This document shows positions 1 through 57,022 of a stretch of 57,022 nucleotides of DNA, piece by piece. The notes under the pieces are model-generated. The model was not told the DNA's origin and ran no database searches. It saw only the letters and a list, made by a program, of their open reading frames with translations. This stretch comes from a virus. Numbering within the stretch: the stretch's first letter is position 1; every line of letters starts with the position of its first letter. The stretch lies in UHGV virus genome UHGV-1526745; one strand, given 5' to 3'. The translations under genes were made by a program, and so were the position numbers.

Positions 1-90
1 ATGGCATCAGACGGATTCATACATGTATTCCCGGTGAAAAAAGACAAAACCCCGCGCACCGGAAAGGTGGCGGGGGATTCACGGAGATAA
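1..90 (+). CDS. hypothetical small protein (29 aa) at window edge
   Basis: ATG at position 1, open to TAA at 88-90; no recognisable family; below ORF-track cutoff. Confidence 0.2.
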   Translation: MASDGFIHVFPVKKDKTPRTGKVAGDSRR

Positions 91-1249
91 TATCTGTCTG
101 AAATTGTTTTGAATCGATGGGATTGTTGCGTATTAACATGAAGGAGATCAGGACTTATCCGTTACTGGGTGATCTCCTTCCATGAAAATACGCCGTTATT
201 GTTAAACAGCAGGCTGATTTCTCCGTAAAGGGGAAAATATTTATCGGCTGTATGATTATCAGGTGTATCTGTGTTTACTGCTGTGAGTATTTTTTAGTGT
301 ATTGTGGGGGAGATGTCAGTGGGAGATATTAAATTTACGTTTATAATTATCTTACTTCTTCTGTGTGTTTTTTATAAGAGTGCACACGTAATGATATCTG
401 TTGATACCATGTGGTTAAGTGTTTCCCTTCCTGGTCATGCGTAATGATTAAATGCTTTTGTGACACCATTCTTCCGGTCTGAATATTTATCCCGTTCTTT
501 TTATTTGTGCAGTGATACTGTCGGAAGAGAATTCAGTAATGTGAGGTGTCCTGGTCAGGATAATATCTGCTGAGATATTATTAGTTGAGTGTGTTTTACT
601 GAGCAAAAGCTGACTTTTAATTCCTGTACTGAAACACTGTCGCTCGTCCGGGGTTAACTGAAACTGGATGATGATGTAAAATGAAGGCTGTTTTTGTGTT
701 TGTCGAAGAAGTGTTATTTTAATCCATTCTCATCATTGGCTGGCGATTATACAGAAGTATTTGAAGAAAAAATGGTGCATTTTATCTGTGTCAGCAGGGA
801 AGAAGTATTTTATTGATGTATCAGTATTAAATGGTTTTTGTTATTTATAAAAATGTCATCCTGTCCATAAAATATTGTACTCAGCATTCAGTGCAGGAAC
901 TGTAGTCTTCTTTATTTTATTCTTCTTCAGGAGGGGGGGTGATTCCTGAAGGCGTTATTCCCGGTGTTCTGTTTATGATTCTTCCCGGCAGGAAACCGGT
1001 ATCTGCAATACCCGGGATGATGCTTTTTGTTCGTACGTGGTTGTGTAAAATTTGAATAGTGGATGTGCTCCGAAGGGAAGGAGGGGACACACAGATTCAT
1101 TTTGTCTTTCTTCAGCAGCAAAATACACTGTGGTTATTATTTAACCATTAAATCAACAAAAAATTTTACCTCATATTGATTTGACTGCTATTTTTGCTAT
1201 TAATAGACAGAATTGCAGTGCTTTTATATCTGTGTATAGTGAGGTTACT

Positions 1250-2734
1250 ATGTCATTCGGTCAGCCTTGTGATGAGTTTCCCCTGAGTTCGCTGCCTCCA
1301 CTCATTCGTGATGCCGTTATTGAAGCTCAGCAAATTACGCAGGCTCCCCTTGGGCTTGTGGCAGCGTCTGCCCTGGGCGCTGTTTCACTTGTCTGCCAGA
1401 ATCTGATTGATGTCTGCAGACTGAATACACTGCGGGGGCCGGTCTCTCTTTTTTTCCTGACGCTTGCCGAGTCCGGAGAACGAAAAACCGCAGTGGACAA
1501 ATTATTAATGAAGCCCCTGTACCAGCAGGAGATGCAGTTATATTCCAGATACAAAAGTGAACTGGCTGTCTGGAAAAACAAGGAAGAGCTTTTAAAGGCT
1601 CAGAAAAAAGCATTGTTGTCAAAACTGAATAAAGAACTCCGCAAAGGCGCGGATGAGTCAGAAACCCTCAGACAACTGGAAGTACTTCAGAAAAACAGTG
1701 CGGAAGAACCTGTGAGGTATAAATTCATTTTTAATGATGCCACGACTGCGGCAATTAAGAATCAGCTTTGTGGTAAATGGCGTTCAGTTGGTATTATGTC
1801 AGATGAAGCCGGTATTATATTTGATGGATATACCCTGTCTGAGTTGCCTTTTATTAACAAAATGTGGGATGGCTCTGTATTGTCTGTGGACAGAAAGAAT
1901 GAACCCGAACAGATGATTGAAAATGCCAGAATGACGTTATCCCTCATGGTGCAACCCGGTCTTTTTGACCGATATATGGAGCGAAAAGGTTCTGTTGCCA
2001 GGGACAGTGGTTTTCTTGCCCGTTGTCTTATCAGTAAACCTGCAACCACGCAGGGGAAACGCTTTATTAACGGAGCTGTGATTCCGGGAGGATCATTAAC
2101 GGCATTTCATGAACGATTAATGGAACTGGCCAGAGGCAGTATTGAAAAATCCAGTGAGGATGAACGGTATTGTCTGCATTTTTCGCCTGAAGCGCAAAAA
2201 ATATTTATTGAGCACTATAATGTTCTGGAGCAGGATTTATCCCCTTCCGGACCCTTAAGCCCGTTTCGGGGACATGTTTCAAAAAAAACAGAAAACATTG
2301 CAAGAATTGCAGCGTTATTTCAGTATTTCAGCTATGGTGAAGGGAAAATCTCTGCCGATATCATGACGTCTGCTGTCGTAATAAGTTCGTGGTACACAGA
2401 TGAATATAAAAAATTATTTGCGTTACCTGATGAATCTGAACTGCAGCAGAAGGACGCCGAGGAGCTGTTCGACTGGCTCATTGAGGAGTGCCGCGGAGAA
2501 TGCCCGCCCCGTGTCAGGAAAAATTATATTCTCCAGTGTGGCCCGGGCCGGTTCAGAAACAGGAAAAAACTGAACGCATTGCTGAACATTCTTGAATCTC
2601 AGTTCAGGCTTTCTGTCGTGCCGGAAGGAAAAACCATGTATGTTCTGCTTCCCCAGATAGCCAGTTTAAAGTTGTCTGATGTCTCTGGTATTTTTACCTC
2701 GGGTTATCACTACAATAAGCTGAGAGCGAAGTAA
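1250..2734 (+). CDS. DUF3987-family protein (YfjI-like island protein)
   Basis: Track ORF 1181..2734; ATG at 1250 with GTGAGG RBS preferred over TTG at 1181; resembles DUF3987 proteins of CP4-57-type islands (recalled). Confidence 0.6.
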   Translation: MSFGQPCDEFPLSSLPPLIRDAVIEAQQITQAPLGLVAASALGAVSLVCQNLIDVCRLNTLRGPVSLFFLTLAESGERKTAVDKLLMKPLYQQEMQLYSRYKSELAVWKNKEELLKAQKKALLSKLNKELRKGADESETLRQLEVLQKNSAEEPVRYKFIFNDATTAAIKNQLCGKWRSVGIMSDEAGIIFDGYTLSELPFINKMWDGSVLSVDRKNEPEQMIENARMTLSLMVQPGLFDRYMERKGSVARDSGFLARCLISKPATTQGKRFINGAVIPGGSLTAFHERLMELARGSIEKSSEDERYCLHFSPEAQKIFIEHYNVLEQDLSPSGPLSPFRGHVSKKTENIARIAALFQYFSYGEGKISADIMTSAVVISSWYTDEYKKLFALPDESELQQKDAEELFDWLIEECRGECPPRVRKNYILQCGPGRFRNRKKLNALLNILESQFRLSVVPEGKTMYVLLPQIASLKLSDVSGIFTSGYHYNKLRAK

Positions 2735-3055
2735 CCGGTGAGCAGTTTTTCTCCATTATGCTTCAGACTTAGATGATTGATTATTATGGGGATTTCATCA
2801 CCGATATTCAGATGTATGAATATCGGTGATGAACTAAAGCTCAGGAGCTGCGTGGTGGTGATGAATCAACAGGCATATAACTGATACCCGCCGGTCAGAA
2901 GTTCCAGCCTGCGACTTTCCTGTCTGCGTGCCCGCAGTCCGGCGTTCAGGTGCAGCGTGTGACAGAACGCACGGAGAGCGAAACGGCAGGCAGACAGGCC
3001 GTTCAGTCAGCCCTGGCACCCTGCCCGGATACCAGCTTCCCTGAAACAACTGGCA

Positions 3056-3673
3056 TCAGGTGCGCTTATCGTCAACCGTTGTGCGGTATGACAGGAGCAC
3101 GTACTGATCCATCAGATCCGTCAGTGCTGCGCTCTGCTTCTGACGGTTGATGATCCATTCCTCCAGCTCTTTTTCTGATTTCCGTTTCAGATTCTCCGTC
3201 CAGTCGTCAAGGCAGTTTCCGGTCATTAAATCAAGCCAGCAAAGCCAGACCAGTTTGAGGCGCAACTCCGTGCCACCAAACTGACGGAAGAGGCTGATCA
3301 GTTTATTTGCCAGAGAACGCTGCCTCAGACGTTCACATTCAGACAGGAGAATGCCTTCCAGCATCGGATGATGAACCAGCAGATGTTCACTGGTGCATAA
3401 ATTCACTATCAGATCATCATCCAGGGGCGGTGTGGCCCGTTTGTCAGGGCCATAAATCAGCCGGTGCAGGCTCTGGGGTACGATGGCAATCTCCGGTTTT
3501 TCACCATTGAATGACACCCAACCGGGCGTCAGATTATGGAAGTAGTAGATATTCGGATGACACACGCCCCAGAATACGGCGTGCCGGGTGAAGCCGGTCA
3601 GCCATTTCTGGTAGCTTTCGTGGAGCCATTCGTAGCGGGTCTGATACTGTTGTTTCATTTTCATATTCCTCAC
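3056..3673 (-). CDS. inovirus Gp2-family / YfjJ-like protein
   Basis: 205-aa track ORF; MKQQYQTRYEWLHESYQKW N-terminus typical of YfjJ/YagK-type island proteins (recalled). Confidence 0.5.
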   Translation of the reverse strand: MRNMKMKQQYQTRYEWLHESYQKWLTGFTRHAVFWGVCHPNIYYFHNLTPGWVSFNGEKPEIAIVPQSLHRLIYGPDKRATPPLDDDLIVNLCTSEHLLVHHPMLEGILLSECERLRQRSLANKLISLFRQFGGTELRLKLVWLCWLDLMTGNCLDDWTENLKRKSEKELEEWIINRQKQSAALTDLMDQYVLLSYRTTVDDKRT

Positions 3674-3752
3674 GGGGATATAACAGGCAGCAGAATGCCG
3701 CCGGCAGGCCGGAGATTACGTCTGCTGCGGGTGAACGGATAACGGTCAGAAA

Positions 3753-3884
3753 TTACGGACGGGACTGTGCAATACGCGCCTGCAGCCAGGCTTCCACTTC
3801 ACTTTTCAGCCAGCGGGAGCTGCGCCCCATTTTGATGGGGGCAGGAAAGCCCCCATCTTTGATGAGTTTGTAAAACCACTTATC
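3753..3884 (-). pseudogene. alpA: alpA 3' fragment (AlpA-family HTH regulator, C-terminal half)
   Basis: Minus-strand translation ...KDKWFYKLIKDGGFPAPIKMGRSSRWLKSEVEAWLQARIAQSRP* with in-frame stop just upstream and no start codon; complements the N-terminal fragment at 56942..57022. Confidence 0.65.
3876..3884. repeat. attachment-site core copy CCACTTATC (left junction)
   Basis: Same 9-mer with one mismatch (CCGCTTATC) at 56939..56947; both sit exactly where alpA-like coding sequence breaks. Confidence 0.5.
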
Positions 3885-3957
3885 TTTTGAATGGCTGGCT
3901 TAACGAAAAAATATTTTGCATTCAACATCTTATGTTTTGTTTTGTTTTTAATTTATC

Positions 3958-3980
3958 AATTTGGTCGCAATTTGGTACAC
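3958..3980. promoter_or_regulatory. direct repeats AATTTGGT(C/A), putative integrase arm-type sites (left arm)
   Basis: CAATTTGGTCGCAATTTGGTACAC; same motif repeated three times at 56771..56813 next to int. Confidence 0.4.
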
Positions 3981-4009
3981 AAAAAAGAAACGAGGCGTTA
4001 GCCTCGTTT
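3978..4009 (-). terminator. rho-independent terminator after tail-fibre operon
   Basis: Hairpin AAACGAGGC-GTTA-GCCTCGTTT followed on minus strand by CTTTTTTG. Confidence 0.5.
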
Positions 4010-4055
4010 CGCGCGGCGATGTTTTCAACATCACCATGCTATCACTGCCGCATCA

Positions 4056-4322
4056 TTAAGCCCATGCGCGGACGCCTGGATCTGGAACAATGAAAGGCTC
4101 AAGCTGAGAAATATCAACATCGTCACCAGTTATACGCACGTTGACGTAATAACCTTTTTTCCCAATAAGTACAGGTGTCTCGCTTTCTGGATCGTCGAAT
4201 ACAAGGACAAAACCGATATCATCAATAAACACTGTTGACCAATTGGCATCCAGCCAGCCGCTATTAATCACAATGTCGTTGTATTGCTGTTTGTCAGTAA
4301 ATTGCAAGCTAACGTCTTTCAT
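4056..4322 (-). CDS. hypothetical protein downstream of tail fibre gene (possible fibre assembly factor)
   Basis: Track ORF 4056..4340; internal ATG at 4322 preceded by AAGGTGG; position only. Confidence 0.4.
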   Translation of the reverse strand: MKDVSLQFTDKQQYNDIVINSGWLDANWSTVFIDDIGFVLVFDDPESETPVLIGKKGYYVNVRITGDDVDISQLEPFIVPDPGVRAWA

Positions 4323-4332
4323 GTTAACCACC

Positions 4333-6123
4333 TTAAACAATTTCGCTTAATTGCGTATCAGTTAATGCTTTGTGCCATACTCGAACATTTCTGACATGAC
4401 CAAATAGATGACGTTCTCCAGTATTTGTTTTACCACCGATACAAATAGTTGCTGAGCTTTTGATATAAGTCCAGGTTGTTTTTGTTTCGCTGGATATACG
4501 TCCGTTACTTATTGCACATGTAAATTGATTTGCTTTTACACGCATCCCTATAACCATTTTTTCAAGAGAAGCGTTTTCATTAATGTGTGGGCTTGAGCCA
4601 CCAATATCACAATAAGGGAATCCGTCATGATCCGTTGCACGACCGAAGCCAAGAATAATAGCTGCTCCGGTTTGATTACCGCTGGTTTCAAAAACACGTG
4701 GCGCTGCATTTGGCGTTTTGCGCCAGTTCTTATGTACCTCACAAAGAACCGTAAAAGGAAGATTATAAAGGTTATTCTTGATTGGGGCTGTCACCATATC
4801 GCTTGCGCGCGTCGCCGCCGTCGTTTCTGATATAATAAAAGATGATGCGCAAGGGCCATTTTCAACCTGGGGGGTAGCCAGATAAATATAGTCACCAGAT
4901 TCAACGACGCCACCAGATTTTGGTGCGTATTGTATTGCAGAGGTTATGTAAGTTTCTTCACTTGCTTGAATCGTTGCCTCTACAAAAATCCAGCCCGCAG
5001 CTTCATCTTTGTTAACTCGTGCGGTAAGCCTGTCGGCAGCTACACCAGTGATTTCAACCAATAAAGACCGCGTATTAACAATGGCATATCCAAGATTAGA
5101 TGAAGCGCTGCCATCGAAGGCTTCAAACCTGATCCTTAACAGGAGTTCCAGATCCGTTTTAAATCTGCACGATGTCGTCACACACTTATTATCGCCTGAT
5201 ACATCGACAGCCCCCGAGGTTGAAACTACTGCCATATTAAGGGCTGTACTTTGCCCAATTAATGATTCATTACAAACAAACTTTCCATAAGTAAAACCAA
5301 AACTATCAGTTCCAACCTCAGCGATATTCATATTTGCAGATTTACCCCAAGAAGCTGGAGTTGCTGAATTCAACATGTAGTTTGTTCGCTGACCTTCAAT
5401 CAATAAACCTTCTTTTTCAAATCGTGGCTCATTAATTTCCGCCGTTTTCAGTTCGCCAGATTTGTTGATATATGTTGCCGTTGATGCGCGACTGAAATTA
5501 ACCTGTTTATCACTGGCAACCTGAACCACATTATCACCAATCTTCACTTTTTTATAACCCGGAGAATAGCCCGTAATCATATCCAGCGAATCATTAAAGG
5601 GCATCCACACATCCGGCAGAGGCTGTAAAACATACGCGTAAGGCTGCGCCGTCTGATTGGCGTATTCGTGGGCTTCGTCTCTGTATGTCTTAGCTGAATC
5701 TGCGGCGCTTGTCGCTGTTGTTGCAGCGTTGGTTGCAGTTGTAGCTGATTCTGATGCTAATTTTGAGGCTGAAATTACATCTTTGTTGTCGCTGAAAAAC
5801 TCCACAGCGTCCGCTATTTCTGATTCTTTGCCCTGATAGTAACGCAGTGTTTCTGCAACATCCTGAGCAAGACCATCCACAGAGATCGAATCTGAAAGCA
5901 GGATGCTAAATTTAGTCCCAGCCGGAATAGACGGACTTGCCGCCGGAGTTACCGACAAACTTGTTGCGCTTTTTACTTCTGTAATTGAGAAAATCTGCAC
6001 CGGATTGCTAATGGCAATAAGAGTGCAACCAACTCTGATCAGAGATAACGCGGCATTGAATTCAGTCCCTGTTCCGGTAACTGTGTTTCCGCTAACGGCT
6101 ATCGTGCCAGTTGTGTAAATCAT
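4333..6123 (-). CDS. tail fibre protein (receptor-binding, LamG/ConA-like C-terminus)
   Basis: 596-aa ORF after J-like gene; Gly/Thr/Ser-rich N-terminus, Ala/Thr-rich linker, lectin-like C-terminal region. Confidence 0.7.
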   Translation of the reverse strand: MIYTTGTIAVSGNTVTGTGTEFNAALSLIRVGCTLIAISNPVQIFSITEVKSATSLSVTPAASPSIPAGTKFSILLSDSISVDGLAQDVAETLRYYQGKESEIADAVEFFSDNKDVISASKLASESATTATNAATTATSAADSAKTYRDEAHEYANQTAQPYAYVLQPLPDVWMPFNDSLDMITGYSPGYKKVKIGDNVVQVASDKQVNFSRASTATYINKSGELKTAEINEPRFEKEGLLIEGQRTNYMLNSATPASWGKSANMNIAEVGTDSFGFTYGKFVCNESLIGQSTALNMAVVSTSGAVDVSGDNKCVTTSCRFKTDLELLLRIRFEAFDGSASSNLGYAIVNTRSLLVEITGVAADRLTARVNKDEAAGWIFVEATIQASEETYITSAIQYAPKSGGVVESGDYIYLATPQVENGPCASSFIISETTAATRASDMVTAPIKNNLYNLPFTVLCEVHKNWRKTPNAAPRVFETSGNQTGAAIILGFGRATDHDGFPYCDIGGSSPHINENASLEKMVIGMRVKANQFTCAISNGRISSETKTTWTYIKSSATICIGGKTNTGERHLFGHVRNVRVWHKALTDTQLSEIV

Positions 6124-6162
6124 CGCAATGACTCCATTATGTTAATTAACGGAATAATTCTA

Positions 6163-6183
6163 CCATTTTGTGATCTGTGTTGC
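6163..6183. promoter_or_regulatory. conserved motif TTTTGTGATCTGTGT upstream of tail fibre gene
   Basis: Shares TGTGATCTG(T/C)GT with sites at 12858..12873 and 17964..17979. Confidence 0.35.
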
Positions 6184-6304
6184 ATTTTATGCTTGCACAA
6201 AATGTATTTATTGATTTACGTCAATACAATAAATCATTTACAGTGAATGTAACTTGCCACAATTTATGATGTAAATTATTGGCGTAAAAATAAAAACAAT
6301 GCAT

Positions 6305-6333
6305 AAAAACGGGGCTTATACCCCGTTTTGTTT
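6305..6333 (-). terminator. rho-independent terminator after J-like gene
   Basis: Hairpin ACGGGG-CTTATA-CCCCGT flanked by A-tract and T-tract (bidirectional potential). Confidence 0.5.
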
Positions 6334-9300
6334 TTATGCTGTAGTTGATGCGCTGAATGATCCTGTTCCTCTTGATACTAGCATTGTTGGAGAATACAAA
6401 GCTGTACAATATGAGTAGCCTTCTGATGCTGATGTTTGTGGGCAATATATTTGCCCGGTAATACTTGATGCCGTTAAACCAGAAAAAGCGCATTGCACTG
6501 TTAATGTGCATCCACCATAAGGAACGTAATATTGAATTGTTTTACTTTTACCTCCGCAACTAAACGTTACGTTATAAGTTGATCTATATTCACCAGATGC
6601 TAATGAAATCGTCGCCATAAGCATAACTGATTTCCTCAATGGACTATCCGTGCTGTCGTTATATGTGATGGTTGCGTTATAACTTCCGTTATACCCAAGC
6701 ACTCGATCTGGACCAACCCCCATGTTAGCAACATCACCAACAAACGTTTTAGCTTCCACCGTTCCTGTGAATTTACCGCTACTTGCATACACCTTGCCCC
6801 TTACAGTTACGTTGTTGAACTCCGCGTTGCCATTTTTATCAATCATCCACCCGGCAGATCCTGATGCGTAGTTTGTTGACTGTATTCGCTGTGCAATCTT
6901 AGCGGTAGTGATAGCTGCATCTGCAATTTTAGCCGTCCCTATTGATGCGTCTTTAATAAACGCTTCGCGCACATACATTGCGCCATTGGTGACATAGAAA
7001 GGCGATTGATATGTGCCGTTTGCCGCAGTCATTAACACGAAGCGATCAACCAGGAAAATACACTGCGATTGAAAGTTAGTCCCGTCACCAGTAAGGCCAA
7101 GCGACATACCTGTTGCGTATGTTCTGCCGTTGCTATCTGTTGCCAGCTTGATTGAATACGACGCATCTACATTACCTTTAAAGTCGGTAAGCGCTTTCGA
7201 TGTTGTCTCTATAGCGGTTTTGTTCCCGTTAACGGTCACTGTCAACTGATCAATTTTGCTTGATAATGCTTCGTCAGCCGTTGCCATAGCCTGCGACCAT
7301 TCCGTGATGCTTGAATTTACATCTTCGAAAGACGCCGAGATCTGGACAAATTTTTCAGCGCTTGATGCCTCGTGATTTGCGAGTGCCGTTGAGACATCCA
7401 TTATTTTTGCTGAAATGTTTTCATTAATATTTGCCTCAAGCGATGCTATAGCCTCCGCGCGGGCCTGGGTTTCGTCTGCTATTGCTGTATCGATCCTTGC
7501 TATTTCCGCTTTTGTTTTTATCTGGCCTTTCCTGTATTTCGCCTCAATAACAGTGCCCATCTTGCTTTGCGCTATTGAGTTGTTGATAAGTGCAATCGAG
7601 GCGTTTTGCAGACTTGCTTTCGCCTGTTCTATCTTGTCGCTGTTTTTATCAACATCACTTTCAACAGAACCAAGCTCCGCGCTGATGCCTGATATTGCCT
7701 GTGCGCGGGCGCTTGATTCATCGGCAATCGCCTGATCCAAGCGTTTAACGCTGGCGTTCGTGCTATTTTCAAGCGTTGTTAAATCAGCCTTAACATCCGT
7801 TATTGCGTCGCTTCTTGCCTGCGTTTCATCTGATATTGCTTTATCAAGGCGGGAAACGCTGGCGTCAGTTTTCTTATCAAGATTGCTTATTGCTGCGTTT
7901 ACACCGTTAATAGCTTCAGCGCGGGCGCTGGCCTCGTCAGCAACTGCGCGTTGCACGTTAGAGATTTGGCCTTTAAGGTTGGAATCCATCGTATTCATTT
8001 CTGCCGTGATGGTTTCCAGTGATTCCGCAGTCGCTTTTTTCTCTTCAGCGATAACGTTGTCAATACGGTCAATTTCCGCCTTCGTCTCTGTTCTACCTTT
8101 TTTGTACTGAGCGGTAAGAGTTACACGGGTGTTAGTCTGTGCAAGTGAGTTATTAATAAGAGCAATAGAAGCGTTTTGCAGGCTTGCTCTTGCTTGCGCC
8201 AGTTCGCTGTCAACTTTTTCGCTAGATACCTCCAGCGAGTCTATTCTAGACTCATGCTGTCCAATATCATCGGCGTTTTCCTTAACCTTTTTATAAAGAT
8301 CTTCCGTTTCTTTTTTAAGTGTATCCGTGTCAGCTTTTATTGACCCTGTTTCTGTGATTAGGTTGTCAGTAGCAGTTTTAAGGTCATTCGTAGCGCTTTC
8401 GATAAGATCGGTGCGGTCGCCAAGATCCTTAATATCACTTACCATTCCCTTAAATTGCTCTGAATTCATCACGTCTTTGGTGACGTAATCGGTGATTTCA
8501 TCAAAGTTTTCTGTTGGCTTGCCTGATGCTTCAACGAAGTCTGACACACCAAAGGCATTACGCGTGCGCACATAAACGTAATAGGTGTGCCCCGTGTTCA
8601 TGCCGCCAAAAGTCCACTGATGACCACGCCCGGTATATTGTGCTTTAGTGGTTACTGATGCCGGATCGGTGATTTGTGTTTCACCTGAGTAATAAAACTC
8701 ATAACTAGTGTCAGTGGTAAGCGTTGTTCTGCTGATCGGGTAAACTGTAGCCTGAAATACACCGGGAACCCAGTTAACTCCTACCGGGGCCGCTGGTGCG
8801 CCAATAACCAGATCCACAATGCTTTCCGCACCCTTCATGCCCGTGTCATTTCTGCCACGAATGCCTAGTGAGTAGTTGCCAGCATCAATACCATAAAAAT
8901 CATAACTGTAATTCGTAGTTTCGTAGCTTTTAACTACGGCCCCCTCTGAATTATATACGCGGATTTCAAATGTCAGGCGATGAGTTGTCGTCAGTGTTTC
9001 CCATGTTGCGCGGCATTGAACTGTTTCAGATCCAATATTTAACACCTTCAGGTTTTCAATGTTCGGTACGCGGAAGTGATTAAGCGTGTCGTTGTTGACC
9101 TCAAAGATTGCGCCATTATCTACTACAGCCTGTTTGTGCGGGTCATGCTGTGATGCCTCTACAGTGTACACGCTATTATTTTCTGTTTCTGCTACGCTGG
9201 TGATTCGACACAATACGGGTTTTGCTGCGTTAGTTGACACAGCAAATACAGTACCGTTACGAATCCATGCCGGGGCGGATGCAAGGGTAATTTTATTTCC

Positions 9301-10914
9301 GCTAACTCCGGTGATCTGGTGTTTTTTAAATTTGCCATCACTATCAAGCAGGCTGATGGTGTCACCAGGGGCGATATATTCAGAATCAACTTTATCGACC
9401 GTGATAACCCTGCCATTGTTTGCCACGATGCGACCGCCTAAACGAGCGCCTGCGCGGTTATTGTCGAGTATCTCGATAATATCACCAGGGGTGAAGTGAA
9501 TTGCGTCACGGGCCATTTTAAACGTGAATTTTGACGGCTCGCGTTTTGCTGTTTCTATCAGCCATTTGCCAGCGCGGTACGCTTGCCCGCGTGACGTGCA
9601 ACCGAAAGCCTCTAGCGTGGTTTCGTTATAACCATCGCGGGCGATCAGTTCATCATCTGCCACATATTCTTTTGATTGCTCCCAGCCGTTTTCTGGGTCA
9701 GTCCATGATACGATCACGGCGTTGTAACATTCTGCAAGCGGAAGGCTTGAGCGAGTAAACGCGCCATCAACGACGTTTGCATTTGTGATGGTGGCAATTG
9801 GATCTTGTGGCGCATCAATCATCACGGTAAGGCGTTGCCCGTCCCATAACGCGATGCCACGGAACATACCTGCGATGTTATCCAGTAGGTCGCGGGCGCT
9901 CATTTGCTCCGTAATGTAAGCGTTGAGAGTCATGCGAGGTTCAAGGCCACCATAGCCATCATCAACCAACTGATCGCAGTATTGAGAAAGCACATACAAA
10001 GCGCCATCATCAACATCAATGTAACCAGCATGTCTAGCAAGCCCAAAGCGCTCGTTTTTAACCAGATACCGGAAAATCCACGCAGGGTTATTGGTGTACG
10101 CTTTTTTGAATCCACCAAGCCATAAACCCGAATATGTGCGCGTTTCTGTGTTGTAGTTATCAGGAACATCAACAATCAGGCCGCGAAGGTGATAGGTACG
10201 GGTGGGCGTATCAGTATACTGATCATGGTCAATTACAGCGCCAGCCACGGCGGTATGAGGATAAGACAGGTTATCATCTATTATTTCGCTGTAACTACTC
10301 CACCGCGTATCATTCCGCAATAGATCGCTGTTGCTGTCTGCTGTTATGCGACGAACGCGAATATCAAACGGCTTTTCATCAGGCGCGTTGATAACGTGAG
10401 CTTCCAGGTATTCACCACTCTGTTTACCAGGCCCGATTGTAATGTATTTAACAGGCGACCACGTCGATGATAATGATGGCTTAACATCAACCATTAACAC
10501 AACGGATGTATTGTATTGATTGCCCTTATCATCTGACTGAACGAGAGCATCAACACCAAGATTCAACCTGACGCGGGTAACGTTTGGATCTGAAACAGTC
10601 CTGATTATTGGCGTGTCGTGAGTTACCTTTGCGTTGACGATAACGGTTGATTCGATGGCATTAAAACCATTAATCGGCGATTGGTCAGCCGTGCCGTTGC
10701 GCCAGGCTATACTAATCCCCGGGATTGATGTATTCCCGTTTGCGTCAGTAACAGGTGTGTCATTAAGCATCACATCATTTAGTGGCGCCTTCTGGTTTAC
10801 CGGACCGTATATCGGCCCTTCGCTGAGAATATCTAAAACACGATAAAACTGTTTATGATACAGGTTATCGTTTAATAATACTGGTGTCTTGGCTTTGCCG
10901 CCGCCGCTACTCAT
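6334..10914 (-). CDS. host specificity protein J-like central tail fibre / tip protein
   Basis: 1526-aa ORF at lambda J position after I/K/L homologues; long coiled-coil repeat segment in middle. Confidence 0.85.
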   Translation of the reverse strand: MSSGGGKAKTPVLLNDNLYHKQFYRVLDILSEGPIYGPVNQKAPLNDVMLNDTPVTDANGNTSIPGISIAWRNGTADQSPINGFNAIESTVIVNAKVTHDTPIIRTVSDPNVTRVRLNLGVDALVQSDDKGNQYNTSVVLMVDVKPSLSSTWSPVKYITIGPGKQSGEYLEAHVINAPDEKPFDIRVRRITADSNSDLLRNDTRWSSYSEIIDDNLSYPHTAVAGAVIDHDQYTDTPTRTYHLRGLIVDVPDNYNTETRTYSGLWLGGFKKAYTNNPAWIFRYLVKNERFGLARHAGYIDVDDGALYVLSQYCDQLVDDGYGGLEPRMTLNAYITEQMSARDLLDNIAGMFRGIALWDGQRLTVMIDAPQDPIATITNANVVDGAFTRSSLPLAECYNAVIVSWTDPENGWEQSKEYVADDELIARDGYNETTLEAFGCTSRGQAYRAGKWLIETAKREPSKFTFKMARDAIHFTPGDIIEILDNNRAGARLGGRIVANNGRVITVDKVDSEYIAPGDTISLLDSDGKFKKHQITGVSGNKITLASAPAWIRNGTVFAVSTNAAKPVLCRITSVAETENNSVYTVEASQHDPHKQAVVDNGAIFEVNNDTLNHFRVPNIENLKVLNIGSETVQCRATWETLTTTHRLTFEIRVYNSEGAVVKSYETTNYSYDFYGIDAGNYSLGIRGRNDTGMKGAESIVDLVIGAPAAPVGVNWVPGVFQATVYPISRTTLTTDTSYEFYYSGETQITDPASVTTKAQYTGRGHQWTFGGMNTGHTYYVYVRTRNAFGVSDFVEASGKPTENFDEITDYVTKDVMNSEQFKGMVSDIKDLGDRTDLIESATNDLKTATDNLITETGSIKADTDTLKKETEDLYKKVKENADDIGQHESRIDSLEVSSEKVDSELAQARASLQNASIALINNSLAQTNTRVTLTAQYKKGRTETKAEIDRIDNVIAEEKKATAESLETITAEMNTMDSNLKGQISNVQRAVADEASARAEAINGVNAAISNLDKKTDASVSRLDKAISDETQARSDAITDVKADLTTLENSTNASVKRLDQAIADESSARAQAISGISAELGSVESDVDKNSDKIEQAKASLQNASIALINNSIAQSKMGTVIEAKYRKGQIKTKAEIARIDTAIADETQARAEAIASLEANINENISAKIMDVSTALANHEASSAEKFVQISASFEDVNSSITEWSQAMATADEALSSKIDQLTVTVNGNKTAIETTSKALTDFKGNVDASYSIKLATDSNGRTYATGMSLGLTGDGTNFQSQCIFLVDRFVLMTAANGTYQSPFYVTNGAMYVREAFIKDASIGTAKIADAAITTAKIAQRIQSTNYASGSAGWMIDKNGNAEFNNVTVRGKVYASSGKFTGTVEAKTFVGDVANMGVGPDRVLGYNGSYNATITYNDSTDSPLRKSVMLMATISLASGEYRSTYNVTFSCGGKSKTIQYYVPYGGCTLTVQCAFSGLTASSITGQIYCPQTSASEGYSYCTALYSPTMLVSRGTGSFSASTTA

Positions 10915-10927
10915 GGTTTTTCTCCTG

Positions 10928-11458
10928 TTAACTTACAACGTCTAGAGCGTCTCTGTTATTACTTGTGTCTATGCCTAACGACCCGACGTTTGAACCTATT
11001 TTCATTTCGCCCAACAGGATCGGCACTGGTCTACCCTGGCCTACCTTGTTTTCAATGCTGGTGTAGGTGTTATTAGATATGGTGTTATCTTGTGCGCTTT
11101 CTGCTGATGTTTTTATCTTCATGTTGCGAGACATAAAGATCGAGAACGCAACGCTAACAACCGAAACACCGATCAAAATCCAGCCTACAACGCCAATTCC
11201 TGCAATACCGCCTTCCACCACTGGCGCAACAATGACAGTAGTCCCGTCCGGGTATTTACTGTTAACCGCTGCTGGCGCGGTCTTTTCGTCATAATCTTTC
11301 CCGGCAATTCGTAAGCGCAACGGAGTGCTTAAAAACGCCTTTTTGAACTCATGATTCTGCGCAACCAGCAAGCCAAGTCCTTGCGCTGGCGTATCAACGT
11401 TTAAACACACCTTGCCGTAATATCTTCGAAGATTGCCCGTAAATCTAAATTTGAGCAT
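10928..11458 (-). CDS. tail assembly protein I (lambda gpI-like)
   Basis: RIAGKD..., hydrophobic Gly-rich core and ILLGEMKIGS resembling lambda gpI (VLPVLYGEMRVGS); position after K. Confidence 0.75.
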   Translation of the reverse strand: MLKFRFTGNLRRYYGKVCLNVDTPAQGLGLLVAQNHEFKKAFLSTPLRLRIAGKDYDEKTAPAAVNSKYPDGTTVIVAPVVEGGIAGIGVVGWILIGVSVVSVAFSIFMSRNMKIKTSAESAQDNTISNNTYTSIENKVGQGRPVPILLGEMKIGSNVGSLGIDTSNNRDALDVVS

Positions 11459-12138
11459 TTGTCAGATCTCCATATTGAGTTGGTCTGTCGAACATACGCG
11501 GGCCGCATTTGTTCGCGGCGGCTTAACAGTCCGGCATTGTCATGATGCAAAACAGTGTTATCGCCCAGGTAAATCATCGCGTGACATGGGTCAGCGCCTT
11601 TAAACGGCTGGCGGATAATCACATCACCAGGCTGAATACTTTTCGCGTCAACCATGAAAAACCCGTTCAATGGCAGGTTTTTTATGTACAGGTTTTCCCC
11701 ACGCAGCCACCATCCGTCGTGGCGTTCAAAATCCGGTAGATCCACGCCGCAAAGGTGATAGGCGTCACGAAAAAGCGAGTAGCAGTCTGTTTTCCCGTGC
11801 TCAAATTTACGGCCTAACAGGTGCGCCACCGGGCGGAATTTTCTAACCCTGCCACCGGAACACAAATACCACGGCAGGCCTGAAATAACCTGCTGTTGTC
11901 GATCCCGTGCTGACAATACCAACGAATTGTCAGTATGGGAGTGAAAAACGGCAGTTATAACGCCTAATTCGTCAGCTTTGATATAATCGTCAGGCGAGAT
12001 TTTAAAGCTGTTGTGCGGCGTTTCAGACACGTTGGCGCACGGGTAAAAATAATCGTTATCTATCACCAGCCCGCACACTTCCTCGCACTGGTGGGCTGCC
12101 GCATAGCGAATCATTTTATCTTCAAGTGCCATAATCAA
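11401..12138 (-). CDS. tail assembly protein K (lambda gpK-like, NlpC/P60 + JAB-type)
   Basis: 245-aa ORF between L and I homologues; Cys/His motifs consistent with gpK family. Confidence 0.75.
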   Translation of the reverse strand: MIMALEDKMIRYAAAHQCEEVCGLVIDNDYFYPCANVSETPHNSFKISPDDYIKADELGVITAVFHSHTDNSLVLSARDRQQQVISGLPWYLCSGGRVRKFRPVAHLLGRKFEHGKTDCYSLFRDAYHLCGVDLPDFERHDGWWLRGENLYIKNLPLNGFFMVDAKSIQPGDVIIRQPFKGADPCHAMIYLGDNTVLHHDNAGLLSRREQMRPAYVRQTNSIWRSDKCSNLDLRAIFEDITARCV

Positions 12139-12839
12139 CCCACCTTACTGGACCCAGGGAAGCACGAAATCGGTAACGGATTCGGGCGTGGAAAACGCAA
12201 ACGGCAACCGCTAAGGCGGTGGCTGCATTTGTCCAGCTTTGGATCACTGGTAGATTCGTCTTTATCGGTAGCTACAGGTCCACCACTATATCCGCAACCG
12301 TCGCCGCGATATTGCCATTGGCAAACGTCAGCGAGGATTGTGCGCCCTGGGATAACCGCCTTGTCAGCATCAATTGGCGTTGACAGTTCATATTGCACCT
12401 GGTCGGCTGTTTCTTCGCTCATCGCCTCAACGACGTAAAAAGACACCGCCTCGATAGATGGATCTGCATCCGGGTTGCCGTTTGGGAAGTTGATGGCGTC
12501 CAGGTATTTTACTTCCACCTGGCGGCGTGTAACCTTCATTCCTCGCAGGTCGTTGAAATCGTTGTTCATCCCGGTGATTAGCCCGCCAATGTTGGCTACT
12601 ACCATCTGCGGGCGTGAGTAAACGCCTTCGTTTTTCATTTCGAAGCCAGTGGCCTCGATTGGGTAGCTGTTGTAAGTCACTCCCTTCCAGATAACCGGGC
12701 CGTAATAGCCATTCGCTCCGGAATGGAAGCGGATAACCTCGCCACCCATGGGCGTGAGGTCTAATTCAAACAAGTCAATGACCGCGCCGACTCCGGCATC
12801 GACGGAATCAATAATCATCTCTCTCGGAATATTGCGCAT
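12135..12839 (-). CDS. minor tail protein L (lambda gpL-like)
   Basis: Track ORF 12135..12872; ATG at 12839 after AAGGTGAG; C-terminal CxxxxC...C motif and overall similarity to gpL. Confidence 0.8.
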   Translation of the reverse strand: MRNIPREMIIDSVDAGVGAVIDLFELDLTPMGGEVIRFHSGANGYYGPVIWKGVTYNSYPIEATGFEMKNEGVYSRPQMVVANIGGLITGMNNDFNDLRGMKVTRRQVEVKYLDAINFPNGNPDADPSIEAVSFYVVEAMSEETADQVQYELSTPIDADKAVIPGRTILADVCQWQYRGDGCGYSGGPVATDKDESTSDPKLDKCSHRLSGCRLRFPRPNPLPISCFPGSSKVG

Positions 12840-12857
12840 TTTCTCACCTTGTAATTT

Positions 12858-12873
12858 TGTGATCTGCGTCACG
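12858..12873. promoter_or_regulatory. CRP-like binding site TGTGAtctgcgTCACG
   Basis: Matches TGTGA-N6-TCACA consensus at 9 of 10 positions; centred ~63 bp upstream of predicted start of plus-strand promoter at 12893..12921. Confidence 0.4.
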
Positions 12874-12892
12874 CTAAATCATACCAAAACGG

Positions 12893-12921
12893 TTGATCGC
12901 GATTTTTACAATATGTATATT
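12893..12921 (+). promoter_or_regulatory. sigma70-like promoter for plus-strand moron cluster 1
   Basis: TTGATC-N17-TATATT upstream of ATG at 12938. Confidence 0.4.
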
Positions 12922-12937
12922 GTACTCAAAAGGAAGC

Positions 12938-13123
12938 ATGGTTAACAAAATGGCGCTGAGGTGTGAAATGGATGATAAGGTGTGGAGGTTGACGGTGTTC
13001 CTTGCTGATGGCAGGAAAATGACTGTGGCCCTGTATAAAGATGAAGGCGAGGCACTTACCGACGCGCTCTTACTCGCTGAAGATGAACGCGTTTTGGGGT
13101 ACAGGATCGAACCTGTCAAATGA
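12938..13123 (+). CDS. hypothetical moron protein (61 aa)
   Basis: ATG with AAAAGGAAG RBS inside track ORF 12893..13123; opposite strand to tail operon. Confidence 0.4.
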   Translation: MVNKMALRCEMDDKVWRLTVFLADGRKMTVALYKDEGEALTDALLLAEDERVLGYRIEPVK

Positions 13124-13135
13124 GAGGTTAACGAA

Positions 13136-13486
13136 ATGCAAAAATATAGTTTAGAAATATGGACTGATAAGTGTGAATGGGAGCGCATGGGCCTGTTTGA
13201 CACATACGCCGCAGCGCGTGATGAAGGTAGTGAGTTACTTCGCTGTTGGTCTGGCGCTCGTGATTTTGATATTACTCCGGTCCAAGTACCGGACCTGGTG
13301 GAAGAGATGAACCCGAAAGATATTAACTTTAACGTCAATGTTGAATTTGCAGACTCTATGGATCAGGCTTGCCCTGGTGAAATACACGCAAAAGGTTTTC
13401 CGGCTGACGATCCAGAAGCAAAACGAGAATACGAAAAAGCTGCGAAAGACTTCTGCATAGATAACCTGGCCGCATTCGATAAATAA
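13136..13486 (+). CDS. hypothetical moron protein (116 aa)
   Basis: Track ORF; tightly follows previous gene; no family recognised. Confidence 0.45.
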   Translation: MQKYSLEIWTDKCEWERMGLFDTYAAARDEGSELLRCWSGARDFDITPVQVPDLVEEMNPKDINFNVNVEFADSMDQACPGEIHAKGFPADDPEAKREYEKAAKDFCIDNLAAFDK

Positions 13487-13495
13487 GGCGGCAAC

Positions 13496-13744
13496 ATGGG
13501 GCGGCGCAATCACGGCGATTATGTGTACACGCTGAAACAGGCCGCCCGCCTCATCGGTTATCATGAGCACGAATTTATTGATTTGCTGATTGAGCGCGGG
13601 ATACTGTACCAGGTCTGTTTAACGCTGTACCCGAAAGCGAAATACCTACAGGAAAAGTTATTCATCATCATGACGGATGAAAACCAGGTTAATCATTCAT
13701 TCGTCACTGATAAGGGATTGACATATTTGAAGGGGGCGTTATGA
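13496..13744 (+). CDS. hypothetical moron protein (82 aa), possible HTH
   Basis: Track ORF; segment YTLKQAARLIGYHEHEFIDLLIERGIL looks helix-turn-helix-like. Confidence 0.45.
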   Translation: MGRRNHGDYVYTLKQAARLIGYHEHEFIDLLIERGILYQVCLTLYPKAKYLQEKLFIIMTDENQVNHSFVTDKGLTYLKGAL

Positions 13745-13819
13745 GATGTGCGAACATTACGTTCTGGAAATGATCATTATCATTATTGGATTGTTATGCA
13801 TTCTGCTATCGACACTATA

Positions 13820-13847
13820 AACCCCGCCGTGGCGGGGTATTTTTTAA
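13820..13847. terminator. rho-independent terminator ending moron cluster 1
   Basis: Hairpin CCCCGCC-GTG-GCGGGG followed by TATTTTTT. Confidence 0.5.
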
Positions 13848-14056
13848 TCGTAGGATAGAAATGCTACTTCTTTGCCATCCCAAGTCGTACAGCCGATATA
13901 TCCATCACCCATATCATGAAGATACCACGTCTCGCCGTTATCAGCTTGTACAGTTAGATCATTAATTTCATAGTCGGCAAACAATGTAAAAGCGCCAGTG
14001 CGCTCCACTACACAAAAATAAGGCATATCCCCTCCCCTAATTAATAACTTGCTCAA
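13844..14056 (-). CDS. hypothetical protein (70 aa)
   Basis: Track ORF between M homologue and terminator; no family recognised. Confidence 0.35.
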   Translation of the reverse strand: MSKLLIRGGDMPYFCVVERTGAFTLFADYEINDLTVQADNGETWYLHDMGDGYIGCTTWDGKEVAFLSYD

Positions 14057-14390
14057 ATGTTGCGTTTAGCGTGTATAGCGGTCCGTCTTTAGTCATGCTC
14101 CAGCTACGGCAAACAAAAAGCCTTTGCACGTTATCCATTGACGGCGACCAGTAAAAAGCCTCGACCGCGCCGCGCGCCCTCAAGAATGCTTCCGCCTGGA
14201 TTGCTACGTTTTCACCATCACCACATCCGGCGCTACTGCCCTTAAACACCAGGGTGTAGCTATCAAGTAACGGGTTGATACCTTTAACCTGTCTTTGCTC
14301 ATAACCATCGCCCAGCTTAACAACTGATACGTCCGGCTCCCTGGTCACGCTGTAGCTTCGTTGCGGCGTCCATCTGAACACTTCCGGCAT
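14037..14390 (-). CDS. minor tail protein M (lambda gpM-like)
   Basis: MPEVFRW... start after GGGGG RBS; FRW and GDGY motifs and C-terminal FEQVIN resemble lambda gpM (ends FEQVVN). Confidence 0.75.
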   Translation of the reverse strand: MPEVFRWTPQRSYSVTREPDVSVVKLGDGYEQRQVKGINPLLDSYTLVFKGSSAGCGDGENVAIQAEAFLRARGAVEAFYWSPSMDNVQRLFVCRSWSMTKDGPLYTLNATFEQVIN

Positions 14391-14423
14391 AAAACCCCCA
14401 TAAGTCACATTTTGTATATATCT

Positions 14424-14447
14424 TTACGCGCCTCTACGCGAAAAATG
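14424..14447. promoter_or_regulatory. conserved 24-bp element TTTACGCG-N4-CTACGCGAAAAAT (copy 1)
   Basis: Near-identical copy at 27213..27236; both immediately upstream of minus-strand genes (M, portal). Confidence 0.35.
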
Positions 14448-14558
14448 AGATCTTAATCACAATGATTATAGCTAGTTTACAAAATGGCTTCACATAGTGC
14501 GCAACAAGATGTATATAGAAAGCAAGAAGAAAAGCAGTACCAACGAAGGAGGCCAAAA

Positions 14559-14714
14559 ATGAAACGCTATGTAGTGGTAATGCTGAACAACGCATTCGAA
14601 CAAGTGGAAATAGCAATCGTTAAGGGCTTCGACGACGCATTCAAATACGGTCAATTCATGATGAATGCAAAAGAAGATGAATACCGTGATTTCTTCCTGA
14701 AGGCACTCAACTAA
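14559..14714 (+). CDS. hypothetical moron protein (51 aa)
   Basis: ATG after GGAGG RBS within track ORF 14484..14714. Confidence 0.35.
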   Translation: MKRYVVVMLNNAFEQVEIAIVKGFDDAFKYGQFMMNAKEDEYRDFFLKALN

Positions 14715-14731
14715 GGATGATGGGGTGAGTT

Positions 14732-14986
14732 ATGAAACTGGTAGCGATTGATAAAAACCTGAAAGTACAGAAAAACGCACAAGACAGGATTATCAAGAAA
14801 GGGAAGGAACTGCTTAAAGCATTTTTGAAGAAAGAGGCGCGCCCCAAAAAGTTACGTGATGGTTATGGCTTTAAATTCGACATCAACCCTGACTGGAGGC
14901 TGTTTAGCGAAGACCTAAAAGTCTGGTTAATTATCGATCATCTGGAATATAACAGGCACTGTGGAGTCAAAGGGGTGCATAAGTGA
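14732..14986 (+). CDS. hypothetical moron protein (84 aa, Lys-rich)
   Basis: Track ORF; no family recognised. Confidence 0.45.
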   Translation: MKLVAIDKNLKVQKNAQDRIIKKGKELLKAFLKKEARPKKLRDGYGFKFDINPDWRLFSEDLKVWLIIDHLEYNRHCGVKGVHK

Positions 14987-15095
14987 GGTGGGACATGGAG
15001 GACGATAAATTCACCTGGCGGGAGATCTGGAATATTTGGTTGGTGATGTTCGGCAGTGGTTACGTCGCACGTAACGGAAGATTATAGGAGGAAAA

Positions 15096-15281
15096 ATGAT
15101 TATTGACGAAACAGAGTTATGTTACGGAGTTAGGTTAGATCTTGATGAGGATGGTCGGCTATGGATAACCGAACTCATGGGGACTGACACCCTCGTAATT
15201 GACAAATCGCAGGCGACGCAACTTATCGCCGGGCTTCAAAAATTTATAGATGGCACATTTGAGAACGATCAGGAGGATTAA
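15096..15281 (+). CDS. hypothetical moron protein (61 aa, acidic)
   Basis: Track ORF with AGGAGG RBS. Confidence 0.4.
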   Translation: MIIDETELCYGVRLDLDEDGRLWITELMGTDTLVIDKSQATQLIAGLQKFIDGTFENDQED

Positions 15282-15283
15282 CA

Positions 15284-15571
15284 ATGGATTTAACCGTCAT
15301 TGGTCACGCACTGGCTGCGGCGGCTATGCAGGTTGTTATCGGCCTGCTTACTGGTGATTATCTCACTGGCGGCCTGATTGGATGTACATTCTTTTTTGCA
15401 CGCGAACACACGCAGGCTGAATATCGTTACATAGCGGAATTTTGCGGTGGAAAACGGGAAAGAATGCCGTGGTATGGCGGATTATTACCTAAAGCATGGA
15501 ATATGGCTAGCGTTTGCGACTTCGCCGCACCTGTATTCCTGTGCTGTTTGATTTATATTCTCACCATGTAA
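15284..15571 (+). CDS. hypothetical inner-membrane protein (95 aa)
   Basis: Track ORF; two or three hydrophobic segments. Confidence 0.5.
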   Translation: MDLTVIGHALAAAAMQVVIGLLTGDYLTGGLIGCTFFFAREHTQAEYRYIAEFCGGKRERMPWYGGLLPKAWNMASVCDFAAPVFLCCLIYILTM

Positions 15572-15575
15572 AATA

Positions 15576-15596
15576 AAGGCCGCTTATAGCGGCCTT
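15576..15596. terminator. bidirectional rho-independent terminator (after TMP and after moron cluster 2)
   Basis: Hairpin AAGGCCGC-TTATA-GCGGCCTT with T-tract on minus strand and A/T flank on plus. Confidence 0.5.
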
Positions 15597-15600
15597 AGTG

Positions 15601-17946
15601 TTATTTGCGGCGCGGTTGCAACATCCCGCCAGGTCTTTGCGATTCCCTTGTTATCATCTTCATTGCTACACGTTCCATTGTTGATTCAAGTCTGCGGCTG
15701 TCTTCTTCGCTAAATCCGTTTGTGGTTTGAATACTGATACTGACAGGCATACTAAAACCGCCACCGCCGCCAATATCACGACCAGGAATAACCCTGCCGT
15801 TCTCGCCTGGGATCATATATTGGTTGCCGTTAGACGTCTGGAATAGCTCCGGCCTGTTGTGTTCCCCTACGCGGTACATATTGCCACCAATGACGCTACC
15901 ACCATTAAAGCGACCGCCGCCGAAAATTGACGTAGCCAGCGACATGATCGCAGTGAGCGCAGCCGAACCAGCCGCCGCCCAGCTACCGCCAGTTGATGCA
16001 GCCGTTGCCGCCGCCGCCGGGGCCGCCGCCGCCGCGATGCTTCCCTGAGCGGCAACCGCGCTTGCCGTTGTACTTGCTTGAGTTGCCTTGCTTTGTGTTT
16101 CCATCATGATCTGATCTGCTATCCAGTCGGCTGCTATATCAGAAAGTCTGTTGCCAATATTCCCTAGTATATTGCTCCCTAAGTTAGCAAAAACATCGCT
16201 CAATGATTGAGTACCGTTAAGCAGGCCGACAAGCGCATTGCTCATGCCACCTTTAAGGCCATTAACGCAATCACCGATCAGGCCGTTTGTCTGGCTTTGC
16301 GCCTGCCATTGCTCCCATTTCAGATCGCGGATCTGTTGCTCATAGGCTAACAATGCCTGTTTCTGTTGCGCTTCGGTAGCGCCCAGGTCGATAAGCATTT
16401 GCTTACGGACGGCCCATTCATTTTGTACCTGCTGAATAGGGTCAACCTCGCCTTTAAGCTGATTCATCGGGCTTACTATTTGCGCCCATTTATCACGCAA
16501 TTCATCTACCGGAATTTGGGCTAATTCTTCCTTCAGTTCCTTACCTATCCCTTTTTGCGCGGCGCGGTACTCAAGGAGGGTGATTTTACCCTGGGCGAAT
16601 GCAGCATCAATGGCCTTGCCGTTCTCTAACGCTTTGCGCATGGCGGCGGCGTCTTTATTGTACTGGTCAGAAACGCTTATACCCTTGTCACCAAGCGTAT
16701 CCTCTTTGCTTTTCTTGCTGCCACTCTTCTTACCCTTTTTAGGCTTATCAACTGGCTTGTCGAATCCGGTGATCTTGCCGTCGTTGGCTTCTGCCTGTTT
16801 CTGCATAAACTCATCATAAGCGGCAGTCGCGTTTTTAATGTCGTTTGCAAAAGTCATGACTTTACCGACTGTAGGGCCGAATTTCTTCTCATTGTTGCTA
16901 TTTAGTTCTTCCTTGCGCTTATCTACAACCTCCTTCATCCATTTGTAGGCGTCCATAAGTGCCTTGATTGGCATCACCATTGCGATGATCTTCTCTGCCA
17001 CCTCGCCAGCCTTCACAGCCACATCATCAAACATGTCGATGAATTCGCCACCAGCCGTTTTGAGTGTATCGAAGCAGGTTTTAGCGAATTTAGCGCCCTC
17101 ACCTAACCCCTTAACGCCTTTTGTGATTAAGTCGATAGCTGAGACTACGCCATCTGATACGCCGAAAAGATCATCAAGCTGTTCAACAAGACCCATGATT
17201 TCGACTTTAAGCTCATTGATAGCCATGCCGGATGTGCGCGGCAACTGAGCAAACTGCTCGTTTGTTTCCTGCGTAGCCGCCTGGATTGCGTTAACCATCC
17301 TTTCTGCCGTGATCTTGCCGTCCAGCATTTCGGCGCGGAACTGGCCCATAGATAACCCCATCTGACGGGCCATTGTCTGTACGATGGTCGGGGTGTTTTC
17401 AAGTAGGCTGTTAAATTCTTCAGCACGCAGCACGCCGCCGTCTATAGACTGGCGGAACTGGCGCATAGAGTTAGACATCTGTTCCGCTGATGCGCCGCCT
17501 AACGCCCCCATTTTCTGAATAGTGCCAACCAGGTTAAGTAATTGCCCTTCCGTAGCTGACGTGTTCTTCAGTGAGATGGCAAGACCTTGCCATAGCTCGC
17601 CAGTATCCTTCAGGCTTTGCCCCGTTTCCCTGGATATTGCTTTCAGGCCGTCGAAAACCCGTCCGGCGGACTCCGCATCGCCCGTAAGCATTTTGATTTT
17701 TACGCGAAGCATTTTTGCTTGCTCCGCCATATCCATAAATTGGCGCACAGCCTCGGCAGCAATTAGCAAATGGATAACCCTGGTCAGTGCTTTGATGGAT
17801 GTTTTCAGGGTGTTTACCTGGCGGTCAGCCTGTTTTGCGCCGCGCTCTATACGGTCAAAGGCCTGGTCTGCCTGTCGTTGTGCAACGAGAAGTTGACCAG
17901 TTTTTGCATCAACTTCGTAATAAATTGTACCTACACTGGTAGCCAT
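15601..17946 (-). CDS. tail tape measure protein
   Basis: 781-aa ORF, Ala/Gln-rich helical protein at lambda H position. Confidence 0.85.
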   Translation of the reverse strand: MATSVGTIYYEVDAKTGQLLVAQRQADQAFDRIERGAKQADRQVNTLKTSIKALTRVIHLLIAAEAVRQFMDMAEQAKMLRVKIKMLTGDAESAGRVFDGLKAISRETGQSLKDTGELWQGLAISLKNTSATEGQLLNLVGTIQKMGALGGASAEQMSNSMRQFRQSIDGGVLRAEEFNSLLENTPTIVQTMARQMGLSMGQFRAEMLDGKITAERMVNAIQAATQETNEQFAQLPRTSGMAINELKVEIMGLVEQLDDLFGVSDGVVSAIDLITKGVKGLGEGAKFAKTCFDTLKTAGGEFIDMFDDVAVKAGEVAEKIIAMVMPIKALMDAYKWMKEVVDKRKEELNSNNEKKFGPTVGKVMTFANDIKNATAAYDEFMQKQAEANDGKITGFDKPVDKPKKGKKSGSKKSKEDTLGDKGISVSDQYNKDAAAMRKALENGKAIDAAFAQGKITLLEYRAAQKGIGKELKEELAQIPVDELRDKWAQIVSPMNQLKGEVDPIQQVQNEWAVRKQMLIDLGATEAQQKQALLAYEQQIRDLKWEQWQAQSQTNGLIGDCVNGLKGGMSNALVGLLNGTQSLSDVFANLGSNILGNIGNRLSDIAADWIADQIMMETQSKATQASTTASAVAAQGSIAAAAAPAAAATAASTGGSWAAAGSAALTAIMSLATSIFGGGRFNGGSVIGGNMYRVGEHNRPELFQTSNGNQYMIPGENGRVIPGRDIGGGGGFSMPVSISIQTTNGFSEEDSRRLESTMERVAMKMITRESQRPGGMLQPRRK

Positions 17947-17963
17947 GATTTAACCTCATGCAA

Positions 17964-17979
17964 AAATGTGATCTGTGTA
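17964..17979. promoter_or_regulatory. conserved motif AAATGTGATCTGTGTA (CRP-like left half-site)
   Basis: AAATGTGATCT matches the left half of the CRP consensus; right half does not. Confidence 0.35.
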
Positions 17980-17986
17980 TCTATTT

Positions 17987-18027
17987 TATACAAAATGGCT
18001 TTACTTCAACGACTCCATTTTGTATAA
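17987..18027. promoter_or_regulatory. perfect 12-bp inverted repeat TATACAAAATGG-N17-CCATTTTGTATA
   Basis: Read directly; sits between TMP start and plus-strand lipoprotein gene. Confidence 0.45.
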
Positions 18028-18073
18028 GGAAGCCAAAGGGAAAGGTCAGTAAATCAAGTTAGCGTGGTGGGTT

Positions 18074-18733
18074 ATGAAACGGTTAGCAAAAGTGGCAATG
18101 ATTGCGGCGGTATTGGGTCTGGTTGGTTGCAATGAGGATAATGAAAAAGCGCCTATAGTGACCAATCAAGAACAACAAGCATTAGCAGAGAAAAATGCTA
18201 AATGGCTTGCAGAACAACAAGCAAAACAAGCCGCATACGATGCACAGTTAGAAAAAGAAAATGCTGGTAAACAGTGGCTTGTAGTTGAAAGAAAAGATGA
18301 TATGCAGGACGCAAAAAACGTATTCCTTTTTGTGAAAGCAGAACAATTCAGCGGAAGTCTTGATGCTTTCCCGACACTGAAGGCACAGGATAAGAATAAA
18401 CCGGTATTAACAATCGCTTGCCAGGGTAATAAAACAAAAATGTTCGTAGCATGGTCACACCATGTAACTGACGCCGGGGACACTACTTATATTAACTACC
18501 GGATCGGCGTTCACAAAGCTGTAGCTACTGAGTGGGGGCGGTCAACTAATTATAAAGCTCTTGGATTATGGGATGGCAAAAAAGCCATCCCAATGATTAA
18601 AAAAATGGTTAACGAAAAACAATTCATCATTGAAGTAGTGCCGGAAGCTGGCGACATTGAGAAAGCAGTGTTTAACATTGATGGTCTTTATAACCACATC
18701 GACAAAGTGAAAAACGCTTGCAACTGGAATTAA
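18074..18733 (+). CDS. lipoprotein (219 aa) moron
   Basis: Signal peptide with LVGC lipobox; GGTGGG RBS. Confidence 0.6.
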   Translation: MKRLAKVAMIAAVLGLVGCNEDNEKAPIVTNQEQQALAEKNAKWLAEQQAKQAAYDAQLEKENAGKQWLVVERKDDMQDAKNVFLFVKAEQFSGSLDAFPTLKAQDKNKPVLTIACQGNKTKMFVAWSHHVTDAGDTTYINYRIGVHKAVATEWGRSTNYKALGLWDGKKAIPMIKKMVNEKQFIIEVVPEAGDIEKAVFNIDGLYNHIDKVKNACNWN

Positions 18734-18743
18734 GGGGTAAATC

Positions 18744-19118
18744 ATGAAAAACATAATCAAAGCGGCTCTCATTGGTGTTATGGCTTTAGCTCTTACAGGG
18801 TGCGCAAGATCAACTGATTTCGTTAAGTTAGCTGATAAAAAATTGCAAGTTGGAATGACTTGTGAGCAAGTGAATAAAATAATGGGGGAACCACAAAGAA
18901 TCGAGCATGACGGTAATTATAGTTATCACGTATGGTATTCAGTAACCAGCACGATAGGATTTACTTACATGGATGTTGAAGAATTATCCCCTTCAAGGGT
19001 TATCGCAAAGTTTGATAACTGCATCCTAAAAGAATGGAAAGATCGCAGTAAGGCAAAGTCTGTATACAATACAATCACACACAGTTCACCAGGTACAGCA
19101 ATTAAAGATTTCAATTAG
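18744..19118 (+). CDS. lipoprotein (124 aa), BamE/SmpA-OmlA-like
   Basis: Signal peptide with LTGC lipobox; QVGMTCEQVNKIMGEP resembles SmpA/OmlA motif. Confidence 0.55.
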   Translation: MKNIIKAALIGVMALALTGCARSTDFVKLADKKLQVGMTCEQVNKIMGEPQRIEHDGNYSYHVWYSVTSTIGFTYMDVEELSPSRVIAKFDNCILKEWKDRSKAKSVYNTITHSSPGTAIKDFN

Positions 19119-19132
19119 CAAAACGCCCTGAT

Positions 19133-19819
19133 CTACCGGGCTTTTTCTTGCTCACGATTTTTCATTCTTTCTAGTGCCTTTTTAGCGGCCTCCATTTGCT
19201 CGTCATAAGCACGTTTATTTATGTGAATGTTTGGCTTGCTTCTCTCGTTTCTTTCGTCTGGCGGCGTTTTAGCGCGTACAGCGGCCCTATATCCGGTCAT
19301 TGTCATATTCCATGCTTCCGATTCTGACAAGCCCAGGTGAGCAACGGCAGAATAAACGAATTCCAGCACGTTAAAAGTAGGCTTATATTCCCCTTCCCGG
19401 ATCTCTCCGGCGTCTTCTTCCGGCCCGTCACCGATTAAGCCGTGGTACATGCAATGCTGCGCCAGCGTGATAACGTCACTGGTAGGCATCAGTCCTGGTC
19501 TTAGCCGTAACTTGCCGGAAGGAGTAAACCTACATTCGCCTAATAGCGTGCCTATTTCGTCGTCTGAGCAACATTTCAGGATGTGCATGGACGTTTGCAC
19601 CATTTCACCATAACACCGCGCCATAATGCGATTGCGAAGGTCTGGATCCGCTGGCAATCGTGATGGATATTTGCCACCGTGTATGGTTGCGAAGTATTCG
19701 ACCAGTTCGCTGTCACTGCCGATTTTAGCCATTGCAGCGAAGCAGGGATTAAACACGTACCGCCTGCCGTCTACCACCGCCGCAAATTGTCCCGTTCGAA
19801 CATGGATCATAGCTGTCAC
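19133..19819 (-). CDS. tail assembly chaperone (positional)
   Basis: 228-aa ORF between major tail and tape measure genes. Confidence 0.4.
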   Translation of the reverse strand: MTAMIHVRTGQFAAVVDGRRYVFNPCFAAMAKIGSDSELVEYFATIHGGKYPSRLPADPDLRNRIMARCYGEMVQTSMHILKCCSDDEIGTLLGECRFTPSGKLRLRPGLMPTSDVITLAQHCMYHGLIGDGPEEDAGEIREGEYKPTFNVLEFVYSAVAHLGLSESEAWNMTMTGYRAAVRAKTPPDERNERSKPNIHINKRAYDEQMEAAKKALERMKNREQEKAR

Positions 19820-19864
19820 CTTAAAAGAAAGGGGCCAGATGGCCCCGATTGTTAATATTGATTA

Positions 19865-20341
19865 TTATGCTGCTGGGATGTCGCCAACCGTCACCTTGCC
19901 AGCACTTGAACACTCAATGGACCAGGTGGAAACGTCGTCGTTAGGGTCTTCTTCTTTAAAGGAAGTGCAAAGAAACGGACCTTCAGTCACATCAGCCGGG
20001 GAAACAATTTTAAGCCAAACATATGGTTGCGATCCGGTTGTTTCGCCTGGGTTAATAACGTGGCGTTTAAGTGCCTTCTGATTATGAATTTCTTCAGTAC
20101 GGGATACGCCGTCACCTGAGAAAGAAACAGATTTGTAAGTGACAAGTGATTCTTTGGTGTAGTCTGCTGATTTATCAGCGGTGGCGTCTGCGGTTTCCCA
20201 TTCTACGGAAAGCGTTTTGCCGCGCATCATGCCTAACGCTTTATAAGAGCCGTCTTCAGGTTTCACGTTAGGACAAGCGATAGCGTAGAATACAGCAACG
20301 TCGCGGCCTAAAAACGCGCCTTTTTCGCAAGTCTGAGACAT
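19865..20341 (-). CDS. major tail protein (positional)
   Basis: 158-aa ORF upstream of chaperone/TMP. Confidence 0.55.
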   Translation of the reverse strand: MSQTCEKGAFLGRDVAVFYAIACPNVKPEDGSYKALGMMRGKTLSVEWETADATADKSADYTKESLVTYKSVSFSGDGVSRTEEIHNQKALKRHVINPGETTGSQPYVWLKIVSPADVTEGPFLCTSFKEEDPNDDVSTWSIECSSAGKVTVGDIPAA

Positions 20342-20354
20342 GTTTAATTACCTC

Positions 20355-20741
20355 TTATCTGGATATGATGGTTTGAAAAGCTACGGTAAAAATAAAGCGC
20401 CCTTCTCTTGTCTGCATCGCAGGAATAGCGCCAACTGGCTTCATGTGTGTAATTTTATCAGTTTTATATTCTGTTAACATACTTTGACGGATGGCGTCGG
20501 CAAGGTCTTCCACTTCACTGATATTTGCATCATTACGCGCTGAAATAACCAGGATGCGGAAATAATCACGGGTTATTGCTTCTTCACCAGCCGCGCCGCC
20601 GTTCTGCTGGATCACGATGTATCTGTCATTATTCGAATTACTTCGCTCATTCCAGAAACGGGCCTGCAAAATATAGCCCTCATCGTATCCGTGAGACTGT
20701 ATCCAGTCTCTTATATTGTCGTAGACTTCGCTGCGTTTCAT
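20355..20741 (-). CDS. tail terminator / head-tail joining protein (positional)
   Basis: 128-aa ORF upstream of major tail gene. Confidence 0.4.
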   Translation of the reverse strand: MKRSEVYDNIRDWIQSHGYDEGYILQARFWNERSNSNNDRYIVIQQNGGAAGEEAITRDYFRILVISARNDANISEVEDLADAIRQSMLTEYKTDKITHMKPVGAIPAMQTREGRFIFTVAFQTIISR

Positions 20742-21178
20742 ACTTTGTAACCTTCTACAATCTCTTTATAAATATCGTCTGCGTTGTTTGGATCTTCGAA
20801 TGCCTTGCGCAAAAATTCCGGCTCCGCGTTTGGATCCCAATATTTACCTTTTCCAGTACCGCCGCCGAATTCAACCCCTTCGCTAGTCTTGCCGAAATGT
20901 TCGCGCGGCTGTCCTTTTAATTTACCTGGCATATTGTGCACCCATTCAGCATACCTGGCCGTATATCCCAGCCGTAACTGCATACCATCCGCCGTGCTAC
21001 CTATATACTGAAATTGGCTGTTAATTAAAAAACCCGTATCAACTGGGGTCATGTTCGCCGCGAAGCCACCAGCCAGCATCCCTACTCGCCATAACACCTC
21101 ATGAGTTTTCTTATCTGTGATTTCCTTTAGCTCCTGCTTTAATCGCTCCCTGACACGTTTAACACCCTTGATAGGCAT
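20738..21178 (-). CDS. HK97 gp10-like head-tail joining protein
   Basis: MPIKGVKRV... N-terminus typical of HK97 gp10 family (recalled). Confidence 0.5.
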   Translation of the reverse strand: MPIKGVKRVRERLKQELKEITDKKTHEVLWRVGMLAGGFAANMTPVDTGFLINSQFQYIGSTADGMQLRLGYTARYAEWVHNMPGKLKGQPREHFGKTSEGVEFGGGTGKGKYWDPNAEPEFLRKAFEDPNNADDIYKEIVEGYKV

Positions 21179-21180
21179 GA

Positions 21181-21549
21181 TTAACCCCCTGTCACGATCT
21201 TATAATCCGGCGTGTCATTAAACATACTCATGTCCCATTCAACGATTCCGGTTATAACGTTGGCCCCGGCCGCCAGCGGGTCGGAAATATCAGCGGTGTT
21301 ACCAGTAGCAATCATCCAGCCTTTTTCCGGGCGCTGTACTGGCTGCATATTGTGAAGCAGTTCGGTAAATACGGTTATTGTATTGCTAACCTCATTGCCG
21401 TTTGCGTCTGTTGCCGTGCCGTCGGTGCGCTCCCATGAGCAATCAATCAGGTATGGTGCACCGTATACATCGGAGTTTGTCCAGTCGTCACGCGTTACGG
21501 GGTAAATGGTGGCTAACGCCTTGTAAGTGAATCGTGATAATTTACTCAT
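21181..21549 (-). CDS. head-tail adaptor protein (positional)
   Basis: 122-aa ORF in connector region. Confidence 0.4.
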   Translation of the reverse strand: MSKLSRFTYKALATIYPVTRDDWTNSDVYGAPYLIDCSWERTDGTATDANGNEVSNTITVFTELLHNMQPVQRPEKGWMIATGNTADISDPLAAGANVITGIVEWDMSMFNDTPDYKIVTGG

Positions 21550-21727
21550 ATCCGTTGCTCCATTTGATGATTCTCGGATGGGTTTCAGCCACGCGCGGGC
21601 AAAGAATTACCCATTCACCAGCATCATTGAGGTAGGCTGCCACCTGTCGCCCGGTGTCTGTCTTCACCCACACGCGGGTAAACAGTTTCGGCAATAGCGG
21701 ATCCGGTAATGTCAGGTCGTTCCACAT
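21542..21727 (-). CDS. hypothetical protein (61 aa)
   Basis: Track ORF overlapping neighbours by a few bp. Confidence 0.3.
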   Translation of the reverse strand: MWNDLTLPDPLLPKLFTRVWVKTDTGRQVAAYLNDAGEWVILCPRVAETHPRIIKWSNGYE

Positions 21728-21729
21728 TA

Positions 21730-22116
21730 TTACATCCTCCCGCTTTTACCTATCCACAGTCCGGCGTGCGCGGTGTTTTCTGGATCTGCTGGAATTAGTT
21801 CGGCTGTACAGTGATGTTTATCAAGTGAGTAAAGCAACGAATAGGCCGCCTTCCATCGTTTGTTGAAATCGACATAGCGGTATGACTGGCTTGCACCGTT
21901 CGGACCCGTCTGCGATGAGACGTATTTATCAGCCTGGCTGAGTCCTAACAGTCCAATCAGATAAAGCTGAATCAATGTTGCAGTGGAGGCCGGATAGTTG
22001 GCATCAAGGCATTCATTAACGCTATTTGCCTGCTCCACCAGCAAAGATAAGATAATGTCTGGCAGGTCAATACCCTGGCTTTCAAGATATTCCCGCGCCT
22101 GTTCTGTAGTGACCAT
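21730..22116 (-). CDS. head-tail connector protein (gp6-like, positional)
   Basis: ATG at 22116 after GGAG RBS. Confidence 0.4.
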   Translation of the reverse strand: MVTTEQAREYLESQGIDLPDIILSLLVEQANSVNECLDANYPASTATLIQLYLIGLLGLSQADKYVSSQTGPNGASQSYRYVDFNKRWKAAYSLLYSLDKHHCTAELIPADPENTAHAGLWIGKSGRM

Positions 22117-22182
22117 TTTGTTTACTCCACATACAAAAAAAATCCCCGGCATCGCGCCGGGGAGTTACAGGAAACGTTCTAA

Positions 22183-23235
22183 TTAAGAATTTTTGCCGTA
22201 AACGACACCGGAACGGCCTAACATGTCGCAGGTGATTTGTAAACCTTCGGCAGACATGATTTTGAAGTTATAGTTATCAGTCGGCATAAAGCGCGGTACA
22301 GGTACAACGCCAGTAGTCATACCGATCAGCGGGGTAATGACATCACGGCGGCGCTGATAAGCAATAATTTCATTGCCTTTCAGTGCAAAGGTCTGGCGGA
22401 TTTCACCTACCGGGGCGAACGGCATAACCGTTTGCAGCACGCTACCAACGACAGCACCGTTAACGATGTGCGGGCGGGCAAGGTTAGCCATGATTTCAGG
22501 TGATACCCACATCACATCATATTTAGCAACGAAGTTATTGCGGGCCAGAACACCGAATTCACCAACGGTGAAGAAGTCGATCAGTGCGTCAAATCTTGCA
22601 GTGGTCAGGTCAGTTGTCAGGGTTAGTTGCTGGGTGTTTTTGTGGTTTTTAATACCCATAGCCTTATGACCATCAACCTTGATGTTTTCGTTACCGTTCA
22701 GATAGAAGTTAACGCGTGCTTTGTTGAATTTTTTCAGTTTCAGGCGTTGGCTATCAAGTGCAAGGTCGATACCTACAGTATTCAGACCCTGAGCAAGACG
22801 CCAGTTGACACCATAACCAGCCGCGAACATCGGGATCGGGTCGCCATCGCTGCCGTATTCGGTGTGATCAAAGCCGTGTGGCGCTTGACCATCCATAGAC
22901 ATTACGACTTCATCGTTGATGTCGCCGGATACGCTGTACATTTTCAGCGTTTTACCGATAGGAAGTACAGTCTGTACAGCCATAAGGTCGTTTACGATCT
23001 CGATGCCGATTTCTTCGGTGTTCAGTTCGATGATCTGGTTATCAATTTCTTTCCAGAATGATTTTTCAAAACCACCAACGGCGTTACAAGCAATCATTTC
23101 AGCGGTCATGTTTGCTTTGTTCGCTGCAATCATGGCGTCATGCTGATCGTTGAAGATATTGCGTTGCGCCCACAGTTCATTCCAGTGTGCCTGCATCCGG
23201 CTGTTAGTGGCGAGGTTTTCTTTTGTAAAGTACAT
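22183..23235 (-). CDS. major capsid protein
   Basis: 350-aa ORF following decoration-like and scaffold-like genes. Confidence 0.55.
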   Translation of the reverse strand: MYFTKENLATNSRMQAHWNELWAQRNIFNDQHDAMIAANKANMTAEMIACNAVGGFEKSFWKEIDNQIIELNTEEIGIEIVNDLMAVQTVLPIGKTLKMYSVSGDINDEVVMSMDGQAPHGFDHTEYGSDGDPIPMFAAGYGVNWRLAQGLNTVGIDLALDSQRLKLKKFNKARVNFYLNGNENIKVDGHKAMGIKNHKNTQQLTLTTDLTTARFDALIDFFTVGEFGVLARNNFVAKYDVMWVSPEIMANLARPHIVNGAVVGSVLQTVMPFAPVGEIRQTFALKGNEIIAYQRRRDVITPLIGMTTGVVPVPRFMPTDNYNFKIMSAEGLQITCDMLGRSGVVYGKNS

Positions 23236-23252
23236 GTTTTTCCCCTTTTAAA

Positions 23253-23624
23253 TTAAGCGACGCGAACGCGGATGAAGTCTTCCGCTTCCAGTTTTACGTC
23301 TTCCTGGCAGTATGCGACGGTTACATCACCGACCTGGATGGCCTGGTCTTTAGTGTAAGTACCCATGGCAACGCGCATTGCAAACTCGCGGCCTTGTTCC
23401 ACGTAGTCAGCTACAACGGTTTCACCTGCTGCGATCGCATCGGCAATGGTTTTACCTTCATGAAATGCAGGGTTAACGATATACAGACGTCCTTCTGCGG
23501 TTGTTGCTTTGACGAATTTACCGCTTTCCAGTTTCACCAGTTCACCCGGTTTTAATTCAGCACCAGCGAGGCGGGTTTCTGTGATTGATTTACCATCAAT
23601 ATTTACACGACGAAAACGAAACAT
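23253..23624 (-). CDS. head decoration protein (positional)
   Basis: 123-aa ORF immediately upstream of capsid gene. Confidence 0.35.
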   Translation of the reverse strand: MFRFRRVNIDGKSITETRLAGAELKPGELVKLESGKFVKATTAEGRLYIVNPAFHEGKTIADAIAAGETVVADYVEQGREFAMRVAMGTYTKDQAIQVGDVTVAYCQEDVKLEAEDFIRVRVA

Positions 23625-23640
23625 TGTGATCCCCTTTTAA

Positions 23641-24969
23641 TTAGAAATAAGTGTTAAAGTCTGGTACTTCGCCTTTTTTACCTTCGCTTGCTGCGTTGGT
23701 AGCCATCGGCGCTGCTTTGCCCAGGGATTTAAACATTGCATCGAGCGCATCACCGCTTAATGCGTTAGCAACAATTTCGCCGTGTACTTTCGCAACTGCG
23801 GCGCGTTTTTCTGCTTCTTCTTTATTTGCGTTTGCTGCAATTTCTTCTTTAATTGCTTTCTGGTTGGTCTGCAATTCTTCTTGGTTGGTCTGTAATTCTT
23901 CAACGCTTGCCTGTAATGGTTTTAATGCCTCTGCTACTGCATTAGCGATATTGGCGGATAAGCCTTCGTTAATTTCTTTTACCAGTTCGGCGCGTTCTTC
24001 TTTGGTCAAAGGCATGGGATCGTCCTCCGATTTATTGGCCTTAATTTTTTCATTCAGGGAGAAAAGATTAGAAAGGTGTTCAGCGAACTGAGCAAACCAT
24101 GATTTACTTTCCTCGTTGGTTGCAAGCTCGCCATTATTGAGAATAATTTTATCAGCCTGTTTTTCGTATGCGCAAACTTGAGCACTTTCAGTATTAGTGG
24201 CGATCGTCACTTCTTTATCAGTGAAGTCCACCACGTACACATAATCGGCATCAGGGAATAATTCCCGCGCCGCGTCGGTTAATTGTTTCTCAAGCGTGCG
24301 GTAGCTGTTTTCTTTCATTGCCACCGCCATTAACGGTTTCGCCTGGTCAGTATTAACCATCAACCCTACACCCTGTTCAGGTGAGGCTGCTGGCGGCTCA
24401 TGCAGCAAAATAGCGTCATGGTCGATCGACATAATTTTAACAACGCTGTCAGCGCCCTGGGCTTTCATCTCTTCAGTAGCTGGCATACGTTGACGATATA
24501 CAGCGACGGACGACCAGATAGGATCTTTGCTTTCACCTTTTTCCAGTGCTTCCAGTCTGCTTAATAATTCGCGGCCTTGTTCTGAATGGCTGGCGGTTTC
24601 CACATCCACCCATTTTTCCACATAAACACGGTTGCCGCGTAATTCAACGTTTCTGTTCCACGCCCCACAAAAACCAGTGTTTAATCCTTCCGGGCTAAAT
24701 GCGGAAACAAATTTACCGTCAACGGTAGGATGACCCAGCGGGGCGAGTGTCCCCTCCAGTGACTGGTAATTAGCGATAATTTCAGCTTCAGGGTAATATT
24801 CCCGATTCATAACGATGTTAAATGGTAACGTGTAGGACGGGACGACAATATGTTCCCGCCCGTTATACGTTTCCCGGCGGATGGTATTAGCGGTTAATTT
24901 GGTATTAACCTGAATCAGTTCTTTACTCACGGTTTTACTCCCAATCTTCGCCATATTTAGCGTGCGCAA
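23641..24969 (-). CDS. scaffolding / prohead-maturation protein (DUF2213-like)
   Basis: 442-aa ORF between head-morphogenesis and capsid genes; helical Glu/Ala/Lys-rich C-terminal half with EELQTNQ tandem repeat. Confidence 0.45.
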   Translation of the reverse strand: MRTLNMAKIGSKTVSKELIQVNTKLTANTIRRETYNGREHIVVPSYTLPFNIVMNREYYPEAEIIANYQSLEGTLAPLGHPTVDGKFVSAFSPEGLNTGFCGAWNRNVELRGNRVYVEKWVDVETASHSEQGRELLSRLEALEKGESKDPIWSSVAVYRQRMPATEEMKAQGADSVVKIMSIDHDAILLHEPPAASPEQGVGLMVNTDQAKPLMAVAMKENSYRTLEKQLTDAARELFPDADYVYVVDFTDKEVTIATNTESAQVCAYEKQADKIILNNGELATNEESKSWFAQFAEHLSNLFSLNEKIKANKSEDDPMPLTKEERAELVKEINEGLSANIANAVAEALKPLQASVEELQTNQEELQTNQKAIKEEIAANANKEEAEKRAAVAKVHGEIVANALSGDALDAMFKSLGKAAPMATNAASEGKKGEVPDFNTYF

Positions 24970-25831
24970 CCTTATAGTTTTCTTGCGCCCGATCTAATAT
25001 TCGTTTGTTTAATATGTTACCGTCTTCGTCAACCAATACGGTAATCGTGCTACATTTGCAGTTAATTGAATTTGGGGATCTGCTCCACCATTCGCGCTGC
25101 TCATCTATGGTGTATGTTTTCCCGTGCCGCTGCGCGTGCGATAGCCTGGTAGTCGGTGACAATGCCGAAATGTGCATTTGCATGGTGCGCAGATTAAGCT
25201 CTTCTGTCGCCGCTTCTGCCTCATCCATACGCGCTGTGCGTAACGCTGTGCATATTTCAGTTCGGGCAATACGTTTGCACCTGTATAGCGGCAATTGCGT
25301 TTCCTGCTGCAATGTGCGCGCTATTTCCAGTGGATTTAAACCACGGGCCATCCCTTCGGTTAATCGTCGGGCCATATCCTTCTTGATCTGTGCTGTTAGC
25401 CCGCGCATTTCCTCAAATACACGGGTACGAACAAGGGCAAGGCGCGTGCGGTAAGTCGTACTTGATAGCACGGCGGATACATCAGGATAAGCGCTTGAGT
25501 AAGTAACAGACTGGTTGGCAAGGTTGGCGTACTCCTGTGCCGTGCCGCGCTGATATGCCACCTTCACGTATTCCTGCCAAAACCAAAAACTTTCCGGGTC
25601 GGTTAGCTCGAATATCTCATCAATCATGTCGCTGGCGTCCTCCAGCATGTCGTGCAATTCATCCATGTAAATCTGGAAGGTGTATTTTTTATTAACAGCC
25701 AGGCTATATTGTATTCTGTCCAGTATGGCGATATACGGATCTGCAACTTTCTTCAGGCAGGCTTTAAAACGCTTAATAGCACCAGACCGTAACTTCCATG
25801 TCATGGTCGGGTCTTCGGTGTTAGATGGCAT
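24935..25831 (-). CDS. head morphogenesis protein (Mu F / SPP1 gp7-like)
   Basis: Track ORF 24935..25879; internal ATG at 25831; follows portal gene. Confidence 0.55.
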   Translation of the reverse strand: MPSNTEDPTMTWKLRSGAIKRFKACLKKVADPYIAILDRIQYSLAVNKKYTFQIYMDELHDMLEDASDMIDEIFELTDPESFWFWQEYVKVAYQRGTAQEYANLANQSVTYSSAYPDVSAVLSSTTYRTRLALVRTRVFEEMRGLTAQIKKDMARRLTEGMARGLNPLEIARTLQQETQLPLYRCKRIARTEICTALRTARMDEAEAATEELNLRTMQMHISALSPTTRLSHAQRHGKTYTIDEQREWWSRSPNSINCKCSTITVLVDEDGNILNKRILDRAQENYKVAHAKYGEDWE

Positions 25832-27212
25832 TATCGCGGCTGGAGGTATTCGCCTGATTATCTTCTTCACCTTCATCATCGTCTTCCTCTTCCGTTTCCA
25901 CTACACTGGCAGGGCCGTCGTATCCGGCAGCCTCGCGGATTTCGTCACCGCTAAATATTTCTTCACCAGTAGCCAAACAAGCCTGATTGATTTGTGCCAT
26001 CTTGTCTGCGGCTTCCAGTAGCTCTGCTTTGGTCATGGCGTTCAGGTCGTCCCATATAACCGATACGTCAATTGGCATACTGATAAGGCGGAGATCTGCC
26101 ATCTTGCGGAATAGATCCTCAAGCTCACCGCCGATTTCCTCCCTGCGGGTCATGCAGCGGCTGTTGAAGTAACGCAGGTCTTCGGTTGATGCGCGTTCTC
26201 CCTGCTGGTTCCCAACCAAGATGCGGGTTGGAATATCAACACCAGCGGCGGCGGTTTGCAGGTTTACGTCATAGGTTGATGACGGGTCAGATACGGCAGT
26301 AACCAGCGGGCTTACTGTCGCACCCTGTAACGCCATCATTACGTCATTACCCTTATTCATTTCAGCCGTAGCCTCATTGAATCTTTCGCGTAACTCTGTA
26401 ACGTCGCAATCGTATGTTGCAGCCAGGGAACGGAAGTCAATCTCTTTATCGAACGAAATGGCAAGCTGACGCGCTGCGTTTTTCAGGAATGATTCACCAC
26501 TACCGCCTTCCACTTTTTCCAGTGATACGAATGCGTTGTAGGAAGGTTCAAGGAAAGCGATGACATCATCAGAATAGTCGCCAAAGATGAATATGCGGTC
26601 AGGGTGGATCTTTCTGGCAATGGTCTTACTGTTAATGCGTTCTTTGTATTCCCACCACGTTGGCAGGCCATAGTTTTCATTATCCGGGTTTTCTTCGAAG
26701 TCCTTCGGTGTAAGAGCGCCAGCCCACACAGGGGTAAATTTTGCAATGCCTACGCCTTTTGTCACTGGCTGATCCCACGGCTTGTTATCTCTGATATGAA
26801 TTAACAGACCAGAGTAACGACCAATGAGGCGGCGGCGATCACATTCAGCAACAGTGCGCCAAAATCTGTTGTTAAATTTCTTCTTGATTTCTCTTTCCCA
26901 CGGTGTTTCCTTTTTCGCTTTCTCGTCTTCAGTTCCTTCAATCATCTTTGGCTTGGTGCGCCAGCAAGTAGTAACAATCTTTTCTACAGCACCGTGAGCG
27001 ATGCCGCCGCGTCTGTACAGTTTGTATAGATCGTGATACGTGATCTCTTCTTTAAATCCGTATTCACTCCACGCAGCATCACGTTTGGCATCTATCCCCA
27101 TAGTGAACGGATGTGCCGCTGCATAGCGGGCAAAGGCCGCCTGTCGTTGTGACAAGGCAGCATTAACCGCCAGTTCTATATTAGATGGCATAATGTTTAC
27201 TCCTGAATACAT
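25821..27212 (-). CDS. portal protein
   Basis: 463-aa ORF immediately after large terminase; acidic C-terminal tail. Confidence 0.7.
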   Translation of the reverse strand: MYSGVNIMPSNIELAVNAALSQRQAAFARYAAAHPFTMGIDAKRDAAWSEYGFKEEITYHDLYKLYRRGGIAHGAVEKIVTTCWRTKPKMIEGTEDEKAKKETPWEREIKKKFNNRFWRTVAECDRRRLIGRYSGLLIHIRDNKPWDQPVTKGVGIAKFTPVWAGALTPKDFEENPDNENYGLPTWWEYKERINSKTIARKIHPDRIFIFGDYSDDVIAFLEPSYNAFVSLEKVEGGSGESFLKNAARQLAISFDKEIDFRSLAATYDCDVTELRERFNEATAEMNKGNDVMMALQGATVSPLVTAVSDPSSTYDVNLQTAAAGVDIPTRILVGNQQGERASTEDLRYFNSRCMTRREEIGGELEDLFRKMADLRLISMPIDVSVIWDDLNAMTKAELLEAADKMAQINQACLATGEEIFSGDEIREAAGYDGPASVVETEEEDDDEGEEDNQANTSSRDNAI

Positions 27213-27236
27213 GTTTACGCGTTGCTACGCGAAAAA
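27213..27236. promoter_or_regulatory. conserved 24-bp element TTTACGCG-N4-CTACGCGAAAAAT (copy 2)
   Basis: Directly abuts portal start codon. Confidence 0.35.
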
Positions 27237-27269
27237 TAGAAAAACTTGTGGGTAGTTGTGAGTCAGATT

Positions 27270-35962: not shown

Positions 35963-36247
35963 CTAGTAAATATCACACTTTATTGCGAATACCTTCACCG
36001 GATCAGGGCCGAATAGTGGATGTTGAATCAACTTGATTTCGTACCCCATGTAAGGCAATACGATAATCCGGTCTTTCTCATCATCCGATGGATAACCCCA
36101 TTTAATGATTAATCTTGTGTACTCCCGCCCCTCCAGGCGTTTACGCCAGTATTCATTGTAAAGCCGGTATTCCTCAACCTTCTTCCCCGCCCGGATAGCG
36201 TGGAAGTATTCTCCTTTTAAATTCAAATGCAGGTGTTTATTTGCCAT
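35963..36247 (-). CDS. ASCH/DUF3850-like protein
   Basis: MANKHLHLNLKGEYFHAIRAGKKVEEYR matches ASCH-type pattern (recalled). Confidence 0.5.
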   Translation of the reverse strand: MANKHLHLNLKGEYFHAIRAGKKVEEYRLYNEYWRKRLEGREYTRLIIKWGYPSDDEKDRIIVLPYMGYEIKLIQHPLFGPDPVKVFAIKCDIY

Positions 36248-36584
36248 CACTATCACCCTTAAAATATTGCTCAAGCGCACGTTTGACGTTCATTTCACGC
36301 TGATAATTGTTATCGCCGTAGATTGCGGCTGCCGATACGTGATCGATAATTTGCTGTAATAAATCAGGATGAATTTTTATTTTTTCATCAAGGACAATGC
36401 GCTCTGGTTCTTGCGCTACGGCGTTATCTTCAATAATTTCTATCTCACCACTACCACCGCATCGCGGACAAACAAACTTATCGCCTTGATACAGAAGGAG
36501 GCCGCAGCCTTTTTCAGTCTTAACAACCATGCCGTCGTCGTCGCAGTTTTCGCAATATAACCAACCGATATTAATCATTTTCAT
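36237..36584 (-). CDS. hypothetical Cys-rich protein (zinc-ribbon-like)
   Basis: Internal ATG after AAGGGG RBS; CENC...CPRC motifs. Confidence 0.4.
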   Translation of the reverse strand: MKMINIGWLYCENCDDDGMVVKTEKGCGLLLYQGDKFVCPRCGGSGEIEIIEDNAVAQEPERIVLDEKIKIHPDLLQQIIDHVSAAAIYGDNNYQREMNVKRALEQYFKGDSDGK

Positions 36585-36771
36585 TGTCGCCCCTTTTATA
36601 GATATGCACTGGCTTAACAGGGATGGCGGGCAATTCGCCATCATTTAACGCGCTTGCCATACCCAATATTAAGCGCGCTTCAGCACCAGTGACTTTTTTT
36701 ACAACATGCGCCGCCTGTTTTATCTTCGAATAAGATAACGGCAAACTGATCGTTTATTTCCAGTTTATCCA

Positions 36772-37494
36772 TCATTCACCTCGCGTCACTCGTTTAATTT
36801 CGTTATCAGCCCGCGCCTCTTCTTTGAACAATTCAGCGATGGCGTCTTCATAGAAAACCCGGTATTTTTTCCACCATGTTGATCGGCTTACCGGAAATAC
36901 AAGCTGATTAACCGCACGCCGGACAAGATCTACAGGGAAACGCGAGTACCCGCGCCCGCCGCAATGCTGGCACGTTTTGAACACTGGCATTTCCGCTGCT
37001 TCACTGGCTGCTTTATCCGGTATCTCGCCGCGCCCTTTGCATCGTTTACAATGATTGCGAACTTTTCCATGCCCCTTGCATTTTTTGCAAAGGTGTTTTT
37101 CTCCGTAGTCGTCAAACGTAAATTTATATCCGCCGCAATCCATACAAGTTTTTTCTGTCGCGGCACTCTGGCAGTAATCCCGAAACGCGAAAACGGCAAC
37201 AAGAATAATAAGATCATTGCGTTTGTCCTCGTCCAGCTCCATGACGTATTCGTAATCTTTTGCCATAGCTCTTAAACGCTCTGTAAGCAAAACTACGGCC
37301 CTGTGTTTTTCGGCTTGCGATAGTTCCATCTTCCCTAAAAAAGCGCTGTAACCAAGCTCTACGCGCGATTGCGCCATACCTGCAGCGGTTAGCGCATCAG
37401 TCGTATTAAGCGCATCCGGGGATGTGCCCCGGCTTTCGTCTGATAATCGCGGTGATTTGGGAAAGTGGAATTTCAGAATGGATTCTAAATTCAT
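36772..37494 (-). CDS. late-gene antiterminator Q (lambda Q family)
   Basis: MNLESILKFHFPKSPRLSD..., AAGMAQS, DYCQSAAT and Cys-rich region followed by GYSRFP...RAV align with lambda Q as recalled. Confidence 0.85.
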   Translation of the reverse strand: MNLESILKFHFPKSPRLSDESRGTSPDALNTTDALTAAGMAQSRVELGYSAFLGKMELSQAEKHRAVVLLTERLRAMAKDYEYVMELDEDKRNDLIILVAVFAFRDYCQSAATEKTCMDCGGYKFTFDDYGEKHLCKKCKGHGKVRNHCKRCKGRGEIPDKAASEAAEMPVFKTCQHCGGRGYSRFPVDLVRRAVNQLVFPVSRSTWWKKYRVFYEDAIAELFKEEARADNEIKRVTRGE

Positions 37495-37676
37495 TATTTC
37501 CCCCCGTAACGAGCAATAAGTTGTTTACGATCAGAAATAGACTGGACTAACTTTTTCTCAAGCTCTTTCAATGCAAGCAATTCGCGCATATGAAAAGCCC
37601 GGATTTGTCGGACTGTAGCTAAATCATGCTCATCGCGCTGAATATCTATTTGCAGATCTTTAACTTCGTTTTTCAT
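37494..37676 (-). CDS. hypothetical protein (60 aa)
   Basis: Track ORF between RusA and Q. Confidence 0.35.
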   Translation of the reverse strand: MKNEVKDLQIDIQRDEHDLATVRQIRAFHMRELLALKELEKKLVQSISDRKQLIARYGGK

Positions 37677-38080
37677 TGCTCACCCCACATATTAGTCGCG
37701 TATTCGTCAATATCCGGTAGTAGGTCGCCGCGTTCGCGGATCTTAATAAACAAGCGTCCGCCTTTTACCTTCCGGCAGCGGACAATTTTTATTGAGTCAA
37801 TTTGTCCATCATCTTTCCAAAATCCGGCATAAGTAAGGCTGTCAAATAGGCATTTAGGGATATTATCAAGATCCCTGGTCCGGTTATCAGGCGGCGCGGC
37901 ATAAATGGCGATTGCCAGTCGGCAAGACAGGTTAATGTCTAGATTTAATAATTCGATGATGTCTTTTACTTGTTCCCGGTATTCCTTCCCCACTTCGCTG
38001 ATATAGTGAAAACCCCGTGAATGTCGGTAATAGCGGTTATTCGATGGCGGGTAAGGCAGGCTAAAAGTATATTCATTCAT
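37673..38080 (-). CDS. rusA: Holliday junction resolvase RusA
   Basis: LPYPPSNNRYYRH... and RDLDNIPK motifs characteristic of RusA. Confidence 0.85.
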   Translation of the reverse strand: MNEYTFSLPYPPSNNRYYRHSRGFHYISEVGKEYREQVKDIIELLNLDINLSCRLAIAIYAAPPDNRTRDLDNIPKCLFDSLTYAGFWKDDGQIDSIKIVRCRKVKGGRLFIKIRERGDLLPDIDEYATNMWGEQ

Positions 38081-38682
38081 GCTGCCTTTCTCCTTAAGGC
38101 GTCCAATTTCGCCTGATAGATGTTTATTAGCTCCTTACATTCTGCGATCGTCCATTTATGCGTATCATTGTTGTTTTCCAGTGCTACCACCCTTGCGAGG
38201 CCAATTTTTCGAATCAGTGCCGGGCGATACCCTCCGATGCTGCCGTCTAGTGTCTGGTTGCAGTGCCTACATTGCTTATGGCAATTATCCTCGTTGAAGC
38301 GAAGGTGTCCGGCGGCGGCTACCGTCCTGTAATGACCTGCATCCCACCCGCATTGCTCACCGTAGTAAGTCCCGCAAGATATACACGGCAAGCGCGCGTC
38401 ACGTTCGCGAATATAGGCGTTAAATACATTTTGAACTTGTTTGATCCAATAACTACGCGGATTTAACTGTTTACGCTTCCGGTTGCGTTCTTCCCTCTGG
38501 CTATCACGGCGTTTCTTCCGCTCCATAGCCTTCATAGCCTTCTCACGGTCGCGGCATAGCTGGTCAAACTTCAGTTCTTCCAGACATTCATCGCTGCACC
38601 ACGTTTGATTGTGATATTTAGGCTCAAAAAAAACGCCGCAGCATTTGCAACGGCGTCTTATTGGTTTCTTAGGGTTTTGCAT
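38077..38682 (-). CDS. ninG: recombination protein NinG
   Basis: Internal start MQNPKKPIRRRCKCCG...; PRSYWIK, CISCG and DAGHYRT motifs as in lambda NinG. Confidence 0.8.
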   Translation of the reverse strand: MQNPKKPIRRRCKCCGVFFEPKYHNQTWCSDECLEELKFDQLCRDREKAMKAMERKKRRDSQREERNRKRKQLNPRSYWIKQVQNVFNAYIRERDARLPCISCGTYYGEQCGWDAGHYRTVAAAGHLRFNEDNCHKQCRHCNQTLDGSIGGYRPALIRKIGLARVVALENNNDTHKWTIAECKELINIYQAKLDALRRKAA

Positions 38683-38696
38683 AAAAACCACCCCGA

Positions 38697-38873
38697 TTAT
38701 TCTTGATTCTCTGTTTCGTTCAGCCTTTCGGCGTGTCCAGCCCTTAGCAAGCGATCTACGCATTCGTTGCACTCGTTACATTCTCCCTTCTTCGTGCTGC
38801 ATACACTGCACATTGCACGCATGACACTTTCCCGTTCATAGTCGTCATGCCATTGGTAATTCTCAAAAGACAT
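38697..38873 (-). CDS. small Cys-rich protein (58 aa)
   Basis: Manual translation MSFENYQWHDDYERESVMRAMCSVCSTKKGECNECNECVDRLL...; below track cutoff. Confidence 0.25.
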   Translation of the reverse strand: MSFENYQWHDDYERESVMRAMCSVCSTKKGECNECNECVDRLLRAGHAERLNETENQE

Positions 38874-39033
38874 AATGCTCTCTCCTTTTTCAGGTGATTT
38901 TTACGCATTTCAGCGTTACCGGATTTTTAAAGAGCATTTTGTTTGTTTGAAGTATACAAAACGGATACATGCGAACAAACAATAAAGCGCCATTATGTGA
39001 TCCGCATCACACAATGACGCCATTTTGTAAACA

Positions 39034-39798
39034 TCAATCCGGTAAAACGCGGTTAAGAGTAGTCCGCGTGATTGCCCGGTCATTAGCCAGGAATACAGCA
39101 CGGGCGAATCCTCGCGGCGTGAGTGAGCGGATCATCTTAGTGCGCTTCGACTTCCCGCCTAACTTCGCGTGCTGCTTACTATCTTCCCACTCATCAGGCA
39201 TTGGTACAGGCCGAAATAGCGGCTGTTTAAATCCGTTGCCGCACCAGATACAAGTTTTCTTCGTGTAGGCGTCGCGGTCGGCGATGTATTCCGGGAAAGC
39301 TGGATGCTTATCATCTTCCGGCAGGTAGCCACCGTAAGCGCACGGATTAAAAATGAAATCCGGCTTACGCCATAACGTTGACAGTGCTCCAACCGGGTTT
39401 TCCACCATCCACGGGACGTGGTACATGTCAGCAAGCGTTTCTACCAGTTTTGCGTTGTATGCCGCCTTCTGCTGGAAGTAAGGATCTTTTTCACGCTTGC
39501 TTGAAAACCAACGAGCGCCGGACACCGCAAGATCGTCGCACGGAGGAAAGCCCAGGATAATGTCAGGATCTGGATAAACAGACAATTCAGGGGAGAACAT
39601 TACCAGGAAATGGCTGTCAATCCATACGTTGACATATTCAATGTTAGGATGAATGATCTTGACGCCTTCATAATCGCCATGATTAGCGCCGTCATAATTG
39701 AAACAATAACACTTATAGCCAGCGTCGGCCCAATCTTTAACGGCGTACCCGCTGCCGTCGTACAGCGACCACACCACCCAATTTCTAAGCCCACTCAT
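39034..39798 (-). CDS. putative DNA C5-cytosine methyltransferase-like protein
   Basis: Motifs LYDGSG, GFPPCDD and MVENPVGAL resemble C5-MTase motifs I, IV and VI. Confidence 0.5.
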   Translation of the reverse strand: MSGLRNWVVWSLYDGSGYAVKDWADAGYKCYCFNYDGANHGDYEGVKIIHPNIEYVNVWIDSHFLVMFSPELSVYPDPDIILGFPPCDDLAVSGARWFSSKREKDPYFQQKAAYNAKLVETLADMYHVPWMVENPVGALSTLWRKPDFIFNPCAYGGYLPEDDKHPAFPEYIADRDAYTKKTCIWCGNGFKQPLFRPVPMPDEWEDSKQHAKLGGKSKRTKMIRSLTPRGFARAVFLANDRAITRTTLNRVLPD

Positions 39799-40370
39799 TT
39801 CCTACCCTCGAACGTAAAATAGCGACGAATGATGATAGTGATCACCGTTACAGCCGCCATTTTTGAGATGAATTGCATAGCTGATATTTCCGGCATAAAT
39901 GCCATAAACGATAGCGTGGGAAAAATTAACGCATCACCAATGGCGGACGCTATATTCGCAGGCCAGCGTTTTGAATCGAAATCGCCAGGTAAAATCCGGT
40001 AAACACCGCCAGAAATAAGCGCACCGGAAACAACCGCGACGAATGACGCGATCGCCACCATCCCGGCATCGTAGTTTATCAGCACCGTGATTGCGCCAGC
40101 GGCGGCGCATGTTGTAGCCGACCATTTCAGGCCGCCGTCATATAACAGGAAGTCACGGATCATCATATTGACGCACACGGCGGCTACCGTGGTGATCGGA
40201 ATTACCCACGGGCCGCAGTGGTTAACAATAAGGTTAATGATCACGAAAACGGCGACATAAATGCAGGCCAATAACCTGTCAATTGTCACCCTTTCCATTT
40301 TTATGATACCCCGCCGCGCGTAGTAGTGATTCGTTATCACACTTACCATCAAGCCTGTTTGCAAGGACAC
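39795..40370 (-). CDS. hypothetical polytopic membrane protein
   Basis: Track ORF; several hydrophobic segments. Confidence 0.45.
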   Translation of the reverse strand: MSLQTGLMVSVITNHYYARRGIIKMERVTIDRLLACIYVAVFVIINLIVNHCGPWVIPITTVAAVCVNMMIRDFLLYDGGLKWSATTCAAAGAITVLINYDAGMVAIASFVAVVSGALISGGVYRILPGDFDSKRWPANIASAIGDALIFPTLSFMAFMPEISAMQFISKMAAVTVITIIIRRYFTFEGRK

Positions 40371-40436
40371 TATTTAGCGTTACCTTGCTGCTGGCGATTA
40401 AGTCGCCTGGTATTGAGGCATTCTTACAGCCGCAAT

Positions 40437-40769
40437 TTAACGGTATATCAAAACAGCCCGTTTCTTTCTTTGGGCTTCCTCCCGCTCCGTTAATATTTGC
40501 TCCGCTTTTAGCGCGTTATAGCTAATCAAATCAATTAGCGTGTCTGTCGGATCTGATTTATTGCTTAAAATGGCCTCTAAACGCGCCTCCTTGAGACAAA
40601 TTAGCAGATCCCATACATCAAGCGGGGTTAAATCTGCTCCCTTCTTAGCGTTGTAAATAGTGGCTATTTTTGGCGCTGATTTTTCCTCTTTTTTGTCGTA
40701 GCCGTTTTGTTTACCTCTTTGCTCTATGGTTTCCGCTGCAAGTCTCAATAAATCTGCTGCCTTAGTCAT
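40437..40769 (-). CDS. hypothetical protein
   Basis: Track ORF 40437..40787; internal ATG chosen. Confidence 0.4.
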   Translation of the reverse strand: MTKAADLLRLAAETIEQRGKQNGYDKKEEKSAPKIATIYNAKKGADLTPLDVWDLLICLKEARLEAILSNKSDPTDTLIDLISYNALKAEQILTEREEAQRKKRAVLIYR

Positions 40770-41301
40770 TATCTGCACCTCTTGCATATAGCTCTTTACG
40801 TGTTATCTGCGTGAAAATACATTCATGTCTGCACCGTGGATGCCAGATCAAGAACAAGCTCCCCTTATTGTTTCCGCTTGCTGGTTTACCCGTCGCGGCA
40901 TTAATAAACGCCAGCCGCCCGCGCGTGATTAATCGGCATTCATTTGCCGTCTCCACGCCGTTCATAAACCAACTAACAGAAGTGTCGGCTGGCAATAACA
41001 TTACACAGCCAATATGATTTCGGTGGTGTTCAAACGCCGCCTTATCAACGAATGGTCCCGGATTAGAATATGGTGGATTCATCCAGACATATTCACCAGG
41101 CATCGCCACCGCTCCCCACGGGTAATTAAGCGTGTTCATTTCTTCGGTTATATATCGCGGAACTAATGCATTTGCCTTGTTTGCCGCCACGTCCGCGACG
41201 AATTCGAATTCCCGATCCATTCCTCTAAAAACAGGTTTCGGCGTCTGCCATAGGTCTTTTATTTCTTTCGGCGTATGACTGCCGCCGTAATCATTTTTCA
41301 T
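40762..41301 (-). CDS. phage-type DNA N6-adenine methyltransferase (Dam family)
   Basis: NPPYS catalytic motif; 179 aa. Confidence 0.8.
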   Translation of the reverse strand: MKNDYGGSHTPKEIKDLWQTPKPVFRGMDREFEFVADVAANKANALVPRYITEEMNTLNYPWGAVAMPGEYVWMNPPYSNPGPFVDKAAFEHHRNHIGCVMLLPADTSVSWFMNGVETANECRLITRGRLAFINAATGKPASGNNKGSLFLIWHPRCRHECIFTQITRKELYARGADND

Positions 41302-41311
41302 TGCGTCCCCC

Positions 41312-41545
41312 TTAGAAATAATCCTGCTCCGTCCCCCAGCGGTTATTCAGATACCCCACCAACCACACAAAACGCTCAATGCTGATTAGCGGGGCGACCT
41401 TGCGATAATGCTTGTCGAGTATCAGCCGCGTGGCTTTATCGCTGTAGCCGTTCTTCTCTACCTCCGCTTTGCAGGCCGAAAGCGCGGCGCGGGCGGCAGT
41501 CTTTACGGCGTTAAATTGCGGCTCTGACATATTGAATAAGGCCAT
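41312..41545 (-). CDS. hypothetical protein
   Basis: Internal start of track ORF 41312..41704. Confidence 0.35.
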   Translation of the reverse strand: MALFNMSEPQFNAVKTAARAALSACKAEVEKNGYSDKATRLILDKHYRKVAPLISIERFVWLVGYLNNRWGTEQDYF

Positions 41546-41549
41546 AGGA

Positions 41550-41786
41550 TCACCATGTGTCAGTCCAATCCGGCGCGGCAGTCCAGCAAAAACCAATGAA
41601 TGCGCTAACAGCCAATAAAGCGCGGGCTGCAAAAAGAATATTCCCAATGTCGTTAAATTCAGGAAGCGACCACGTAATAAACATAGCCCCCAGCATAATA
41701 ACACCGATAACAGTCAGGGCCGCCAGGAAAACAAAAAGCGTAGCCAAAAGCCACGCCCCCAACCAGTTAAAAAAGCTCTTAAGCAT
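41550..41786 (-). CDS. hypothetical membrane protein
   Basis: Internal start (MLKSFFNWLGAW...); two TM segments. Confidence 0.4.
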   Translation of the reverse strand: MLKSFFNWLGAWLLATLFVFLAALTVIGVIMLGAMFITWSLPEFNDIGNILFAARALLAVSAFIGFCWTAAPDWTDTW

Positions 41787-41787
41787 T

Positions 41788-41991
41788 TTAAACGTCCTCA
41801 ATTACCCCGCCTTTCACGCGCTCTTTAATATCCCATACGTGAGGCTTGCATATTTCTTGATAGTAGTGATCCGGCCTGCTGCCGAAATACCATTTGCCAT
41901 CCATATAAAAATAAACGCCAGAAAAATTTCCTGGCGCTGCCTTTGTTGCTGCTTCTGGAATTTTCCATTCCATGTAATGTTTAAATTTCAT
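41788..41991 (-). CDS. hypothetical protein (67 aa)
   Basis: Track ORF. Confidence 0.35.
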   Translation of the reverse strand: MKFKHYMEWKIPEAATKAAPGNFSGVYFYMDGKWYFGSRPDHYYQEICKPHVWDIKERVKGGVIEDV

Positions 41992-42175
41992 GAGTTTTTA
42001 AATAACCTCTTCTGAATGCTTTGATGTAAATTCCTAATCTCCTTATATGTTGAACGCCATCAATAAGACGTATTAAATAAATCGCTCCTTTTGCGTCAGA
42101 TACAAATCTACACCCGAAACCAATGCCAACTAATTTTAGGCTATCAGGTATTCGATAATCAGTTTCTTGTTCCAT
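41981..42175 (-). CDS. hypothetical protein (64 aa)
   Basis: Track ORF. Confidence 0.35.
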   Translation of the reverse strand: MEQETDYRIPDSLKLVGIGFGCRFVSDAKGAIYLIRLIDGVQHIRRLGIYIKAFRRGYLKTHEI

Positions 42176-42271
42176 ACATTACCTCATATGGTATTCAATA
42201 AACCACCTGATAAACAGGTATAAGGCAATAAAACCCCAGAAACAGCACATATAAAACAATGTATCGTCCAT
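42176..42271 (-). CDS. tiny hydrophobic peptide (31 aa) MDDTLFYMCCFWGFIALYLFIRWFIEYHMR
   Basis: Manual translation; abuts downstream ORF. Confidence 0.3.
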
Positions 42272-42273
42272 AA

Positions 42274-42492
42274 TTAAGCCTCAATAACACCGTAATCAAA
42301 CGTGCCTAAATACCGTTCGATACTTACAACCTCAATACCATCAATACACCGTTTCCACACAGACACCTGGCTTTCATTTTCTCTGAAGTGCATATTAGAA
42401 AGCACTTCATCGGCTGGATAGTCTTTCCCGGCGACGTAGGCATCGTGACCTACGCCACCTTCTACGCAATAAAGCATCAATTCGCGTTCCAT
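42274..42492 (-). CDS. hypothetical protein
   Basis: Internal ATG after GGAGG RBS within track ORF 42274..42549. Confidence 0.35.
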   Translation of the reverse strand: MERELMLYCVEGGVGHDAYVAGKDYPADEVLSNMHFRENESQVSVWKRCIDGIEVVSIERYLGTFDYGVIEA

Positions 42493-42591
42493 TTTTGCTT
42501 CCTCCGCACCGTAAACCTTTTGATTTCGGCTTACAAAACGGATATACAATCACAATACAAAATGTATATTTATGTGATCGGAATTACTCGG

Positions 42592-43212
42592 TTAATGCAG
42601 TACACGTTTTCCCTGTTCAGGCGTCGGCTGTGCGTTTTTCCGTGCGTAATTAAGCACAGCGATAGCCGCCTGTACGCCGAAATCATTTGCACGCATATCA
42701 TTGCCAACCATTTCACCGTAAAACAATGGCATGAGCGCTTTTACTTCTTCCTCTTTGTGGCCTTCCTCAATGCATTTCTGCAACATCTTAACCTCAAAGA
42801 TATTTTTCATCAGGACGCGCATAGAATGCAGTGAAACACTACCAAGCTGTTCCTTGTTCAACGGGAAAATGACAGCACTTCCGAACGCGAGCGGATCAAC
42901 CTCTTCCGGCACTGGTACGCGTCCGAATTCTTCCTCCATGCGCTTCACAAAAGTAAGAGAGAATACATAACGCGCTACCGATGTTTTTTCTTCCATACTT
43001 AAAGACACGTAATCGCGGATTGACGCACCCATCACAATATCAACAACCTGTAGCGCCAGATTCAAATCAGCGTCATACGCGCCAGCTTCCATATCTTTCA
43101 ATACTTCGTGATAATCTTTAATTTCCACTTCGTGAAAGTTTGCATCATCTGTATAGCGAGTGATCAACATACCTTCATTACCGAGAGAGTAAGCTGTTTT
43201 GATGTCGTTCAT
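42592..43212 (-). CDS. hypothetical protein (206 aa)
   Basis: Track ORF. Confidence 0.45.
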   Translation of the reverse strand: MNDIKTAYSLGNEGMLITRYTDDANFHEVEIKDYHEVLKDMEAGAYDADLNLALQVVDIVMGASIRDYVSLSMEEKTSVARYVFSLTFVKRMEEEFGRVPVPEEVDPLAFGSAVIFPLNKEQLGSVSLHSMRVLMKNIFEVKMLQKCIEEGHKEEEVKALMPLFYGEMVGNDMRANDFGVQAAIAVLNYARKNAQPTPEQGKRVLH

Positions 43213-43225
43213 GATATTTATCCTT

Positions 43226-43558
43226 TTATAGTGGGTGATGCCATTTCATTTCAGTTTCTGAATTAAACGGGTTTCCTTCGCTTGAAAGGAATAAATCACG
43301 CTCCCGTTTCAGTTCTTCCGGGCTTATTTCTATTTCATCAATCTGACCGAACGATCCCGGCATCATTCGTTTTAAATCAGATAGCGGACGCATAAGGCCG
43401 CAGCCGCGTAACAGCATATCGACCGCGAATTGTCTACGTCCGCCAGCGTCATTGAAGCGCCGCGCCCAGGGCACAACCACGATCCGGCGTTCGAATTCGA
43501 TAAATAGTGATAGCTTGTTTGTTTCGCTATCATATGCTTTATGGAATTTAATTTTCAT
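43226..43558 (-). CDS. hypothetical protein (110 aa)
   Basis: Track ORF. Confidence 0.4.
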   Translation of the reverse strand: MKIKFHKAYDSETNKLSLFIEFERRIVVVPWARRFNDAGGRRQFAVDMLLRGCGLMRPLSDLKRMMPGSFGQIDEIEISPEELKRERDLFLSSEGNPFNSETEMKWHHPL

Positions 43559-43739
43559 TTAACACCTCAACATATTGTTCAAGATGCCATTGACCCACCT
43601 CATCATCTTCCTCGTCAAATAATGTTACCTGACCACCAGGCCCAAAAGAAAAGGCAGCTATGATAAATTTATACCCATACCACGTACGGATCTTTTCGCC
43701 GCCTTTTAAATCTTTAACTTTTACCAATTTTATAGCCAT
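43548..43739 (-). CDS. hypothetical protein (63 aa)
   Basis: Track ORF. Confidence 0.35.
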   Translation of the reverse strand: MAIKLVKVKDLKGGEKIRTWYGYKFIIAAFSFGPGGQVTLFDEEDDEVGQWHLEQYVEVLNEN

Positions 43740-44002
43740 ACGCCGAACATCCCATTCAGTCCGGCGAACAATTTCCGCCAGTGGTCTTCAACATAAGCCC
43801 GGAACGGCTTAACGCGAACGTTACGGGCCTTCAGTTCGATCTTGTCAAAGAAGCGCGGCTCTATAATTGTTCCGTCCAGATATTTAACCAGGATCGGACG
43901 CTCAAGATCGTTATATGTCTTATTCAGCACAACCAGACCAGGGTCTTTACGGTATTCCGGGAGCACGACCAGATCACCCGTTTTGATATTCATGAATGGC
44001 AT
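43730..44002 (-). CDS. hypothetical protein
   Basis: Track ORF 43730..44005 (GTG); ATG at 44002 preferred. Confidence 0.4.
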   Translation of the reverse strand: MPFMNIKTGDLVVLPEYRKDPGLVVLNKTYNDLERPILVKYLDGTIIEPRFFDKIELKARNVRVKPFRAYVEDHWRKLFAGLNGMFGVWL

Positions 44003-44118
44003 CACATCACCCCGCCGATATAGCTAATAATTGCCGCAGTCGCGCCAGCTATTACCACCATGAAGACGAAAGCGACCACATAGAAAACAGCCTTGACAGT
44101 ATTTTTGTCGACTCGCAT
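44002..44118 (-). CDS. small hydrophobic peptide (38 aa) MRVDKNTVKAVFYVVAFVFMVVIAGATAAIISYIGGVM
   Basis: Manual translation; coupled to neighbours. Confidence 0.35.
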   Translation of the reverse strand: MRVDKNTVKAVFYVVAFVFMVVIAGATAAIISYIGGVM

Positions 44119-44125
44119 ATAAACC

Positions 44126-44233
44126 TCACATGTCAGTAATCAGCTTAACAATCGCCACAGTGATATAGAGTGACGCACTAAGGTAAACAGCCGCCACAGC
44201 AACGGCGGCGGATAACATTGCAATCTTTTTCAT
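44126..44233 (-). CDS. small hydrophobic peptide (35 aa) MKKIAMLSAAVAVAAVYLSASLYITVAIVKLITDM
   Basis: Manual translation; ATGA overlap with upstream stop. Confidence 0.35.
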   Translation of the reverse strand: MKKIAMLSAAVAVAAVYLSASLYITVAIVKLITDM

Positions 44234-44481
44234 TTGCCACCCTCCGCAATGAACTTATCAAGCCATTTGTTATTAGCCAGCCGTTCGGCATCTTCGCCAA
44301 ATGATTTACGTTCGCTTAATTCCTTGCGCGTCGGGAAAGGCCATTTATCGTGCCAGCCCGCCGACGTTTCGAATTCATAGTTATCGCCACCGAATTCGAC
44401 AAATACATCACCATCGTCTGAGGTTTCCGCAGTCCCCTGAAAACCGCGCCCGTTATTTTCGCTTAATGTTGTAGCTGTCAT
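44230..44481 (-). CDS. hypothetical protein (83 aa)
   Basis: Track ORF. Confidence 0.4.
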   Translation of the reverse strand: MTATTLSENNGRGFQGTAETSDDGDVFVEFGGDNYEFETSAGWHDKWPFPTRKELSERKSFGEDAERLANNKWLDKFIAEGGK

Positions 44482-44493
44482 GGTAATACCTCA

Positions 44494-44772
44494 TTAATCG
44501 TTAATAACCTTGCCCATACGCCCGCGATATTTGCGCATTCGTGGATCAACATATTCAGGCCACTGCATATCATCAGTTTTCTGTAGCGGGTAAGAACTCG
44601 CTCGCCAGTTGTCAAACCAGATTTGCTTCGCGTACAGGTCACTAAATCTTTTCGCCATTCGATCCGCTGCCGTGCCGCATAAAAAAAGCCCGCGATCGAT
44701 TTGATCGCGGGCTTCTTTTAATACTTGCTCTTTTGTTCGTGGTTGCGGTGGCGGTTTTAGACAATCACTCAT
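44494..44772 (-). CDS. hypothetical protein
   Basis: Internal start (MSDCLKPPPQ...) of track ORF 44494..44904. Confidence 0.4.
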   Translation of the reverse strand: MSDCLKPPPQPRTKEQVLKEARDQIDRGLFLCGTAADRMAKRFSDLYAKQIWFDNWRASSYPLQKTDDMQWPEYVDPRMRKYRGRMGKVIND

Positions 44773-44788
44773 CGCTAACACATTGATT

Positions 44789-45208
44789 CTAAAAAGGAAT
44801 ATCGTCGTCGAAGTCCATCGGAGGCGGATTATTCCCGTTATTATTCTGCTGCTGCGGCGGCGCTTTCTGCTGCTGTCCTTGCTGCTGGCCTTGTTGGTTA
44901 ACATTCATGAATTCAAATTCATTAACCGCCACTTCTACCGCAGTCCCCTTCGTGCCGTCGTTCCGGTCATATTGCCGAACATCCAGGCGACCGCTTACCA
45001 CTATTTTTCCACCCTTGCGGATATGTGGCGCTAATTTTTCCGCACGCTCACCAAATACCAGGCAAGTGATCCACATTGTCCGCTTGTTATCACCGTAGCC
45101 ATTCGTTACAGCTAACGGAAAACTACCAATCGCTTTACCGTTTTGCGTGTAGCGAACTTCCATGTCGTTTCCGATATTCCCGCCCAGCGTAATTGAATTC
45201 AAACTCAT
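44789..45208 (-). CDS. ssb: single-stranded DNA-binding protein
   Basis: OB-fold N-terminus, Gln/Gly-rich linker, acidic tail DFDDDIPF. Confidence 0.9.
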   Translation of the reverse strand: MSLNSITLGGNIGNDMEVRYTQNGKAIGSFPLAVTNGYGDNKRTMWITCLVFGERAEKLAPHIRKGGKIVVSGRLDVRQYDRNDGTKGTAVEVAVNEFEFMNVNQQGQQQGQQQKAPPQQQNNNGNNPPPMDFDDDIPF

Positions 45209-45852
45209 TAACCCATCTCCCCGTTAAGCTCTGCGACCCGGATGTCATAAACATCTTTTGCCTTGATTCGATGTTCCGATCCTTCCGGTAGTAATTTCCA
45301 GCATTTGCCAAATATTTCACGCAGCTTGTTAGCGTCCTGCGCTTTCGCTGCTGCATCACAGAAACGTGCTAATACTTCATCAGGATTTGGCGGCGCTTTC
45401 TTCTGCTGCGGTTGTTGTTTTGGTGGGTTTTTCTGTTGTCGCGGCTGCTGGCCTGTCTGCTTCGCGTAAGCATCAGTATCAGGATCGCGAGCATCATCTA
45501 TACAGAATAAACCGTTCAAAGCATATTTACGCGCGTAACTTGATGTTGCTCCTGTTAGCTGGCTGGCGTCCATACCCTTCTTGTTTTCTTCCTCCCTGGC
45601 ATAAGCAGTTACCGCTATTACGTCTTCACCGTCGCTTAGCGTCGCCGTTGCTTTCACATAATAGCGATTGCCGATCAGGACAATTTCATCACTAACAGTC
45701 AGCGTGATATTTTGAAGCAGTGGTTTAACCGCCTCTAAAATATCCTCCGCCGACCTGTAATTATATCCACCAAAATTATTACGCTGATTTTTCGGCGCGT
45801 TCAGCGTTTGCTGAATCGTCCATAGCTTTTTATGTAACTCTGTTTTCACCAT
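45208..45852 (-). CDS. Erf-family single-strand annealing recombinase
   Basis: 214-aa ORF directly upstream of ssb; resembles P22 Erf-type proteins (recalled). Confidence 0.7.
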   Translation of the reverse strand: MVKTELHKKLWTIQQTLNAPKNQRNNFGGYNYRSAEDILEAVKPLLQNITLTVSDEIVLIGNRYYVKATATLSDGEDVIAVTAYAREEENKKGMDASQLTGATSSYARKYALNGLFCIDDARDPDTDAYAKQTGQQPRQQKNPPKQQPQQKKAPPNPDEVLARFCDAAAKAQDANKLREIFGKCWKLLPEGSEHRIKAKDVYDIRVAELNGEMG

Positions 45853-45998
45853 TTAATCTCCCGTGCTGTTAACACTATGTATAAGGCTTTATTCGCGGCG
45901 CTCCACATTTCGGCATCGTGAAGCATTTCCGCTACTGCCAGTTTGAATTGAAGCGCCTGAATAACCATAATGTCATCTCCGGATGTTTACATTTTGTA

Positions 45999-46289
45999 TT
46001 AATGGTAGCGGACTTTATCCAGGGGTTTTTCCCCTAAATGGCGTGGTTGCGTTGCGTGGTAGTAGCTGCCGCTTTCATTTTCCGTATACCATTTTACTGA
46101 TCCTTTGCGACGTTCTTTAATGCTATTTGGTTTGCATCTTTCCTCGTTTGCAAATCGAATAGCTTTATCCACATTGTCTGTTTTATTGATTGCAGGTGAT
46201 GATTTTCTTTCGTTTTCTCTTTTTATCCTTCTGCGTTCCCTGGCATTCATTTTGCTATCACATTTACCATATATAATTGTAACGCTCAT
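45999..46289 (-). CDS. putative N-like antitermination protein (arginine-rich motif)
   Basis: First gene of leftward operon; MNARERRRIKRENERK resembles lambdoid N ARM; start may be internal (46250). Confidence 0.35.
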   Translation of the reverse strand: MSVTIIYGKCDSKMNARERRRIKRENERKSSPAINKTDNVDKAIRFANEERCKPNSIKERRKGSVKWYTENESGSYYHATQPRHLGEKPLDKVRYH

Positions 46290-46750
46290 AATCTGATCTC
46301 CGTATATCCTTGATGATACTTAATAAAAAATCATCTTCGTTAATTGCCGCACTTCCAGCGGCTGACCAGATTGTTAATGAGCGGCTTAACATCTTTCAAC
46401 TAATCCCGCAATCATCGCCGTTCCCGGCGTGACCTTGCTCACTCCAAGCAAGCTGACTCGTCGCCTTGCGTGCGGTTTCGTGGGGGATGTAACGCTTTAA
46501 ACACCCCATGCGCCTTGTTATCAGTGCCGCTTTCGGTCCCCCATCGGGGAGTTACTCCACGGTTGACAAGGTGTTAAGCCTGATTTTTAAAGTGCCAGGA
46601 AGTTGCTTTTGTTACCTGCGCCCTTCCTTTGACTCGCAATATACGCCCCGTAAAACATCGAGTCAATCCATTTTGTATACTTTTTTAAAATATTTTATAT
46701 GCCATTGATATTTAAATAATAAATAACGTTTTCTGTTTACGTTTTGGTGT

Positions 46751-46784
46751 TTTCCAGGCAAAGAAAAGCCGCCATTCGGCGGCT
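46751..46784 (-). terminator. rho-independent terminator after repressor gene
   Basis: Hairpin AGCCGCC-ATTC-GGCGGCT 6 nt after repressor stop, followed on minus strand by TTTCTTT. Confidence 0.5.
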
Positions 46785-46789
46785 AATGT

Positions 46790-47437
46790 TTATGGCAGGT
46801 TTACGATCTTCGCATCAACCACCACGCCTATAATTTTTGATTCTGGATTCATAGGGATTGGCGGATACAGCGGATTGAGCGAACGTAAAAGCCTTTGACC
46901 TCCATCAATAATCAACTGTTTAAACGTCGGTATCTGCCCTTCCTCAAGCTGGGCTATAACCAGTTTGCCGTCAATAGCTGGCGCGTGCGGGTCCACAAGT
47001 ATCATCGTCCCCGCCGGGATGCTCAACCCCTGCGGCGCGTTCATTGATTCACCTTTGGCAACCAGCCAGTAACTGTCATCTGAACAAATAACGCTAGTCG
47101 TAACGTGTCGTAATGCTGAACGCCTTGCGTCATCCATATTGTTTACTGTGTCCTTCCAGTCAATAACCGGGTAACTACCTAAATCACGCGGCGGCACGGC
47201 CTGAAGTGTATTAGAAACAGAATCATCAATGACCATGCCATCATGTGTAACAGTAAACTGCCGACGACCAAGCTCGCGCATAATCCGCGCAATATCTTCA
47301 AGATTTGGCTCTCGGCGACCGTTCAGCCAGTGTGACAGGCCGCCTTTAGTTATCCCCATACGATCCGCGAGCGAATCCTGGCTCATGCCCTGCGCCCGCA
47401 TGAGCTGCTTTGCTAAGTCATACCATTTTGTTTTCAT
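46790..47437 (-). CDS. CI-like repressor (HTH_XRE + S24 LexA-like peptidase)
   Basis: N-terminal HTH (QDSLADRMGITKGGLSHWLNGRREP), C-terminal KGESM / ILVDP autocleavage-type region. Confidence 0.85.
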   Translation of the reverse strand: MKTKWYDLAKQLMRAQGMSQDSLADRMGITKGGLSHWLNGRREPNLEDIARIMRELGRRQFTVTHDGMVIDDSVSNTLQAVPPRDLGSYPVIDWKDTVNNMDDARRSALRHVTTSVICSDDSYWLVAKGESMNAPQGLSIPAGTMILVDPHAPAIDGKLVIAQLEEGQIPTFKQLIIDGGQRLLRSLNPLYPPIPMNPESKIIGVVVDAKIVNLP

Positions 47438-47439
47438 GT

Positions 47440-47742
47440 CGCTACCCTATAACCTCAAAAAGTTTGATGCAAGTCACAAAACGTGTATTTTAAGCCTTGA
47501 TCTTAAAATTCCATTTTGTAAACTTGCAGACAAGGTAAGGCCATACTTGCAAAGACGCAAGGAAAAAGATAACGGAAGGCACAAAAAGGCACTTACCTTA
47601 TGCTCTTTAAAAATCCGGTGTCGCTGCGAAGCGAAAAACAAATATCACGCAACGGCGGGATCTGTTGAGCGGTCAGTCACTGCTATCTAATGCTAATGGG
47701 ATGCCCGCCCGCGCGTTCACTCTAACCATAGGAGAAAATGCG
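47440..47742. promoter_or_regulatory. right operator/promoter region
   Basis: Divergent intergenic region; inverted repeats CTTGCAGACAAG and CTTGCAAAGACGCAAG (47523..47562) plus CCATTTTGTA motif. Confidence 0.4.
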
Positions 47743-48000
47743 ATGAGTATAAACATGATTAGTAAAGCATGGAACGTAAAACTTAATAGCCCGATTCAAA
47801 AACTTGTCTTAATGGCTCTGGCTGAAAAGGCAGATAACAAAGGACGGGTACATGATGCATCACGCAAAGAAGTAGCCGCAATGTGTGAACTTCCTGTTCA
47901 TACGGTACATGATGCCTTCGCCGCGTTAATGGATAAAGGATTTGTTTGTCGTCTTGATGCATTCAGTGATGTCTATGTAGTGATGTTGCCGGAGGGATGA
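47743..48000 (+). CDS. winged-HTH DNA-binding protein (Cro/CII-position regulator or replication-associated)
   Basis: ATG after AGGAGAAA RBS inside track ORF 47665..48000; first rightward gene. Confidence 0.5.
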   Translation: MSINMISKAWNVKLNSPIQKLVLMALAEKADNKGRVHDASRKEVAAMCELPVHTVHDAFAALMDKGFVCRLDAFSDVYVVMLPEG

Positions 48001-48003
48001 TCT

Positions 48004-49056
48004 ATGAAGTGGTTTAAGCATGACAGCGATGCGAACCGCGATGAAAAACTTCAAAACGTTTTGTTAGATTATGGCCTGGAAGGGTACGGGCTTTATTGGT
48101 ATTGCCTCGAACTAATAACTTATGACGTAGATCAGCACAATCTGACTTTTGACCTACGACATGACGCGAGAATCATTGCGCGAAACGTCGGATCGACTGA
48201 AAAACGTATAGAAGAAATGATGAAATACTTCATCGAAATTGGTTTGTTTGAATGTTCTCAAGGCCACATAACTTGTTTAAAGTTATTGAAAAGGCTTGAC
48301 CAATCAATGACTTCTAAAAGCGCGTACAGGGCCGCCATAAACACAGCTAAGGAGCAATTAAAATTAGAAAAGTTAATCAATCCAACACAAAAAGGTCATG
48401 ATAGGGTCATGACCGGGTCAGGAAAGGGTCATGAATTAGAATTAGAAGTAGAAGAAGAAAGAGAAAAAGATATATACACTTCGTGTATTGTCGAAAATGA
48501 ACAAAAAATGGTCAATCATGATGGCGTAAACGAAGCGGCGTTGCGTTGCCTGGCCTTCTACAACGACAAGGCAGGATGCAAATGTCGTGATGCGAAGCCA
48601 TTCATCGAACTACTGACAGAAACAAAAACACGTAAAGCGTATACGGAGGATGAGATCACATTAGTGATTGAGTGGGCTTTAACGCAATGGCGTAGCCGTG
48701 GTGGAACACCTAAGCCTATCAATATTTGCCGGGTAACTAAATTTGATGGGTATCTGACTGATGCTGAACAATGGCGCAAACTGTCAGCCACTGCAAACGC
48801 TGCCGACGTGGTGGAAGCATTTAACAGCACGTTTGACGGCCTGTTACCACCTGTCGAACTGGATCGGGATCTTGAACGCAAGATCTATGCGTTCACTGAC
48901 TACCTGAAAGACAAAAGCATTAACGGCTTTGTCGCCTACTTCGAAACATTCAAAAACACGGCTTCAGATTTTTACTTCGGCAATGGCTTCACAGCGACAC
49001 TTGATTTCCTGCTTAAACCAAAAACGCTACGCGACACACGCGCAGGCGCTCTTTGA
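48004..49056 (+). CDS. replication protein, DUF4373 (Lin1244-like) N-terminal domain
   Basis: MKWFKHDSDANRDEKL... start characteristic of DUF4373 (recalled). Confidence 0.55.
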   Translation: MKWFKHDSDANRDEKLQNVLLDYGLEGYGLYWYCLELITYDVDQHNLTFDLRHDARIIARNVGSTEKRIEEMMKYFIEIGLFECSQGHITCLKLLKRLDQSMTSKSAYRAAINTAKEQLKLEKLINPTQKGHDRVMTGSGKGHELELEVEEEREKDIYTSCIVENEQKMVNHDGVNEAALRCLAFYNDKAGCKCRDAKPFIELLTETKTRKAYTEDEITLVIEWALTQWRSRGGTPKPINICRVTKFDGYLTDAEQWRKLSATANAADVVEAFNSTFDGLLPPVELDRDLERKIYAFTDYLKDKSINGFVAYFETFKNTASDFYFGNGFTATLDFLLKPKTLRDTRAGAL

Positions 49057-49444
49057 CCAACCACGATTCGCAAAAATCCAAAATTACCCACAAAACAACC
49101 TCACCAGCGAGCTAAAACACGCATGGTGCTACGATTGCATATCTTTAGCTATTTAGCTCGTTATAGAGCGTTTTAGAGAGGATTTTAAAATGGACGGTAA
49201 ACACGTTTTCGCCCTGGCCTTTGCCATCGCTGCTGCAATCGCTGTTAACGTCGCTTTGTTCGGCGGTTTGTTCCTTCTTATCAATCCATAACCTTCATAC
49301 CAGCCTGTAAATCAAAAATTAGCCACCTGAGAGCGCCTCTGACGCAATAAGACACTGCAACCTGTGCAAACGGGTTACGCGGTGGGATTTTTGCGTTGTA
49401 GCACGTCTGAGGCGTTATATATAAAATTAAGAAAAGAGGTACAT

Positions 49445-50500
49445 ATGATTGCCACTTATCATGTGAAACTAAATTGTAAGGACACGCAATTACTATCTGT
49501 TAATAATCTTGTTTCTGAACTTGAAATCGATAGGCTTAAATCATTTGTTAAATACTCTGATCTTTACGGATTTGAGGAATACAAGGATTTTATTATTGAT
49601 GGTGATGATGTGTATATCACACCTATAACGTTTATTAGATTCGTTACACCTGGTAAATATAGACATTATGAATATAATGAAAATTGGGTTAAGCCAGTTA
49701 TTGAATCTTGTGGATTAGTTGATTTACAAGATGTGTTTAATAAATATTCAAATAATACCAGAAAAGATAGTCCTTATGCTTATAATTATGTTTTATGGTG
49801 TAACAACTATGTTGAAACTAGTGATACTCCCGGGCGATGCTCTGTGTATGTGTCAAAGGAAGATGCTGAAAAGTATAAAAAATGGTTGTTCGTTACTCGC
49901 GGAGTATCAATAGAAAAACTATGGGTAAGGTTGTTTCATTCAAGCGATATTGCAGATCCAGATACGTTTTTAAATGAACATCTTAATAATGATGAGTTTA
50001 CCATTGATTTAAATATTGAATATTTTACAGTTAAAACAAATTATGGATATGAAAGATATATTAGCGATAAGATAGCGGAAAAGTATCATACATGGGGTCA
50101 AAATAAAGGTCTTAGTAATAATTTTGAATGCGGTAATTATAACGACATAGAAAACTTTATTGAATTAAAAAGCGACAAGAATGTAATTGAGGAAATAAAA
50201 AGGGAATGTGACGAGAAATTATCAGAAATGAGTTATAATTGTAAAAATATGATTAGGAAGCGTTATGAACATGCTGGATTAACTATGTACGAAAAACTAA
50301 AAGGAGTTAAATTAATAAGGCAATATCCTGTTAATGTTGCTGGCAACAAGTATTTTATTGATGGCTACGATCTTGTGAATAATATTGCTGTAGAAATTGA
50401 TGAATCACATCACAAACGGCAAGCAAAAAGCGATGCGATAAGACAAAAACGCATTGAGGATTATTTGGGGTGCAAGTTTTTTCGTTGTGCTATATCCTGA
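49445..50500 (+). CDS. AT-rich moron protein with C-terminal DUF559/Vsr-like nuclease-type domain
   Basis: ATG after AAGAGG RBS; C-terminus YFIDGYDLVNNIAVEIDESHH...DAIRQKRIEDYLGCKFFRC fits DUF559-type pattern; strongly AT-rich versus neighbours. Confidence 0.55.
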   Translation: MIATYHVKLNCKDTQLLSVNNLVSELEIDRLKSFVKYSDLYGFEEYKDFIIDGDDVYITPITFIRFVTPGKYRHYEYNENWVKPVIESCGLVDLQDVFNKYSNNTRKDSPYAYNYVLWCNNYVETSDTPGRCSVYVSKEDAEKYKKWLFVTRGVSIEKLWVRLFHSSDIADPDTFLNEHLNNDEFTIDLNIEYFTVKTNYGYERYISDKIAEKYHTWGQNKGLSNNFECGNYNDIENFIELKSDKNVIEEIKRECDEKLSEMSYNCKNMIRKRYEHAGLTMYEKLKGVKLIRQYPVNVAGNKYFIDGYDLVNNIAVEIDESHHKRQAKSDAIRQKRIEDYLGCKFFRCAIS

Positions 50501-50534
50501 TGTATACAAAATGTAAACCTGAGGAATTAACATT

Positions 50535-51653
50535 ATGTCGCAAAGAAAAATCAGCGATGAGCAATTGATCGCTGAATATAACAACGGTTTAACGTACAAG
50601 CAGATTGCTGAAAAATATGGCATGTCAAAACGCAATGTCGAGCGCCTGGGCGCAAAACTGGCGAAACGTGGTTTATTATCAACACGCCGCGCTCCTGGTT
50701 TTGGCGTCAATGGCGAGTCGTTGCTAGTCGATAAGAACGGCAATGTTATCATGCGCTGGATTAAAACAGCCCGTGACCGCGAAGAAATGGAACAGCTAAT
50801 GGAAGCGGCCCGCGACGCTTTCACTGATGAAATACCACGCGCGGAGGCTGTGCCAGTGCCTGAAATTGATTTTCAAAAAAGCCTGGCACTTTATCCGGTG
50901 TTTGATCTGCATATCGGGGCGCTTGCTCATAAAGCTGAATGCGGTGAGAGCTACGATACTGGGATCGCTGAGCGCGTGTTGAATGACTTCTTTGACTACG
51001 CTGTTGGCGCTGCTCCGATGTCTGAAAAAGCTGTTTTACTTCTCGGCGGTGATGTGCTTCACACTGACGGCCTGTTACCAGTGACGCCATCAAGTAATCA
51101 CGTTTTAGATTGTGATTCACGCTACGCAAAACTGGTTTATGTGGCGATCCGGTCGGTCCGGCGTGCGGTCGGGAAGATGTTACTAAATCATAAGGATGTC
51201 GAGATCCAGGTATTATCCGGTAATCACGACCAATCAGGTATGATCTGGCTACGTGCTGCGCTTGCGGCTTTTTACGAAGATGAGCCGCGCGTGACTGTTG
51301 ACGTGTCACCTGCCATTGTCCACCACACACAGTATGGCAAAACATTCCTTGCTTACCACCACGGGCACACTATCAAAAAGCCGGAAAATTTATTGTCTGC
51401 TTGCGTAGCTGACTGGCGGGAGGATTTCGGAAGGTCTGTGGCTGTTTACGCTCACACTGGACATCTGCACCATCAATCAGTTGTTGAAACATCACTTGGA
51501 ATAGTTGAGCACCACGGCACATTAGCTGGCAAAGACGCATATTCAACTAATGGCGGCTGGCGGTCGCGGCGTCTGGCAGCGGTGATTATTTACAGCCCGG
51601 ATCATGGGGAAATTGGGCGCTTTGTTTATTACCCTGAATATTCCATTTTGTAA
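50535..51653 (+). CDS. HTH domain fused to calcineurin-like metallophosphoesterase
   Basis: N-terminal LTYKQIAEKYGMSKRNVERL HTH; DLH, GGDVLHTDG, SGNHD and TGHLHH motifs. Confidence 0.6.
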   Translation: MSQRKISDEQLIAEYNNGLTYKQIAEKYGMSKRNVERLGAKLAKRGLLSTRRAPGFGVNGESLLVDKNGNVIMRWIKTARDREEMEQLMEAARDAFTDEIPRAEAVPVPEIDFQKSLALYPVFDLHIGALAHKAECGESYDTGIAERVLNDFFDYAVGAAPMSEKAVLLLGGDVLHTDGLLPVTPSSNHVLDCDSRYAKLVYVAIRSVRRAVGKMLLNHKDVEIQVLSGNHDQSGMIWLRAALAAFYEDEPRVTVDVSPAIVHHTQYGKTFLAYHHGHTIKKPENLLSACVADWREDFGRSVAVYAHTGHLHHQSVVETSLGIVEHHGTLAGKDAYSTNGGWRSRRLAAVIIYSPDHGEIGRFVYYPEYSIL

Positions 51654-51671
51654 ACCGGAGGCAATAACATA

Positions 51672-53093
51672 ATGGTAACTGAGCAAATAAACTCACTACG
51701 GCAGGAACGTGAAGCGTCAGTTATCGGCGGGCTACTGTTAGGTGGCCTTACTCCTAACGCGCAAGATGTTCTCGCCACACTTGATCCTGAAGTGTTCACG
51801 ATCCCGCTTTATAAACGTGCGTTTGAAGTTATCCGGGCGCAAGCCAGAAACAGAAATCTTATCGACGCGTTATTGGTTGGCGATGAGATTGGCAATGAAA
51901 ACTTTGTACCGCTAATGCAAACGGCACGATCGTGCCCTTCTGCTGCCAACCTGAAAGGATATGCGCAACTACTACAGGAAGAACACCAGCGTCGGCAAAT
52001 GCTGGAACTAATGGAAGACATTCGCTACAAGCTGGAAACAGGGACGCTTGAAGTCGTCAGGGAGACGATGAAAGATTTTGATTCCCGGTATTCAAAATTA
52101 AAGGTAACAAAAGATCAAATTATCCCGGTGCTGTTGCGCGATGCGGTCCAGGAATACACGGAAGTGTTAAGTAAACGCATGGAGTGTGGCGTGAACTCTG
52201 ACAACATCAAAACAGGGATTGACCCACTCGACGAAATGTTAGGCGGCATTAACGCTACTGATCTGGTGCTTATCGCCGGACGCCCAGGGTCTGGTAAATC
52301 GGCGTTGGCGTTGGCAATTGCCCGCGCGGCGGCTGAACGCCCATACCCTGGAGGCGAAGGTCAGCGGGTCGGCGTTTTGCTGTTCACGCTTGAAATGTCG
52401 CTCGATCAGATGACTGAACGCGCTATCGCTGGCGCAGGGAACTTGTCAACGGATTGCTTACGTAATCCGGTAAAACTGGATGACGAAGGATGGGCGCACG
52501 TTGCCCAGGGAATGAGCGCACTTGCTGATCTCGATGTGTGGATTGTTGATGCATCACAGTTAACTGTCGAGGAAATACGCGCCACAACTGAACGAATGAA
52601 GCAGGATTATCCCAACCTGGGTATGGTAATGATTGACTACATCGGGTTAATGAAGCTGGCTAAGGCAGAACGTCACGATCTCGCTGTAGGGCAATTGTCG
52701 TGGTCATTGAAAATGATGGCGAAAGAATTGCGCGTACCAGTGGCGGCGCTGGCGCAATTATCCCGCCGCGTCGAGGAACGACCGAACAAGCGACCGAACA
52801 ATTCTGATCTGCGCGATTCCGGCAATCTTGAACAGGACGCAGACCGGATCATCATGGTATACCGCGACGGCTACTACAACGAACAATCTGTTGCACGCGA
52901 ATACATGGAGATTATCGTTTCAAAAAACCGTCACGGAAAAACCGGGACTGTTTACCAGCGTTTTGACGACAACGGCAACATATTACCGTGTGACCAGGCC
53001 CGCGCGGCGTCAGCTTGCATCCAGTCAATGCAACAACGTCCGGCGGTAAGCCGATTCTCGCCACGAAACAACCAGAATAAAGCATCTTTTTAA
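51672..53093 (+). CDS. dnaB: replicative DNA helicase (DnaB family)
   Basis: 473 aa; Walker A GRPGSGKS; DnaB-type N- and C-terminal domains. Confidence 0.9.
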   Translation: MVTEQINSLRQEREASVIGGLLLGGLTPNAQDVLATLDPEVFTIPLYKRAFEVIRAQARNRNLIDALLVGDEIGNENFVPLMQTARSCPSAANLKGYAQLLQEEHQRRQMLELMEDIRYKLETGTLEVVRETMKDFDSRYSKLKVTKDQIIPVLLRDAVQEYTEVLSKRMECGVNSDNIKTGIDPLDEMLGGINATDLVLIAGRPGSGKSALALAIARAAAERPYPGGEGQRVGVLLFTLEMSLDQMTERAIAGAGNLSTDCLRNPVKLDDEGWAHVAQGMSALADLDVWIVDASQLTVEEIRATTERMKQDYPNLGMVMIDYIGLMKLAKAERHDLAVGQLSWSLKMMAKELRVPVAALAQLSRRVEERPNKRPNNSDLRDSGNLEQDADRIIMVYRDGYYNEQSVAREYMEIIVSKNRHGKTGTVYQRFDDNGNILPCDQARAASACIQSMQQRPAVSRFSPRNNQNKASF

Positions 53094-53172
53094 TTAACTT
53101 GAGCAAACGGCTTACCGGAAAGTTTACCGCTTTCTGGTGGCTGTTTTCGCGCTTAAATTGAGGCTAAAAACA

Positions 53173-53730
53173 ATGAGCATTGAACTTGAAACAAAAATTA
53201 TCAACATCCTTGAACTGGATGGCATCGACACAATGCAGCAGTTACGCCAGAAAACAGGATTATCAGCGGAATATGACGAAGCAGGATGCTTGCCTGAGAC
53301 AATTAAACACTTAATCGACACTGGCATTGTCGAGCGTGTATATACATATTTCGGACCACGCCGCCGCTTGCTTGGTTATCGGATTAAATATTTGTATGCA
53401 CAACGTCGCGATCGTGTGGCGGCGTTATTTAGTGACTACAGCGTCAAAAAGCGTATGCGTGACATTAGCGCTGAAACAGGTATCCCGTGGAATTATCTTT
53501 CGCGCACCCTGCGTTTAATGGTGCTTGATGAGACACTTTGCATTGATACAAATAAACATGGCCTTAATTTTTATTCACTGTTTAAACCTGGGCGCTTCGG
53601 TCACGCTAATGATCTTGCATTTGATTTTGACAGCCGCCTGAATGAATACCGGAAAAATAACGGCCTGCTGCCGGATAAACCAGTATTTGAGATCGAAAAA
53701 CTTAATGGTGAAACTGGATTGGAATTATGA
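53173..53730 (+). CDS. hypothetical protein
   Basis: Internal ATG after GAGG RBS in track ORF 53137..53730. Confidence 0.4.
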   Translation: MSIELETKIINILELDGIDTMQQLRQKTGLSAEYDEAGCLPETIKHLIDTGIVERVYTYFGPRRRLLGYRIKYLYAQRRDRVAALFSDYSVKKRMRDISAETGIPWNYLSRTLRLMVLDETLCIDTNKHGLNFYSLFKPGRFGHANDLAFDFDSRLNEYRKNNGLLPDKPVFEIEKLNGETGLEL

Positions 53731-53933
53731 GACGTGTAATCTTTTATTTAGTTGAAACATTCATTGATGAATCACATTTCCGTTTCCCATGCAATTCTTG
53801 CGGCGCGATGGTTTATACACCGCCACTAATGCGGAAATATAAACACGTAAAATTTAACCGGTTTTTTGTACCAATGCGTGATGCACTGCGCGCGCTGCGC
53901 GGTGAATTACGAAACACAATGCGTATTGTGTGA
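53727..53933 (+). CDS. hypothetical protein (68 aa)
   Basis: Track ORF. Confidence 0.3.
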   Translation: MRRVIFYLVETFIDESHFRFPCNSCGAMVYTPPLMRKYKHVKFNRFFVPMRDALRALRGELRNTMRIV

Positions 53934-53942
53934 GGTGGCGTT

Positions 53943-54140
53943 ATGGATAAGGAATTAGATTTAACAGTTGAAGACCTGAGCACGATTGCGGAATACATGC
54001 GCGGCGATGATCCTGATCGTCCTGTCGTCGTTGATATGAAAAAACTAAAAAACGACCATATGGCTAGTTCAAGGCTCATTTCTTTATGGGCGATCATGTA
54101 TGCGCGTGCACCGCGTGAAAATAGTAACGGTGTATCATGA
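53943..54140 (+). CDS. hypothetical protein (65 aa)
   Basis: Track ORF. Confidence 0.3.
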   Translation: MDKELDLTVEDLSTIAEYMRGDDPDRPVVVDMKKLKNDHMASSRLISLWAIMYARAPRENSNGVS

Positions 54141-54568
54141 AACAAATTAGATTTGAAATAGTTAATGACGCTGTGAAAGAAAATGCTATCAGGCAGATAA
54201 TGGAAATACAGCCTGATAGCAAAAGCCCGCTGATAATTACCATCCAGGAGAAAACCCGCTCGCTGAGTCAAAATGCGTTGCTTTGGGCGCTGTTAACCGA
54301 CATTAGCGATCAGGTTAATTGGTACGGTAAAAAGCTATCGCCGGAAGACTGGAAATCGGTATTCACTGCCGGGCTTAAAAAATATGGCGTCGTCCCTAAT
54401 TTGGATAAATCAGGCTTTGTTGTGCTGGGAACGTCAACCAGCCGGATGAGTAAATCAGAATTCAGTGAACTAATAGAACTGATCTACTCGTTCGGCGCGG
54501 AACATGATGTTCAATGGTCGGGTGATACGAAATTAAATGATGAATTCATAAAACGCTGGGGGCAATAA
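54137..54568 (+). CDS. ninB: recombination protein NinB
   Basis: ITIQEKTRSLSQNALLWALLTDISDQVNWYGKK matches lambda NinB core as recalled. Confidence 0.8.
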   Translation: MKQIRFEIVNDAVKENAIRQIMEIQPDSKSPLIITIQEKTRSLSQNALLWALLTDISDQVNWYGKKLSPEDWKSVFTAGLKKYGVVPNLDKSGFVVLGTSTSRMSKSEFSELIELIYSFGAEHDVQWSGDTKLNDEFIKRWGQ

Positions 54569-54744
54569 TGGTTAGTTATTACATGGCTAGATCAACGGGG
54601 ATTTTGTACAAAATAGATCGCCATACGGTGTACTACTTCAATAATCAAGCGAATGAATGGCGGGAATGTTTTTCTAAGTTTAAATCTGAAATAGAAAACA
54701 ACCATGAATATTACATTAAGGTTGACAATGTAACCGTGGCGTAA
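54568..54744 (+). CDS. hypothetical small protein (58 aa)
   Basis: Manual translation; ATG overlaps ninB stop. Confidence 0.25.
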   Translation: MVSYYMARSTGILYKIDRHTVYYFNNQANEWRECFSKFKSEIENNHEYYIKVDNVTVA

Positions 54745-54758
54745 TTGAGGATAAATAA

Positions 54759-57022: not shown

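Follow-up and report, generated by a model that had tools for sequence, protein, structure and literature searches.

Each end of the prophage examined here carries a 24-bp module, and the two modules are very probably arm-type binding sites of the prophage's own integrase (Int), placed on both sides of the attachment site. The window, meaning the whole stretch of DNA that was analysed, comprises 57,022 nucleotides of the virus genome UHGV-1526745, and comparison with the empty host site puts the prophage at approximately 3885–56938. The arm-type reading is well supported by features of different kinds, namely position, domain content, phylogenetic footprinting, covariation between protein and DNA, and the precedent of phage P4. 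Judging from its sequence, the prophage is a member of the mEpimmI group with a type II integrase; at the DNA level, its int region is 96% identical to that of MagusPhagus and 88–89% identical to those of mEp010, mEp013, and mEp044, with mEp021 being distant. The integrases of mEpimmI phages have been sorted into types Ia/Ib (ydaM), II (abgT), III (mppA), and IV (PMC11893012). The same work mapped the att cores and reported a conserved N-terminal DNA-binding domain of Int, with the rest of the protein variable and the att sites different, but arm sites are not described there and the terms "arm-type" and "attP" are absent from it (PMC11893012). A full-text literature search with the motif sequence returned only unrelated primer matches.

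The original prediction held that a repeated AATTTGGT(A/C) motif occurs near both prophage ends in five copies, and all five were found at the positions given: AATTTGGTC at 3958–3966 and 56791–56799, AATTTGGTA at 3969–3977 and 56771–56779, and tATTTGGTACAC at 56802–56813. While the repeated motif is real, the functional unit appears to be not a 9-mer but a sequence of ~12 bp, TGTGTACCAAAT when read in the sense of int, that forms a tandem pair on each arm. A repeat search of the window (family D16) returned a 24-nt direct repeat, 3958–3981 versus 56791–56814, with 22 of 24 bases (92%) identical; the left-hand 24-mer quoted in the original prediction begins at 3957, one base ahead of the 3958 assigned to it. 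Every 24-nt module is composed of two tandem units, ATTTGGTC.. and then ATTTGGTACACA, set 11 bp apart. In int sense, this becomes TGTGTACCAAAT followed by (A/T)G(T/C)GACCAAAT(T), with the ACCAAAT cores of the two units separated by 11 bp. The P′ pair accordingly reads TGTGTACCAAAT (3981..3970) and then TGCGACCAAATT (3969..3958), and the P pair reads TGTGTACCAAAT (56814..56803) and then AGTGACCAAATT (56802..56791), with the second unit of each pair (GTGACCAAAT) being degenerate relative to the first. The P pair extends up to the int ATG, and the T-run of the tail-operon terminator is directly followed by the P′ pair (Table 1).

Table 1. Elements of the two att arms, the neighbouring genes, and the tandem units of distant relatives (positions are those of the window)
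Feature	Position	Strand	Remarks
P′-arm tandem pair, putative arm-type Int sites	3958..3981	-	74–97 bp from core in attL; kept in all type II, Ia, and Ib mEpimmI attP
P-arm tandem pair, putative arm-type Int sites	56791..56814	-	Abuts int ATG; 125–148 bp from core in attR; conserved block amid diverged P arms
Third AATTTGGTA copy	56771..56779	-	int codons 4–7, GAT ACC AAA TTA = D T K L
attL core	3876..3884		CCACTTATC, common to uninterrupted host site; crossover in CTTATC
attR core	56939..56947		CCGCTTATC, phage-type copy, G at polymorphic position
int, 399-aa tyrosine integrase	55591..56790	-	N-terminal arm DNA-binding, central core-binding, and catalytic domains
72-aa candidate excisionase/RDF	55415..55633	+	Convergent with int, overlaps int 3′ end by 43 bp
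Two clusters of three 10-bp tandem units, AYGATRKRAM	56837–56866 and 56900–56929		Between P sites and core; 63 bp apart
TAAAAT, -10-like hexamer	56816..56821	-	1 nt upstream of first P unit; possible int promoter element
Intrinsic terminator of tail-fibre operon	3987..4010	-	T-run abuts P′ pair; kept in all mEpimmI attP
Unit upstream of int: Atlantibacter, Citrobacter, Sodalis, Salmonella phage Oslo, Aeromonas			GTGTACCAAAT, 12-bp period
Unit upstream of int: Xenorhabdus, Morganella, Acinetobacter			GTGTACATA(A/T)
Unit upstream of int: Mixta, Pantoea			GAGTAC(A/C)A(A/T)

It is conceivable that such repeats have no function at all, being either relics of an old duplication or sequences kept by descent along with the terminator and the int start that adjoin them, and the statistics bear on this in both directions. 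Taken alone over the whole window, the 9-mer pattern is not significant, with five matches against 1.87 expected and 4 of 100 shuffles reaching five, as would suit functionless repeats; the 23-nt composite ATTTGGTMNCNATTTGGTACACA, on the other hand, is matched twice, and its chance expectation is zero (0.00 over 100 shuffles). In the whole 57 kb, exact copies of the 12-mer ATTTGGTACACA are confined to 3970 and 56803. Moreover, the window contains 13 ATTTGGT sequences (both strands), of which five, each of them on the + strand, fall inside the two att arms (314 bp in total), giving a Poisson P of ~1.5e-8 for arms that were defined after the fact. A 9-mer copy at 24896, remote from the att arms and not extended by ACACA, was taken as a chance match.

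The third AATTTGGTA copy also lends something to the idea of functionless repeats, in that it can be explained by codons. The corresponding stretch reads ACG AAA TTA in mEp021 and L053 (type Ib), ACC AGG TTA in type Ia relatives, and ACC AAA CTA in L044 (type II), and DTKL-like residues are conserved across the family whatever the motif. Since the copy is altered at synonymous positions in relatives while DTKL is kept, it looks like a by-product of coding, and it is probably a coding coincidence or, at most, an auxiliary site.

The integrase itself has an arm DNA-binding domain. Its Pfam domains are Arm-DNA-bind_3 (1.4e-19), Phage_int_M, and Phage_integrase, and its residues 2–87 match the solved arm-type binding domains 3JTZ and 3JU0, from the HPI and HAI7 integrases; this domain is of the P4/HPI type. 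Domains of the 3JTZ/3JU0 type belong to the DUF4102/IntSXT subgroup (PMC8138268). Relative to the mEp021 protein, Int is 72% identical over residues 1–60, 36% over residues 91–200, and 53% in the catalytic part. The int ATG lies at 56790..56788 on the minus strand, and RefSeq homologues start at the same ATG; some database records place the int start at upstream in-frame ATGs (411–415 aa). Insertions of 1–2 nt in mEp044, L045, and L086 break this upstream frame, thereby supporting the MLTDTK start. The right-hand copies had been described as overlapping the int start, and indeed the 56791 copy abuts the ATG and the 56771 copy lies within codons 4–7.

Comparison with the host fixes the position of the core. 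When both ends of the window were compared with complete E. coli genomes by megablast, the left flank matched up to 3884 and the right flank from 56939, and the two flanks are adjacent, with a 9-bp overlap, in the uninterrupted site of strains such as E. coli MCJCHV-1. In an alignment, the sole sequence common to the empty site (L001) and both junctions is CC(A/G)CTTATC, and the crossover falls within CTTATC, i.e., at 3879–3884 and 56942–56947. The predicted location of the left repeat, ~75 bp inside the left core, is therefore correct, as the core ends at 3884. Because both junctions lie outside the repeats, the latter are inside the phage arms and are not the core; moreover, the core region GTTATCCGCTTATCTTTTGAATGG differs in sequence from the repeats ATTTGGTACACA. 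As the longest direct repeat common to both prophage ends, the 24-mers could have been mistaken for the att core itself, that is, for the duplicated prophage boundaries. This reading has virtually no probability and is refuted by the empty-site alignment, which puts the junctions (3884 and 56939) 74 and 125 bp outside the repeats, and by the attP of free phages, whose genomes hold both copies, 231 bp apart. Furthermore, relatives integrated in abgT keep the repeat-to-core sequence at both ends.

The insertion splits a 68-codon gene for an AlpA-like HTH regulator, the parts of which lie at 3753–3884 (-) and 56948–57022 (-) of the window and which belongs to an island where a yfjI-family gene is present as well. 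Close relatives, with int regions that are 92–96% identical, are integrated in the 3′ end of abgT instead, and the prophage, though of the same group as mEp021, mEp010, mEp013, and mEp044, resides in the AlpA-like HTH gene and not in abgT. The attB of the K-12 abgT gene has TATCC(A/G)CTTATCTTTT in common with attP. As attP shares 16 bp with the site at abgT and only CC(A/G)CTTATC with the site used here, the HTH gene looks like a secondary attachment site. The junction of int with the HTH gene was seen in none of 5,426 complete E. coli genomes, where the best query coverage stops at 56947. There are no tRNA genes in the window, so the att site is not a tRNA-targeting one. In MagusPhagus (L006, 2044–2072), the crossover is flanked by a perfect inverted repeat, GTTATCC...15 nt...GGATAAC, the halves of which are probably core-type sites. 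Variant forms of both halves surround the crossover in mEp010 and mEp044, and in the present prophage (56934–56947 joined to 3885–3900) the P′-side half reads GGCTGGC.

An intact attP with both modules is present in free relatives, namely in MagusPhagus, in the mEp phages, and in IMG/VR contigs. That of the free phage MagusPhagus runs without interruption from the P arm through the core to the P′ arm, and in it two 100% identical 22-mers (TTTGGTCACTATTTGGTACACA) lie 231 bp apart, one on each side of the core; the prophage reconstructs to the same attP. When the motif was sought in the att regions of related prophages with the same integrase, it was present in all of them. Footprinting was carried out on an alignment of 15 attP sequences representing integrase types II, Ia, and Ib, whose cores differ (CAAAAGATAAG versus CCAGACAG) and most of whose arm sequence on both sides is unalignable. 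The blocks that are nevertheless kept on both arms include the TGTGTACCAAA..GTGACCAAA modules. Also partly kept are the terminator, an ATTC-containing stretch beside the core, and, upstream of the P pair, a stretch rich in T/A. Between the core and the P′ pair, types I and II partly share a conserved T-rich tract, GTTTTGTTTTGTTTTTAATTTATC (3925–3957), which may serve as a bend or host-factor site; by eye, no convincing match to the IHF consensus was found in the arms.

Conservation of this kind would also be expected of functionless repeats to the extent that each block is contiguous with a conserved element, namely the terminator (P′ block) or the int start (P block). Indeed, the P′ pair adjoins the conserved terminator and an A-rich tract, and part of its conservation among mEpimmI phages could reflect the shared ancestry of the late-operon end. 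The same layout recurs amid unrelated flanks, however, in Salmonella phage Oslo, L096, L092, and P4, and tandem units are still present at Int identities as low as 30%, their motif having drifted without being lost. With the zero chance expectation of the composite added to this, an absence of function is very improbable, and the arm-type reading is retained in what follows.

In two contigs from the IMG/VR metagenome 3300045988 (L042 and L046), the terminator and P′ pair are fused to the int start, ~30 nt upstream of it, and the ~230 bp of attP between the direct repeats, including the core and the 10-bp repeats, are missing. Either recombination between the repeats or an assembly collapse could have produced this arrangement.

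Scans of genome and viral contigs extended the comparison to relatives whose Int proteins are 29–52% identical, with different cores and otherwise unalignable arms, and these still possess tandem GTGTAC-type repeats upstream of int. All the distant relatives found have two to three tandem units, located 10–70 bp upstream of int, and the lineages concerned are Atlantibacter, Citrobacter, Sodalis, Salmonella phage Oslo, Aeromonas, Xenorhabdus, Morganella, Mixta, and Acinetobacter. A second set on the same strand, 235–301 bp upstream of the ATG, was found in eight of the nine intact attP tested (types II, Ia, and Ib; Oslo; L065; L096; L092; and P4). The ninth, L085, has no distal copy at that threshold, and a more degenerate P′ set can be read in it. 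Five integrated loci, in which host DNA lies beyond the core, served as controls; in Atlantibacter and Sodalis there was no distal copy, and the other three gave one-mismatch matches that all fall outside -235..-301. Shuffle tests for the distal copy at each locus (10-mer with ≤2 mismatches, 7-mer with ≤1) are individually weak, and it is the consistent position across lineages that is informative.

The motif and the arm domain change together. Thus, the shared GTGTAC half accompanies a conserved hairpin, GLSxRISPKGxIxFQYRYRFNGK, and the 3′ half of the motif varies with a segment of the arm domain (residues 11–20): ACCAAA goes with GKPYDGPxE, and ACATA goes with K/E-R-E/D in the same segment, both in Xenorhabdus/Morganella and in Acinetobacter. 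Within the ACCAAA group, the arm domain is 66–73% identical to that of the present Int, and the whole protein is 43–52% identical where a full-length match exists. By sequence comparison, then, the sites are kept among elements that share the arm-binding domain and are altered when the domain is altered.

This covariation also bears on the possibility that the repeats are bound not by Int but by a different phage protein, for example the RDF candidate of 72 aa or a protein involved in immunity or regulation. The sites do abut the int start and a terminator, where regulators act, and the RDF candidate is encoded beside int. Its sequence has an Xis/AlpA-like pattern and matches PHROG 4745 ("DNA binding protein") weakly, with no Pfam match. 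The arrangement of its ORF beside int is kept in mEp021, and a homologue occurs at the same place in Salmonella phage Oslo. The protein is 45% identical to mEp021_02, an annotated HTH protein, and hence between types I and II, whereas the repeats do not vary across the same divide, and it is the arm domain that is the best-conserved part of Int and with a segment of which the motif covaries. A better fit for an RDF is offered by the two clusters of 10-bp units, which are found in all type II attP and in type II only; type I arms have CCGT(A/T)CA-type repeats instead. In lambda, RDF sites cluster on one arm beside the core, as opposed to the present repeats, which occupy both arms. The TorI sites of KplE1 likewise lie on one arm, the int-proximal attL arm (PMC2951348). 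Binding by another protein is therefore unlikely, though somewhat less so than an absence of function. The 72-aa protein is a candidate RDF and the 10-bp repeats are its candidate sites, as suggested by sequence pattern and location; a restriction of RDF-type sites to the P arm, which is known for lambda, would then hold here as well.

Arm-type sites are well known from phages lambda and P4, and the layout described above resembles theirs. In general logic, lambda (P1, P2, P′1–P′3) is the same, in that its integrase is heterobivalent and its core is flanked on both sides by arm sites, ~75–150 bp away, but it differs in the family of the arm-binding domain, the consensus, and the number and arrangement of the sites. 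For the lambda arm-type sites, PMC2951348 cites Ross and Landy (1982). P4 is closer, although its attB is a tRNA gene, as compared with the abgT 3′ end or, for this prophage, the HTH gene as a secondary site. P4 Int has the same domain architecture as the present Int (IntSXT/P4 subgroup, DUF4102; PMC8138268), and in the P4 record, 12-bp features annotated as "attP arm sequence repeat" show the same layout. One tandem pair, ATTGGGGGCATA and ATTGGGGGCATC, lies 16–39 bp upstream of the P4 int gene, and the two P4 pairs (3942–3965 and 4151–4174) lie on opposite sides of the core in the same orientation, ~210–230 bp apart, the prophage pairs being likewise placed. Additional P4 copies include one inverted over the int start and one inside int. 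The motif itself differs, being ATTGGGGGCATA in P4 and TGTGTACCAAAT here, and the unit period is 12 bp in P4 and the distant relatives, as opposed to 11 bp in the mEpimmI phages. The P4 recognition sequence TGGGGGCAT is not matched by the present motif, GTACCAAAT, and the arm domains of the two integrases are only ~31% identical; thus, the architecture is common to both but the specificity is not. The position of the repeats relative to the cores fits the arm-type sites that were originally proposed, in that they lie on both sides of the core, outside it, and in the same orientation, and Int possesses an arm domain.

From these observations, we infer binding of Int to one tandem pair on the P arm, beside int, and to one on the P′ arm, across the core. 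The units of each pair, approximately one helical turn apart and all pointing in the same direction, would be contacted by the N-terminal domain of a heterobivalent Int, and its central and catalytic domains would occupy the core sites around CTTATC, thus bridging arm and core. Accessory proteins, among them the candidate RDF at the 10-bp repeats of the P arm, would bend the DNA in between, and the resulting intasome would serve both integration (attP × attB) and excision (attL × attR).

By occupying the P pair, Int may in addition repress its own gene, for which P4 and KplE1 provide described cases. In P4, int is reportedly under the negative control of Int and Vis (Piazzolla et al. 2006, cited in PMC2951348). 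In KplE1 (CPS-53)/HK620, the arm-type sites of IntS and the TorI sites overlap the intS promoter in the int-side arm, and int is repressed by Int as well as by the RDF (PMC2951348). A TAAA motif is common to the arm sites of KplE1 (PMC2951348), as compared with ACCAAAT here, but the P pair occupies an equivalent place, and its location, with a -10-like hexamer on one side and the int ATG on the other, is the reason why Int may repress int. Of 13 family representatives other than P4, 8 (this prophage included) have a TAnnnT sequence at the corresponding position, as does P4, and the placement of TAAAAT would put the P pair at about +1 to +25 of the int transcript. A scan with the sigma-70 consensus called no promoter on the int strand; its two matches, both on the + strand, are not above the shuffled expectation. 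Autoregulation of Int through the P pair is plausible from its position and the -10-like hexamer, with the chances for and against it roughly balanced.

Two further observations concern the expression of int. In type II phages, int has no Shine-Dalgarno sequence, the second arm unit running into the ATG (window 56788–56840), and in type I relatives GGGGG or AGAGG Shine-Dalgarno sequences precede int. In the circular form, the tail-fibre operon, its terminator, attP, and int (3987–4010 through 55591–56790, all -) are co-oriented, so that read-through of the terminator would cross attP into int, a link that integration breaks. It is tempting to suggest, though only tentatively and with the odds rather against it, that the type II P pair has moved to abut the ATG and doubles as an operator and as the entire int 5′ leader, with Int gating the start of its own transcription and translation, and that, separately, the 22–24-bp repeats can recombine and delete the attP core, as the two metagenomic contigs suggest, giving rise to non-integrating phages.

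The arm-site layout is an ordinary att feature of a known type that was previously undescribed for the mEpimmI group, and it changes no concept. It does fill in the attP anatomy of these recently defined and common gut coliphages, for which earlier only the cores and integrase types were available. It also yields a recognition motif that can be tested, made up of GTGTAC and a variable 3′ half, for a broad P4-like integrase subfamily that extends from Escherichia to Acinetobacter. Finally, arm-domain residues 11–20 and the 3′ half of the motif make up a natural protein–DNA covariation pair that could guide work on arm-binding specificity.

Follow-up and report, generated by a model that had tools for sequence, protein, structure and literature searches.

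Conserved CRP-type sites in four control regions of the tail module of an mEp021-like prophage: putative host-regulated switches for accessory cassettes

Introduction

In class I CRP promoters of Escherichia coli, of which lac P1 is the type, the activator site is centred at −61.5, and centres at −71.5 and −82.5 also occur; in general, CRP site centres are expected at −41.5, −61.5, −71.5, −82.5 or −92.5 from the transcription start. UP elements are contacted by the alpha C-terminal domain of RNA polymerase at −38 to −59, and their proximal subsite, AAAAAARNR, lies directly upstream of the −35 hexamer. CRP sites are also shared by divergent units, as in the malEp/malKp, araBAD/araC and glpTQ/glpACB regions, and the cyaA P2 promoter is repressed by CRP over its start. 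On the phage side, the late operons of HK97, lambda and others carry morons, which are independent promoter-gene-terminator units. A literature search that combined morons and CRP turned up no relevant work.

The mEpimmI phages are gut coliphages that were recognised in 2025 as a new group at family level, and a CI-like repressor, N-like and Q-like antiterminators and three nut sites were described for the mEp021 group (PMC11893012). Promoter motifs, operators, CRP sites and the control of the many accessory genes are absent from that published description (PMC11893012). The control regions of the tail module analysed here resemble the divergent CRP regions of E. coli in that a single CRP-type site is found between back-to-back units and could act on both. 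They differ from them in that one arm is a phage tail block normally read from a Q-dependent late promoter.

Materials and Methods

The analysed DNA, called the window below, is one stretch of 57,022 nucleotides. CRP-type sites were scored by consensus matching only, over the 10 positions of TGTGA-N6-TCACA. Orthologous control regions were gathered from 41 IMG/VR contigs of the group and from four GenBank phages. The distinct sequences aligned were 23 for region A (three divergent ones were removed), 33 for region B, 38 for region C and 28 for region D; these relatives are close (about 86% DNA identity), so the conservation counts do not correspond to independent events.

Results and Discussion

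The prophage and its tail module

The window is a whole prophage, reversed relative to the mEp021 record, which runs from the tail fibres on the left to the integrase gene (55591-56838). Its tail region shows about 86% DNA identity to the mEpimmI temperate coliphages mEp021, mEp010, mEp013, mEp044, mEp515, mEp554 and MagusPhagus, and the prophage is an mEp021-like member of this group. The tail module region turned up in 32 of the 5,426 complete E. coli genomes searched, none of them identical to the window. In every mEpimmI member this module is split at four fixed places by plus-strand cassettes of small genes. The ORF matches agreed with the gene context (tail fibre, L and tape measure) that had been given in the preliminary description of this DNA.

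4333-6123, minus strand, side tail fibre gene match (ORF homology)
6124-6333, place A, divergent region between tail fibre and J
6306-6329, bidirectional terminator at the end of region A and of the J gene
12135-12839, minus strand, minor tail protein L (homology)
12840-12938, place B, divergent region between L and the M-like block
13496-13744, plus strand, cassette B, KilAC antirepressor fragment
13821-13838 and 15576-15596, cassette terminators
about 14393-14558, place C, divergent region between M and the tape measure gene
14559-14986, plus strand, cassette C, 51-aa gene followed by a ParE-like toxin (PF24732, E 8e-11)
15601-17946, minus strand, tape measure protein (homology)
17947-18073, place D, divergent region between the tape measure gene and the DUF6246 gene
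18074-19118, plus strand, cassette D, VasI-like protein (type VI secretion family, E 1e-15) and BamE-like small protein

The gene pair of cassette C looks like a toxin-antitoxin pair. Cassette A is missing in the window, where the control region (6186-6333) runs into the bidirectional terminator without any ORF, an arrangement found in none of the sampled relatives. In the relatives one and the same control region is followed by different cassettes, and cassette A is absent from two of them. As in morons, the cassettes are small accessory genes inside the tail module which have their own terminators and their own predicted promoters, with conserved hexamers, and which vary and are exchanged between relatives. 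They are unlike morons in being transcribed against the late operon at four fixed positions and in sharing a conserved control module with putative sites for host global regulators.

A repeated word and the CRP-type sites

Three near-identical elements had been noticed at tail-gene junctions, and the counts bore this out. The word TGTGATCTG(T/C)GT has three exact matches in the 57 kb window, all on the plus strand.

6169-6180, plus strand, 12-mer copy TGTGATCTGTGT
12858-12869, plus strand, 12-mer copy TGTGATCTGCGT
17967-17978, plus strand, 12-mer copy TGTGATCTGTGT

When up to one mismatch was allowed, the 12-mer had five matches against 0.40 expected, a number reached in none of 100 shuffles; the two one-mismatch matches (30448 and 40801) are inside coding sequence and look fortuitous. 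For the 8-mer TGTGATCT there are six occurrences in the window against 1.46 expected. A chance origin of the motif was ruled out by the shuffles and by its conservation in relatives.

The word TGTGATCT coincides with positions 4-11 of the E. coli CRP consensus AAATGTGATCTAGATCACATTT. Scoring against the two-half-site consensus gave one site in each of the four regions, including one (site C) that the 12-mer search misses.

6169-6184, site A TGTGATCTGTGTTGCA, upstream of the tail fibre gene, 8 of 10 positions (9 of 10 in some relatives)
12858-12873, site B TGTGATCTGCGTCACG, upstream of minor tail gene L, 9 of 10
14446-14461, site C TGAGATCTTAATCACA, upstream of the M-like minor tail gene, 9 of 10
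17967-17982, site D TGTGATCTGTGTATCT, upstream of the tape measure gene, 7 of 10 (8 of 10 in most relatives)

The four regions, which together cover about 600 bp, hold two sites with at most one mismatch to TGTGA-N6-TCACA against about 0.02 expected, the expectation for a whole 57 kb window being 1.98. Matches with up to two mismatches were not enriched window-wide (29 against 24.6 expected) and, therefore, the signal is local and not genome-wide. Each of the four sites is located in a divergent intergenic region facing a plus-strand cassette; the fourth site (C) had been missed in the preliminary description. That description had also read the copies as one near-consensus CRP site accompanied by half-sites: the CRP part is supported, site B matching at 9 of 10 positions, but the half-site part does not, since A and D have conserved partner halves.

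A location just upstream of the ribosome-binding site, which had been claimed for all three copies, was found for B and D, whose motifs end 18-20 nt from the ATG, but not for A, which is 46 nt from the ATG and is separated from the tail fibre gene by a conserved extended −10. With centres 26.5 and 28.5 bp from the ATG, sites B and D are too near the tail genes to act as upstream activator sites for them, and this role was discarded for both. The idea of a shared regulation is plausible, but its likely targets would be the opposite-strand cassette promoters and not the tail genes.

All four CRP-type sites contain a GATC (6172, 12861, 14449 and 17970), which is common, though not invariant, in the relatives. 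The phage encodes a Dam-family N6-adenine methyltransferase (40762-41301, minus strand; PF05869, E 2e-52).

Conservation of the sites in relatives

The motif search in related phages, which had been suggested as a check, showed that the two-half-site pattern and its placement are kept in the orthologous regions. In A, B and C the two 5-bp half sites are fixed or nearly so while the 6-bp spacer varies freely, and in D one half site is kept (23-38 relatives per region). Site A keeps TG(T/C)AA and TCACA around a varying spacer in the 23 distinct relatives. Site B, which reads CGTGA-N6-TCACA on the gene strand, has no half-site change in 33 distinct relatives, whereas five of its six spacer columns vary, giving at least 11 spacers (CGCAGA, TGGCGA, TTGAGA, CGGCGA, CAGCGA, TTTAGA, CACAGA, CTCAGA, CTTAGA, TGCAGA and CGCATA). 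Site C (TGTGA-N6-TCTCA on the minus strand) has nearly fixed half sites and a hypervariable spacer in 38 distinct relatives. Finally, in the 28 distinct relatives of site D the TCACA of the minus strand is invariant and the spacer variable, with a weak partner half (AGAGA or AGATA). Fixed half sites around a variable spacer are the signature of the site of a dimeric regulator. The GYGT tail of the 12-mer is spacer, and the likeness among the three copies of the window is not kept in relatives; the 12-mer as a functional unit was discarded, its 3′ part being variable spacer.

The half sites, their 6-bp spacing and the flanking T-C-T correspond exactly to the host CRP consensus. We are fairly confident that these are sites for a dimer of the CRP/FNR family. 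The weakness of site D in the window (7 of 10) speaks against the CRP reading. A regulator encoded by the phage itself could also recognize a TGTGA-N6-TCACA-like palindrome and tie the cassettes or the tail genes to the phage programme. The several uncharacterised small proteins of the phage would be compatible with it, as would a second abundant motif, CATTTTGT(A), whose presence next to the sites and at PR indicates that a phage-specific regulatory vocabulary exists. We regard such a regulator as improbable, given the exact agreement with the host consensus and given that no CRP-family or other candidate domain appeared in the 20 phage proteins scanned with Pfam, which are a part of the proteome. 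Besides, the published description of the group names only CI-like, N-like and Q-like regulators (PMC11893012).

The repeats had also been proposed to be recombination or duplication scars at insertion points, or they could be linkers devoid of any regulatory role. It is true that the control regions flank cassettes which differ between relatives, and that a near-identical promoter segment, TACAAAATGGCTTYAC, is common to regions C and D and points to a duplication of promoter modules. However, in relatives with differing cassettes the break in homology falls past the rightward −10, about 60-70 bp away from the motif and not at it, the control regions as wholes are conserved across the group, the GYGT tail is hypervariable spacer, and neutral DNA would not fix two 5-bp half sites around a free 6-bp spacer in four regions. 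The scar interpretation at the motif itself was consequently abandoned and we give it very little probability. What survives of it is that conserved control regions flank exchangeable cassettes, for which they could serve as recombination linkers, and that the C and D control modules may be paralogous.

Predicted rightward promoters of the cassettes

On the plus strand the regions have a common layout, consisting of the CRP-type site, an A/T-rich stretch, TACAAAATGG, one base, the −35, a 17-bp spacer and the −10.

12893-12921, plus strand, predicted cassette B promoter from the promoter scan: TTGATC, 17 bp, TATATT, with the centre of site B at about −62.5 (−63.5 in most relatives)
12908-12925, 18-bp perfect palindrome TACAATATGTATATTGTA (ACAA...TTGT type) over the cassette B −10, conserved in relatives
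14478-14517, plus strand, inferred cassette C promoter: TACAAAATGG, C, TTCACA (14489-14494), 17 bp, TATATA (14512-14517)
17989-18028, plus strand, inferred cassette D promoter: TACAAAATGG, C, TTTACT (18000-18005), 17 bp, TATAAG (18023-18028)
46678-46636, minus strand, strong predicted early promoter PR: TACAAAATGG, A, TTGACT, 17 bp, TATATT

In the 33 relatives the −10 of the cassette B promoter is invariant and its −35 almost so (TTGATC or TTGATA), and region D keeps a 20-nt stretch, TCTATTTTATACAAAATGGC, and the word CATTTTGTATA unchanged throughout the 28 relatives. The promoter scan recovers the cassette B promoter alone. The proposed −10 hexamers of C and D do not have the usual T at −7 and are absent from the list of the scan. 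Promoter-like sites in the region are no more numerous than in shuffles and, therefore, the promoter calls rest on conservation and not on the scan. One base separates TACAAAATGG from the −35 at the promoters of C and D and at the predicted PR, and most relatives have this arrangement at B too, where the window has a diverged copy, ACCAAAACGG. TACAAAATGG agrees with the proximal UP subsite AAAAAARNR at seven of nine positions. The motif is also present in other positions and orientations, so that it may instead be the site of a specific protein. The palindrome TACAATATGTATATTGTA is probably the operator of a repressor, possibly one encoded by the cassette.

The distance between the site centre and the start of the −35 hexamer (its first base) is 25.5 bp in D, as in the geometry of lac P1, 35.5 bp in C, one helical turn further, and 27.5-28.5 bp in B. 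It is free of indels in the relatives for D and C and differs by 1 bp among relatives for B. With respect to the predicted starts, site D would be centred at about −60.5 and site C at about −70.5, and site B, at −62.5 to −63.5, is 1-2 bp off the classical −61.5. The regions are like class I CRP promoters in their 16-bp core of two inverted pentamers 6 bp apart, with TGTGATCT as the consensus half site, in the location of the sites about 60 or 70 bp upstream of predicted sigma-70 promoters, and in the A-tract placed where the alpha C-terminal domain would sit. They are unlike them in the spacing of B, in the two atypical predicted −10 hexamers and in the overlap with leftward −10-like elements.

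Leftward elements and the tail genes

On the minus strand, −10-like hexamers are placed 0-4 nt upstream of the sites, so that sites B, C and D would be at about +2 to +6.

6157-6165, minus strand, predicted extended −10 TGGTAGAAT of the tail fibre gene
12878-12886, minus strand, extended −10-like TGGTATGAT just upstream of site B, whose centre would be at about +6
14465-14470, minus strand, −10 TATAAT located 3 nt upstream of site C, whose centre would be at about +5

The tail fibre gene probably has a promoter of its own, since a strong −10 is found at this position in every relative (TGGTAGAAT, TGGTAAAAT, TGGTATAAT or TTAAAAT), even where the upstream DNA is unrelated. Site A spans −34 to −19 of this predicted promoter, with its centre at about −26.5. 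The TATAAT at C is invariant in 38 of 38 distinct relatives while both of its flanks vary, and the −10-like TATAAAAT at D is nearly invariant. The TGGTATGAT element at B is kept in most relatives, but a few of them (TGTGAT, CGCGAT) no longer have its key A at −11 and, consequently, the constraint is weaker than on the rightward promoter. No usable −35 was found for the leftward elements of B, C and D.

These elements raise the possibility that the sites are operators of leftward tail promoters, where CRP or another protein, at about +2 to +6 (B, C and D) or −34 to −19 (A), would silence secondary tail promoters and would affect the cassettes no more than incidentally. The −10-like hexamer next to each site, its conservation at C, D and B, and the conserved extended −10 of the tail fibre gene immediately downstream of site A agree with this proposal, and the invariant TATAAT 3 nt from site C and the similar elements at B and D fit a repression of tail promoters at least as well as an activation of the cassettes. 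On the other hand, besides the missing −35 hexamers and the changes at −11 in B, the upstream −10-like element in A is not conserved, and the tail genes need no promoters of their own because the phage has a Q antiterminator. In addition, the tail-fibre −10 persists in the relatives L098 and L100, which have no such site. Altogether we consider it unlikely that the sites are tail-gene operators only.

The sequence of B and D falls between the candidate leftward starts and the ribosome-binding site, where it could form a small hairpin or a protein-binding site in the 5′ leaders of tail-gene mRNAs. Nevertheless, the possible stem has just 4-5 bp, with mismatches in C and D, it displays invariance and no compensatory change, and an Rfam search of the window gave no match anywhere. 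We give such an RNA element hardly any credit.

Region A and its FNR-type site

Region A contains a second site in addition to the CRP-type one.

6212-6225, FNR-type site TTGATTTACGTCAA, 9 of 10 positions of TTGAT-N4-ATCAA, centre 6218.5

This centre is 42 bp from that of site A (6176.5) in the window and 41 bp from it in the commonest relative sequence, a distance of four helical turns. Several relatives have a perfect TTGAT-N4-ATCAA (e.g. TTGATATAAATCAA) and others have TTGAC as left half; the spacer varies (ATAA, ATAG, AAAA, ACAG, GTAA) between conserved half sites. Two cassette types have a −10-like hexamer (GATATT, GATACT) at class II distance from the FNR-type site, the fit being poorer in a third cassette type and in the window. 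With FNR at −41.5, CRP would be at about −82.5 or −83.5. Region A is like class II FNR promoters and class III promoters with CRP plus another activator in its TTGAT-N4-ATCAA, in the class II −10-like hexamer of two cassette types and in the CRP-type site four turns upstream, but it is unlike them in that the window keeps only the control region and the terminator, the cassette being gone. If its rightward promoter were active, a short non-coding transcript of about 70-100 nt would be made. In relatives the FNR-type site is found upstream of a lipoprotein (superinfection-exclusion) cassette.

L098 and L100 have no divergent cassette A; in its place, a co-directional gene and a terminator lie upstream of the tail fibre gene. 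Both phages are devoid of the CRP-type and of the FNR-type site and keep the tail-fibre −10. The absence of both sites together with the cassette ties the sites to the cassette side.

Other motifs in the prophage

Among all 8- to 10-mers of the prophage, the mostly intergenic word CATTTTGT(A), or TACAAAATG, shows the strongest over-representation. CATTTTGT occurs 21 times (3.5 expected) and CATTTTGTR 15 times (2.2 expected).

6164 (plus), 6196 (minus), 14408 (plus), 14478 (minus), 17989 (minus), 18016 (plus), 39021 (plus), 42556 (minus), copies of CATTTTGT(A) / TACAAAATG
45990 (plus), 46669 (plus), 47512 (plus), 50505 (minus), 51644 (plus), 55605 (plus), 16419 (plus), further copies of the same word
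45975-46000 (minus), 50505-50537 (plus), 51648-51674 (plus), near-identical translation-initiation region with TGTAAAC, a GGAG-type Shine-Dalgarno and ACAT(T/A)ATG

Inverted pairs of CATTTTGT(A) surround the CRP-type sites in A, C and D and, in the form TACAAAATGG, the word stands directly beside the −35 at the predicted PR and at the promoters of cassettes C and D. Four copies of CCATTTTGTAAAC are present. The word CATTTTGT(A) may be a UP-like A-tract or the site of a phage protein. As to a possible CI operator, the PL and PR of the window and of mEp021 are too similar to be informative, and as to a −10 family, a hexamer ending in T comes after some of the copies only. Several copies are start-codon contexts (ACAAAATG) or belong to the repeated translation-initiation region, and some of the CATTTTGTA / AAATGTAAAC matches are due to this region being shared by three intercistronic junctions.

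A perfect CRP-consensus site, TGTGATCCGCATCACA, was found in intergenic DNA at 38996-39011, upstream of a nutR2-type boxA (TGCTCTTTAAAAA) and beside CCATTTTGTAAAC. About 59 bp downstream there is a candidate promoter (TTGTTC, 16 bp, TATACT).

38924-38936 and 38951-38956, minus strand, features linked with this CRP-type site

Its counterpart in mEp021 is TGTGATCCACATCACG, and on this sequence CRP may also act on the operon leading to the Q antiterminator. Between the repressor gene and PL, the sequence TTTGATGCAAGTCACA (47463-47478) has one mismatch to the CRP core and an FNR-like left half, and together with CCATTTTGTAAACTTGCA it forms a 27-nt imperfect inverted repeat (47468-47528), with ACTTGCA present three times nearby. 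In mEp021 TTTGATGCAAGTCACA is identical and the partner arm nearly so. This repeat and ACTTGCA are candidate immunity operators. Finally, a boxA-like TGCTCTTTAAAAATCC that precedes a GC hairpin whose 3′ flank is A-rich (nutL type; 47600-47640, plus strand) and GCACTTTAAAAATCAGG (nutR1 type; 46579-46596, minus strand), the latter downstream of the predicted PR, agree with the three nut sites of mEp021 (PMC11893012).

Proposed model and significance

From the sequence we infer which protein binds, the promoters, the start sites and the direction of the effect. We think it rather probable that the sites are host CRP sites, accompanied by an FNR site at A, in conserved control regions, where they would activate the cassettes in the manner of class I sites and would be so placed as to obstruct leftward starts too. 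The direction of the effect, activation or repression, is held less firmly than the assignment to a CRP/FNR-family dimer. According to this model, one CRP-type site would serve each control region that separates a leftward block (tail fibre; L-K-I-J; M-like; tape measure) from a rightward cassette. CRP-cAMP bound about 60 bp (D and B) or about 70 bp (C) upstream of the cassette starts would recruit RNA polymerase through the alpha C-terminal domain, and the A-tract that abuts the −35 (TACAAAATGG in C and D, ACCAAAACGG in B) would assist this recruitment. In the tail-fibre region CRP would act together with the FNR-type site at a class II position. Since the sites cover the leftward start regions (B, C and D) or positions −34 to −19 of the tail-fibre promoter (A), their occupancy would also hinder the initiation of the tail genes.

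A bolder version of the model is that the regions are bidirectional switches, in which CRP, with FNR at the tail fibre, turns the cassettes on and at the same time shuts secondary promoters of the tail fibre, L-J, M and tape measure genes, CATTTTGT(A)/TACAAAATGG being a family-specific promoter element common to the switches and PR. We put this forward as speculative and probably too far-reaching. If it were true, the carbon and oxygen status of the host would set the balance between lysogenic conversion and Q-independent expression of the tail genes.

The elements themselves are of a textbook kind: they enrich the annotation of a phage family that was defined recently and give rise to testable hypotheses, but not to a new principle. 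The activation model would also explain how a tail operon tolerates four head-on transcription units at fixed positions. If CRP and FNR do bind, the accessory genes of this family, among them superinfection-exclusion lipoproteins, a ParE-like toxin module and secretion-related proteins, would be under the control of carbon and oxygen sensors of the host, and the mEpimmI phages would offer a testable example of prophage genes wired into the global regulation of their gut host.

What the first reader, a model, noticed from the sequence alone, without database searches (positions are those of the whole stretch)
12858..13847. Moron cluster 1 inside the tail operon with a CRP-site-plus-promoter arrangement
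Between the M and L homologues, three plus-strand genes (61, 116 and 82 aa) run against the tail operon and end at a strong hairpin/T-tract terminator. Upstream is a sigma70-like promoter (TTGATC-N17-TATATT) and, ~63 bp further up, TGTGAtctgcgTCACG matching the CRP consensus. A host-regulated cargo cassette in a prophage is a typical place for lysogenic-conversion, exclusion or defence genes; none of the three proteins is recognisable to me.
Basis: partly seen in the sequence, partly recalled or inferred. Interest (0 to 1): 0.6.

Follow-up and report, generated by a model that had tools for sequence, protein, structure and literature searches.

The report
CRP-wired gene cassette inside prophage tail operon
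A small self-contained gene cassette, sitting backwards between two tail genes of an mEp021-type E. coli prophage, has its own promoter, terminator and a conserved binding box for the host sugar-starvation regulator CRP, but what its five tiny proteins do is still unknown.

Summary
The window is an mEpimmI (mEp021-like) temperate coliphage. Between tail genes L and M lies a plus-strand unit: a CRP box (12858-12873), a sigma70 promoter (TTGATC-17-TATATT), packed ORFs and an intrinsic terminator.

Corrections:
- Gene 1 is 51 aa, not 61.
- Gene 3 is recognisable as a stand-alone KilAC/ANT domain with a MerR/Xis-like helix-turn-helix model.
- A 10-codon ORF and a 16-aa hydrophobic peptide follow gene 3 through ATGA overlaps.

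Footprinting across about 40 distinct relatives supports the cis elements. Both CRP half-sites, the -35 and the -10 are invariant, while the CRP spacer and surrounding DNA vary. The most divergent lineage has a perfect box at lac-like spacing.

Of 41 family members retrieved through the L protein with both L and M in view, 40 carry the cassette. M and L directly abut in half of a sister phage group. So it is moron-like in build but fixed cargo in this family.

Two further antisense cassettes in the tail operon share the same promoter design.

CRP dependence, expression in the lysogen and protein function are inferred, not shown. No defence-system match was found.

Verdict: a well-supported new member of a known kind, of moderate interest.

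The parts
12858..12873 (+). CRP-like box TGTGA-TCTGCG-TCACG, centre 12865.5
   Evidence: It matches 9 of 10 core positions. Both half-sites are invariant in 37 distinct relatives while the spacer shows at least 12 variants. The divergent lineage L049-L052 has the perfect box TGTGATCTGCATCACA.
12885..12892 (+). CAAAACGG element abutting the -35 (CAAAATGG-N in most relatives and in the promoters of cassettes 2 and 3); possible alpha-CTD/UP-like site
   Evidence: It is conserved. The same motif abuts the -35 at 14479-14488 and 17990-17999. Its function is inferred.
12893..12921 (+). Sigma70-type promoter: -35 TTGATC (12893-12898), 17-nt spacer, -10 TATATT (12916-12921); predicted start near 12928
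   Evidence: Found by the promoter scan. TTGAT and TATATT are invariant while the spacer sequence varies.
12928..12967 (+). Predicted 5' leader with the conserved GTTAACAAAATGGCG motif and the AGGTG ribosome-binding site
   Evidence: Conservation profile. The motif recurs elsewhere in the window. Its role is unexplained.
12968..13123 (+). g1, 51 aa, small beta-beta-alpha-beta protein (PHROG 29559, unknown function)
   Evidence: PHROG match at E 6e-25. dN/dS is 0.26. Identity among relatives is 41-100%. It resembles the g2 N-terminal domain (hhalign E 5.5e-4) and is fused to g2 in some relatives.
13136..13486 (+). g2, 116 aa, ORFan: variable N-terminal beta-beta-alpha-beta domain plus a conserved Cys/His-containing C-terminal half
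   Evidence: PHROG 38567. Homologues occur only in E. coli prophages of this family. In the AlphaFold model residues 1-50 have pLDDT about 95 and the C-terminal half is below 50-60. dN/dS is 0.23.
13496..13744 (+). g3, 82 aa, stand-alone KilAC/ANT domain
13741..13773 (+). 10-codon relay ORF (MRCANITFWK), linked by ATGA overlap to the g3 stop and to the next start
   Evidence: A short coupling ORF is kept in most window-type relatives.
13770..13820 (+). 16-aa hydrophobic peptide MIIIIIGLLCILLSTL
   Evidence: All window-type alleles keep exactly 16 codons, and their changes are mostly synonymous or hydrophobic-conservative. This includes a strongly diverged allele, VIIIAVAVMLVLSPIL. Other relatives carry 23-45-aa single-transmembrane peptides in this slot.
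13821..13847 (+). Intrinsic terminator: stem ACCCCGC/GCGGGGT, loop CGTG, then ATTTTTT
   Evidence: A GC-rich hairpin occupies this position in all relatives that keep the cassette. In mEp021 it is annotated as bidirectional.

Best explanation
This is a self-contained, host-transcribed operon of moron architecture that has become fixed between tail genes M and L in the mEpimmI (mEp021-like) family of temperate coliphages.

Proposed mechanism: host sigma70 RNA polymerase starts at about 12928 from TTGATC-17-TATATT. A cAMP-CRP dimer bound at 12858-12873 sits about 62 bp upstream, which is class-I, lac-like geometry. It is inferred to recruit the polymerase through the alpha C-terminal domain, possibly aided by the CAAAA(C/T)GG element next to the -35.

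The roughly 0.9-kb mRNA runs antisense to the late tail operon and stops at the hairpin at 13821-13847. It encodes five tightly packed ORFs:
- g1 and g2, which share a small beta-beta-alpha-beta domain and are fused in some relatives;
- g3, a stand-alone KilAC domain with a MerR/Xis-like helix-turn-helix;
- a 10-codon relay ORF;
- a 16-aa membrane peptide.

Because the unit needs only host factors and faces away from Q-dependent late transcription, I infer that it is expressed from the repressed prophage, most strongly when glucose is scarce. I further infer that its products act in trans on the host or on incoming phage. My best guess for function is a small regulatory and exclusion module made of a KilAC regulator or SOS damper, a g1/g2 partner pair and a membrane peptide.

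Shown here: the anatomy, the coding status of the ORFs, conservation of the cis elements, and the distribution among relatives. Inferred: CRP binding and activation, timing of expression, and every protein function.
For: Anatomy.

Coding status: dN/dS is 0.26 for g1, 0.23 for g2 and 0.12 for g3.

Footprint: both CRP half-sites, the -35 and the -10 are invariant in 37 distinct sequences, while the CRP spacer and promoter spacer vary. In the most divergent lineage the surrounding intergenic DNA has diverged. Yet the box becomes the perfect TGTGATCTGCATCACA, and the distance from its centre to the -10 is 49.5 bp. That equals the distance in lacP1, whose sequence was verified against E. coli genomes.

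Rarity: only five CRP-core matches with at most one mismatch occur in 57 kb. Two of them sit about 62.5 and 70.5 bp upstream of the predicted starts of two antisense cassettes. A third cassette has an invariant TGTGAT half-site at about -60.5 and the same promoter design.

Moron architecture: M and L abut in 18 of 37 sister-group phages, and the junction holds other cargo in the rest.

g3 is a KilAC domain. The KilAC domain of Listeria AriS alone suppresses the SOS response (PMC9043618). HK97 gp15 is a precedent for a tail-operon moron expressed from the prophage that encodes a small inner-membrane exclusion protein (PMC3594210).
Against: - No transcript, start-site or CRP-binding data exist for any family member. 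The 2025 family paper does not mention CRP.
- The position of the box depends on a predicted start. It varies from -61.5 to -63.5 among alleles, which is 1-2 bp off the optimum in most of them.
- The core promoter matches 9 of 12 consensus positions, so it may not need an activator.
- Fixation in 40 of 41 family members with both L and M in view, and the near-invariance of g3, are atypical for accessory morons. They could instead mean a role in the phage's own development.
- G+C content equals the window average.
- There are no matches to defence-system models, and the structure searches were uninformative about function.
Confidence: 0.5

Rival explanations
1. The cassette is a lytic-cycle (early or middle) accessory or regulatory module of the phage itself. 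For example, a KilAC/helix-turn-helix regulator with partners might tune development, induction or tail assembly. On this view it is not a lysogenic-conversion or defence cargo, and CRP merely modulates its level.
For: It is core-like: 40 of 41 L-retrieved family members with both L and M in view carry it at the same place. g3 is 90-100% identical across relatives and has dN/dS 0.12. The family paper's manual analysis lists a KilAC-like protein among its core genes that did not coincide with the VirClust core set. In other phages KilAC domains sit in Rha/Ant-type regulators.
Against: The unit is antisense to the late operon and carries a host-type promoter and its own terminator, which is the classic signature of prophage-expressed morons (PMC3594210). 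One natural family member lacks the whole cassette (L091).
Confidence: 0.25
2. The promoter is real, but the TGTGA-N6-TCAC box is not a working CRP activator site. Either the promoter is constitutive, or the box binds another dimeric protein (phage-encoded, such as g3), or it acts on the minus strand next to the L ribosome-binding site.
For: The core promoter is already fairly good at 9 of 12 positions. Box-to-promoter spacing drifts by 2 bp among alleles. The only perfect CRP palindrome in the window (38996-39011) turns out to be the tip of a terminator hairpin. The box lies 19 nt upstream of the L start codon.
Against: The conservation pattern, with half-sites fixed and the 6-nt spacer free, is what a CRP dimer imposes. 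The box improves to 10 of 10 positions at exact lac spacing in the most diverged lineage. Similar boxes sit at about -70.5 and -60.5 of two sister promoters. The box is too short and has no T-tract, so it is not a terminator.
Confidence: 0.2
3. The main role is in cis. Convergent transcription from this and the two sister promoters collides with late tail-operon transcription, or competes through an overlapping minus-strand promoter. Host cAMP status would then gate expression of M, L, K, I and J.
For: Three antisense cassettes with one shared promoter design interrupt the tail operon just upstream (in late-transcript sense) of TMP, M and L. A conserved minus-strand promoter-like pair, TTGTTA-18-TACAAT (12948 to 12919), has a -10 that overlaps the plus-strand -10. 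L091 keeps the promoter although the genes are deleted.
Against: The ORFs are under clear purifying selection, so the products matter. Q-antiterminated polymerases usually override such obstacles. There is no direct evidence.
Confidence: 0.08
4. It is a toxin-type or abortive-infection module. The terminal 16-aa hydrophobic peptide (23-45-aa single-transmembrane peptides in relatives) would be a membrane toxin comparable to type I toxins. Upstream proteins or antisense late transcripts would hold it in check.
For: A small hydrophobic peptide gene sits at the 3' end in all relatives that keep the cassette. Its length is preserved and its changes are conservative. Translation is arranged through ATGA coupling, which suggests low dosed expression. 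The neighbouring cassette carries a ParE-like toxin.
Against: No dedicated antisense sRNA and no Rfam family were found. There are no PADLOC or PHROG matches. Toxicity is untested, and the resemblance to Ibs-type peptides is compositional only.
Confidence: 0.1

Closest known systems
HK97 gene 15 moron (also lambda lom and bor): prophage-expressed units inserted in late operons
   Same: It is an independent promoter-plus-terminator unit inserted inside the tail operon of a lambda-type tail module. It encodes small proteins, including a membrane peptide. The flanking genes are adjacent in related phages.
   Different: It carries five ORFs rather than one and has no sequence similarity to gp15/YebO. 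It is fixed in nearly the whole family instead of sporadic, and its G+C is not anomalous. A CRP box is a conserved part of it. Its expression and any exclusion activity are untested.
lacP1-type class I CRP-dependent promoters
   Same: The TGTGA-N6-TCAC(A/G) box is as good as the lac box (9 of 10 positions). The distance from its centre to the -10 is 49.5-51.5 bp, against 49.5 bp in lac. The core promoter is non-consensus.
   Different: The start site is only predicted. Most alleles put the box at -62.5 or -63.5 rather than -61.5. The -35 and -10 are better than in lac, so CRP dependence may be partial.
KilAC/ANT domain of phage Ant/Rha/Bro-type regulators, e.g. Listeria AriS
   Same: g3 passes the Pfam PF03374 threshold. 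It aligns at 33-41% identity with the C-terminal domains of such proteins.
   Different: g3 is the KilAC domain alone (82 aa), with no N-terminal AntA/Bro-N/Rha domain. It forms a tight E. coli-only cluster. SOS-inhibiting, antirepressor and DNA-binding activities are all untested.
Small hydrophobic type I toxins and membrane micro-proteins of E. coli (Ibs, Ldr and similar)
   Same: The terminal ORF is 16 aa, almost entirely Ile/Leu, and conserved in length.
   Different: It is co-transcribed at the end of an operon and translationally coupled, rather than being a stand-alone gene with an antisense sRNA. No homology was found.

Membership tests
Moron (Juhala/Hendrix sense) | Extra DNA between genes that are adjacent in related phages | tested here: met
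   In the sister group (L about 71% identical) M and L abut in 18 of 37 loci, and other cargo fills the junction in the rest. One family member (L091) lacks the genes.
Moron (Juhala/Hendrix sense) | Own promoter and own terminator | tested here: met
   The conserved -35 and -10 and the GC-rich hairpin with T-tract are predicted from sequence and not mapped experimentally.
Moron (Juhala/Hendrix sense) | Base composition differs from surrounding genes | tested here: inconclusive
   The cassette has 44.9% G+C, against 52.9% for L and 50.8% for M, but the whole window has 45.6%.
Moron (Juhala/Hendrix sense) | Sporadic, horizontally shuffled distribution | tested here: not met
   It is present at the same site in 40 of 41 L-retrieved family loci with both L and M in view. 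Only the g1 and g2 alleles and the 3' peptide slot are shuffled.
Moron (Juhala/Hendrix sense) | Expressed from the repressed prophage | not testable with these tools
   No transcriptome data are available.
Class I CRP-activated promoter | Consensus-like TGTGA-N6-TCACA site | tested here: met
   The box matches 9 of 10 positions here and 10 of 10 in L049-L052. Half-sites are invariant and the spacer is free.
Class I CRP-activated promoter | Site centred near -61.5 (or -71.5 and so on) on the same helix face | tested here: inconclusive
   From a predicted start at 12928 the centre falls at -62.5. Alleles range from -61.5 to -63.5. No start site has been mapped.
Class I CRP-activated promoter | Transcription depends on cAMP-CRP | not testable with these tools
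   This needs a reporter, a crp mutant or a footprint.
KilAC/ANT domain (PF03374) | Profile match above the curated cutoff | tested here: met
   g3 scores 28.7 bits against a cutoff of 25.3, E 1.8e-6.
Phage antirepressor (Ant/AriS-type two-domain regulators) | N-terminal AntA/Bro-N/Rha domain plus C-terminal KilAC domain | tested here: not met
   g3 is 82 aa and consists of the KilAC domain only.
Known anti-phage defence systems (PADLOC) | Match to any defence protein model | tested here: not met
   g1, g2 and g3 gave no hits at E <= 1.
Type I toxin-antitoxin | Small hydrophobic toxin plus a dedicated antisense RNA | tested here: inconclusive
   The hydrophobic peptide is present. No sRNA family was found, and antisense promoters were not studied.

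The most novel reading that the evidence does not exclude
The tail operon of mEpimmI phages carries a small cAMP-CRP regulon. Three antisense cassettes are driven by paralogous promoters of the form TGTGA box, CAAAATGG, -35, N17, TGTATA:
- this one, with a stand-alone KilAC regulator and a membrane micro-peptide;
- a cassette containing a ParE-like toxin;
- a variable-cargo slot.

Host carbon starvation would switch them on together. This would couple prophage behaviour to nutrient state, for example SOS or induction damping, exclusion, or gating of tail-tip gene expression by convergent transcription.
Probability: 0.15. Interest if true: 0.7.

Novelty: new member of a known kind. Interest (0 to 1): 0.42.

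Why it matters
mEpimmI phages are reported to be as common as lambdoid phages in human faecal E. coli (PMC11893012), yet these genes are annotated only as hypothetical proteins. A conserved, host-regulated operon inside the tail genes would be a concrete handle on how such prophages sense the gut nutrient state. It also offers three compact unknowns that can be tested with simple genetics: a stand-alone KilAC domain, an ORFan pair and a 16-aa membrane peptide. If CRP control of all three cassettes holds, it would be a tidy example of a prophage wiring its accessory genes into a global host regulon.

Tried and rejected
- **61-aa start for gene 1.** The ATG at 12938 is not conserved.
- **Ipe, the haemolysis-inducing protein of mEp021.** It is mEp021_29 in the early region, not in this cassette.
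- **g2 resembling RecA.** A single-sequence hit at E 0.03 against RecA fusion proteins disappeared with the family profile.
- **g2 resembling HepS/HEPN.** E 0.44, and the Rx4-6H motif does not align.
- **g2 C-terminus resembling OmpA-like repeats.** These are short repeated motif hits in two large proteins only.
- **Palindrome TACAATAT-GT-ATATTGTA over the -10 as an operator.** It is unique in the window, and its left arm is not conserved in the divergent lineage.
- **Perfect CRP palindrome at 38996-39011.** It is the tip of a 16-bp terminator hairpin, so it was not counted as CRP evidence.
- **CRP-like match at 47463.** It lies among ACTTGCA repeats in the cI-cro region and is probably an operator.
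- **Species-representative genomes.** The g2 scan found no relative.
- **Short contigs as possible transcript evidence.** They were not interpretable.
- **Rfam.** No significant family.
- **Shared ATGTATAT motif.** Not enriched.
Full report
**Identity of the region.** The 1.4 kb around the finding matches, at 84-94% identity, seven temperate coliphages of the mEpimmI group and prophages in 35 of 5,426 complete E. coli genomes. The phages are mEp021, mEp010, mEp013, mEp044, mEp515, mEp554 and MagusPhagus. This group was described in 2025 as a Nus-dependent, non-lambdoid family common in human faeces (PMC11893012).

The tail genes lie on the minus strand in lambda order:
- J: 6334-10914
- I: 10928-11458
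- K: 11401-12138
- L: 12135-12839 (Pfam Phage_tail_L, E 8.6e-72)
- M: 14037-14408 (Phage_min_tail, E 9e-28)
- tape measure: 15601-17946

**Checking the observation.**
- The promoter TTGATC-N17-TATATT is at 12893-12921.
- The box TGTGATCTGCGTCACG is at 12858-12873.
- The 116-aa and 82-aa ORFs are present.
- A hairpin of 7 bp with 6 G-C pairs at 13821-13838 is followed by ATTTTTT. Its predicted energy is -13.8 kcal/mol, z = -2.5 against shuffles.

Three corrections apply.
1. The first gene is 51 aa (12968-13123), preceded by AGGTG. The upstream ATG at 12938 that would give 61 aa is replaced by CAC, CAT-A or CAG in most relatives. GenBank and RefSeq relatives annotate 156-nt genes.
2. The unit does not end with gene 3.
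   - The g3 stop overlaps the ATG of a 10-codon ORF (13741-13773).
   - The stop of that ORF overlaps the ATG of a 16-codon ORF (13770-13820, MIIIIIGLLCILLSTL).
   - That ORF ends on the first base before the terminator stem.
3. A 60-aa minus-strand gene (13844-14026, PHROG 3249) lies between the cassette and M.

**Are the ORFs genes?** Across IMG/VR relatives, pairwise dN/dS is 0.26 for g1, 0.23 for g2 and 0.12 for g3.
- g3 is almost invariant (90-100% identity).
- g1 (41-100%) and g2 (61-94%) are more variable than the flanking L gene (85-99%).
- The 16-aa ORF keeps exactly 16 codons in every window-type allele.
  - Its differences are mainly synonymous or hydrophobic-conservative.
  - This includes a very different allele, VIIIAVAVMLVLSPIL.
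- Relatives of the mEp021 type instead carry 23-45-aa single-transmembrane peptides in the same slot.

I take all five ORFs as probably translated. The two micro-ORFs rest on comparative evidence only.

**Is the promoter and CRP arrangement more than chance?** A promoter-like match alone is not: 8 were found against 6.6 expected in 4 kb. The comparative evidence is strong.

In 37 distinct L-to-g1 intergenic sequences:
- Invariant positions:
  - 12859-12863 (GTGAT) and 12869-12872 (TCAC), the two CRP half-sites;
  - 12891-12897 (GGTTGAT), covering the -35;
  - 12916-12921 (TATATT), the -10.
- Variable positions:
  - 12865-12868, the four central bases of the CRP spacer, giving at least 12 spacer variants;
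  - 12898-12902 in the promoter spacer.

In the most divergent lineage (L049-L052, g3 only 73% identical), the DNA between the elements has largely changed. The box is nevertheless the perfect TGTGATCTGCATCACA, and TTGAT and TATATT persist.

The window contains only five matches to the 10-base CRP core with at most one mismatch.

**Geometry.**
- With the usual 7-nt distance from the -10, the start is about 12928 and the box centre (12865.5) is at -62.5.
- Alleles with one extra A before the -35 give -63.5.
- The divergent lineage gives -61.5.
- The distance from box centre to the -10 is 49.5-51.5 bp.
- In lacP1 that distance is 49.5 bp; I confirmed the lacP1 sequence at 100% identity upstream of lacZ.

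This is class-I-like geometry, with the caveat that the start site is predicted.

**Is it a moron?** I retrieved relatives through the L protein, which does not presuppose the cassette.
- Within the family (L at least 85% identical), 40 of 41 loci showing both L and M carry g2, g3 and the 60-aa gene between them, with a gap of 1.2-1.9 kb. All but one of those 40 also carry g1.
- One locus (L091) has a 131-bp gap. The coding part has been deleted, but the CRP box, the promoter and the first part of the leader remain.
- In the next group (L about 71% identical), M and L abut in 18 of 37 loci.
- In the other 19, the junction holds unrelated inserts of 0.2-1.3 kb. Examples are a DUF6602 protein and an aspartyl-protease-like protein.

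So the M-L junction is a recurrent insertion site and this unit has moron architecture. Within its own family, however, it is fixed rather than sporadic. Its G+C (44.9%) is below that of L and M (51-53%) but equals the window average of 45.6%.

**The proteins.**
- g3
  - It passes the Pfam threshold for the KilAC/ANT domain: 28.7 bits against a cutoff of 25.3.
  - Its nearest relatives outside the family are the C-terminal domains of Rha/antirepressor proteins of Vibrio, Cronobacter and Hafnia phages, at 33-41% identity.
  - Its AlphaFold model has pLDDT 82.
  - The only experimental precedent I found is Listeria AriS, whose KilAC domain alone suppresses the SOS response, probably through RecA (PMC9043618).
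  - mEpimmI lysogens are mostly not UV-inducible. The authors attribute this to the repressor lacking the Ala-Gly cleavage site.
- g2
  - It is an ORFan. There are 54 homologues, all from E. coli or unnamed assemblies.
  - Only 14 hits appeared among 1.84 billion cluster representatives, mostly fragments of the same family.
  - Its first 50 residues fold confidently as beta-beta-alpha-beta (pLDDT about 95).
  - Its best-conserved part, residues 72-116 with invariant C79 and near-invariant H84 and C107, is predicted with low confidence.
- g1
  - It resembles the g2 N-terminal domain (hhalign E 5.5e-4, probability 30%).
  - In the divergent lineage a g1-like domain is fused to g2 in one 172-192-aa protein. 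This suggests the two act together.
- Fold searches gave only generic matches and DUF7336-like small phage proteins.
- PADLOC and NCBIfam gave nothing.

**A wider pattern.** Two further plus-strand cassettes interrupt the tail operon, and their promoters follow the same design.

| Promoter | Box | Box match | Motif next to -35 | -35 | Spacer | -10 | Predicted box position |
|---|---|---|---|---|---|---|---|
| P1 (12858-12921) | TGTGATCTGCGTCACG | 9 of 10 | CAAAACGG | TTGATC | 17 | TATATT | -62.5 |
| P2 (14446-14517) | TGAGATCTTAATCACA | 9 of 10 | ACAAAATGGC | TTCACA | 17 | TATATA | -70.5 |
| P3 (17967-18028) | TGTGATCTGTGTATCT | 7 of 10 | ACAAAATGGC | TTTACT | 17 | TATAAG | -60.5 |

- In P2 the right half-site is well conserved and the left varies.
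- In P3 the TGTGAT half-site is invariant in seven phages and the right half is weak.
- Cassette 2 encodes a 51-aa protein followed by a ParE-like toxin domain (PF24732, E 7.9e-11).
- Cassette 3 here encodes a VasI-like protein, and its cargo differs between phages.

This shared design strengthens the case that the cassettes are jointly host-regulated. It rests on sequence alone.

**Mechanism and confidence.** I regard three points as well supported: the unit is an autonomous sigma70 operon, its cis elements are under selection, and it encodes real small proteins.
- CRP activation is the best reading of the box, at about 0.6.
- Expression from the repressed prophage is likely by analogy with morons (PMC3594210) and from the orientation, but it is unproven.
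- Function is open. My preferred guess is a small trans-acting regulatory and exclusion module.
- The main rival is that such a fixed, highly conserved module serves the phage's own development.
- A cis role through convergent transcription cannot be excluded. Neither can a role through the conserved overlapping minus-strand promoter-like pair TTGTTA-18-TACAAT (12948 to 12919).

**Novelty.** The genes are already in GenBank as hypothetical proteins or "putative antirepressor", and the concept of tail-operon morons is established. The following appear to be new:
- the conserved CRP box and promoter;
- the micro-ORFs;
- the relationship between g1 and g2;
- the common promoter design of the three cassettes.

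It is a new, well-documented member of a known kind. Interest is moderate.

Noticed in passing
window 14446-15596: A second plus-strand cassette lies between M and the tape-measure gene. It has a CRP-like box TGAGATCTTAATCACA (14446-14461) about 70.5 bp upstream of the predicted start of TTCACA-17-TATATA. Its ORFs are a 51-aa protein (14559-14714), an 84-aa ParE-like toxin domain protein (14732-14986, PF24732, E 7.9e-11), a 61-aa protein and a 95-aa membrane protein. It ends at a bidirectional hairpin at 15576-15596. It looks like a toxin-antitoxin-containing moron.
   Followed up: partly
window 17967-19118: A third plus-strand cassette lies upstream of the tape-measure start and has the same promoter design. 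TGTGAT is invariant in 7 phages, followed by ACAAAATGGC, TTTACT, a 17-nt spacer and TATAAG. Here it encodes a VasI-like protein (18074-18733, PF11319, E 1.4e-15) and a 124-aa protein. The cargo differs between mEp phages, so this one is a true variable slot.
   Followed up: partly
window 12945, 14479, 17990 (plus strand), 39019 (minus strand): The decamer ACAAAATGGC occurs exactly four times. With at most one mismatch it occurs 16 times against 7.4 expected (0 of 100 shuffles reach 16). It abuts the -35 in promoters 2 and 3, a near copy abuts the -35 of promoter 1, and an extra copy lies in the leader of cassette 1. Its role is unexplained; it could be an UP-like element or a regulator site.
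   Followed up: partly
window 38986-39021: The perfect CRP-consensus palindrome TGTGATCCGCATCACA forms the tip of a 16-bp hairpin terminator on the minus strand. It lies between a DNA methyltransferase-like gene and a NinF/NinG-like region. It is conserved with one mismatch in mEp021, where it is annotated as TERM_4. Whether it also binds CRP is unknown.
   Followed up: partly
window 38919-38935 (minus strand) and 47602-47618 (plus strand): The sequence GCTCTTTAAAAATCCGG is repeated and is followed by a short hairpin. It looks like the boxA/boxB nut sites expected for this N-like antitermination phage; the literature reports three nut sites in mEp021.
   Followed up: no
window 12919-12948, minus strand: A promoter-like pair TTGTTA-18-TACAAT points toward L. 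Both hexamers are conserved in relatives, and its -10 overlaps the plus-strand -10. It could be an internal promoter for L-K-I-J that competes with the cassette promoter.
   Followed up: partly
L091 (IMGVR_UViG_3300045988_076424), M-L junction: This is the only family member without the cassette. A deletion runs from the leader (just after GTTAACAAAAT) to the end of M. It removes g1, g2, g3 and the 60-aa gene but keeps the CRP box and promoter, which now point into M.
   Followed up: partly
L105-L141 (sister phage group, L about 71% identical): The M-L junction is either tight or holds unrelated inserts of 0.2-1.3 kb. Examples are a 268-aa DUF6602 protein and a 154-aa aspartyl-protease-like protein. 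The junction is therefore a recurrent cargo hot spot in lambda-type tail modules.
   Followed up: partly
L049-L051; protein P0047: In a divergent prophage lineage a g1-like domain is fused to g2 in one 172-192-aa protein. This suggests that g1 and g2 act together.
   Followed up: partly
window 13844-14026, minus strand: A 60-aa gene (PHROG 3249, unknown function) is co-oriented with the tail genes between the cassette and M. It is present in all relatives that keep the cassette at 55-98% identity. Lambda has no such gene between M and L.
   Followed up: no
window 47463-47478: A CRP-like match TTTGATGCAAGTCACA lies in the repressor-cro intergenic region and is identical in mEp021. It sits among ACTTGCA repeats, so it is more likely a repressor operator than a CRP site.
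   Followed up: no

What the first reader, a model, noticed from the sequence alone, without database searches (positions are those of the whole stretch)
14409..15600. Moron cluster 2 between tape measure and M genes (four or five small plus-strand genes incl. membrane protein)
Lambda has nothing between H and M. Here there are plus-strand ORFs of 51, 84, 61 and 95 aa (plus a possible 29-aa peptide MEDDKFTWREIWNIWLVMFGSGYVARNGRL at ~14995..15084). The last is a predicted inner-membrane protein, followed by a bidirectional terminator. The upstream spacer carries CACATTTTGTATATA and TTACAAAATGGCT motifs in inverted orientation.
Basis: inference. Interest (0 to 1): 0.6.

Follow-up and report, generated by a model that had tools for sequence, protein, structure and literature searches.

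The report
Accessory mini-operon splitting phage tail genes
Five tiny genes, one with the fold of a RelE/ParE-type toxin, sit backwards between two tail genes of an E. coli prophage as a swappable add-on cassette; this is an ordinary kind of phage "extra" whose function has not been tested.

Summary
Window 14391-15600 lies between minor tail gene M (14037-14390, minus) and the tape measure gene (15601-17946, minus). It carries five tightly packed plus-strand genes, each under purifying selection: orfA 51 aa, orfB 84 aa, orfC 30 aa (not 29), orfD 61 aa and orfE 95 aa. A 9-bp G+C hairpin follows them.

The window is an mEp021-type (mEpimmI) E. coli prophage. In a sister phage group the tape measure stop abuts the M start, so the cluster is an insertion at a hot spot.

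orfB is present in every relative, and orfA in nearly all. The genes after orfB are shuffled mini-cassettes.

A classical toxin-antitoxin pair is doubtful. Three relatives, including the prophage of E. coli UMNK88, keep orfB intact without orfA. orfA and orfB do not co-vary. Distant orfB relatives are lone early genes of T7-like and jumbo lytic phages.

That motif sits directly upstream of sigma-70-like promoters, including this operon's.

Expression in the lysogen is untested.

The parts
14037..14390 (-). Left flank: minor tail protein M (ATG at 14390, GGGGG ribosome-binding site; the GTG at 14408 is an upstream extension)
   Evidence: Pfam PF05939, E 7.5e-28. mEp021 gp69 is annotated as 354 nt.
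14391..14558 (.). 168-nt divergent spacer, 37% G+C, with blocks conserved in all relatives
   Evidence: Alignment of 42 unique spacers; G+C content.
14408..14418 (-). Left copy of the phage-wide motif (reads TATACAAAATGt on the minus strand), 18 nt upstream of the M start.
   Evidence: Changes in this arm among relatives are not compensated in the right arm.
14422..14440 (.). Direct repeat CTTTACGCG / CTCTACGCG, 10 nt apart, conserved in relatives; role unknown
   Evidence: One other exact TACGCG-N4-TACGCG lies at 27216.
14476..14487 (+). Right copy of the motif (TTTACAAAATGG), immediately upstream of the candidate -35 hexamer; UP-element-like or a regulator site
   Evidence: TACAAAATGG has 7 exact copies against 0.17 expected. 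The PR-like promoter (46668), cluster 3 (17989) and, in degenerate form, cluster 1 share the same motif/-35/-10 layout.
14489..14517 (+). Candidate sigma-70 promoter TTCACA-17-TATATA; predicted transcription start near 14524
   Evidence: Best conserved candidate: mean 8.9 of 12 matches in all 42 unique spacers, including the orfA-less variants. The rule-based scan does not report it because position 6 of the -10 hexamer is A.
14559..14714 (+). orfA, 51 aa, pI 5.1, an orphan family restricted to mEpimmI phages (phrog_29810); candidate partner or modulator of orfB
   Evidence: pN/pS 0.08. No Pfam, NCBIfam, PADLOC or PDB match. Present in 45 of 47 relatives. Absent from L007, L008 and E. coli UMNK88.
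14732..14986 (+). orfB, 84 aa, pI 9.9, a RelE/ParE-superfamily fold (Pfam PF24732 ParE_like); the universal anchor gene of the island
14995..15087 (+). orfC, a 30-aa Trp-rich peptide; a mobile mini-gene
   Evidence: pN/pS 0.12 over 22 unique sequences. Full-length in at least 21 loci. A 62%-identical copy lies in an unrelated lytic-phage-like contig, L052.
15096..15281 (+). orfD, 61 aa, very acidic (pI 4.05); a variable cassette (phrog_13627)
15284..15571 (+). orfE, 95 aa, a membrane protein with two hydrophobic segments (phrog_1443); a rare cassette
   Evidence: Hydropathy. Found in only 4 of 47 relatives. Homologues 54-59% identical lie after the side tail fibre gene of lambdoid phages; phage 21 gp24 is annotated as a membrane protein with 2 transmembrane domains.
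15576..15596 (.). G+C-rich hairpin shared by the converging cluster and tape measure transcripts
   Evidence: A hairpin is present at this position in every relative, in four sequence types, with a compensated pair GGCCGC/GCGGCC versus GGCCAC/GTGGCC.
15601..17946 (-). Right flank: tape measure protein
   Evidence: Pfam PF20155, E 1.9e-49.

Best explanation
What it is: a five-gene accessory operon of the 'moron' type. It is inserted at the tape measure|M junction of an mEp021-type (mEpimmI) temperate siphophage integrated next to abgT in an E. coli-like chromosome.

Transcription (inferred): it is transcribed against the tail genes from its own sigma-70-type promoter, TTCACA-17-TATATA at 14489-14517. 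Immediately upstream of the -35 hexamer sits a motif, TTTACAAAATGG, that recurs at other promoters of this phage. The unit ends at a hairpin it shares with the converging tape measure gene.

Anatomy (shown): the island has a constant head and a variable tail.
- The head is orfA, a 51-aa acidic orphan protein, plus orfB, an 84-aa basic protein with a RelE/ParE-superfamily fold (PF24732).
- The tail is a set of interchangeable mini-genes. Here they are a 30-aa peptide, a 61-aa acidic protein and a 95-aa inner-membrane protein.

Most likely mechanism (inferred, not shown): orfB acts like its structural relatives RelE, YoeB, YafQ and HigB, interfering with translation as a ribosome-associated mRNA endonuclease or ribosome binder. 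It would serve host manipulation or competition with other phages. orfA tunes it but is not indispensable. The downstream cassettes are independent add-ons. None of the five is needed to build the virion.
For: Identity of the phage: megablast to mEp021, MagusPhagus and 34 E. coli prophages. An integrase next to abgT lies at the window's right end.

An insertion:
- In 50 loci of a sister group (M 67-72% identical), about 20 have the tape measure stop within -1 to 2 nt of the M start.
- The rest hold unrelated small inserts, and none has orfA or orfB.

Coding: pN/pS is 0.08-0.18 in frame and 0.86 or more out of frame.

Constant head, variable tail:
- orfB is in all 47 relatives and orfA in 45.
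- Content after orfB ranges from an 87-nt remnant to 1.5 kb, built from at least 6 recurrent cassettes.

orfB fold and family:
- Pfam PF24732, E 7.9e-11.
- AlphaFold2 pLDDT 87, pTM 0.75.
- K40, L41, R56 and H70 invariant, and K23 and N74 nearly so, down to 23% identity.
- pI 9.9.

Promoter:
- It is the best conserved -35/-10 pair in all 42 unique spacers.
- It shares the motif / 1 nt / -35 / 17 nt / -10 layout with the scan-detected PR-like promoter TTGACT-17-TATATT.
- The promoters of the other two opposite-strand clusters in the tail region have the same layout.
- The motif has 7 exact copies against 0.17 expected.

Hairpin: conserved in structure across four sequence types.

G+C content: 43% against 48-51% in the flanks.
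Against: - No expression data exist, so both the promoter and the timing (lysogenic or early lytic) are inferred.
- The rule-based promoter scan does not call the promoter.
- The hairpin lacks a good U-run on the cluster's own strand.
- Neither RNase activity nor toxicity can be read from the sequence.
- The published mEp021 virion proteome is given only as a figure, so absence of these proteins from the virion could not be checked.
Confidence: 0.55

Rival explanations
1. orfA-orfB is a classical type II toxin-antitoxin module. orfA is a labile antitoxin that neutralises the RelE/ParE-like toxin orfB and autoregulates the promoter. The pair is expressed from the prophage and gives abortive infection or prophage stabilisation. 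The downstream genes hitch-hike.
For: - Gene order and sizes fit: a small acidic protein (pI 5.1), then 17 nt, then a small basic RelE/ParE-fold protein (pI 9.9), in one operon.
- The pair is kept in 45 of 47 relatives, both under strong purifying selection.
- The spacer holds conserved repeats that could be operators.
- Some prophages carry a truncated orfB beside an intact orfA (E. coli PAR; P0033-P0042).
- NCBI's PGAP pipeline already names orfB 'ParE family toxin-like protein'.
Against: - Three genomes lack orfA precisely but keep an intact orfB with all invariant residues and the promoter: L007, L008 (from an isolate genome) and the complete genome of E. coli UMNK88. The UMNK88 copy is 10% diverged from L007.
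- An identical orfA protein is paired with orfB variants differing by up to 38%, and distances are uncorrelated (r = 0.04).
- orfA matches no antitoxin or DNA-binding family. It is more conserved than orfB, the reverse of the usual pattern.
- Distant PF24732 members stand alone among early genes of T7-like and jumbo lytic phages, with no conserved small partner.
Confidence: 0.22
2. The operon is not a lysogeny-expressed moron. It is an early lytic unit, switched together with the PR-like early promoter through the shared TACAAAATGG motif. orfB then works as in lytic phages, as an antitoxin-free host-takeover or anti-defence factor made right after infection or induction.
For: - The same motif and promoter layout occur at the PR-like promoter just downstream of the repressor gene and its terminator. 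That promoter is conserved in mEp021 upstream of gp16 and the N-like gp17.
- The closest non-mEpimmI relatives of orfB lie in early regions of lytic phages. P0106 is immediately upstream of a T7-type RNA polymerase, P0101 lies near a T7 gp0.4-like gene, and others are in jumbo phages.
- This reading explains why orfB is tolerated without orfA in lysogens.
Against: - The motif may be only an UP-element-like A-tract of constitutive promoters. It fits 7 of 9 positions of the proximal UP subsite consensus as I recall it.
- The repeated words that cluster around the repressor gene (ACTTGCA, three within 80 nt; the TTGACTCG/CGAGTCAA repeat at PR) are absent from this spacer.
- Opposite orientation inside a late operon, closed by a hairpin, is the usual arrangement of lysogenic-conversion genes (my own knowledge).
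Confidence: 0.3
3. The small proteins are tail assembly or structural factors, for example chaperones for the tape measure or tip complex, and are required for virion assembly.
For: Only their position between the tape measure gene and M.
Against: - They lie on the opposite strand to all tail genes.
- They are absent from the sister group with the same M and tape measure arrangement.
- Content varies between near-identical phages, down to orfA-orfB alone.
- orfE homologues sit in a different place in lambdoid phages.
- orfB has a toxin-type fold.
Confidence: 0.03

Closest known systems
Morons of lambdoid phages (for example HK97 gp15, lambda bor and lom; concept of Hendrix and colleagues; my own knowledge, review PMC3594210 listed)
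   Same: Extra genes lie between late genes that are adjacent in related phages. They have a candidate promoter and a terminator-like hairpin of their own, somewhat lower G+C, and mosaic distribution. A small inner-membrane protein sits next to the tape measure gene, as with HK97 gp15.
   Different: This is a five-gene operon with a constant two-gene head and a shuffling tail, not a single gene. Expression from the prophage is not shown. No sequence similarity to gp15, Bor, Lom or any PADLOC defence model.
RelE/YoeB/YafQ/HigB ribosome-dependent mRNA endonuclease toxins of type II toxin-antitoxin systems (PDB 7nbu, 4q2u, 3bpq, 2a6q, 4ls4)
   Different: No significant sequence similarity. Only one long helix before the sheet. 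No recognisable antitoxin partner. The partner gene is dispensable in nature. Catalytic residues cannot be mapped.
Pfam PF24732 ParE_like proteins of lytic phages (Klebsiella phage RaK2 and K64-1 gp471 'YafQ-like ribonuclease toxin', Yersinia phage fHe-Yen9-04, T7-like contigs)
   Same: Same Pfam family. Best structural matches in BFVD, TM-score 0.72-0.78. Same invariant residues.
   Different: Those genes are solitary, co-oriented early genes of lytic phages. Here the gene is in a temperate phage, in a unit opposed to the late genes, and usually preceded by orfA. No family member has been characterised (no paper found).
PaaR2-PaaA2-ParE2 prophage toxin-antitoxin system of E. coli O157:H7 (PDB 5cw7, 5czf)
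   Same: A prophage-borne ParE-superfamily protein preceded by a very small acidic partner.
Phage 21 gp24 / phrog_1443 membrane proteins of lambdoid phages
   Same: orfE is 54-59% identical to them and also has two transmembrane segments.
   Different: In lambdoid phages the gene follows the side tail fibre gene on the late strand. Here it is the last gene of the opposed cluster. Function is unknown in both.

Membership tests
Moron (accessory transcription unit inserted in a late operon) | Flanking genes are adjacent in related phages that lack the insert | tested here: met
   In the sister group (M 67-72% identical) the tape measure stop lies within -1 to 2 nt of the M start in about 20 of 50 loci. 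None has orfA or orfB.
Moron (accessory transcription unit inserted in a late operon) | Own promoter | tested here: inconclusive
   A conserved TTCACA-17-TATA(T/C)A has the same upstream motif and spacing as the PR-like promoter. The rule-based scan does not call it, and there are no transcript data.
Moron (accessory transcription unit inserted in a late operon) | Own terminator | tested here: met
   A hairpin at 15576-15596 folds at -15 to -16.7 kcal/mol. It is present in every relative with compensatory change. Caveat: the U-run on the cluster's strand is weak.
Moron (accessory transcription unit inserted in a late operon) | Expressed from the repressed prophage | not testable with these tools
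   No transcriptome is available, and the mEpimmI paper does not address these genes.
RelE/ParE toxin superfamily (orfB) | Significant match to a family model of the superfamily | tested here: met
   PF24732 ParE_like, E 7.9e-11, 42.2 bits against a cut-off of 24.4, covering model positions 2-67 of 67.
RelE/ParE toxin superfamily (orfB) | Characteristic alpha/beta fold | tested here: met
RelE/ParE toxin superfamily (orfB) | Catalytic or target-binding residues, and toxicity | tested here: inconclusive
   K40, R56 and H70 are invariant and Y73/N74 nearly so. They cannot be equated with RelE or YoeB residues (hhalign not significant). Toxicity cannot be tested here.
Type II toxin-antitoxin module (orfA-orfB) | Two adjacent co-oriented small genes, antitoxin first | tested here: met
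   orfA stop at 14714, orfB start at 14732, each with its own ribosome-binding site.
Type II toxin-antitoxin module (orfA-orfB) | An intact toxin is always accompanied by its antitoxin | tested here: not met
   L007, L008 and E. coli UMNK88 carry an intact orfB without orfA.
Type II toxin-antitoxin module (orfA-orfB) | Antitoxin belongs to a known antitoxin or DNA-binding family | tested here: not met
   No hit for orfA in Pfam, NCBIfam, PADLOC or PDB sequence searches. Its only family is the orphan phrog_29810.
Type II toxin-antitoxin module (orfA-orfB) | Toxin and antitoxin inherited and diverging together | tested here: not met
   An identical orfA occurs with orfB types that differ by up to 38%. 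Distance correlation r = 0.04.
Type II toxin-antitoxin module (orfA-orfB) | Antitoxin binds and neutralises the toxin | not testable with these tools
Superinfection-exclusion membrane proteins (orfE) | Small inner-membrane protein | tested here: met
   Two hydrophobic segments, residues 3-23 and 74-95. The phage 21 homologue is annotated with 2 transmembrane domains.
Superinfection-exclusion membrane proteins (orfE) | Homology to a characterised exclusion protein, or an exclusion phenotype | tested here: not met
   No Pfam, NCBIfam or PADLOC match. phrog_1443 has no known function. The phenotype cannot be tested here.

The most novel reading that the evidence does not exclude
PF24732 is a phage-specific branch of the RelE/ParE superfamily that works without a dedicated antitoxin. 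It would be a translation-targeting effector used by lytic phages (T7-like, jumbo) as an early host-takeover or anti-defence factor. Here a temperate phage has domesticated it under a PR-type promoter that carries a phage-wide regulatory motif. The orphan 51-aa orfA would be a new kind of optional modulator. Converging late transcription through the cluster would switch the unit off late in infection.
Probability: 0.25. Interest if true: 0.55.

Novelty: new member of a known kind. Interest (0 to 1): 0.35.

Why it matters
If orfB is active, it would give a function to an uncharacterised, phage-restricted branch of the RelE/ParE toxins that is shared by temperate, T7-like and jumbo phages. It would also show whether such a toxin fold can be carried by a lysogen without a fixed antitoxin.

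The island is also a clean natural example of how a junction between tail genes acts as a docking site where tiny genes are swapped. E. coli gut prophages of this group are common.

The promoter-associated motif TACAAAATGG gives a handle on the still undescribed transcription programme of mEpimmI phages.

As it stands, the finding is an ordinary accessory cassette with untested function.

Tried and rejected
- Sequence searches of orfB and its profile against PDB chains found nothing relevant.
- NCBIfam gave no hit for any of the five proteins. PADLOC gave only one insignificant hit.
- The first AlphaFold2 run used a shallow alignment of close relatives and gave pLDDT 53, so I discarded it. A second run with distant PF24732 members gave pLDDT 87.
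I therefore make no claim about residue-by-residue equivalence with YoeB.
- A scan of one-genome-per-species contigs for orfB found none.
- Exhaustive HMMER against 1.84 billion representatives gave only 10 hits.
- The afdb50 fold library was unavailable.
- Rfam gave only a sub-threshold match to P9 sRNA over the cluster-1 terminator.
- The mEpimmI paper and its supplements do not mention these genes, so the virion proteome could not be checked.
- Literature searches for PF24732, YafQ-like phage proteins, solitary phage RelE proteins and prophage ParE morons found nothing specific.
- I considered the 76-aa reading of orfA from ATG 14484 and rejected it, because the extension varies in length and is absent in many relatives.
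Arm changes are not compensated, the repeat is marginal by chance, and the motif is genome-wide.
- I considered the motif as a translation start and rejected it, because the ATG inside it opens mini-ORFs of random length (my own reading of the flanking sequences).
- I considered a minus-strand promoter at 15109-15081, which scores 10 of 12, and rejected it. It is built from the orfC stop and the orfD ribosome-binding site and is not kept in L007.
- I considered orfC as an alternative antitoxin. Every locus has orfA or orfC, but only one deletion lineage bears on this, so nothing can be concluded.
Full report
**What is there.**
The tail genes of this window run on the minus strand. They are J (6334-10914), I, K, L (12135-12872), M (14037-14390) and the tape measure gene (15601-17946). 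Pfam confirms L, M and the tape measure protein.

Between M and the tape measure gene lie five plus-strand ORFs, each with its own Shine-Dalgarno sequence and only 2 to 17 nt apart:
- orfA 14559-14714, 51 aa
- orfB 14732-14986, 84 aa
- orfD 15096-15281, 61 aa
- orfE 15284-15571, 95 aa

A 9-bp hairpin at 15576-15596 follows, four bases before the tape measure stop codon.

Compared with relatives, all five ORFs show pN/pS of 0.08-0.18 in their own frame and 0.86 or more in the other frames. They are therefore real genes, including the 30-aa peptide.

**Where the window comes from.**
- The region matches mEp021, MagusPhagus and mEp010/044/515/554 at 82-85% identity, and 34 E. coli prophages.
- These are the 'mEpimmI' temperate siphophages described in PMC11893012. 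That paper does not discuss these genes.
- The right end of the window is an integrase next to host abgT, so this is an integrated prophage.
- mEp021 encodes a Q-like late regulator. This plausibly lets late transcription read through the hairpins that bracket the opposite-strand clusters. That step is inference.

**It is an insertion at a hot spot.**
I anchored on M and fetched 80 viral contigs.
- The 30 mEpimmI loci all carry orfB.
- In the next group (M 67-72% identical, 50 loci), the tape measure stop lies within -1 to 2 nt of the M start in about 20 loci, as in lambda.
- The others in that group hold unrelated 300-490-nt inserts. These are a 70-aa same-strand gene, 79-aa or 132-aa opposite-strand genes with their own hairpin, and a 33-aa peptide.
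- None of them has orfA or orfB.

**Constant head, variable tail.**
- Across 47 relatives, orfB is universal and orfA is present in 45.
- Downstream of orfB, content ranges from 87 nt (a remnant of the orfC 3' end plus the hairpin) to 1.5 kb in mEp021.
- This tail is assembled from recurring mini-cassettes: orfC (at least 21 loci), a 56-58-aa gene absent from the window (21 loci), orfD (18), a 49-aa gene (6), orfE (only 4), and unique genes in mEp021.
- Every locus keeps a G+C-rich hairpin just before the tape measure stop. It comes in four sequence types and includes a compensated base pair.
- G+C content is 43% against 48-51% in the flanks.

**orfB.**
- Pfam places it in PF24732 'ParE-like toxin domain' (E 7.9e-11). 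NCBI's PGAP pipeline already names it 'ParE family toxin-like protein'.
- HMMER against 1.84 billion representatives finds only 10 relatives.
- A profile search added members at 23-50% identity. With these, AlphaFold2 gives a confident model (pLDDT 87, pTM 0.75).
- Foldseek ranks YoeB first (probability 0.97, but E 0.067 and TM-score 0.49).
- Against viral models, the best matches are jumbo-phage 'ParE-like toxin domain' proteins (TM-score 0.72-0.78).
- K40, L41, R56 and H70 are invariant, and K23 and N74 nearly so.
- The protein is strongly basic (pI 9.9).

I conclude that orfB has a RelE/ParE-superfamily fold and is closer to the ribonuclease branch. Activity is inferred only.

**Is orfA-orfB a toxin-antitoxin pair?**

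For:
- The order, sizes and charges fit (pI 5.1 then 9.9).
- The pair is co-conserved.
- Some prophages have a truncated orfB next to an intact orfA.

Against:
- Two viral contigs (L007, L008) and the complete genome of E. coli UMNK88 lack orfA precisely. They retain the promoter region and an intact orfB with all invariant residues. The UMNK88 copy differs by 10% from L007, so this arrangement is old and viable.
- One and the same orfA protein is found with orfB variants that differ by up to 38%. Their distances are uncorrelated (r = 0.04).
- orfA matches no antitoxin or DNA-binding family.
- Distant PF24732 genes are solitary members of arrays of small co-oriented genes in lytic phages. These include jumbo phages of the 121Q, PBECO4, K64-1 and RaK2 type. 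One lies directly upstream of a T7-type RNA polymerase, one lies near a T7 gp0.4-like gene, and one is on a ParAB plasmid-like contig.

A defining feature of a type II module is that the toxin is always accompanied by its antitoxin. That feature was tested and not met, so I do not file the pair as a toxin-antitoxin system. I keep it as a rival at about 0.2.

- The 9-nt inverted repeat is real but marginal on its own, since 4% of shuffles reach that length. Changes in the left arm among relatives are not compensated.
- The motif is not private to this spacer. CATTTTGTATA with up to one mismatch occurs 17 times against 2.3 expected. TACAAAATGG occurs exactly 7 times against 0.17 expected.
- In three of the seven copies the motif is followed, after one base, by a -35-like hexamer and, 17 nt later, by a -10-like hexamer:
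  - TATACAAAATGG-A-TTGACT-N17-TATATT at 46668 on the minus strand. This is a scan-detected promoter just downstream of the repressor gene and its terminator. It is conserved in mEp021 upstream of gp16 and the N-like gp17.
  - TTTACAAAATGG-C-TTCACA-N17-TATATA here.
  - TATACAAAATGG-C-TTTACT-N17-TATAAG in front of the lipoprotein cluster at 18074.
- The cluster between L and M has a degenerate copy, CATACCAAAACGG-TTGATC-N17-TATATT.
- The TTCACA-17-TATA(T/C)A pair is the best conserved promoter candidate in all 42 unique spacers.

It could be an UP-element-like A-tract or a regulator site; I cannot tell which. The left arm lies 18 nt before the M start and leaves no room for a promoter.

Because the layout is shared with the PR-like early promoter, expression could be early-lytic rather than lysogenic. 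The word repeats that cluster around the repressor gene are absent from this spacer, which argues mildly against direct repressor control.

**The other genes.**
- orfE has two hydrophobic segments. It is 54-59% identical to a membrane protein that follows the side tail fibre gene in phage 21 and many lambdoid phages. Its function is unknown (phrog_1443).
- orfD is very acidic (pI 4.05), and its function is also unknown.
- orfC is a Trp-rich 30-mer. A 62%-identical copy lies in an unrelated lytic-phage-like contig that also carries a PF24732 gene 2.5 kb away.

**Verdict.**
This is a structurally typical accessory ('moron'-type) operon at a tail-gene junction. The new information has three parts.
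- Its anchor gene is a RelE/ParE-fold protein of a phage-restricted family.
- That gene is probably not part of an obligatory toxin-antitoxin pair.
- Its promoter belongs to a phage-wide motif family.

The function and the timing of expression remain untested. Interest is modest.

Noticed in passing
window 14478, 17989, 18015, 39020, 46668, 47511, 51643 (exact copies); 17 sites with up to 1 mismatch of CATTTTGTATA: The phage-wide motif TACAAAATGG has 7 exact copies against 0.17 expected. It lies directly upstream of sigma-70-like promoters at three sites, including the PR-like promoter TTGACT-17-TATATT at 46666-46638, next to the repressor gene. It may be an UP-like element or the site of an unidentified regulator.
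   Followed up: partly
window 17987-18026: A perfect 12-nt inverted repeat, TATACAAAATGG-N16-CCATTTTGTATA, lies in the divergent spacer between the tape measure start (17946, minus) and a plus-strand gene at 18074. Each arm supplies a -10-like TATAA(G/A) for the opposite promoter candidate.
   Followed up: partly
window 18074-19118 (+): A third opposite-strand cluster sits inside the tail region. It encodes two lipoprotein-like proteins: 219 aa with a VasI (type VI secretion) domain, E 1.4e-15, and 124 aa with weak BamE/DUF7738 matches.
   Followed up: partly
window 12873-13843 (+): Another opposite-strand cluster lies between L and M. It ends in an 82-aa KilAC-type antirepressor fragment (PF03374) and a hairpin at 13821-13838. 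Its promoter TTGATC-17-TATATT is preceded by a degenerate copy of the motif.
   Followed up: partly
L052:1460-1546 and L052:4001-4267: A lytic-phage-like contig carries a 62%-identical copy of the 30-aa orfC peptide and a 47%-identical orfB homologue, 2.5 kb apart. Both mini-genes therefore circulate outside mEpimmI phages.
   Followed up: no
L136:3388-3489, L094:3388-3489: In the sister phage group, a 33-aa hydrophobic peptide (MADFFEHYSWLLWILFPVFTLLVGYMSGRGWLS) sits just upstream of M on the late strand. Its composition and C-terminus (GY.S/A..G..L) loosely resemble orfC.
   Followed up: no
window about 38950-39032 (mEp021 20078-20152): Two inverted motif copies flank a long hairpin that mEp021 annotates as TERM_4. 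The hairpin contains a perfect CRP-like palindrome, TGTGATGCGGATCACA, downstream of the cytosine methyltransferase gene where the paper places nutR2.
   Followed up: no
L056:2027-2188 (E. coli PAR) and L026:3001-3231: orfB is truncated to 53 aa in the E. coli PAR prophage and frameshifted in one viral contig, while orfA stays intact. This may be occasional decay of the toxin-like gene.
   Followed up: partly
window 15585-15587 versus L006: The hairpin loop is inverted between otherwise near-identical loci (GCCGCTTATAGCGGC here, GCCGCTATAAGCGGC in L006 and L017).
   Followed up: no
window 47440-47560 and 46630-46666: Three copies of ACTTGCA/TGCAAGT lie within 80 nt upstream of the repressor gene, and an 8-nt inverted repeat TTGACTCG/CGAGTCAA brackets the PR-like promoter. 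These are candidate immunity operators, and no paper I found describes them.
   Followed up: partly

Follow-up and report, generated by a model that had tools for sequence, protein, structure and literature searches.

A 24-nt element in the untranslated leaders of two late genes, those for the portal protein and the minor tail protein M, is, judged from comparison across genomes, a real, family-specific and strongly constrained cis element of an mEp021-like prophage. We tentatively propose, with a probability of about 40%, that it acts in cis as a sense-strand RNA leader hairpin, with a putative post-transcriptional action on portal and M.

The window, i.e., the whole stretch of 57,022 nucleotides that was analysed (virus genome UHGV-1526745), contains a region 83–92% identical to Enterobacteria phage mEp021, to five further mEp phages and to Escherichia phage MagusPhagus, and by this sequence relationship is an mEp021-like (mEpimmI) prophage. 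The mEpimmI group comprises Nus-dependent non-lambdoid temperate coliphages (PMC11893012), and that paper on the group contains nothing on the element or on late-gene control. Temperate coliphages of this group are common in the human gut, and the family was found in 34 of 5,426 complete E. coli genomes. Their early control, including the repressor, the N-like Gp17 and three nut sites, has reportedly been studied already.

Sequence and Gene Context of the Element

Read on the minus strand, which carries all late genes of the window, the element takes the form ATTTTTCGCGTAG-NNN-CGCGTAAA and occurs twice in the window, both times in sense orientation relative to the minus-strand genes. The copies match at 21 of 24 positions, in line with the approximately 20 of 24 given in the first-pass annotation, and the three mismatches all lie within the 4-nt spacer. 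In plus-strand letters, the copies are TTTACGCGCCTCTACGCGAAAAAT (14423–14446) and TTTACGCGTTGCTACGCGAAAAAT (27214–27237); the sequence described at first reading is present, with each of its coordinates (14424..14447 and 27213..27236) displaced by one base. Numbered on the minus strand, the element is A1-TTTTT-C7GCG-T11AG-N14NN-C17GCG-T21AAA24. It contains a direct repeat (CGCGTAG and CGCGTAA, 10 bp apart) and, because CGCG is self-complementary, also an inverted repeat (TTT-n-CGCG ... CGCG-n-AAA), so that both the direct TACGCG repeat and the CGCG/CGCG stem originally described are there. The element and its surroundings comprise the following features:

14423..14446, minus strand: element copy 1, part of the leader of M and read along the gene strand as ATTTTTCGCGTAGAGGCGCGTAAA; found at 30/30 homology-retrieved M loci and at 20/20 metagenome loci
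27214..27237, minus strand: element copy 2, part of the leader of portal and read along the gene strand as ATTTTTCGCGTAGCAACGCGTAAA; found at 49/49 homology-retrieved portal loci
14413..14450, minus strand: extended block common to both copies, TCT(C)-element-S-AT-R-TAT-N-CA, from alignments
27192..27248, minus strand: near-invariant portal leader, TTTTTCT-element-CATGTATTCAGGAGTAAACATT, with the Shine–Dalgarno sequence (SD) AGGAG at 27200–27204; per-column diversity close to 0 in 30 unique sequences
14037..14390, minus strand: gene for minor tail protein M, following copy 1, lambda-M family (PF05939, E = 7.5e-28), SD GGGGG at 14395–14399
25821..27191, minus strand: portal gene, downstream of copy 2 (PF06381, E = 1.6e-19); relatives annotated as portal
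27270..28784, minus strand: large terminase gene terL (PF17289); relatives annotated as terL; stop codon 32 nt upstream of copy 2
28759..29274, minus strand: Sf6-type small terminase gene (Pfam)
12135..12872, minus strand: tail protein L gene (Pfam)

Each copy does lie upstream of a minus-strand morphogenetic gene, as had been claimed. Copy 1 ends 32 nt before the ATG of M, within a 168-nt region that separates M from a divergent plus-strand cassette, and copy 2 ends 22 nt before the portal ATG, within the 78-nt same-strand gap that follows the stop codon of terL. The operon discontinuity that had been assigned to both sites is, thus, found at M, with its divergent cassette, but not at the portal gene, which follows a plain same-strand gap. 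Nor does the link hold as a rule, since the leaders of the tape-measure gene and of L, which follow the same kind of inverted cassette, contain no copy; the element is therefore not a general feature of post-cassette restarts. The portal leader is almost unchanging from TTTTTCT through to the ATG among the 30 unique sequences. Further upstream, the two sites show approximately 45% identity over 39 nt, which is not above chance for AT-rich DNA.

Conservation and Natural Variants

Within the window alone, the 21/24 match is not clearly beyond chance. An all-against-all scan for pairs of 24-mers with at least 21 matches returned seven pairs, compared with a mean of 0.9 in 10 Markov shuffles; the other pairs include the phage's nutL/nutR2 and a repeat found at both ends of the prophage, so that real signals are over-represented in this class. 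The expectation of 0.02 for matches to the pattern is post hoc, because the pattern came from the data. No third copy was found in the window at up to three mismatches, and the looser pattern TACGCG-N4-TACGCG with at most two mismatches matched there in coding DNA only (nine found versus 4.6 expected, not clearly above chance). The significance of the element rests on its conservation across genomes, not on the match within the window.

Loci for this comparison were gathered without using the motif, either by protein homology or by a flanking anchor. A query with the M protein retrieved the element in 30/30 IMG/VR M loci (M at least 82% identical), a query with the portal N-terminus in 49/49 portal loci, and a 21-base anchor upstream of M in 20/20 metagenome loci, one of which is cut off inside the element. 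Related phages had been named in the first-pass annotation as the place to look for further copies, and the element is present at both sites in all of the approximately 100 family members sampled. In mEp021 and MagusPhagus, which have two copies per genome, both are exact although the flanks differ. A scan of IMG/VR with 17 fixed bases returned 88 loci, all from the same family except two in unrelated contexts (L036 and L080), a number equal to the chance expectation. Outside the family, the element is absent before the portal genes of ES18, SPN3UB and Cronobacter phage ENT47670 (terL or portal at approximately 70% DNA identity), as well as before M in prophages of other Enterobacterales with M at 60–72% identity, where M directly follows the tape-measure gene or comes after a same-strand accessory gene and a terminator. 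Among the relatives compared, the element is, on this sequence evidence, confined to the mEp021 family.

The mean pairwise diversity of the 21 fixed positions is 0.023 at M and 0.003 at portal, compared with 0.19 and 0.12, respectively, in the remaining intergenic DNA and with 0.24 and 0.09 at the three spacer positions; fixed positions are, thus, 8- to 40-fold less variable than the adjoining non-coding DNA. Rare changes are A1>G, T6>C, A12>G and a T-run shortened by one T; in addition, C7>T is found in one lineage and C17>T in one contig. Spacer positions 14–16 vary freely (CAA, CTA, CGA, AAG, AGG, AAT), and so does position 25. One lineage, represented by two samples (L164/L165), has lost 1 nt of the spacer, so that its repeat units are 9 bp apart instead of 10. 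The metagenome scan yielded no variants beyond those already known.

Spacer types have also changed places, with the portal-type CAA at the M site of L157 and the M-type AAG at the portal site of L230, which suggests that the copies at the two sites are interchangeable or have been exchanged between the sites. In L081, the insertion of an HNH-like gene separates the element (plus ATGTAACTTAT) from the SD of M and shifts M downstream; the element is left in place and is therefore part of the leader, i.e., of the 5' part of the unit, and not of M.

Predicted Leader Hairpin

In the sense RNA, the inverted repeat is predicted to fold into a small hairpin with the following cores:

14427..14440, minus strand: core stem-loop of copy 1, CGCG-UAGAGG-CGCG; U/A pairs can lengthen the stem to 14423–14444
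27218..27231, minus strand: core stem-loop of copy 2, CGCG-UAGCAA-CGCG; 49 loci show no change in the stem

The predicted structure, 5'-UUU-U-CGCG-[UAGNNN]-CGCG-U-AAA-3', has a stem of three U-A pairs, a U.U mismatch and four G-C pairs beneath the loop UAGNNN (UAGAGG, UAGCAA, UAGAAG or UAGAAU in the variants), and an extra U-A or U.G pair is possible at positions 11/16. All 19 distinct core variants (27–28 nt) fold into this hairpin, at −5.9 to −9.6 kcal/mol, and the consensus fold of 21 sequences returns the same hairpin. In a 41-nt context, copy 1 folds at −9.4 kcal/mol (z = −1.9) and copy 2 at −6.2 kcal/mol (z = −0.65); in 91-nt contexts, the folding z is about 0 for both, and the energies are not significantly better than those of shuffles. 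The hairpin ends 13 nt before the SD of portal and 27 nt before that of M. No Rfam family overlaps either copy, even at E <= 10.

What speaks for the hairpin is the pattern of natural change. Within the CGCG stem, substitution is limited to C7>U and C17>U, each of which produces a G.U wobble that pairs in the sense RNA only, and the remaining changes affect the predicted unpaired positions 1, 6, 12, 14–16, 25 and 26, the substitution in the T-run falling on the predicted mismatch position. The loop deletion of L164/L165 leaves the stem intact and breaks the 10-bp phase of the repeat. Loop deletion and wobble changes, thus, keep the stem, as a sense-RNA hairpin predicts. In this family, which varies little, compensatory double changes are seen in none of the eight pairs and wobble-preserving single changes in two, and no CGCG pair is broken; the two wobble-preserving changes are transitions and carry small weight, approximately 0.25 being expected by chance among transitions (an estimate). 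Importance may attach to sequence as well as to shape: the loop U-A-G and the flanks are invariant and the copies nearly identical, so that something, presumably a protein, would read the sequence and not the shape alone. These features suggest a protein that reads the element's sequence.

Late Transcription and a Candidate Internal Promoter of M

The phage encodes a lambda-family Q (PF03589), for which a separate locus offers a candidate promoter:

32340–32335, minus strand: late-promoter candidate, −10 TAAAAT, conserved in three genomes
32327–32322, minus strand: pause-like element AACAAT, conserved in three genomes
32307–32289, minus strand: terminator t5, conserved in three genomes
14465..14470, minus strand: TATAAT, candidate internal −10 for M, located 18 nt before copy 1; unchanged at every M-type locus, with varying flanks

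The candidate, 5 kb upstream, precedes the lysis genes, and AACAAT resembles the AACGAT pause element of lambda. The sequence conserved upstream of the candidate in the three genomes, AAACAAAYAGAT, differs from the element. By its sequence, the locus 32289–32340 is likely the Q-dependent late promoter.

For M, the invariant TATAAT is preceded at 17 nt by a weak −35, GTGAAG, and the pair stays below the threshold of the promoter scan; a weak internal sigma-70 promoter is, on this arrangement, plausible. The plus-strand cassette beside M encodes a 51-aa protein and a ParE-like toxin. Upstream of L, of M and of the tape-measure gene lie three divergent regions that are mutually related; they have GCCATTTTGT(A/T) in common, together with a plus-strand promoter of the TTCACA-N17-TATATA type for the inverted cassette. 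The tape-measure leader shares GATCnCATTTTT with the M leader and continues directly with the SD, with no hairpin. The tail operon of the mEpimmI phages is unusual in that it is interrupted three times by inverted accessory cassettes that have their own promoters and terminators.

Comparison with Known Regulatory Elements

The element fails the membership tests for the named systems that resemble it. Among these systems are the lambda-type nut sites (boxA plus boxB), which include the phage's own:

46346–46383, minus strand: nutR1, CGCTCATTAACAA-N8-GCCGCTGGAAGTGCGGC
47601–47634, plus strand: nutL, TGCTCTTTAAAAA-N7-TCGCTGCGAAGCGA

The element resembles such sites in being a short hairpin with a GC stem that recurs two or three times per genome in near-identical form, in sense orientation and in untranslated leaders; in both cases the flanks diverge while the hairpin is kept, and nutL/nutR2 were recovered by the same all-against-all scan. 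However, the nut sites belong to the early region and the element to the late region. The boxB of a nut site has a 5-bp stem and a GNRA-like purine-rich pentaloop, and the boxB loops of this phage are purine-rich, whereas the loop of the element is UAGNNN (or AGNN). Moreover, no boxA (GCTCTTTAA or CGCTCATTAACAA; GCUCUUUA-like, approximately 8 nt upstream) precedes the element, the phage's own boxA sequences being CGCTCATTAACAA and TGCTCTTTAAAAA; the sequence abutting the stem on its upstream side is (GA)UCUCAUUUUU or UUUUUCUAUUUUU.

Among the elements that act on transcription, the consensus scan found no sigma-70 promoter at either copy, and no −35-like hexamer is present. Only AAANRT (positions 22–27) retains A-11 and T-7 in all variants, and as a −10 it would place the portal transcript start on the first base of the SD. 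Neither TRTATN and TATNCA, which follow the element, nor the opposite-strand combination TTTACG-N17-TAGAAA/TGAGAT retains a conserved A-11/T-7. An intrinsic terminator is rejected as well; the gene strand continues after the hairpin with UAAAGAUA or UAAACAUG, the other strand with AAAAAU, and the terminator scan has no entry here.

A Q-binding element (QBE) is positioned between the −35 and the −10 of the late promoter, with a −10-like pause element and a terminator after it (PMC6606751). In the 21Q system, the QBE is a direct repeat (TGAGCA, twice) of 6-bp units bound next to RNA polymerase, and the element resembles it in its repeat. Copy 1 sits 18 nt downstream of TATAAT and copy 2 has no conserved promoter, so that neither qualifies, and the features of a QBE are found instead at the separate locus 32289–32340.

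The box of lambda CII and P22 C1, TTGC-N6-TTGC, is a tetranucleotide direct repeat with a 6-bp gap, a geometry that CGCG-N6-CGCG shares. The CII box flanks a −35, with the −10 approximately 12 nt downstream; at that distance from the element stand CAAAAT or CAATAT at M and CAGGAG, i.e., the SD, at portal. CII promoters serve lysogeny, whereas the copies of the element point into late genes, and no CII-family protein was detected among the phage proteins scanned.

Two host regulators were also compared. The CpxR box is GTAAA-N5-GTAAA, and the GTAGN-N5-GTAAA of the element matches this consensus at 8 or 9 of 10 positions with the same 10-bp period; however, the box leaves out the most conserved parts of the element, CGCG and the T-run, and in the first unit a G stands in place of the required A, so that the resemblance is partial. 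A NagC/Mlc operator has TT/AA at −6,−5 and +5,+6 around its symmetry centre, 9 bp apart (PMC4288165), and the symmetric TT and AA of the element are 15 bp apart.

At the RNA level, translational operators (MS2 coat, T4 RegA, gp43) overlap the SD or the start codon, which the hairpin does not. The 5' stabilising or intercistronic stem-loops of polycistronic mRNAs, such as ompA-type 5' hairpins and the processing sites of T7 late mRNAs, are similar to it in that a small hairpin follows a single-stranded U-rich tract and shortly precedes the ribosome-binding site, within a long late transcript; such stabilising hairpins are constrained in shape, whereas the element is constrained also in sequence, with invariant loop and flanks and near-identical copies. 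Its stem is far too short for RNase III.

Further candidates were rejected. As to a coding explanation, the overlapping small ORFs are not conserved, and upstream 1-nt indels shift the frame; terL-portal read-through or fusion is contradicted by frame-shifting indels and by a TAG in the terL frame in only some genomes. A pseudoknot or anti-SD interaction, in which the loop or the upstream UCUC would pair with sequence further downstream, is conserved neither between the sites nor in the family. An autoregulation site of the toxin-antitoxin-like cassette does not fit the portal copy, which has no such cassette nearby.

Alternative Explanations

A double-stranded DNA site for a sequence-specific protein is the main competitor, though in our estimate an unlikely one. 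CGCGTAG and CGCGTAA would be arranged head-to-tail at a 10-bp distance, both on the same face of the helix, and be bound by a phage or host regulator serving as roadblock or repressor, as architectural factor or as loader of an elongation factor. A direct repeat accounts for the equal conservation of T11-A12-G13 and T21-A22-A23 and for the freedom of N14–16; this mirroring of T-A-G (11–13) in T-A-A (21–23) counts against the hairpin, since a direct repeat in double-stranded DNA accounts for it more simply. Phasing by 10 bp is typical of tandem winged-helix or CII-like binding, and the lambda CII box has the same geometry as CGCG-N6-CGCG. The 21 conserved bp correspond approximately to the size of a protein footprint, and two copies per genome are usual for dedicated phage regulators. 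However, one viable-looking lineage (two samples) spaces the units by 9 bp, and the direct repeat leaves unexplained the conserved T-run and AAA flanks, which are paired in the hairpin model. At the portal copy, which has no promoter, only a roadblock inside a Q-modified transcription unit would be left as a function. The Pfam and PHROG scans found no candidate binding protein, and the resemblance to a CpxR box excludes CGCG, the most conserved bases.

Decidedly unlikely is the core of an activator-dependent late promoter, in which the repeats would occupy −27 to −12, AAANRT would be the −10 and transcripts would start at C33-A34, which would provide the head and tail-tip modules with additional, timed transcription. 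The critical −10 positions A23 and T27 do not change in any variant, C33 and R34 are conserved as pyrimidine and purine at the predicted −1/+1, and a start of its own for M after the inverted cassette is a reasonable idea. Late promoters of P1 have a repeat or palindrome placed similarly around −21. The repeat/palindrome around −21 also resembles Q-binding elements (PMC6606751). On the other side, there is no −35, the −10 matches at 3/6 positions, and the scan returned nothing; the portal leader would measure 13 nt, its transcript beginning exactly at the SD. Such a promoter would be very poor and, at M, redundant with the perfect TATAAT that stands unchanged 18 nt before copy 1. The tape-measure and L leaders manage after like cassettes without a copy, the candidate Q-dependent late promoter differs in its upstream sequence, and no activator gene was found.

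That the element is a functionless duplicated piece of leader or a module-boundary sequence, conserved through the youth of the family or through gene conversion between the copies, is highly improbable: the copies do lie at mosaic joints (the stop codon is where two terL alleles meet, and variable cassettes stand beside M), spacer types have moved between sites and a 21/24 repeat in one window is not rare, but neighbouring non-coding positions are 8–40 times more variable, so that family youth cannot explain the conservation, gene conversion without selection cannot fix a sequence across approximately 100 independent genomes, and the element was kept beside an inserted foreign gene (L081).

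Proposed Role and Implications

As a leader hairpin, the element would be transcribed at both sites within a long Q-dependent late mRNA starting near 32335, a placement that follows from gene order and the known behaviour of lambda-family Q, and copy 1 would probably be transcribed additionally from the internal TATAAT promoter. The hairpin would then act after transcription upon the gene that follows. It may form a protected 5' end after cleavage in the adjoining upstream U-rich tract, it may be an insulator that keeps the ribosome-binding site unpaired, or it may be the site for a phage or host RNA-binding protein that co-regulates the first genes of the head module and the tail-tip module.

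Three roles had been offered in the first-pass annotation. The late (sigma-70) promoter fares poorly, with no match in the scan, no −35 and a better candidate at 32340–32335. For the translational operator, the sense 5' leader and the kept hairpin agree with the proposal, but neither SD nor AUG is overlapped. Overall, RNA-level options (translational operator, processing site) would fit better than a sigma-70 promoter.

With regard to a trans-acting factor, Pfam and PHROG scans of approximately 40 proteins, small late proteins included, gave nothing informative. An arginine-rich 71-aa protein (35514..35729) was discarded as the factor, being absent from mEp021. It is conceivable, though quite unlikely, that the hairpins are the RNA sites of a putative phage factor and belong to a second, late-operon RNA circuit beside the N-like Gp17/nut system and Q. 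The factor could be a nut-like loader that lets polymerases which started at the internal promoter of M pass the bidirectional terminators in the inverted cassettes, or it could co-regulate translation and thereby fix the portal to tail-tip protein ratio.

The element is a sequence-specific leader element with few copies per phage genome that matches no curated RNA family, and the most likely outcome is an ordinary leader hairpin or operator. If it is a leader hairpin only, it would represent ordinary mRNA architecture; if a dedicated factor does read it, it would define a new small regulatory circuit. Placed where the head module and the tail-tip module begin, the element offers a concrete, mutable handle on the balanced expression of a fragmented late operon, in a phage group that is abundant but little studied.

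Portal and M leaders in related phages

A 24-bp element precedes the minor tail protein gene M and the portal gene. In one retrieved contig (L081, IMG/VR 2695420423_000006, oriented positions 8670-9565), an inserted gene for a 158-aa HNH-like protein separates the element from the Shine-Dalgarno sequence of M and has taken over the M leader. The portal loci L220, L232, L234, L239 and L241, compared with the rest, show one portal module fused to two unrelated alleles of the large terminase gene terL; the junction falls exactly at the terL stop codon, and the intergenic leader stays with the portal gene. The relative mEp021 (L003, 28919-28945) has ATA where all other genomes use the portal ATG; hence, its depositors placed the gene start at an ATG one base after the element. 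The ATA may be a sequencing error or reflect a shifted start; the mEp021 genome was assembled from SOLiD reads.

In RefSeq E. coli prophages (hits H48-H59), the portal homologue carries the NCBI pipeline name “anti-CBASS protein Acb1 family protein”. The gene at 25821-27191 of the window lies at the canonical portal position and is assigned to Phage_portal_3 by Pfam, and the Acb1 name is probably a naming artefact.

Antitermination sites and a candidate late promoter

All three nut sites described for mEp021 are recognisable in the window:

47601-47634, + strand: nutL, TGCTCTTTAAAAA-N7-TCGCTGCGAAGCGA
46346-46383, - strand: nutR1, CGCTCATTAACAA-N8-GCCGCTGGAAGTGCGGC
about 38911-38934: nutR2, identical to nutL at 22 of 24 positions

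Just upstream of the holin gene, minus-strand positions 32289-32340 constitute a candidate Q-dependent late promoter with the following parts:

32340-32335, - strand: -10 sequence TAAAAT
32327-32322, - strand: -10-like sequence AACAAT
32307-32289, - strand: intrinsic terminator t5

These parts, together with the upstream AAACAAAYAGAT, are near-identical across the window, mEp021 and MagusPhagus; farther upstream, mEp021 diverges in sequence. The small-gene cluster after Q includes a gene (35514-35729, minus strand) for a 71-aa protein of PHROG 8758 (function unknown) with the arginine-rich stretch RHNKRQRRKWARM, which is present in MagusPhagus and absent from mEp021.

Probable prophage ends or integrase-binding sites

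Two copies of a direct repeat composed of AATTTGGT units, 52.8 kb apart at 3958-3981 and 56791-56814 (AATTTGGTCGCAATTTGGTACACA and AATTTGGTCACTATTTGGTACACA, respectively), match at 22 of 24 positions, the right copy being adjoined by the integrase gene (55591..56838). They probably mark the ends of the prophage or serve as repeats bound by the integrase. The window contains no tRNA gene.

Inverted cassettes and a motif shared with the immunity region

The tail operon is broken up by three inverted accessory cassettes, equipped with promoter-like sites and bidirectional terminators of their own:

12874-13744, 14559-15571 and 18074-19118, + strand: inverted accessory cassettes
15576-15596 and 13821-13838: bidirectional terminators
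14732-14986: ParE-like toxin (PF24732), in a cassette also coding for a 51-aa protein
13496-13744: KilAC-domain fragment, in another cassette

A recurring motif, TACAAAATGG / CCATTTTGTA, is located directly 5' of -35-like hexamers. Weaker copies are present in addition to those listed here, which are given along with the CI-like repressor gene:

46667-46677, 47510-47520, 14478-14488, 17989-17999, 18014-18024 and 12944-12954: motif copies
46790..47437, - strand: CI-like repressor gene

In the immunity region, the motif is contained within TACAAAATGGA-TTGACT-N17-TATATT. Of the three plus-strand cassettes embedded in the tail operon, two also carry it at their promoters; in the third, before the tail gene L, the copy at 12944-12954 lies in the 5' leader, not at the promoter. 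Upstream of the tape-measure gene, the motif is arranged as an inverted repeat of 12 bp. A possible role for the motif is that of an operator for the CI-like repressor, or for another regulator that links immunity with the cassettes and the tail promoters.

Follow-up and report, generated by a model that had tools for sequence, protein, structure and literature searches.

A putative repressor-controlled lipoprotein cassette in a fixed slot of mEp021-like prophages

Two lipoprotein genes in the tail gene region of an Escherichia coli prophage form what we read as a moron cassette, placed in a fixed slot of the mEpimmI phages, with a repressor-type operator pair at its promoter and cargo for the envelope. 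We give this reading, taken as a whole, an even chance of being correct. The window, i.e. the entire stretch of 57,022 nt that was analysed, is an mEp021-like (mEpimmI) E. coli prophage. The phage group has been described (PMC11893012), and according to the same work mEpimmI phages are as common as lambdoid phages in human faeces. A preliminary description had interpreted the locus as two lipoprotein morons behind a perfect inverted repeat next to a CRP-like half-site, an interpretation that as a whole is partly supported.

The slot and its exchangeable cargo

The ORFs and strands are as first described, with two plus-strand lipoprotein genes located between a gene in the chaperone position and the tape measure protein (TMP) gene:

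15601-17946, minus strand: TMP gene (PF20155, 1.9e-49), the slot's downstream border on the late strand
18074-18733, plus strand: lipoprotein 1 (219 aa, starts MKRLAKVAMIAAVLGLVGC; lipobox LVGC, Asn at +2)
18744-19118, plus strand: lipoprotein 2 (124 aa, starts MKNIIKAALIGVMALALTGC; lipobox LTGC, Ala at +2)
19125-19146, plus strand: intrinsic terminator GCCCTG ATCTA CCGGGC TTTTT, overlapping the 3' end of the DUF6246 gene
19133-19819, minus strand: DUF6246 gene (PF19759, 2.7e-56), the slot's upstream border on the late strand

The DUF6246 gene occupies the usual position of the tail assembly chaperone, with the tail tube gene beyond it. Since both flanking genes are encoded on the minus strand and the cassette on the plus strand, the cassette is antisense to the late operon. 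Its two ORFs are separated by 10 nt, the second start being preceded by AAGGGG, and the GC content of the cargo (0.41 and 0.37) compares with 0.50-0.51 in the flanks. The DUF6246 and TMP genes are directly adjacent in one relative (L019), with no cassette between them.

The slot was surveyed in 55 related loci, which comprise 37 distinct sequences. Throughout these loci the upstream control block (~85 bp) and the terminator are kept and the cargo is swapped: at least 8 different cargo proteins occur in 19 cargo architectures, nearly always with a signal peptide, a lipobox or a membrane segment. Six main cargo clusters are found, together with some single-case cargos:

VasI lipoprotein, n = 20
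138-aa secreted protein, n = 18
BamE-like lipoprotein, n = 12
100-aa membrane protein, n = 10
106-aa protein, n = 8
119-aa secreted protein, n = 6

Defence-system models gave zero matches for the cargo of the window or for the other slot cargo. The terminator shared by the 55 loci has the form GCCCGG-N5-CCGGGC-T, and the annotations of mEp013, mEp021 and mEp515 list it as such. The stem in the window is weakened by a G>T change that is present in one of the 55 loci, and a terminator scan of the window came back empty because of this change. The cassette is an unusual case of the known class of phage accessory cassettes; it does not constitute a new type of system.

The two lipoproteins

The lipoboxes LVGC and LTGC stand as given in the preliminary description. 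Both proteins are predicted to reside in the outer membrane, because Asp at +2 is absent in both. Lipoprotein 1 consists of a helix (residues 31-63) followed by a beta-sandwich corresponding to a VasI/TagO domain, with conserved Cys116 and Cys216. This domain was at first overlooked: the match to Pfam PF11319 (VasI) reaches 57.9 bits (gathering threshold 26.5), spans model positions 25-184 of 184, and includes conserved columns that are common to lipoprotein 1 and 59 family members. A fold search among viral proteins matched solely uncharacterised phage proteins, and sequence searches against solved structures returned nothing.

The VasI/TagO domain is a recurrent cargo of unrelated temperate phages (siphoviruses as well as P2-like, Brucella, Labrenzia and Pasteurella phages). 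Its genes occupy places typical of accessory genes. In P2-like prophages the PF11319 gene follows ogr at the prophage end; in Pasteurella Pmp14 it is found near the tail chaperone genes; in Brucella phage BiPBO1 it follows a CI-like repressor gene immediately and in the same orientation, and in a Labrenzia phage it lies close to the immunity genes. A further VasI homolog (54% identity) is carried by another phage with a different upstream region, hence the inverted repeat described below is a property of the phage backbone, not of the cargo.

Lipoprotein 2 has a BamE/OsmE/BLIP-type fold, in which an antiparallel sheet is covered by two helices; Cys40 and Cys93 are invariant. Its earlier label "BamE/OmlA-like" is borne out by the fold but not by sequence, as the match to PF04355 (SmpA_OmlA) covers residues 32-51 only and stays below the threshold (20.2 versus 23.2 bits). 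The OsmE model NF008423 gives 16.2 bits (cut-off 65). Across Pfam, NCBIfam and PHROGs, the cassette proteins match VasI, BamE-type families weakly, and PHROG families of unknown function; the same three collections show no homology to Llp, Cor or the Lpp proteins tested in mEpimmI phages, and the PADLOC search was empty.

PGAP names proteins identical to lipoprotein 1 TagO, and the lipoproteins might act on type VI secretion (T6SS), either as an accessory of the host T6SS or as a guard of the infected or lysogenic cell against the T6SS of its neighbours. We consider this improbable. Lipoprotein 1 scores far below the equivalog cut-off of NCBIfam TIGR03360 (45.8 versus 124.2 bits), no T6SS genes are located near its gene, the neighbours being phage tail genes, and the fold matches concern a small and common fold. 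Moreover, a homolog of lipoprotein 2 is carried by mEp013, which was isolated on E. coli K-12, a strain not known to have a functional T6SS. The function of TagO is itself listed as unknown (PMC13584744), which likewise weakens the assignment.

The inverted repeat and the predicted promoter

The control region upstream of lipoprotein 1 consists of the following elements:

17967-17982, plus strand: CRP-like 16-mer TGTGATCTGTGTATCT, centre at ~-60.5/-61.5 from the predicted start site
17986-17998, plus strand: left arm TTATACAAAATGG, containing the operator-like 13-mer ATACAAAATGGCT (17988-18000, centre ~-41)
18000-18005, plus strand: predicted -35 hexamer TTTACT, read from the sequence and variable among relatives
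18015-18027, plus strand: right arm CCATTTTGTATAA, with the operator-like 13-mer CTCCATTTTGTAT (18013-18025, centre ~-16), overlapping the predicted -10
18023-18028, plus strand: predicted -10 TATAAG, N17 from the predicted -35 TTTACT

The predicted promoter, whose start would lie near 18035, is absent from a consensus promoter scan because its -10 lacks the final T. The inverted repeat is indeed perfect, with arms of 13 nt and a spacer of 16 nt in place of the 12 bp and N17 first reported. Perfect 12-nt inverted repeats with a loop of 3-40 nt occur at 3 loci in the window versus 0.155 expected per dinucleotide shuffle, and at least one is found in 13.5% of the shuffles. The repeat by itself is therefore just moderately unlikely, and conservation decides. 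The arms are kept in all 37 distinct sequences from the 55 related loci, their cores TATACAAAATG and C(A/G)TTTTGTATA being invariant bar one A/G position, and many positions of the intervening spacer are variable, the putative -35 included. In about half of the relatives the right arm reads ATACATTTTGTAT, which matches 8 of 8 operator positions (mEp021 37648).

We infer from these sequence patterns that the arms are a pair of operator-like sites for repressors of the phage's CI-type family and not a hairpin signal. Both arms conform to (G)TATACA-N-GT, an operator class that phages whose CI-type repressors are homologous carry in the rep-cro gap and at early promoters. The best element common to the rep-cro region and the early promoter of the window is NT[AT]TA[CA]AAAA[TC]G[GT], which occurs 11 times in the window (0.35 expected, shuffle maximum 2) and also at syntenic sites in mEp021. 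Phages fetched solely by Rep homology (38% identity) harbor three GTATACA-N-GT sites in a 112-bp rep-cro gap, and phages with the slot-type repeat at an early promoter have site pairs that are exactly 25 bp apart. One of these early promoters follows the gene of a Rep homolog that is 44% identical overall and nearly identical in the helix-turn-helix region; others precede boxA and an ORF for an Arg-rich N-like protein. A test for 25-bp pairs in the window recovered the slot (17988/18013), the phage's own early promoter (46641/46666), one probable chance match, and nothing else; pairs of this kind span the -35 and -10 of the slot promoter, of the window's early promoter and of four related early promoters. 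Rep is at least 90% identical across all slot-bearing contigs. When species-representative genomes were searched for the pattern of the repeat, most matches were chance ones in AT-rich unrelated taxa, but two enterobacterial cases were informative.

Several observations count against the operator model, at least in a simple form. Measured against the palindromic model ATAC-N5-GTAT, the two arms of the window agree at only 6 of 8 positions each; this model is not enriched window-wide (8 versus 5.3 expected), whereas the asymmetric form is (8 versus 0.5). The rep-cro copies of mEpimmI phages are rather degenerate, one being variable among relatives, and copies of the motif are also located by ribosome-binding sites and beside a terminator. 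The study of the mEpimmI phages defines no operators for them (PMC11893012); a pRep021 clone exists (PMC11893012).

The repeat could instead be an RNA hairpin in the late minus-strand mRNA, acting by the TMP ribosome-binding site as a stabiliser, processing site or pause. It precedes the TMP start by 39-81 nt and would enter the late mRNA, and folding of the minus strand gives -13.5 kcal/mol (z = -2.0). Nevertheless we regard a hairpin as very unlikely. The stem, AT-rich and closed by a loop of 16 nt, is weak, pairs 12 and 13 are lost without compensation in about half of the relatives, compensatory changes are absent altogether, and the one A>G change would give an A-C mismatch on the late strand. 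Elsewhere the motif occurs in single copies, each arm tends to its own pseudo-palindrome, and an Rfam match for the hairpin is absent.

Other candidates were discarded. An intrinsic terminator is excluded by the missing T-run and the AT-rich stem. The sole Rfam match at E<=1 in 13500-20500 is a sub-threshold P9 sRNA away from the cassette. Host factor sites compared by eye (TyrR, CpxR, PhoP, OmpR, Fis, IHF, LexA and DnaA boxes) show partial resemblance at most; for the DnaA box, TTATACAAA matches 8 of 9 positions in the two arms alone and not in the other copies of the motif. A small ORF starting at the motif's ATG is not common to the window and mEp021.

The CRP-like half-site of the preliminary description is present (AAATGTGATCT at 17964-17974); in the 16-mer the left half is perfect to consensus and the right half poor (2-3 of 5). 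The 16-mer agrees with the consensus at 7 of 10 positions, its centre is placed at ~-60.5 from the predicted start site, and its TGTGAT is invariant in the 37 distinct slot sequences. CRP-like 16-mers precede all four antisense islands, the sites of the sister islands matching 9 of 10 positions. Sites with at most one mismatch are mildly enriched in the window (5 versus 2.0), a count that 5 of 100 shuffles reach.

These sites bear on a more conventional explanation, namely a lysogenic-conversion moron with an autonomous promoter, CRP-activated and of class I, that is active in the lysogen. The A-rich left arm would then be an UP-like site for alpha-CTD (or mediate activation by Rep at ~-41, as lambda CI does at PRM), and the right arm merely part of the -10 region. 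The CRP-like sites at ~-60.5, -62.5 and -70.5 are near class I positions, and in four promoters, the early one and those of islands 1, 2 and 2b, the motif directly adjoins the -35. The consensus of the proximal UP subsite is AAAAAARNR, and positions -46 to -38 (TACAAAATG) come close to it. The anti-late orientation and the low GC content are typical of lysogen-expressed morons, and the VasI genes found by immunity genes in BiPBO1 and the Labrenzia phage point in the same direction. We nonetheless hold this explanation to be rather unlikely: an UP element explains neither why the right arm ahead of the -10 is invariant nor why the A-tract is flanked by TAC and G. It likewise does not account for the 25-bp pairing common with the early promoter, which must be repressed, or for the rep-cro triplets of the same site in related phages.

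Proposed function and comparison with known systems

According to the operator reading, the accessory ('moron') cassette between the DUF6246 and TMP genes would be transcribed against the late operon as a two-gene operon, encoding the VasI/TagO-domain lipoprotein and the small BamE/BLIP-fold lipoprotein, both predicted to be outer-membrane proteins. The operator-like sites at ~-41 and ~-16 of the putative sigma-70 promoter TTTACT-N17-TATAAG are 25 bp apart, a layout that would be the same as at the early promoters of this phage and of related phages. Because the operator-like pair lies at the predicted promoter, the cassette is predicted to be off or low in the lysogen via the repressor. It would fire early after infection or induction, ahead of late antisense transcription, and may also respond to cAMP-CRP through the CRP-like site ~61 bp upstream. 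The lipoproteins would then most likely alter the envelope or protect it from later phage attack, in the manner of early exclusion lipoproteins such as Llp of T5.

Our guess is that protection of the envelope from incoming phage is the most likely role, a choice made from context, not homology. The known receptors are OmpA for mEp021 and LamB for mEp010, mEp044 and mEp554 (PMC11893012). The latter three match the slot region to the same extent as mEp021, their cargo type being judged from the extent of this match. One other cargo type thus appears common to OmpA- and LamB-using phages, which argues against a simple masking of the phage's own receptor. More speculatively, VasI/TagO proteins could constitute a widespread anti-injection shield of temperate phages, with the T6SS copies being a related use of the fold; loss of the repressor would here turn on the VasI lipoprotein together with its BLIP-fold partner, and the two would block envelope penetration by incoming phage or T6SS tails during the lytic cycle. 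We rate this as a long shot. If true, it would provide the first molecular role for TagO, an orphan accessory protein of the T6SS.

Accessory genes in late operons are usually assumed to be expressed in the lysogen. If our reading of the slot holds, a whole set of antisense islands with the build of repressor-controlled early promoters would alter the interpretation of this kind of cargo, and the candidate operator motif would make the mEpimmI immunity circuit directly testable. In addition, one small coliphage gene would offer a simple genetic system for finding the job of the VasI/TagO domain.

Among known systems, the cassette resembles the lambdoid morons (lambda bor and lom; HK97/HK022) in being an extra unit between conserved late genes with its own terminator and, as predicted here, its own promoter, with a GC content below that of the flanks, variable presence among relatives, and envelope proteins as products. 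It differs in being a fixed multi-allelic slot, where the control block is conserved and the cargo exchangeable, and in having a promoter bracketed by repressor-type operator-like sites, so that it may not be expressed in the lysogen.

Llp of T5 is expressed early, which would fit a repressor-controlled, early-type promoter of the slot. Llp, Cor (phi80/N15/HK022) and Lpp021/Lpp010 (PMC11893012) are likewise phage lipoproteins encoded in the structural gene region. The slot proteins, however, show no sequence or family match to them, exceed them in size (219 and 124 aa) and adopt defined folds (VasI beta-sandwich and BamE/BLIP), and their genes adjoin the tape-measure gene instead of the receptor-binding gene. 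The tested mEpimmI Lpp genes (mEp021 gp81 and mEp010 gp116) are distinct from the slot cargo (mEp021 gp63); an Lpp-type lipobox ORF was not found in the window, where the J-fibre gap is without a gene, and the supplements of PMC11893012 list no lipoprotein types other than the tested ones.

With VasI/TagO (PF11319, TIGR03360; VCA0118 of V. cholerae) lipoprotein 1 shares the C-terminal domain, a conserved Trp, the Cys...Cys pair and a C-terminal ACNW motif. The phage protein is a lipoprotein in which a helical linker replaces the Cys-rich RLSCYD N-terminal repeats, it remains under the equivalog cut-off, and its gene lies in a tail operon instead of a T6SS cluster.

The operator-like pair, finally, recalls OR1-OR2 and OL1-OL2 of lambda, where two sites ~24-25 bp apart also straddle the -35 and -10 and one type of site serves the immunity region and the early promoter. 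The C1 operators of phage P1 are dispersed over its genome, as are the copies of the motif here. Compared with the lambda and P1 operators, the slot sites are putative 13-nt pseudo-palindromes that are strongly asymmetric and in inverted orientation.

The lipoprotein cassette and its products

Two plus-strand lipoprotein genes with LVGC and LTGC lipoboxes had been placed between a tail chaperone gene and the tape measure gene in the preliminary description, and ORF calls and the flanking genes bear this out.

15601-17946, minus strand: tape measure protein (PF20155)
18074-18733, plus strand: lipoprotein 1, 219 aa (...GLVGC)
18744-19118, plus strand: lipoprotein 2, 124 aa (...ALTGC)
19125-19146: cassette terminator, hairpin and T-run, 3' of the lipoprotein 2 gene
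19133-19819, minus strand: DUF6246 protein, in the chaperone position after the tail tube gene

Both cassette ORFs carry standard lipoprotein signals. The genes are read as one operon because 10 nt separate them and an AAGGGG ribosome-binding site precedes the second, and the cassette is antisense to the late operon, since both neighbouring genes lie on the minus strand. The GC content of the cargo genes is 0.41 and 0.37, versus 0.50 in the flanking tail genes. Lipoproteins without Asp at position +2 are sorted to the outer membrane (the standard Lol rule); Asp is absent from this position in both mature proteins, so that an outer-membrane destination is predicted and both should reside there.

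Lipoprotein 1 matches the Pfam domain VasI (PF11319) with 57.9 bits (cut-off 26.5). It scores below the cut-off of the NCBIfam equivalog model for type VI secretion VasI (45.8 versus 124.2 bits), despite which PGAP names it TagO. Only 12 clusters in 5.8 billion sequences make up its clade. In an AlphaFold model from a 60-sequence alignment (pLDDT 86.6), a long helix (residues 31-63) leads into a beta-sandwich; Cys 116, Cys 216 and a C-terminal ACNW motif are kept across the family, consistent with a periplasmic protein. [quoted passage not shown] A role of the cassette tied to type VI secretion is conceivable.

VasI-domain genes are recurrent cargo of phages. In P2-like phages and prophages of Escherichia, Klebsiella, Citrobacter and Pectobacterium such a gene lies directly 3' of ogr at the prophage end; in six P2-like prophage loci (L142, L144, L145, L012, L013, L016) the order is ogr, a 110-aa zinc-ribbon protein and then the VasI-domain gene. 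It stands immediately behind a CI-like repressor gene in Brucella phage BiPBO1 (locus L017), adjoins immunity genes in a Labrenzia phage, and in Pasteurella phage Pmp14 has the tail chaperone on one side and a large downstream gene on the other. The phage proteins are covered by PHROG 1848 (unknown function), and we found no paper on VasI-domain genes as recurrent phage cargo. Many Enterobacterales proteins labelled 'T6SS-associated TagO' in databases are prophage cargo, for which the label is likely misleading.

Lipoprotein 2 belongs to a tiny family (2 representatives at E<1e-10 among 1.84 billion); the mEp013 copy is 85% identical. Its earlier description as BamE/OmlA-like is right at fold level: the Pfam BamE score is slightly below threshold and the structure model moderate (pLDDT 70, one good model in five), and PF04355 appears in 7 of 10 distant profile matches. 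The unrelated Flyfo siphovirus Tbat2_3 (locus L147, 3031-3372) encodes an SmpA/OmlA-family protein with 29% identity to lipoprotein 2, just downstream of its tape measure gene and beside a YafO toxin gene.

A slot with exchangeable cargo

The window belongs to a group of mEp021-like E. coli prophages, with flanks 77-92% identical to mEp021, mEp013, mEp010, mEp044, mEp554, mEp515 and MagusPhagus. The whole cassette occurs in 14 complete E. coli genomes (query coverage at least 80%) with identity up to 98%. This 'mEpimmI' group has been described as Nus-dependent and non-lambdoid with one common immunity (PMC11893012).

We compared 55 loci sharing the upstream block (45 IMG/VR contigs, 4 phages, 5 E. 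coli genomes and the window). All 55 have a common upstream block of ~85 bp and a terminator, GCCCGG-N5-CCGGGC-T, and between them 19 different gene arrangements are found. The stem in the window (19125-19130) reads GCCCTG versus GCCCGG, a G>T change seen in only one of the 55 loci that should weaken termination into the DUF6246 gene.

Cargo of the slot, by number of loci
VasI-type lipoprotein: 20
138-aa secreted protein: 18
BamE-like lipoprotein: 12
100-aa membrane protein with 35-aa membrane peptide: 10
106-aa protein: 8
119-aa secreted protein: 6
245-aa lipoprotein: 1
165-aa secreted protein: 1

Almost all cargo carries a signal peptide, a lipobox or a membrane segment. The signal peptides are alike (MK[RN][LV].K.A...), and near-identical ones (MKRLAKVAMIAAVLGLVGC, MKRLIKAAVMAVMVGLAFNANA, MKNVIKAALIGVMAFGLVGC, MKSLAKILIVAVLAGVALNANA) precede unrelated mature proteins in the window and in loci L002, L006, L051 and L062, which suggests cargo exchange by recombination inside the signal-peptide coding region. 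In 24 of the 55 loci (L002 at 2000-2090, L007, L005 and 21 others), but not in the window, the slot promoter is followed by a conserved 28-29-aa ORF (MKNVNYRPNEHERYADFIEEMLKALKNKN) that has a strong ribosome-binding site and may encode a leader peptide or a separate small protein. In a more distant phage the DUF6246 and tape measure genes are adjacent and the VasI lipoprotein gene lies elsewhere behind a different upstream region, and the repeat upstream of the cassette is therefore a property of the phage backbone, not of the cargo.

What is established is the layout: envelope cargo that is exchanged between a conserved control block and a terminator, the whole antisense to the late genes. 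In the window no gene was found between the J gene and the fibre gene, but this gap holds the exact 12-mer TGTGATCTGTGT and CACAAAATGT (6169-6205); in strain MS 21-1 the same gap encodes an 81-aa secreted protein (locus L004, 9667-9912). In the window it looks like an empty fourth cargo slot.

Candidate operators and the predicted slot promoter

Upstream of the cassette, a perfect 12-bp inverted repeat with a 17-nt spacer had been reported, next to a CRP-like half-site. The perfect repeat is present, with arms of 13 nt and a spacer of 16 nt instead.

17964-17974: CRP-like half-site, AAATGTGATCT
17986-17998 and 18015-18027: arms of the inverted repeat
46641-46680: candidate mEpimmI repressor operators, a pair straddling the early promoter TTGACT-N17-TATATT downstream of rep
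46790-47437: rep, the CI-type repressor gene
47468-47528: candidate mEpimmI repressor operator, an imperfect palindrome with 27-nt arms in the rep-cro gap

The arm cores, TATACAAAATG and C(A/G)TTTTGTATA, do not vary across the 37 distinct sequences compared. The spacer, putative -35 included, has many variable positions, and the 12th and 13th pairs are missing in about half of the sequences, with no compensation. Because the arms are invariant, the spacer variable and the pair loss uncompensated, selection acts on the sequence of each arm and not on pairing; this pattern and a folding computation leave a reading of the perfect repeat as an RNA hairpin weak. We regard the repeat as two putative operator-like sites.

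The arm motif (NT[AT]TA[CA]AAAA[TC]G[GT]) occurs 11 times in the window versus 0.35 expected (maximum 2 in 200 shuffles), and its copies in mEp021 are in syntenic places. At the early promoter downstream of rep a copy, invariant in 25 distinct sequences, directly adjoins the -35; another lies within the rep-cro gap, the immunity region; others stand upstream of the remaining antisense islands, the gene groups running against the late tail operon. Some adjoin ribosome-binding sites or a terminator, a placement that a simple operator model leaves unexplained. A pattern scan found the same repeat in a Silvania prophage, immediately downstream of a Rep homolog (44% identical, with an almost identical helix-turn-helix region), and in other contigs, followed by boxA CGCTCTTTAA and an Arg-rich N-like ORF. 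These phages have ATAC-N5-GTAT triplets nearby and early-promoter pairs exactly 25 bp apart, as do two contigs fetched through Rep homology alone (38%), where the sites GTATACATAAAGTAG, GTATACAGATTGTCT and GTATACATAACGTAT fill the 112-bp rep-cro gap. The 25-bp spacing recurs twice in the window, between the 13-mers of the slot (17988, 18013) and those of the early promoter (46641, 46666), and at both the TAT of the -10 closes the downstream 13-mer. About half of the slot variants have a full ATACATTTTGTAT as their right arm, which accounts for the loss of arm-to-arm pairing: each arm is a pseudo-palindrome in its own right. By the symmetric model (ATAC-N5-GTAT, 8 scored positions) both window arms reach only 6/8, there is no enrichment across the whole window, and the group's own rep-cro gap has degenerate copies. 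All slot-bearing contigs have one Rep, so that a natural control for the operator reading is absent. The mEpimmI operators were left undefined in the group's paper (PMC11893012).

A perfect ATACAAAATGTAT 13-mer (8/8) lies at 42555-42567, in a short gap between two early minus-strand genes; the gp25-gp26 gap of mEp021 has a 7/8 site and a motif copy. The longest perfect inverted repeat of the window (2794-2839; 17 nt, TTCATCACCGATATTCA, 6-nt loop) lies just 3' of a 517-aa ORF (1181-2734), to the left of the fibre genes of the phage, and may fall outside the prophage.

As for the CRP-like half-site, its TGTGAT is invariant in the 37 distinct sequences. In the 16-mer (TGTGATCTGTGTATCT), centred ~60.5 bp upstream of the predicted start site, the left half is perfect and the right half poor. 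Similar 16-mers open all three other antisense islands of the tail operon.

14446: TGAGATCTTAATCACA
12858: TGTGATCTGCGTCACG
6169: TGTGATCTGTGTTGCA; TTACA in strain MS 21-1

At 14446 and 12858 a motif copy and then a -35/-10 pair come after the 16-mer, whose centre is at ~-70.5 and -62.5, respectively. Enrichment of CRP-like sites with at most one mismatch is mild (5 versus 2.0; 5 of 100 shuffles reach 5). The element thus probably belongs to a real shared design, in which the role of CRP itself is putative. The two island promoters (12858-12921 and 14446-14517; ORFs 12893-13744 and 14484-15571) have the same build as the slot promoter, with the CRP-like 16-mer, ACAAAA(T/C)GG abutting the -35 and GTAT before the -10; a 25-bp spacing also separates the island 13-mers at 12881 and 12906. 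At the tip of a long hairpin terminator (38952-39032), 3' of a cytosine methyltransferase-like gene, stands a perfect CRP consensus core (TGTGATCCGCATCACA, 38996-39011) with two inverted motif copies, 55 nt apart, on either side of it; the element is conserved in mEp021 (20075-20155).

The predicted slot promoter is a sigma-70 promoter, TTTACT-N17-TATAAG, with a start near 18035, repressor-type sites at ~-41 and -16 and the CRP-like site at ~-61. If it works like the early promoter, which has the same design, it would be shut off by the repressor in the lysogen; upon infection or induction it would fire early, ahead of Q-dependent late transcription from the opposite side. The main alternative is activation from the -41 site, as by lambda CI at PRM.

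Probable role of the cassette

Superinfection exclusion has been assayed for two lipoproteins of the group, mEp021 gp81 and mEp010 gp116 (PMC11893012). The slot cargo of mEp021 is gp63, a gene distinct from both. A search for lipobox ORFs found no other non-lysis lipoprotein in the window; the sole further one is the o-spanin (31181-31375).

Most likely, in our analysis, the cassette serves envelope protection against further phage attack, because all slot cargo is envelope-targeted and polymorphic, other temperate phages have VasI-domain genes in their accessory gene sets, and exclusion by early lipoproteins is an established strategy. Lipoproteins 1 and 2 have no homology to any early exclusion lipoprotein. 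One other cargo type is apparently common to phages with different receptors (matches; receptors from PMC11893012), which speaks against a mere masking of the receptor that the phage itself uses. Of the preliminary description, the genes, repeat and position stand, and the proposal of receptor blocking or envelope alteration is supported in part. The points of interest are the multi-allelic envelope-protein slot that holds the cassette, the VasI/TagO-domain lipoprotein carried here as a common phage cargo, and a putative promoter apparently wired to the phage's immunity repressor. The cassette itself is a moron cassette, a known kind.
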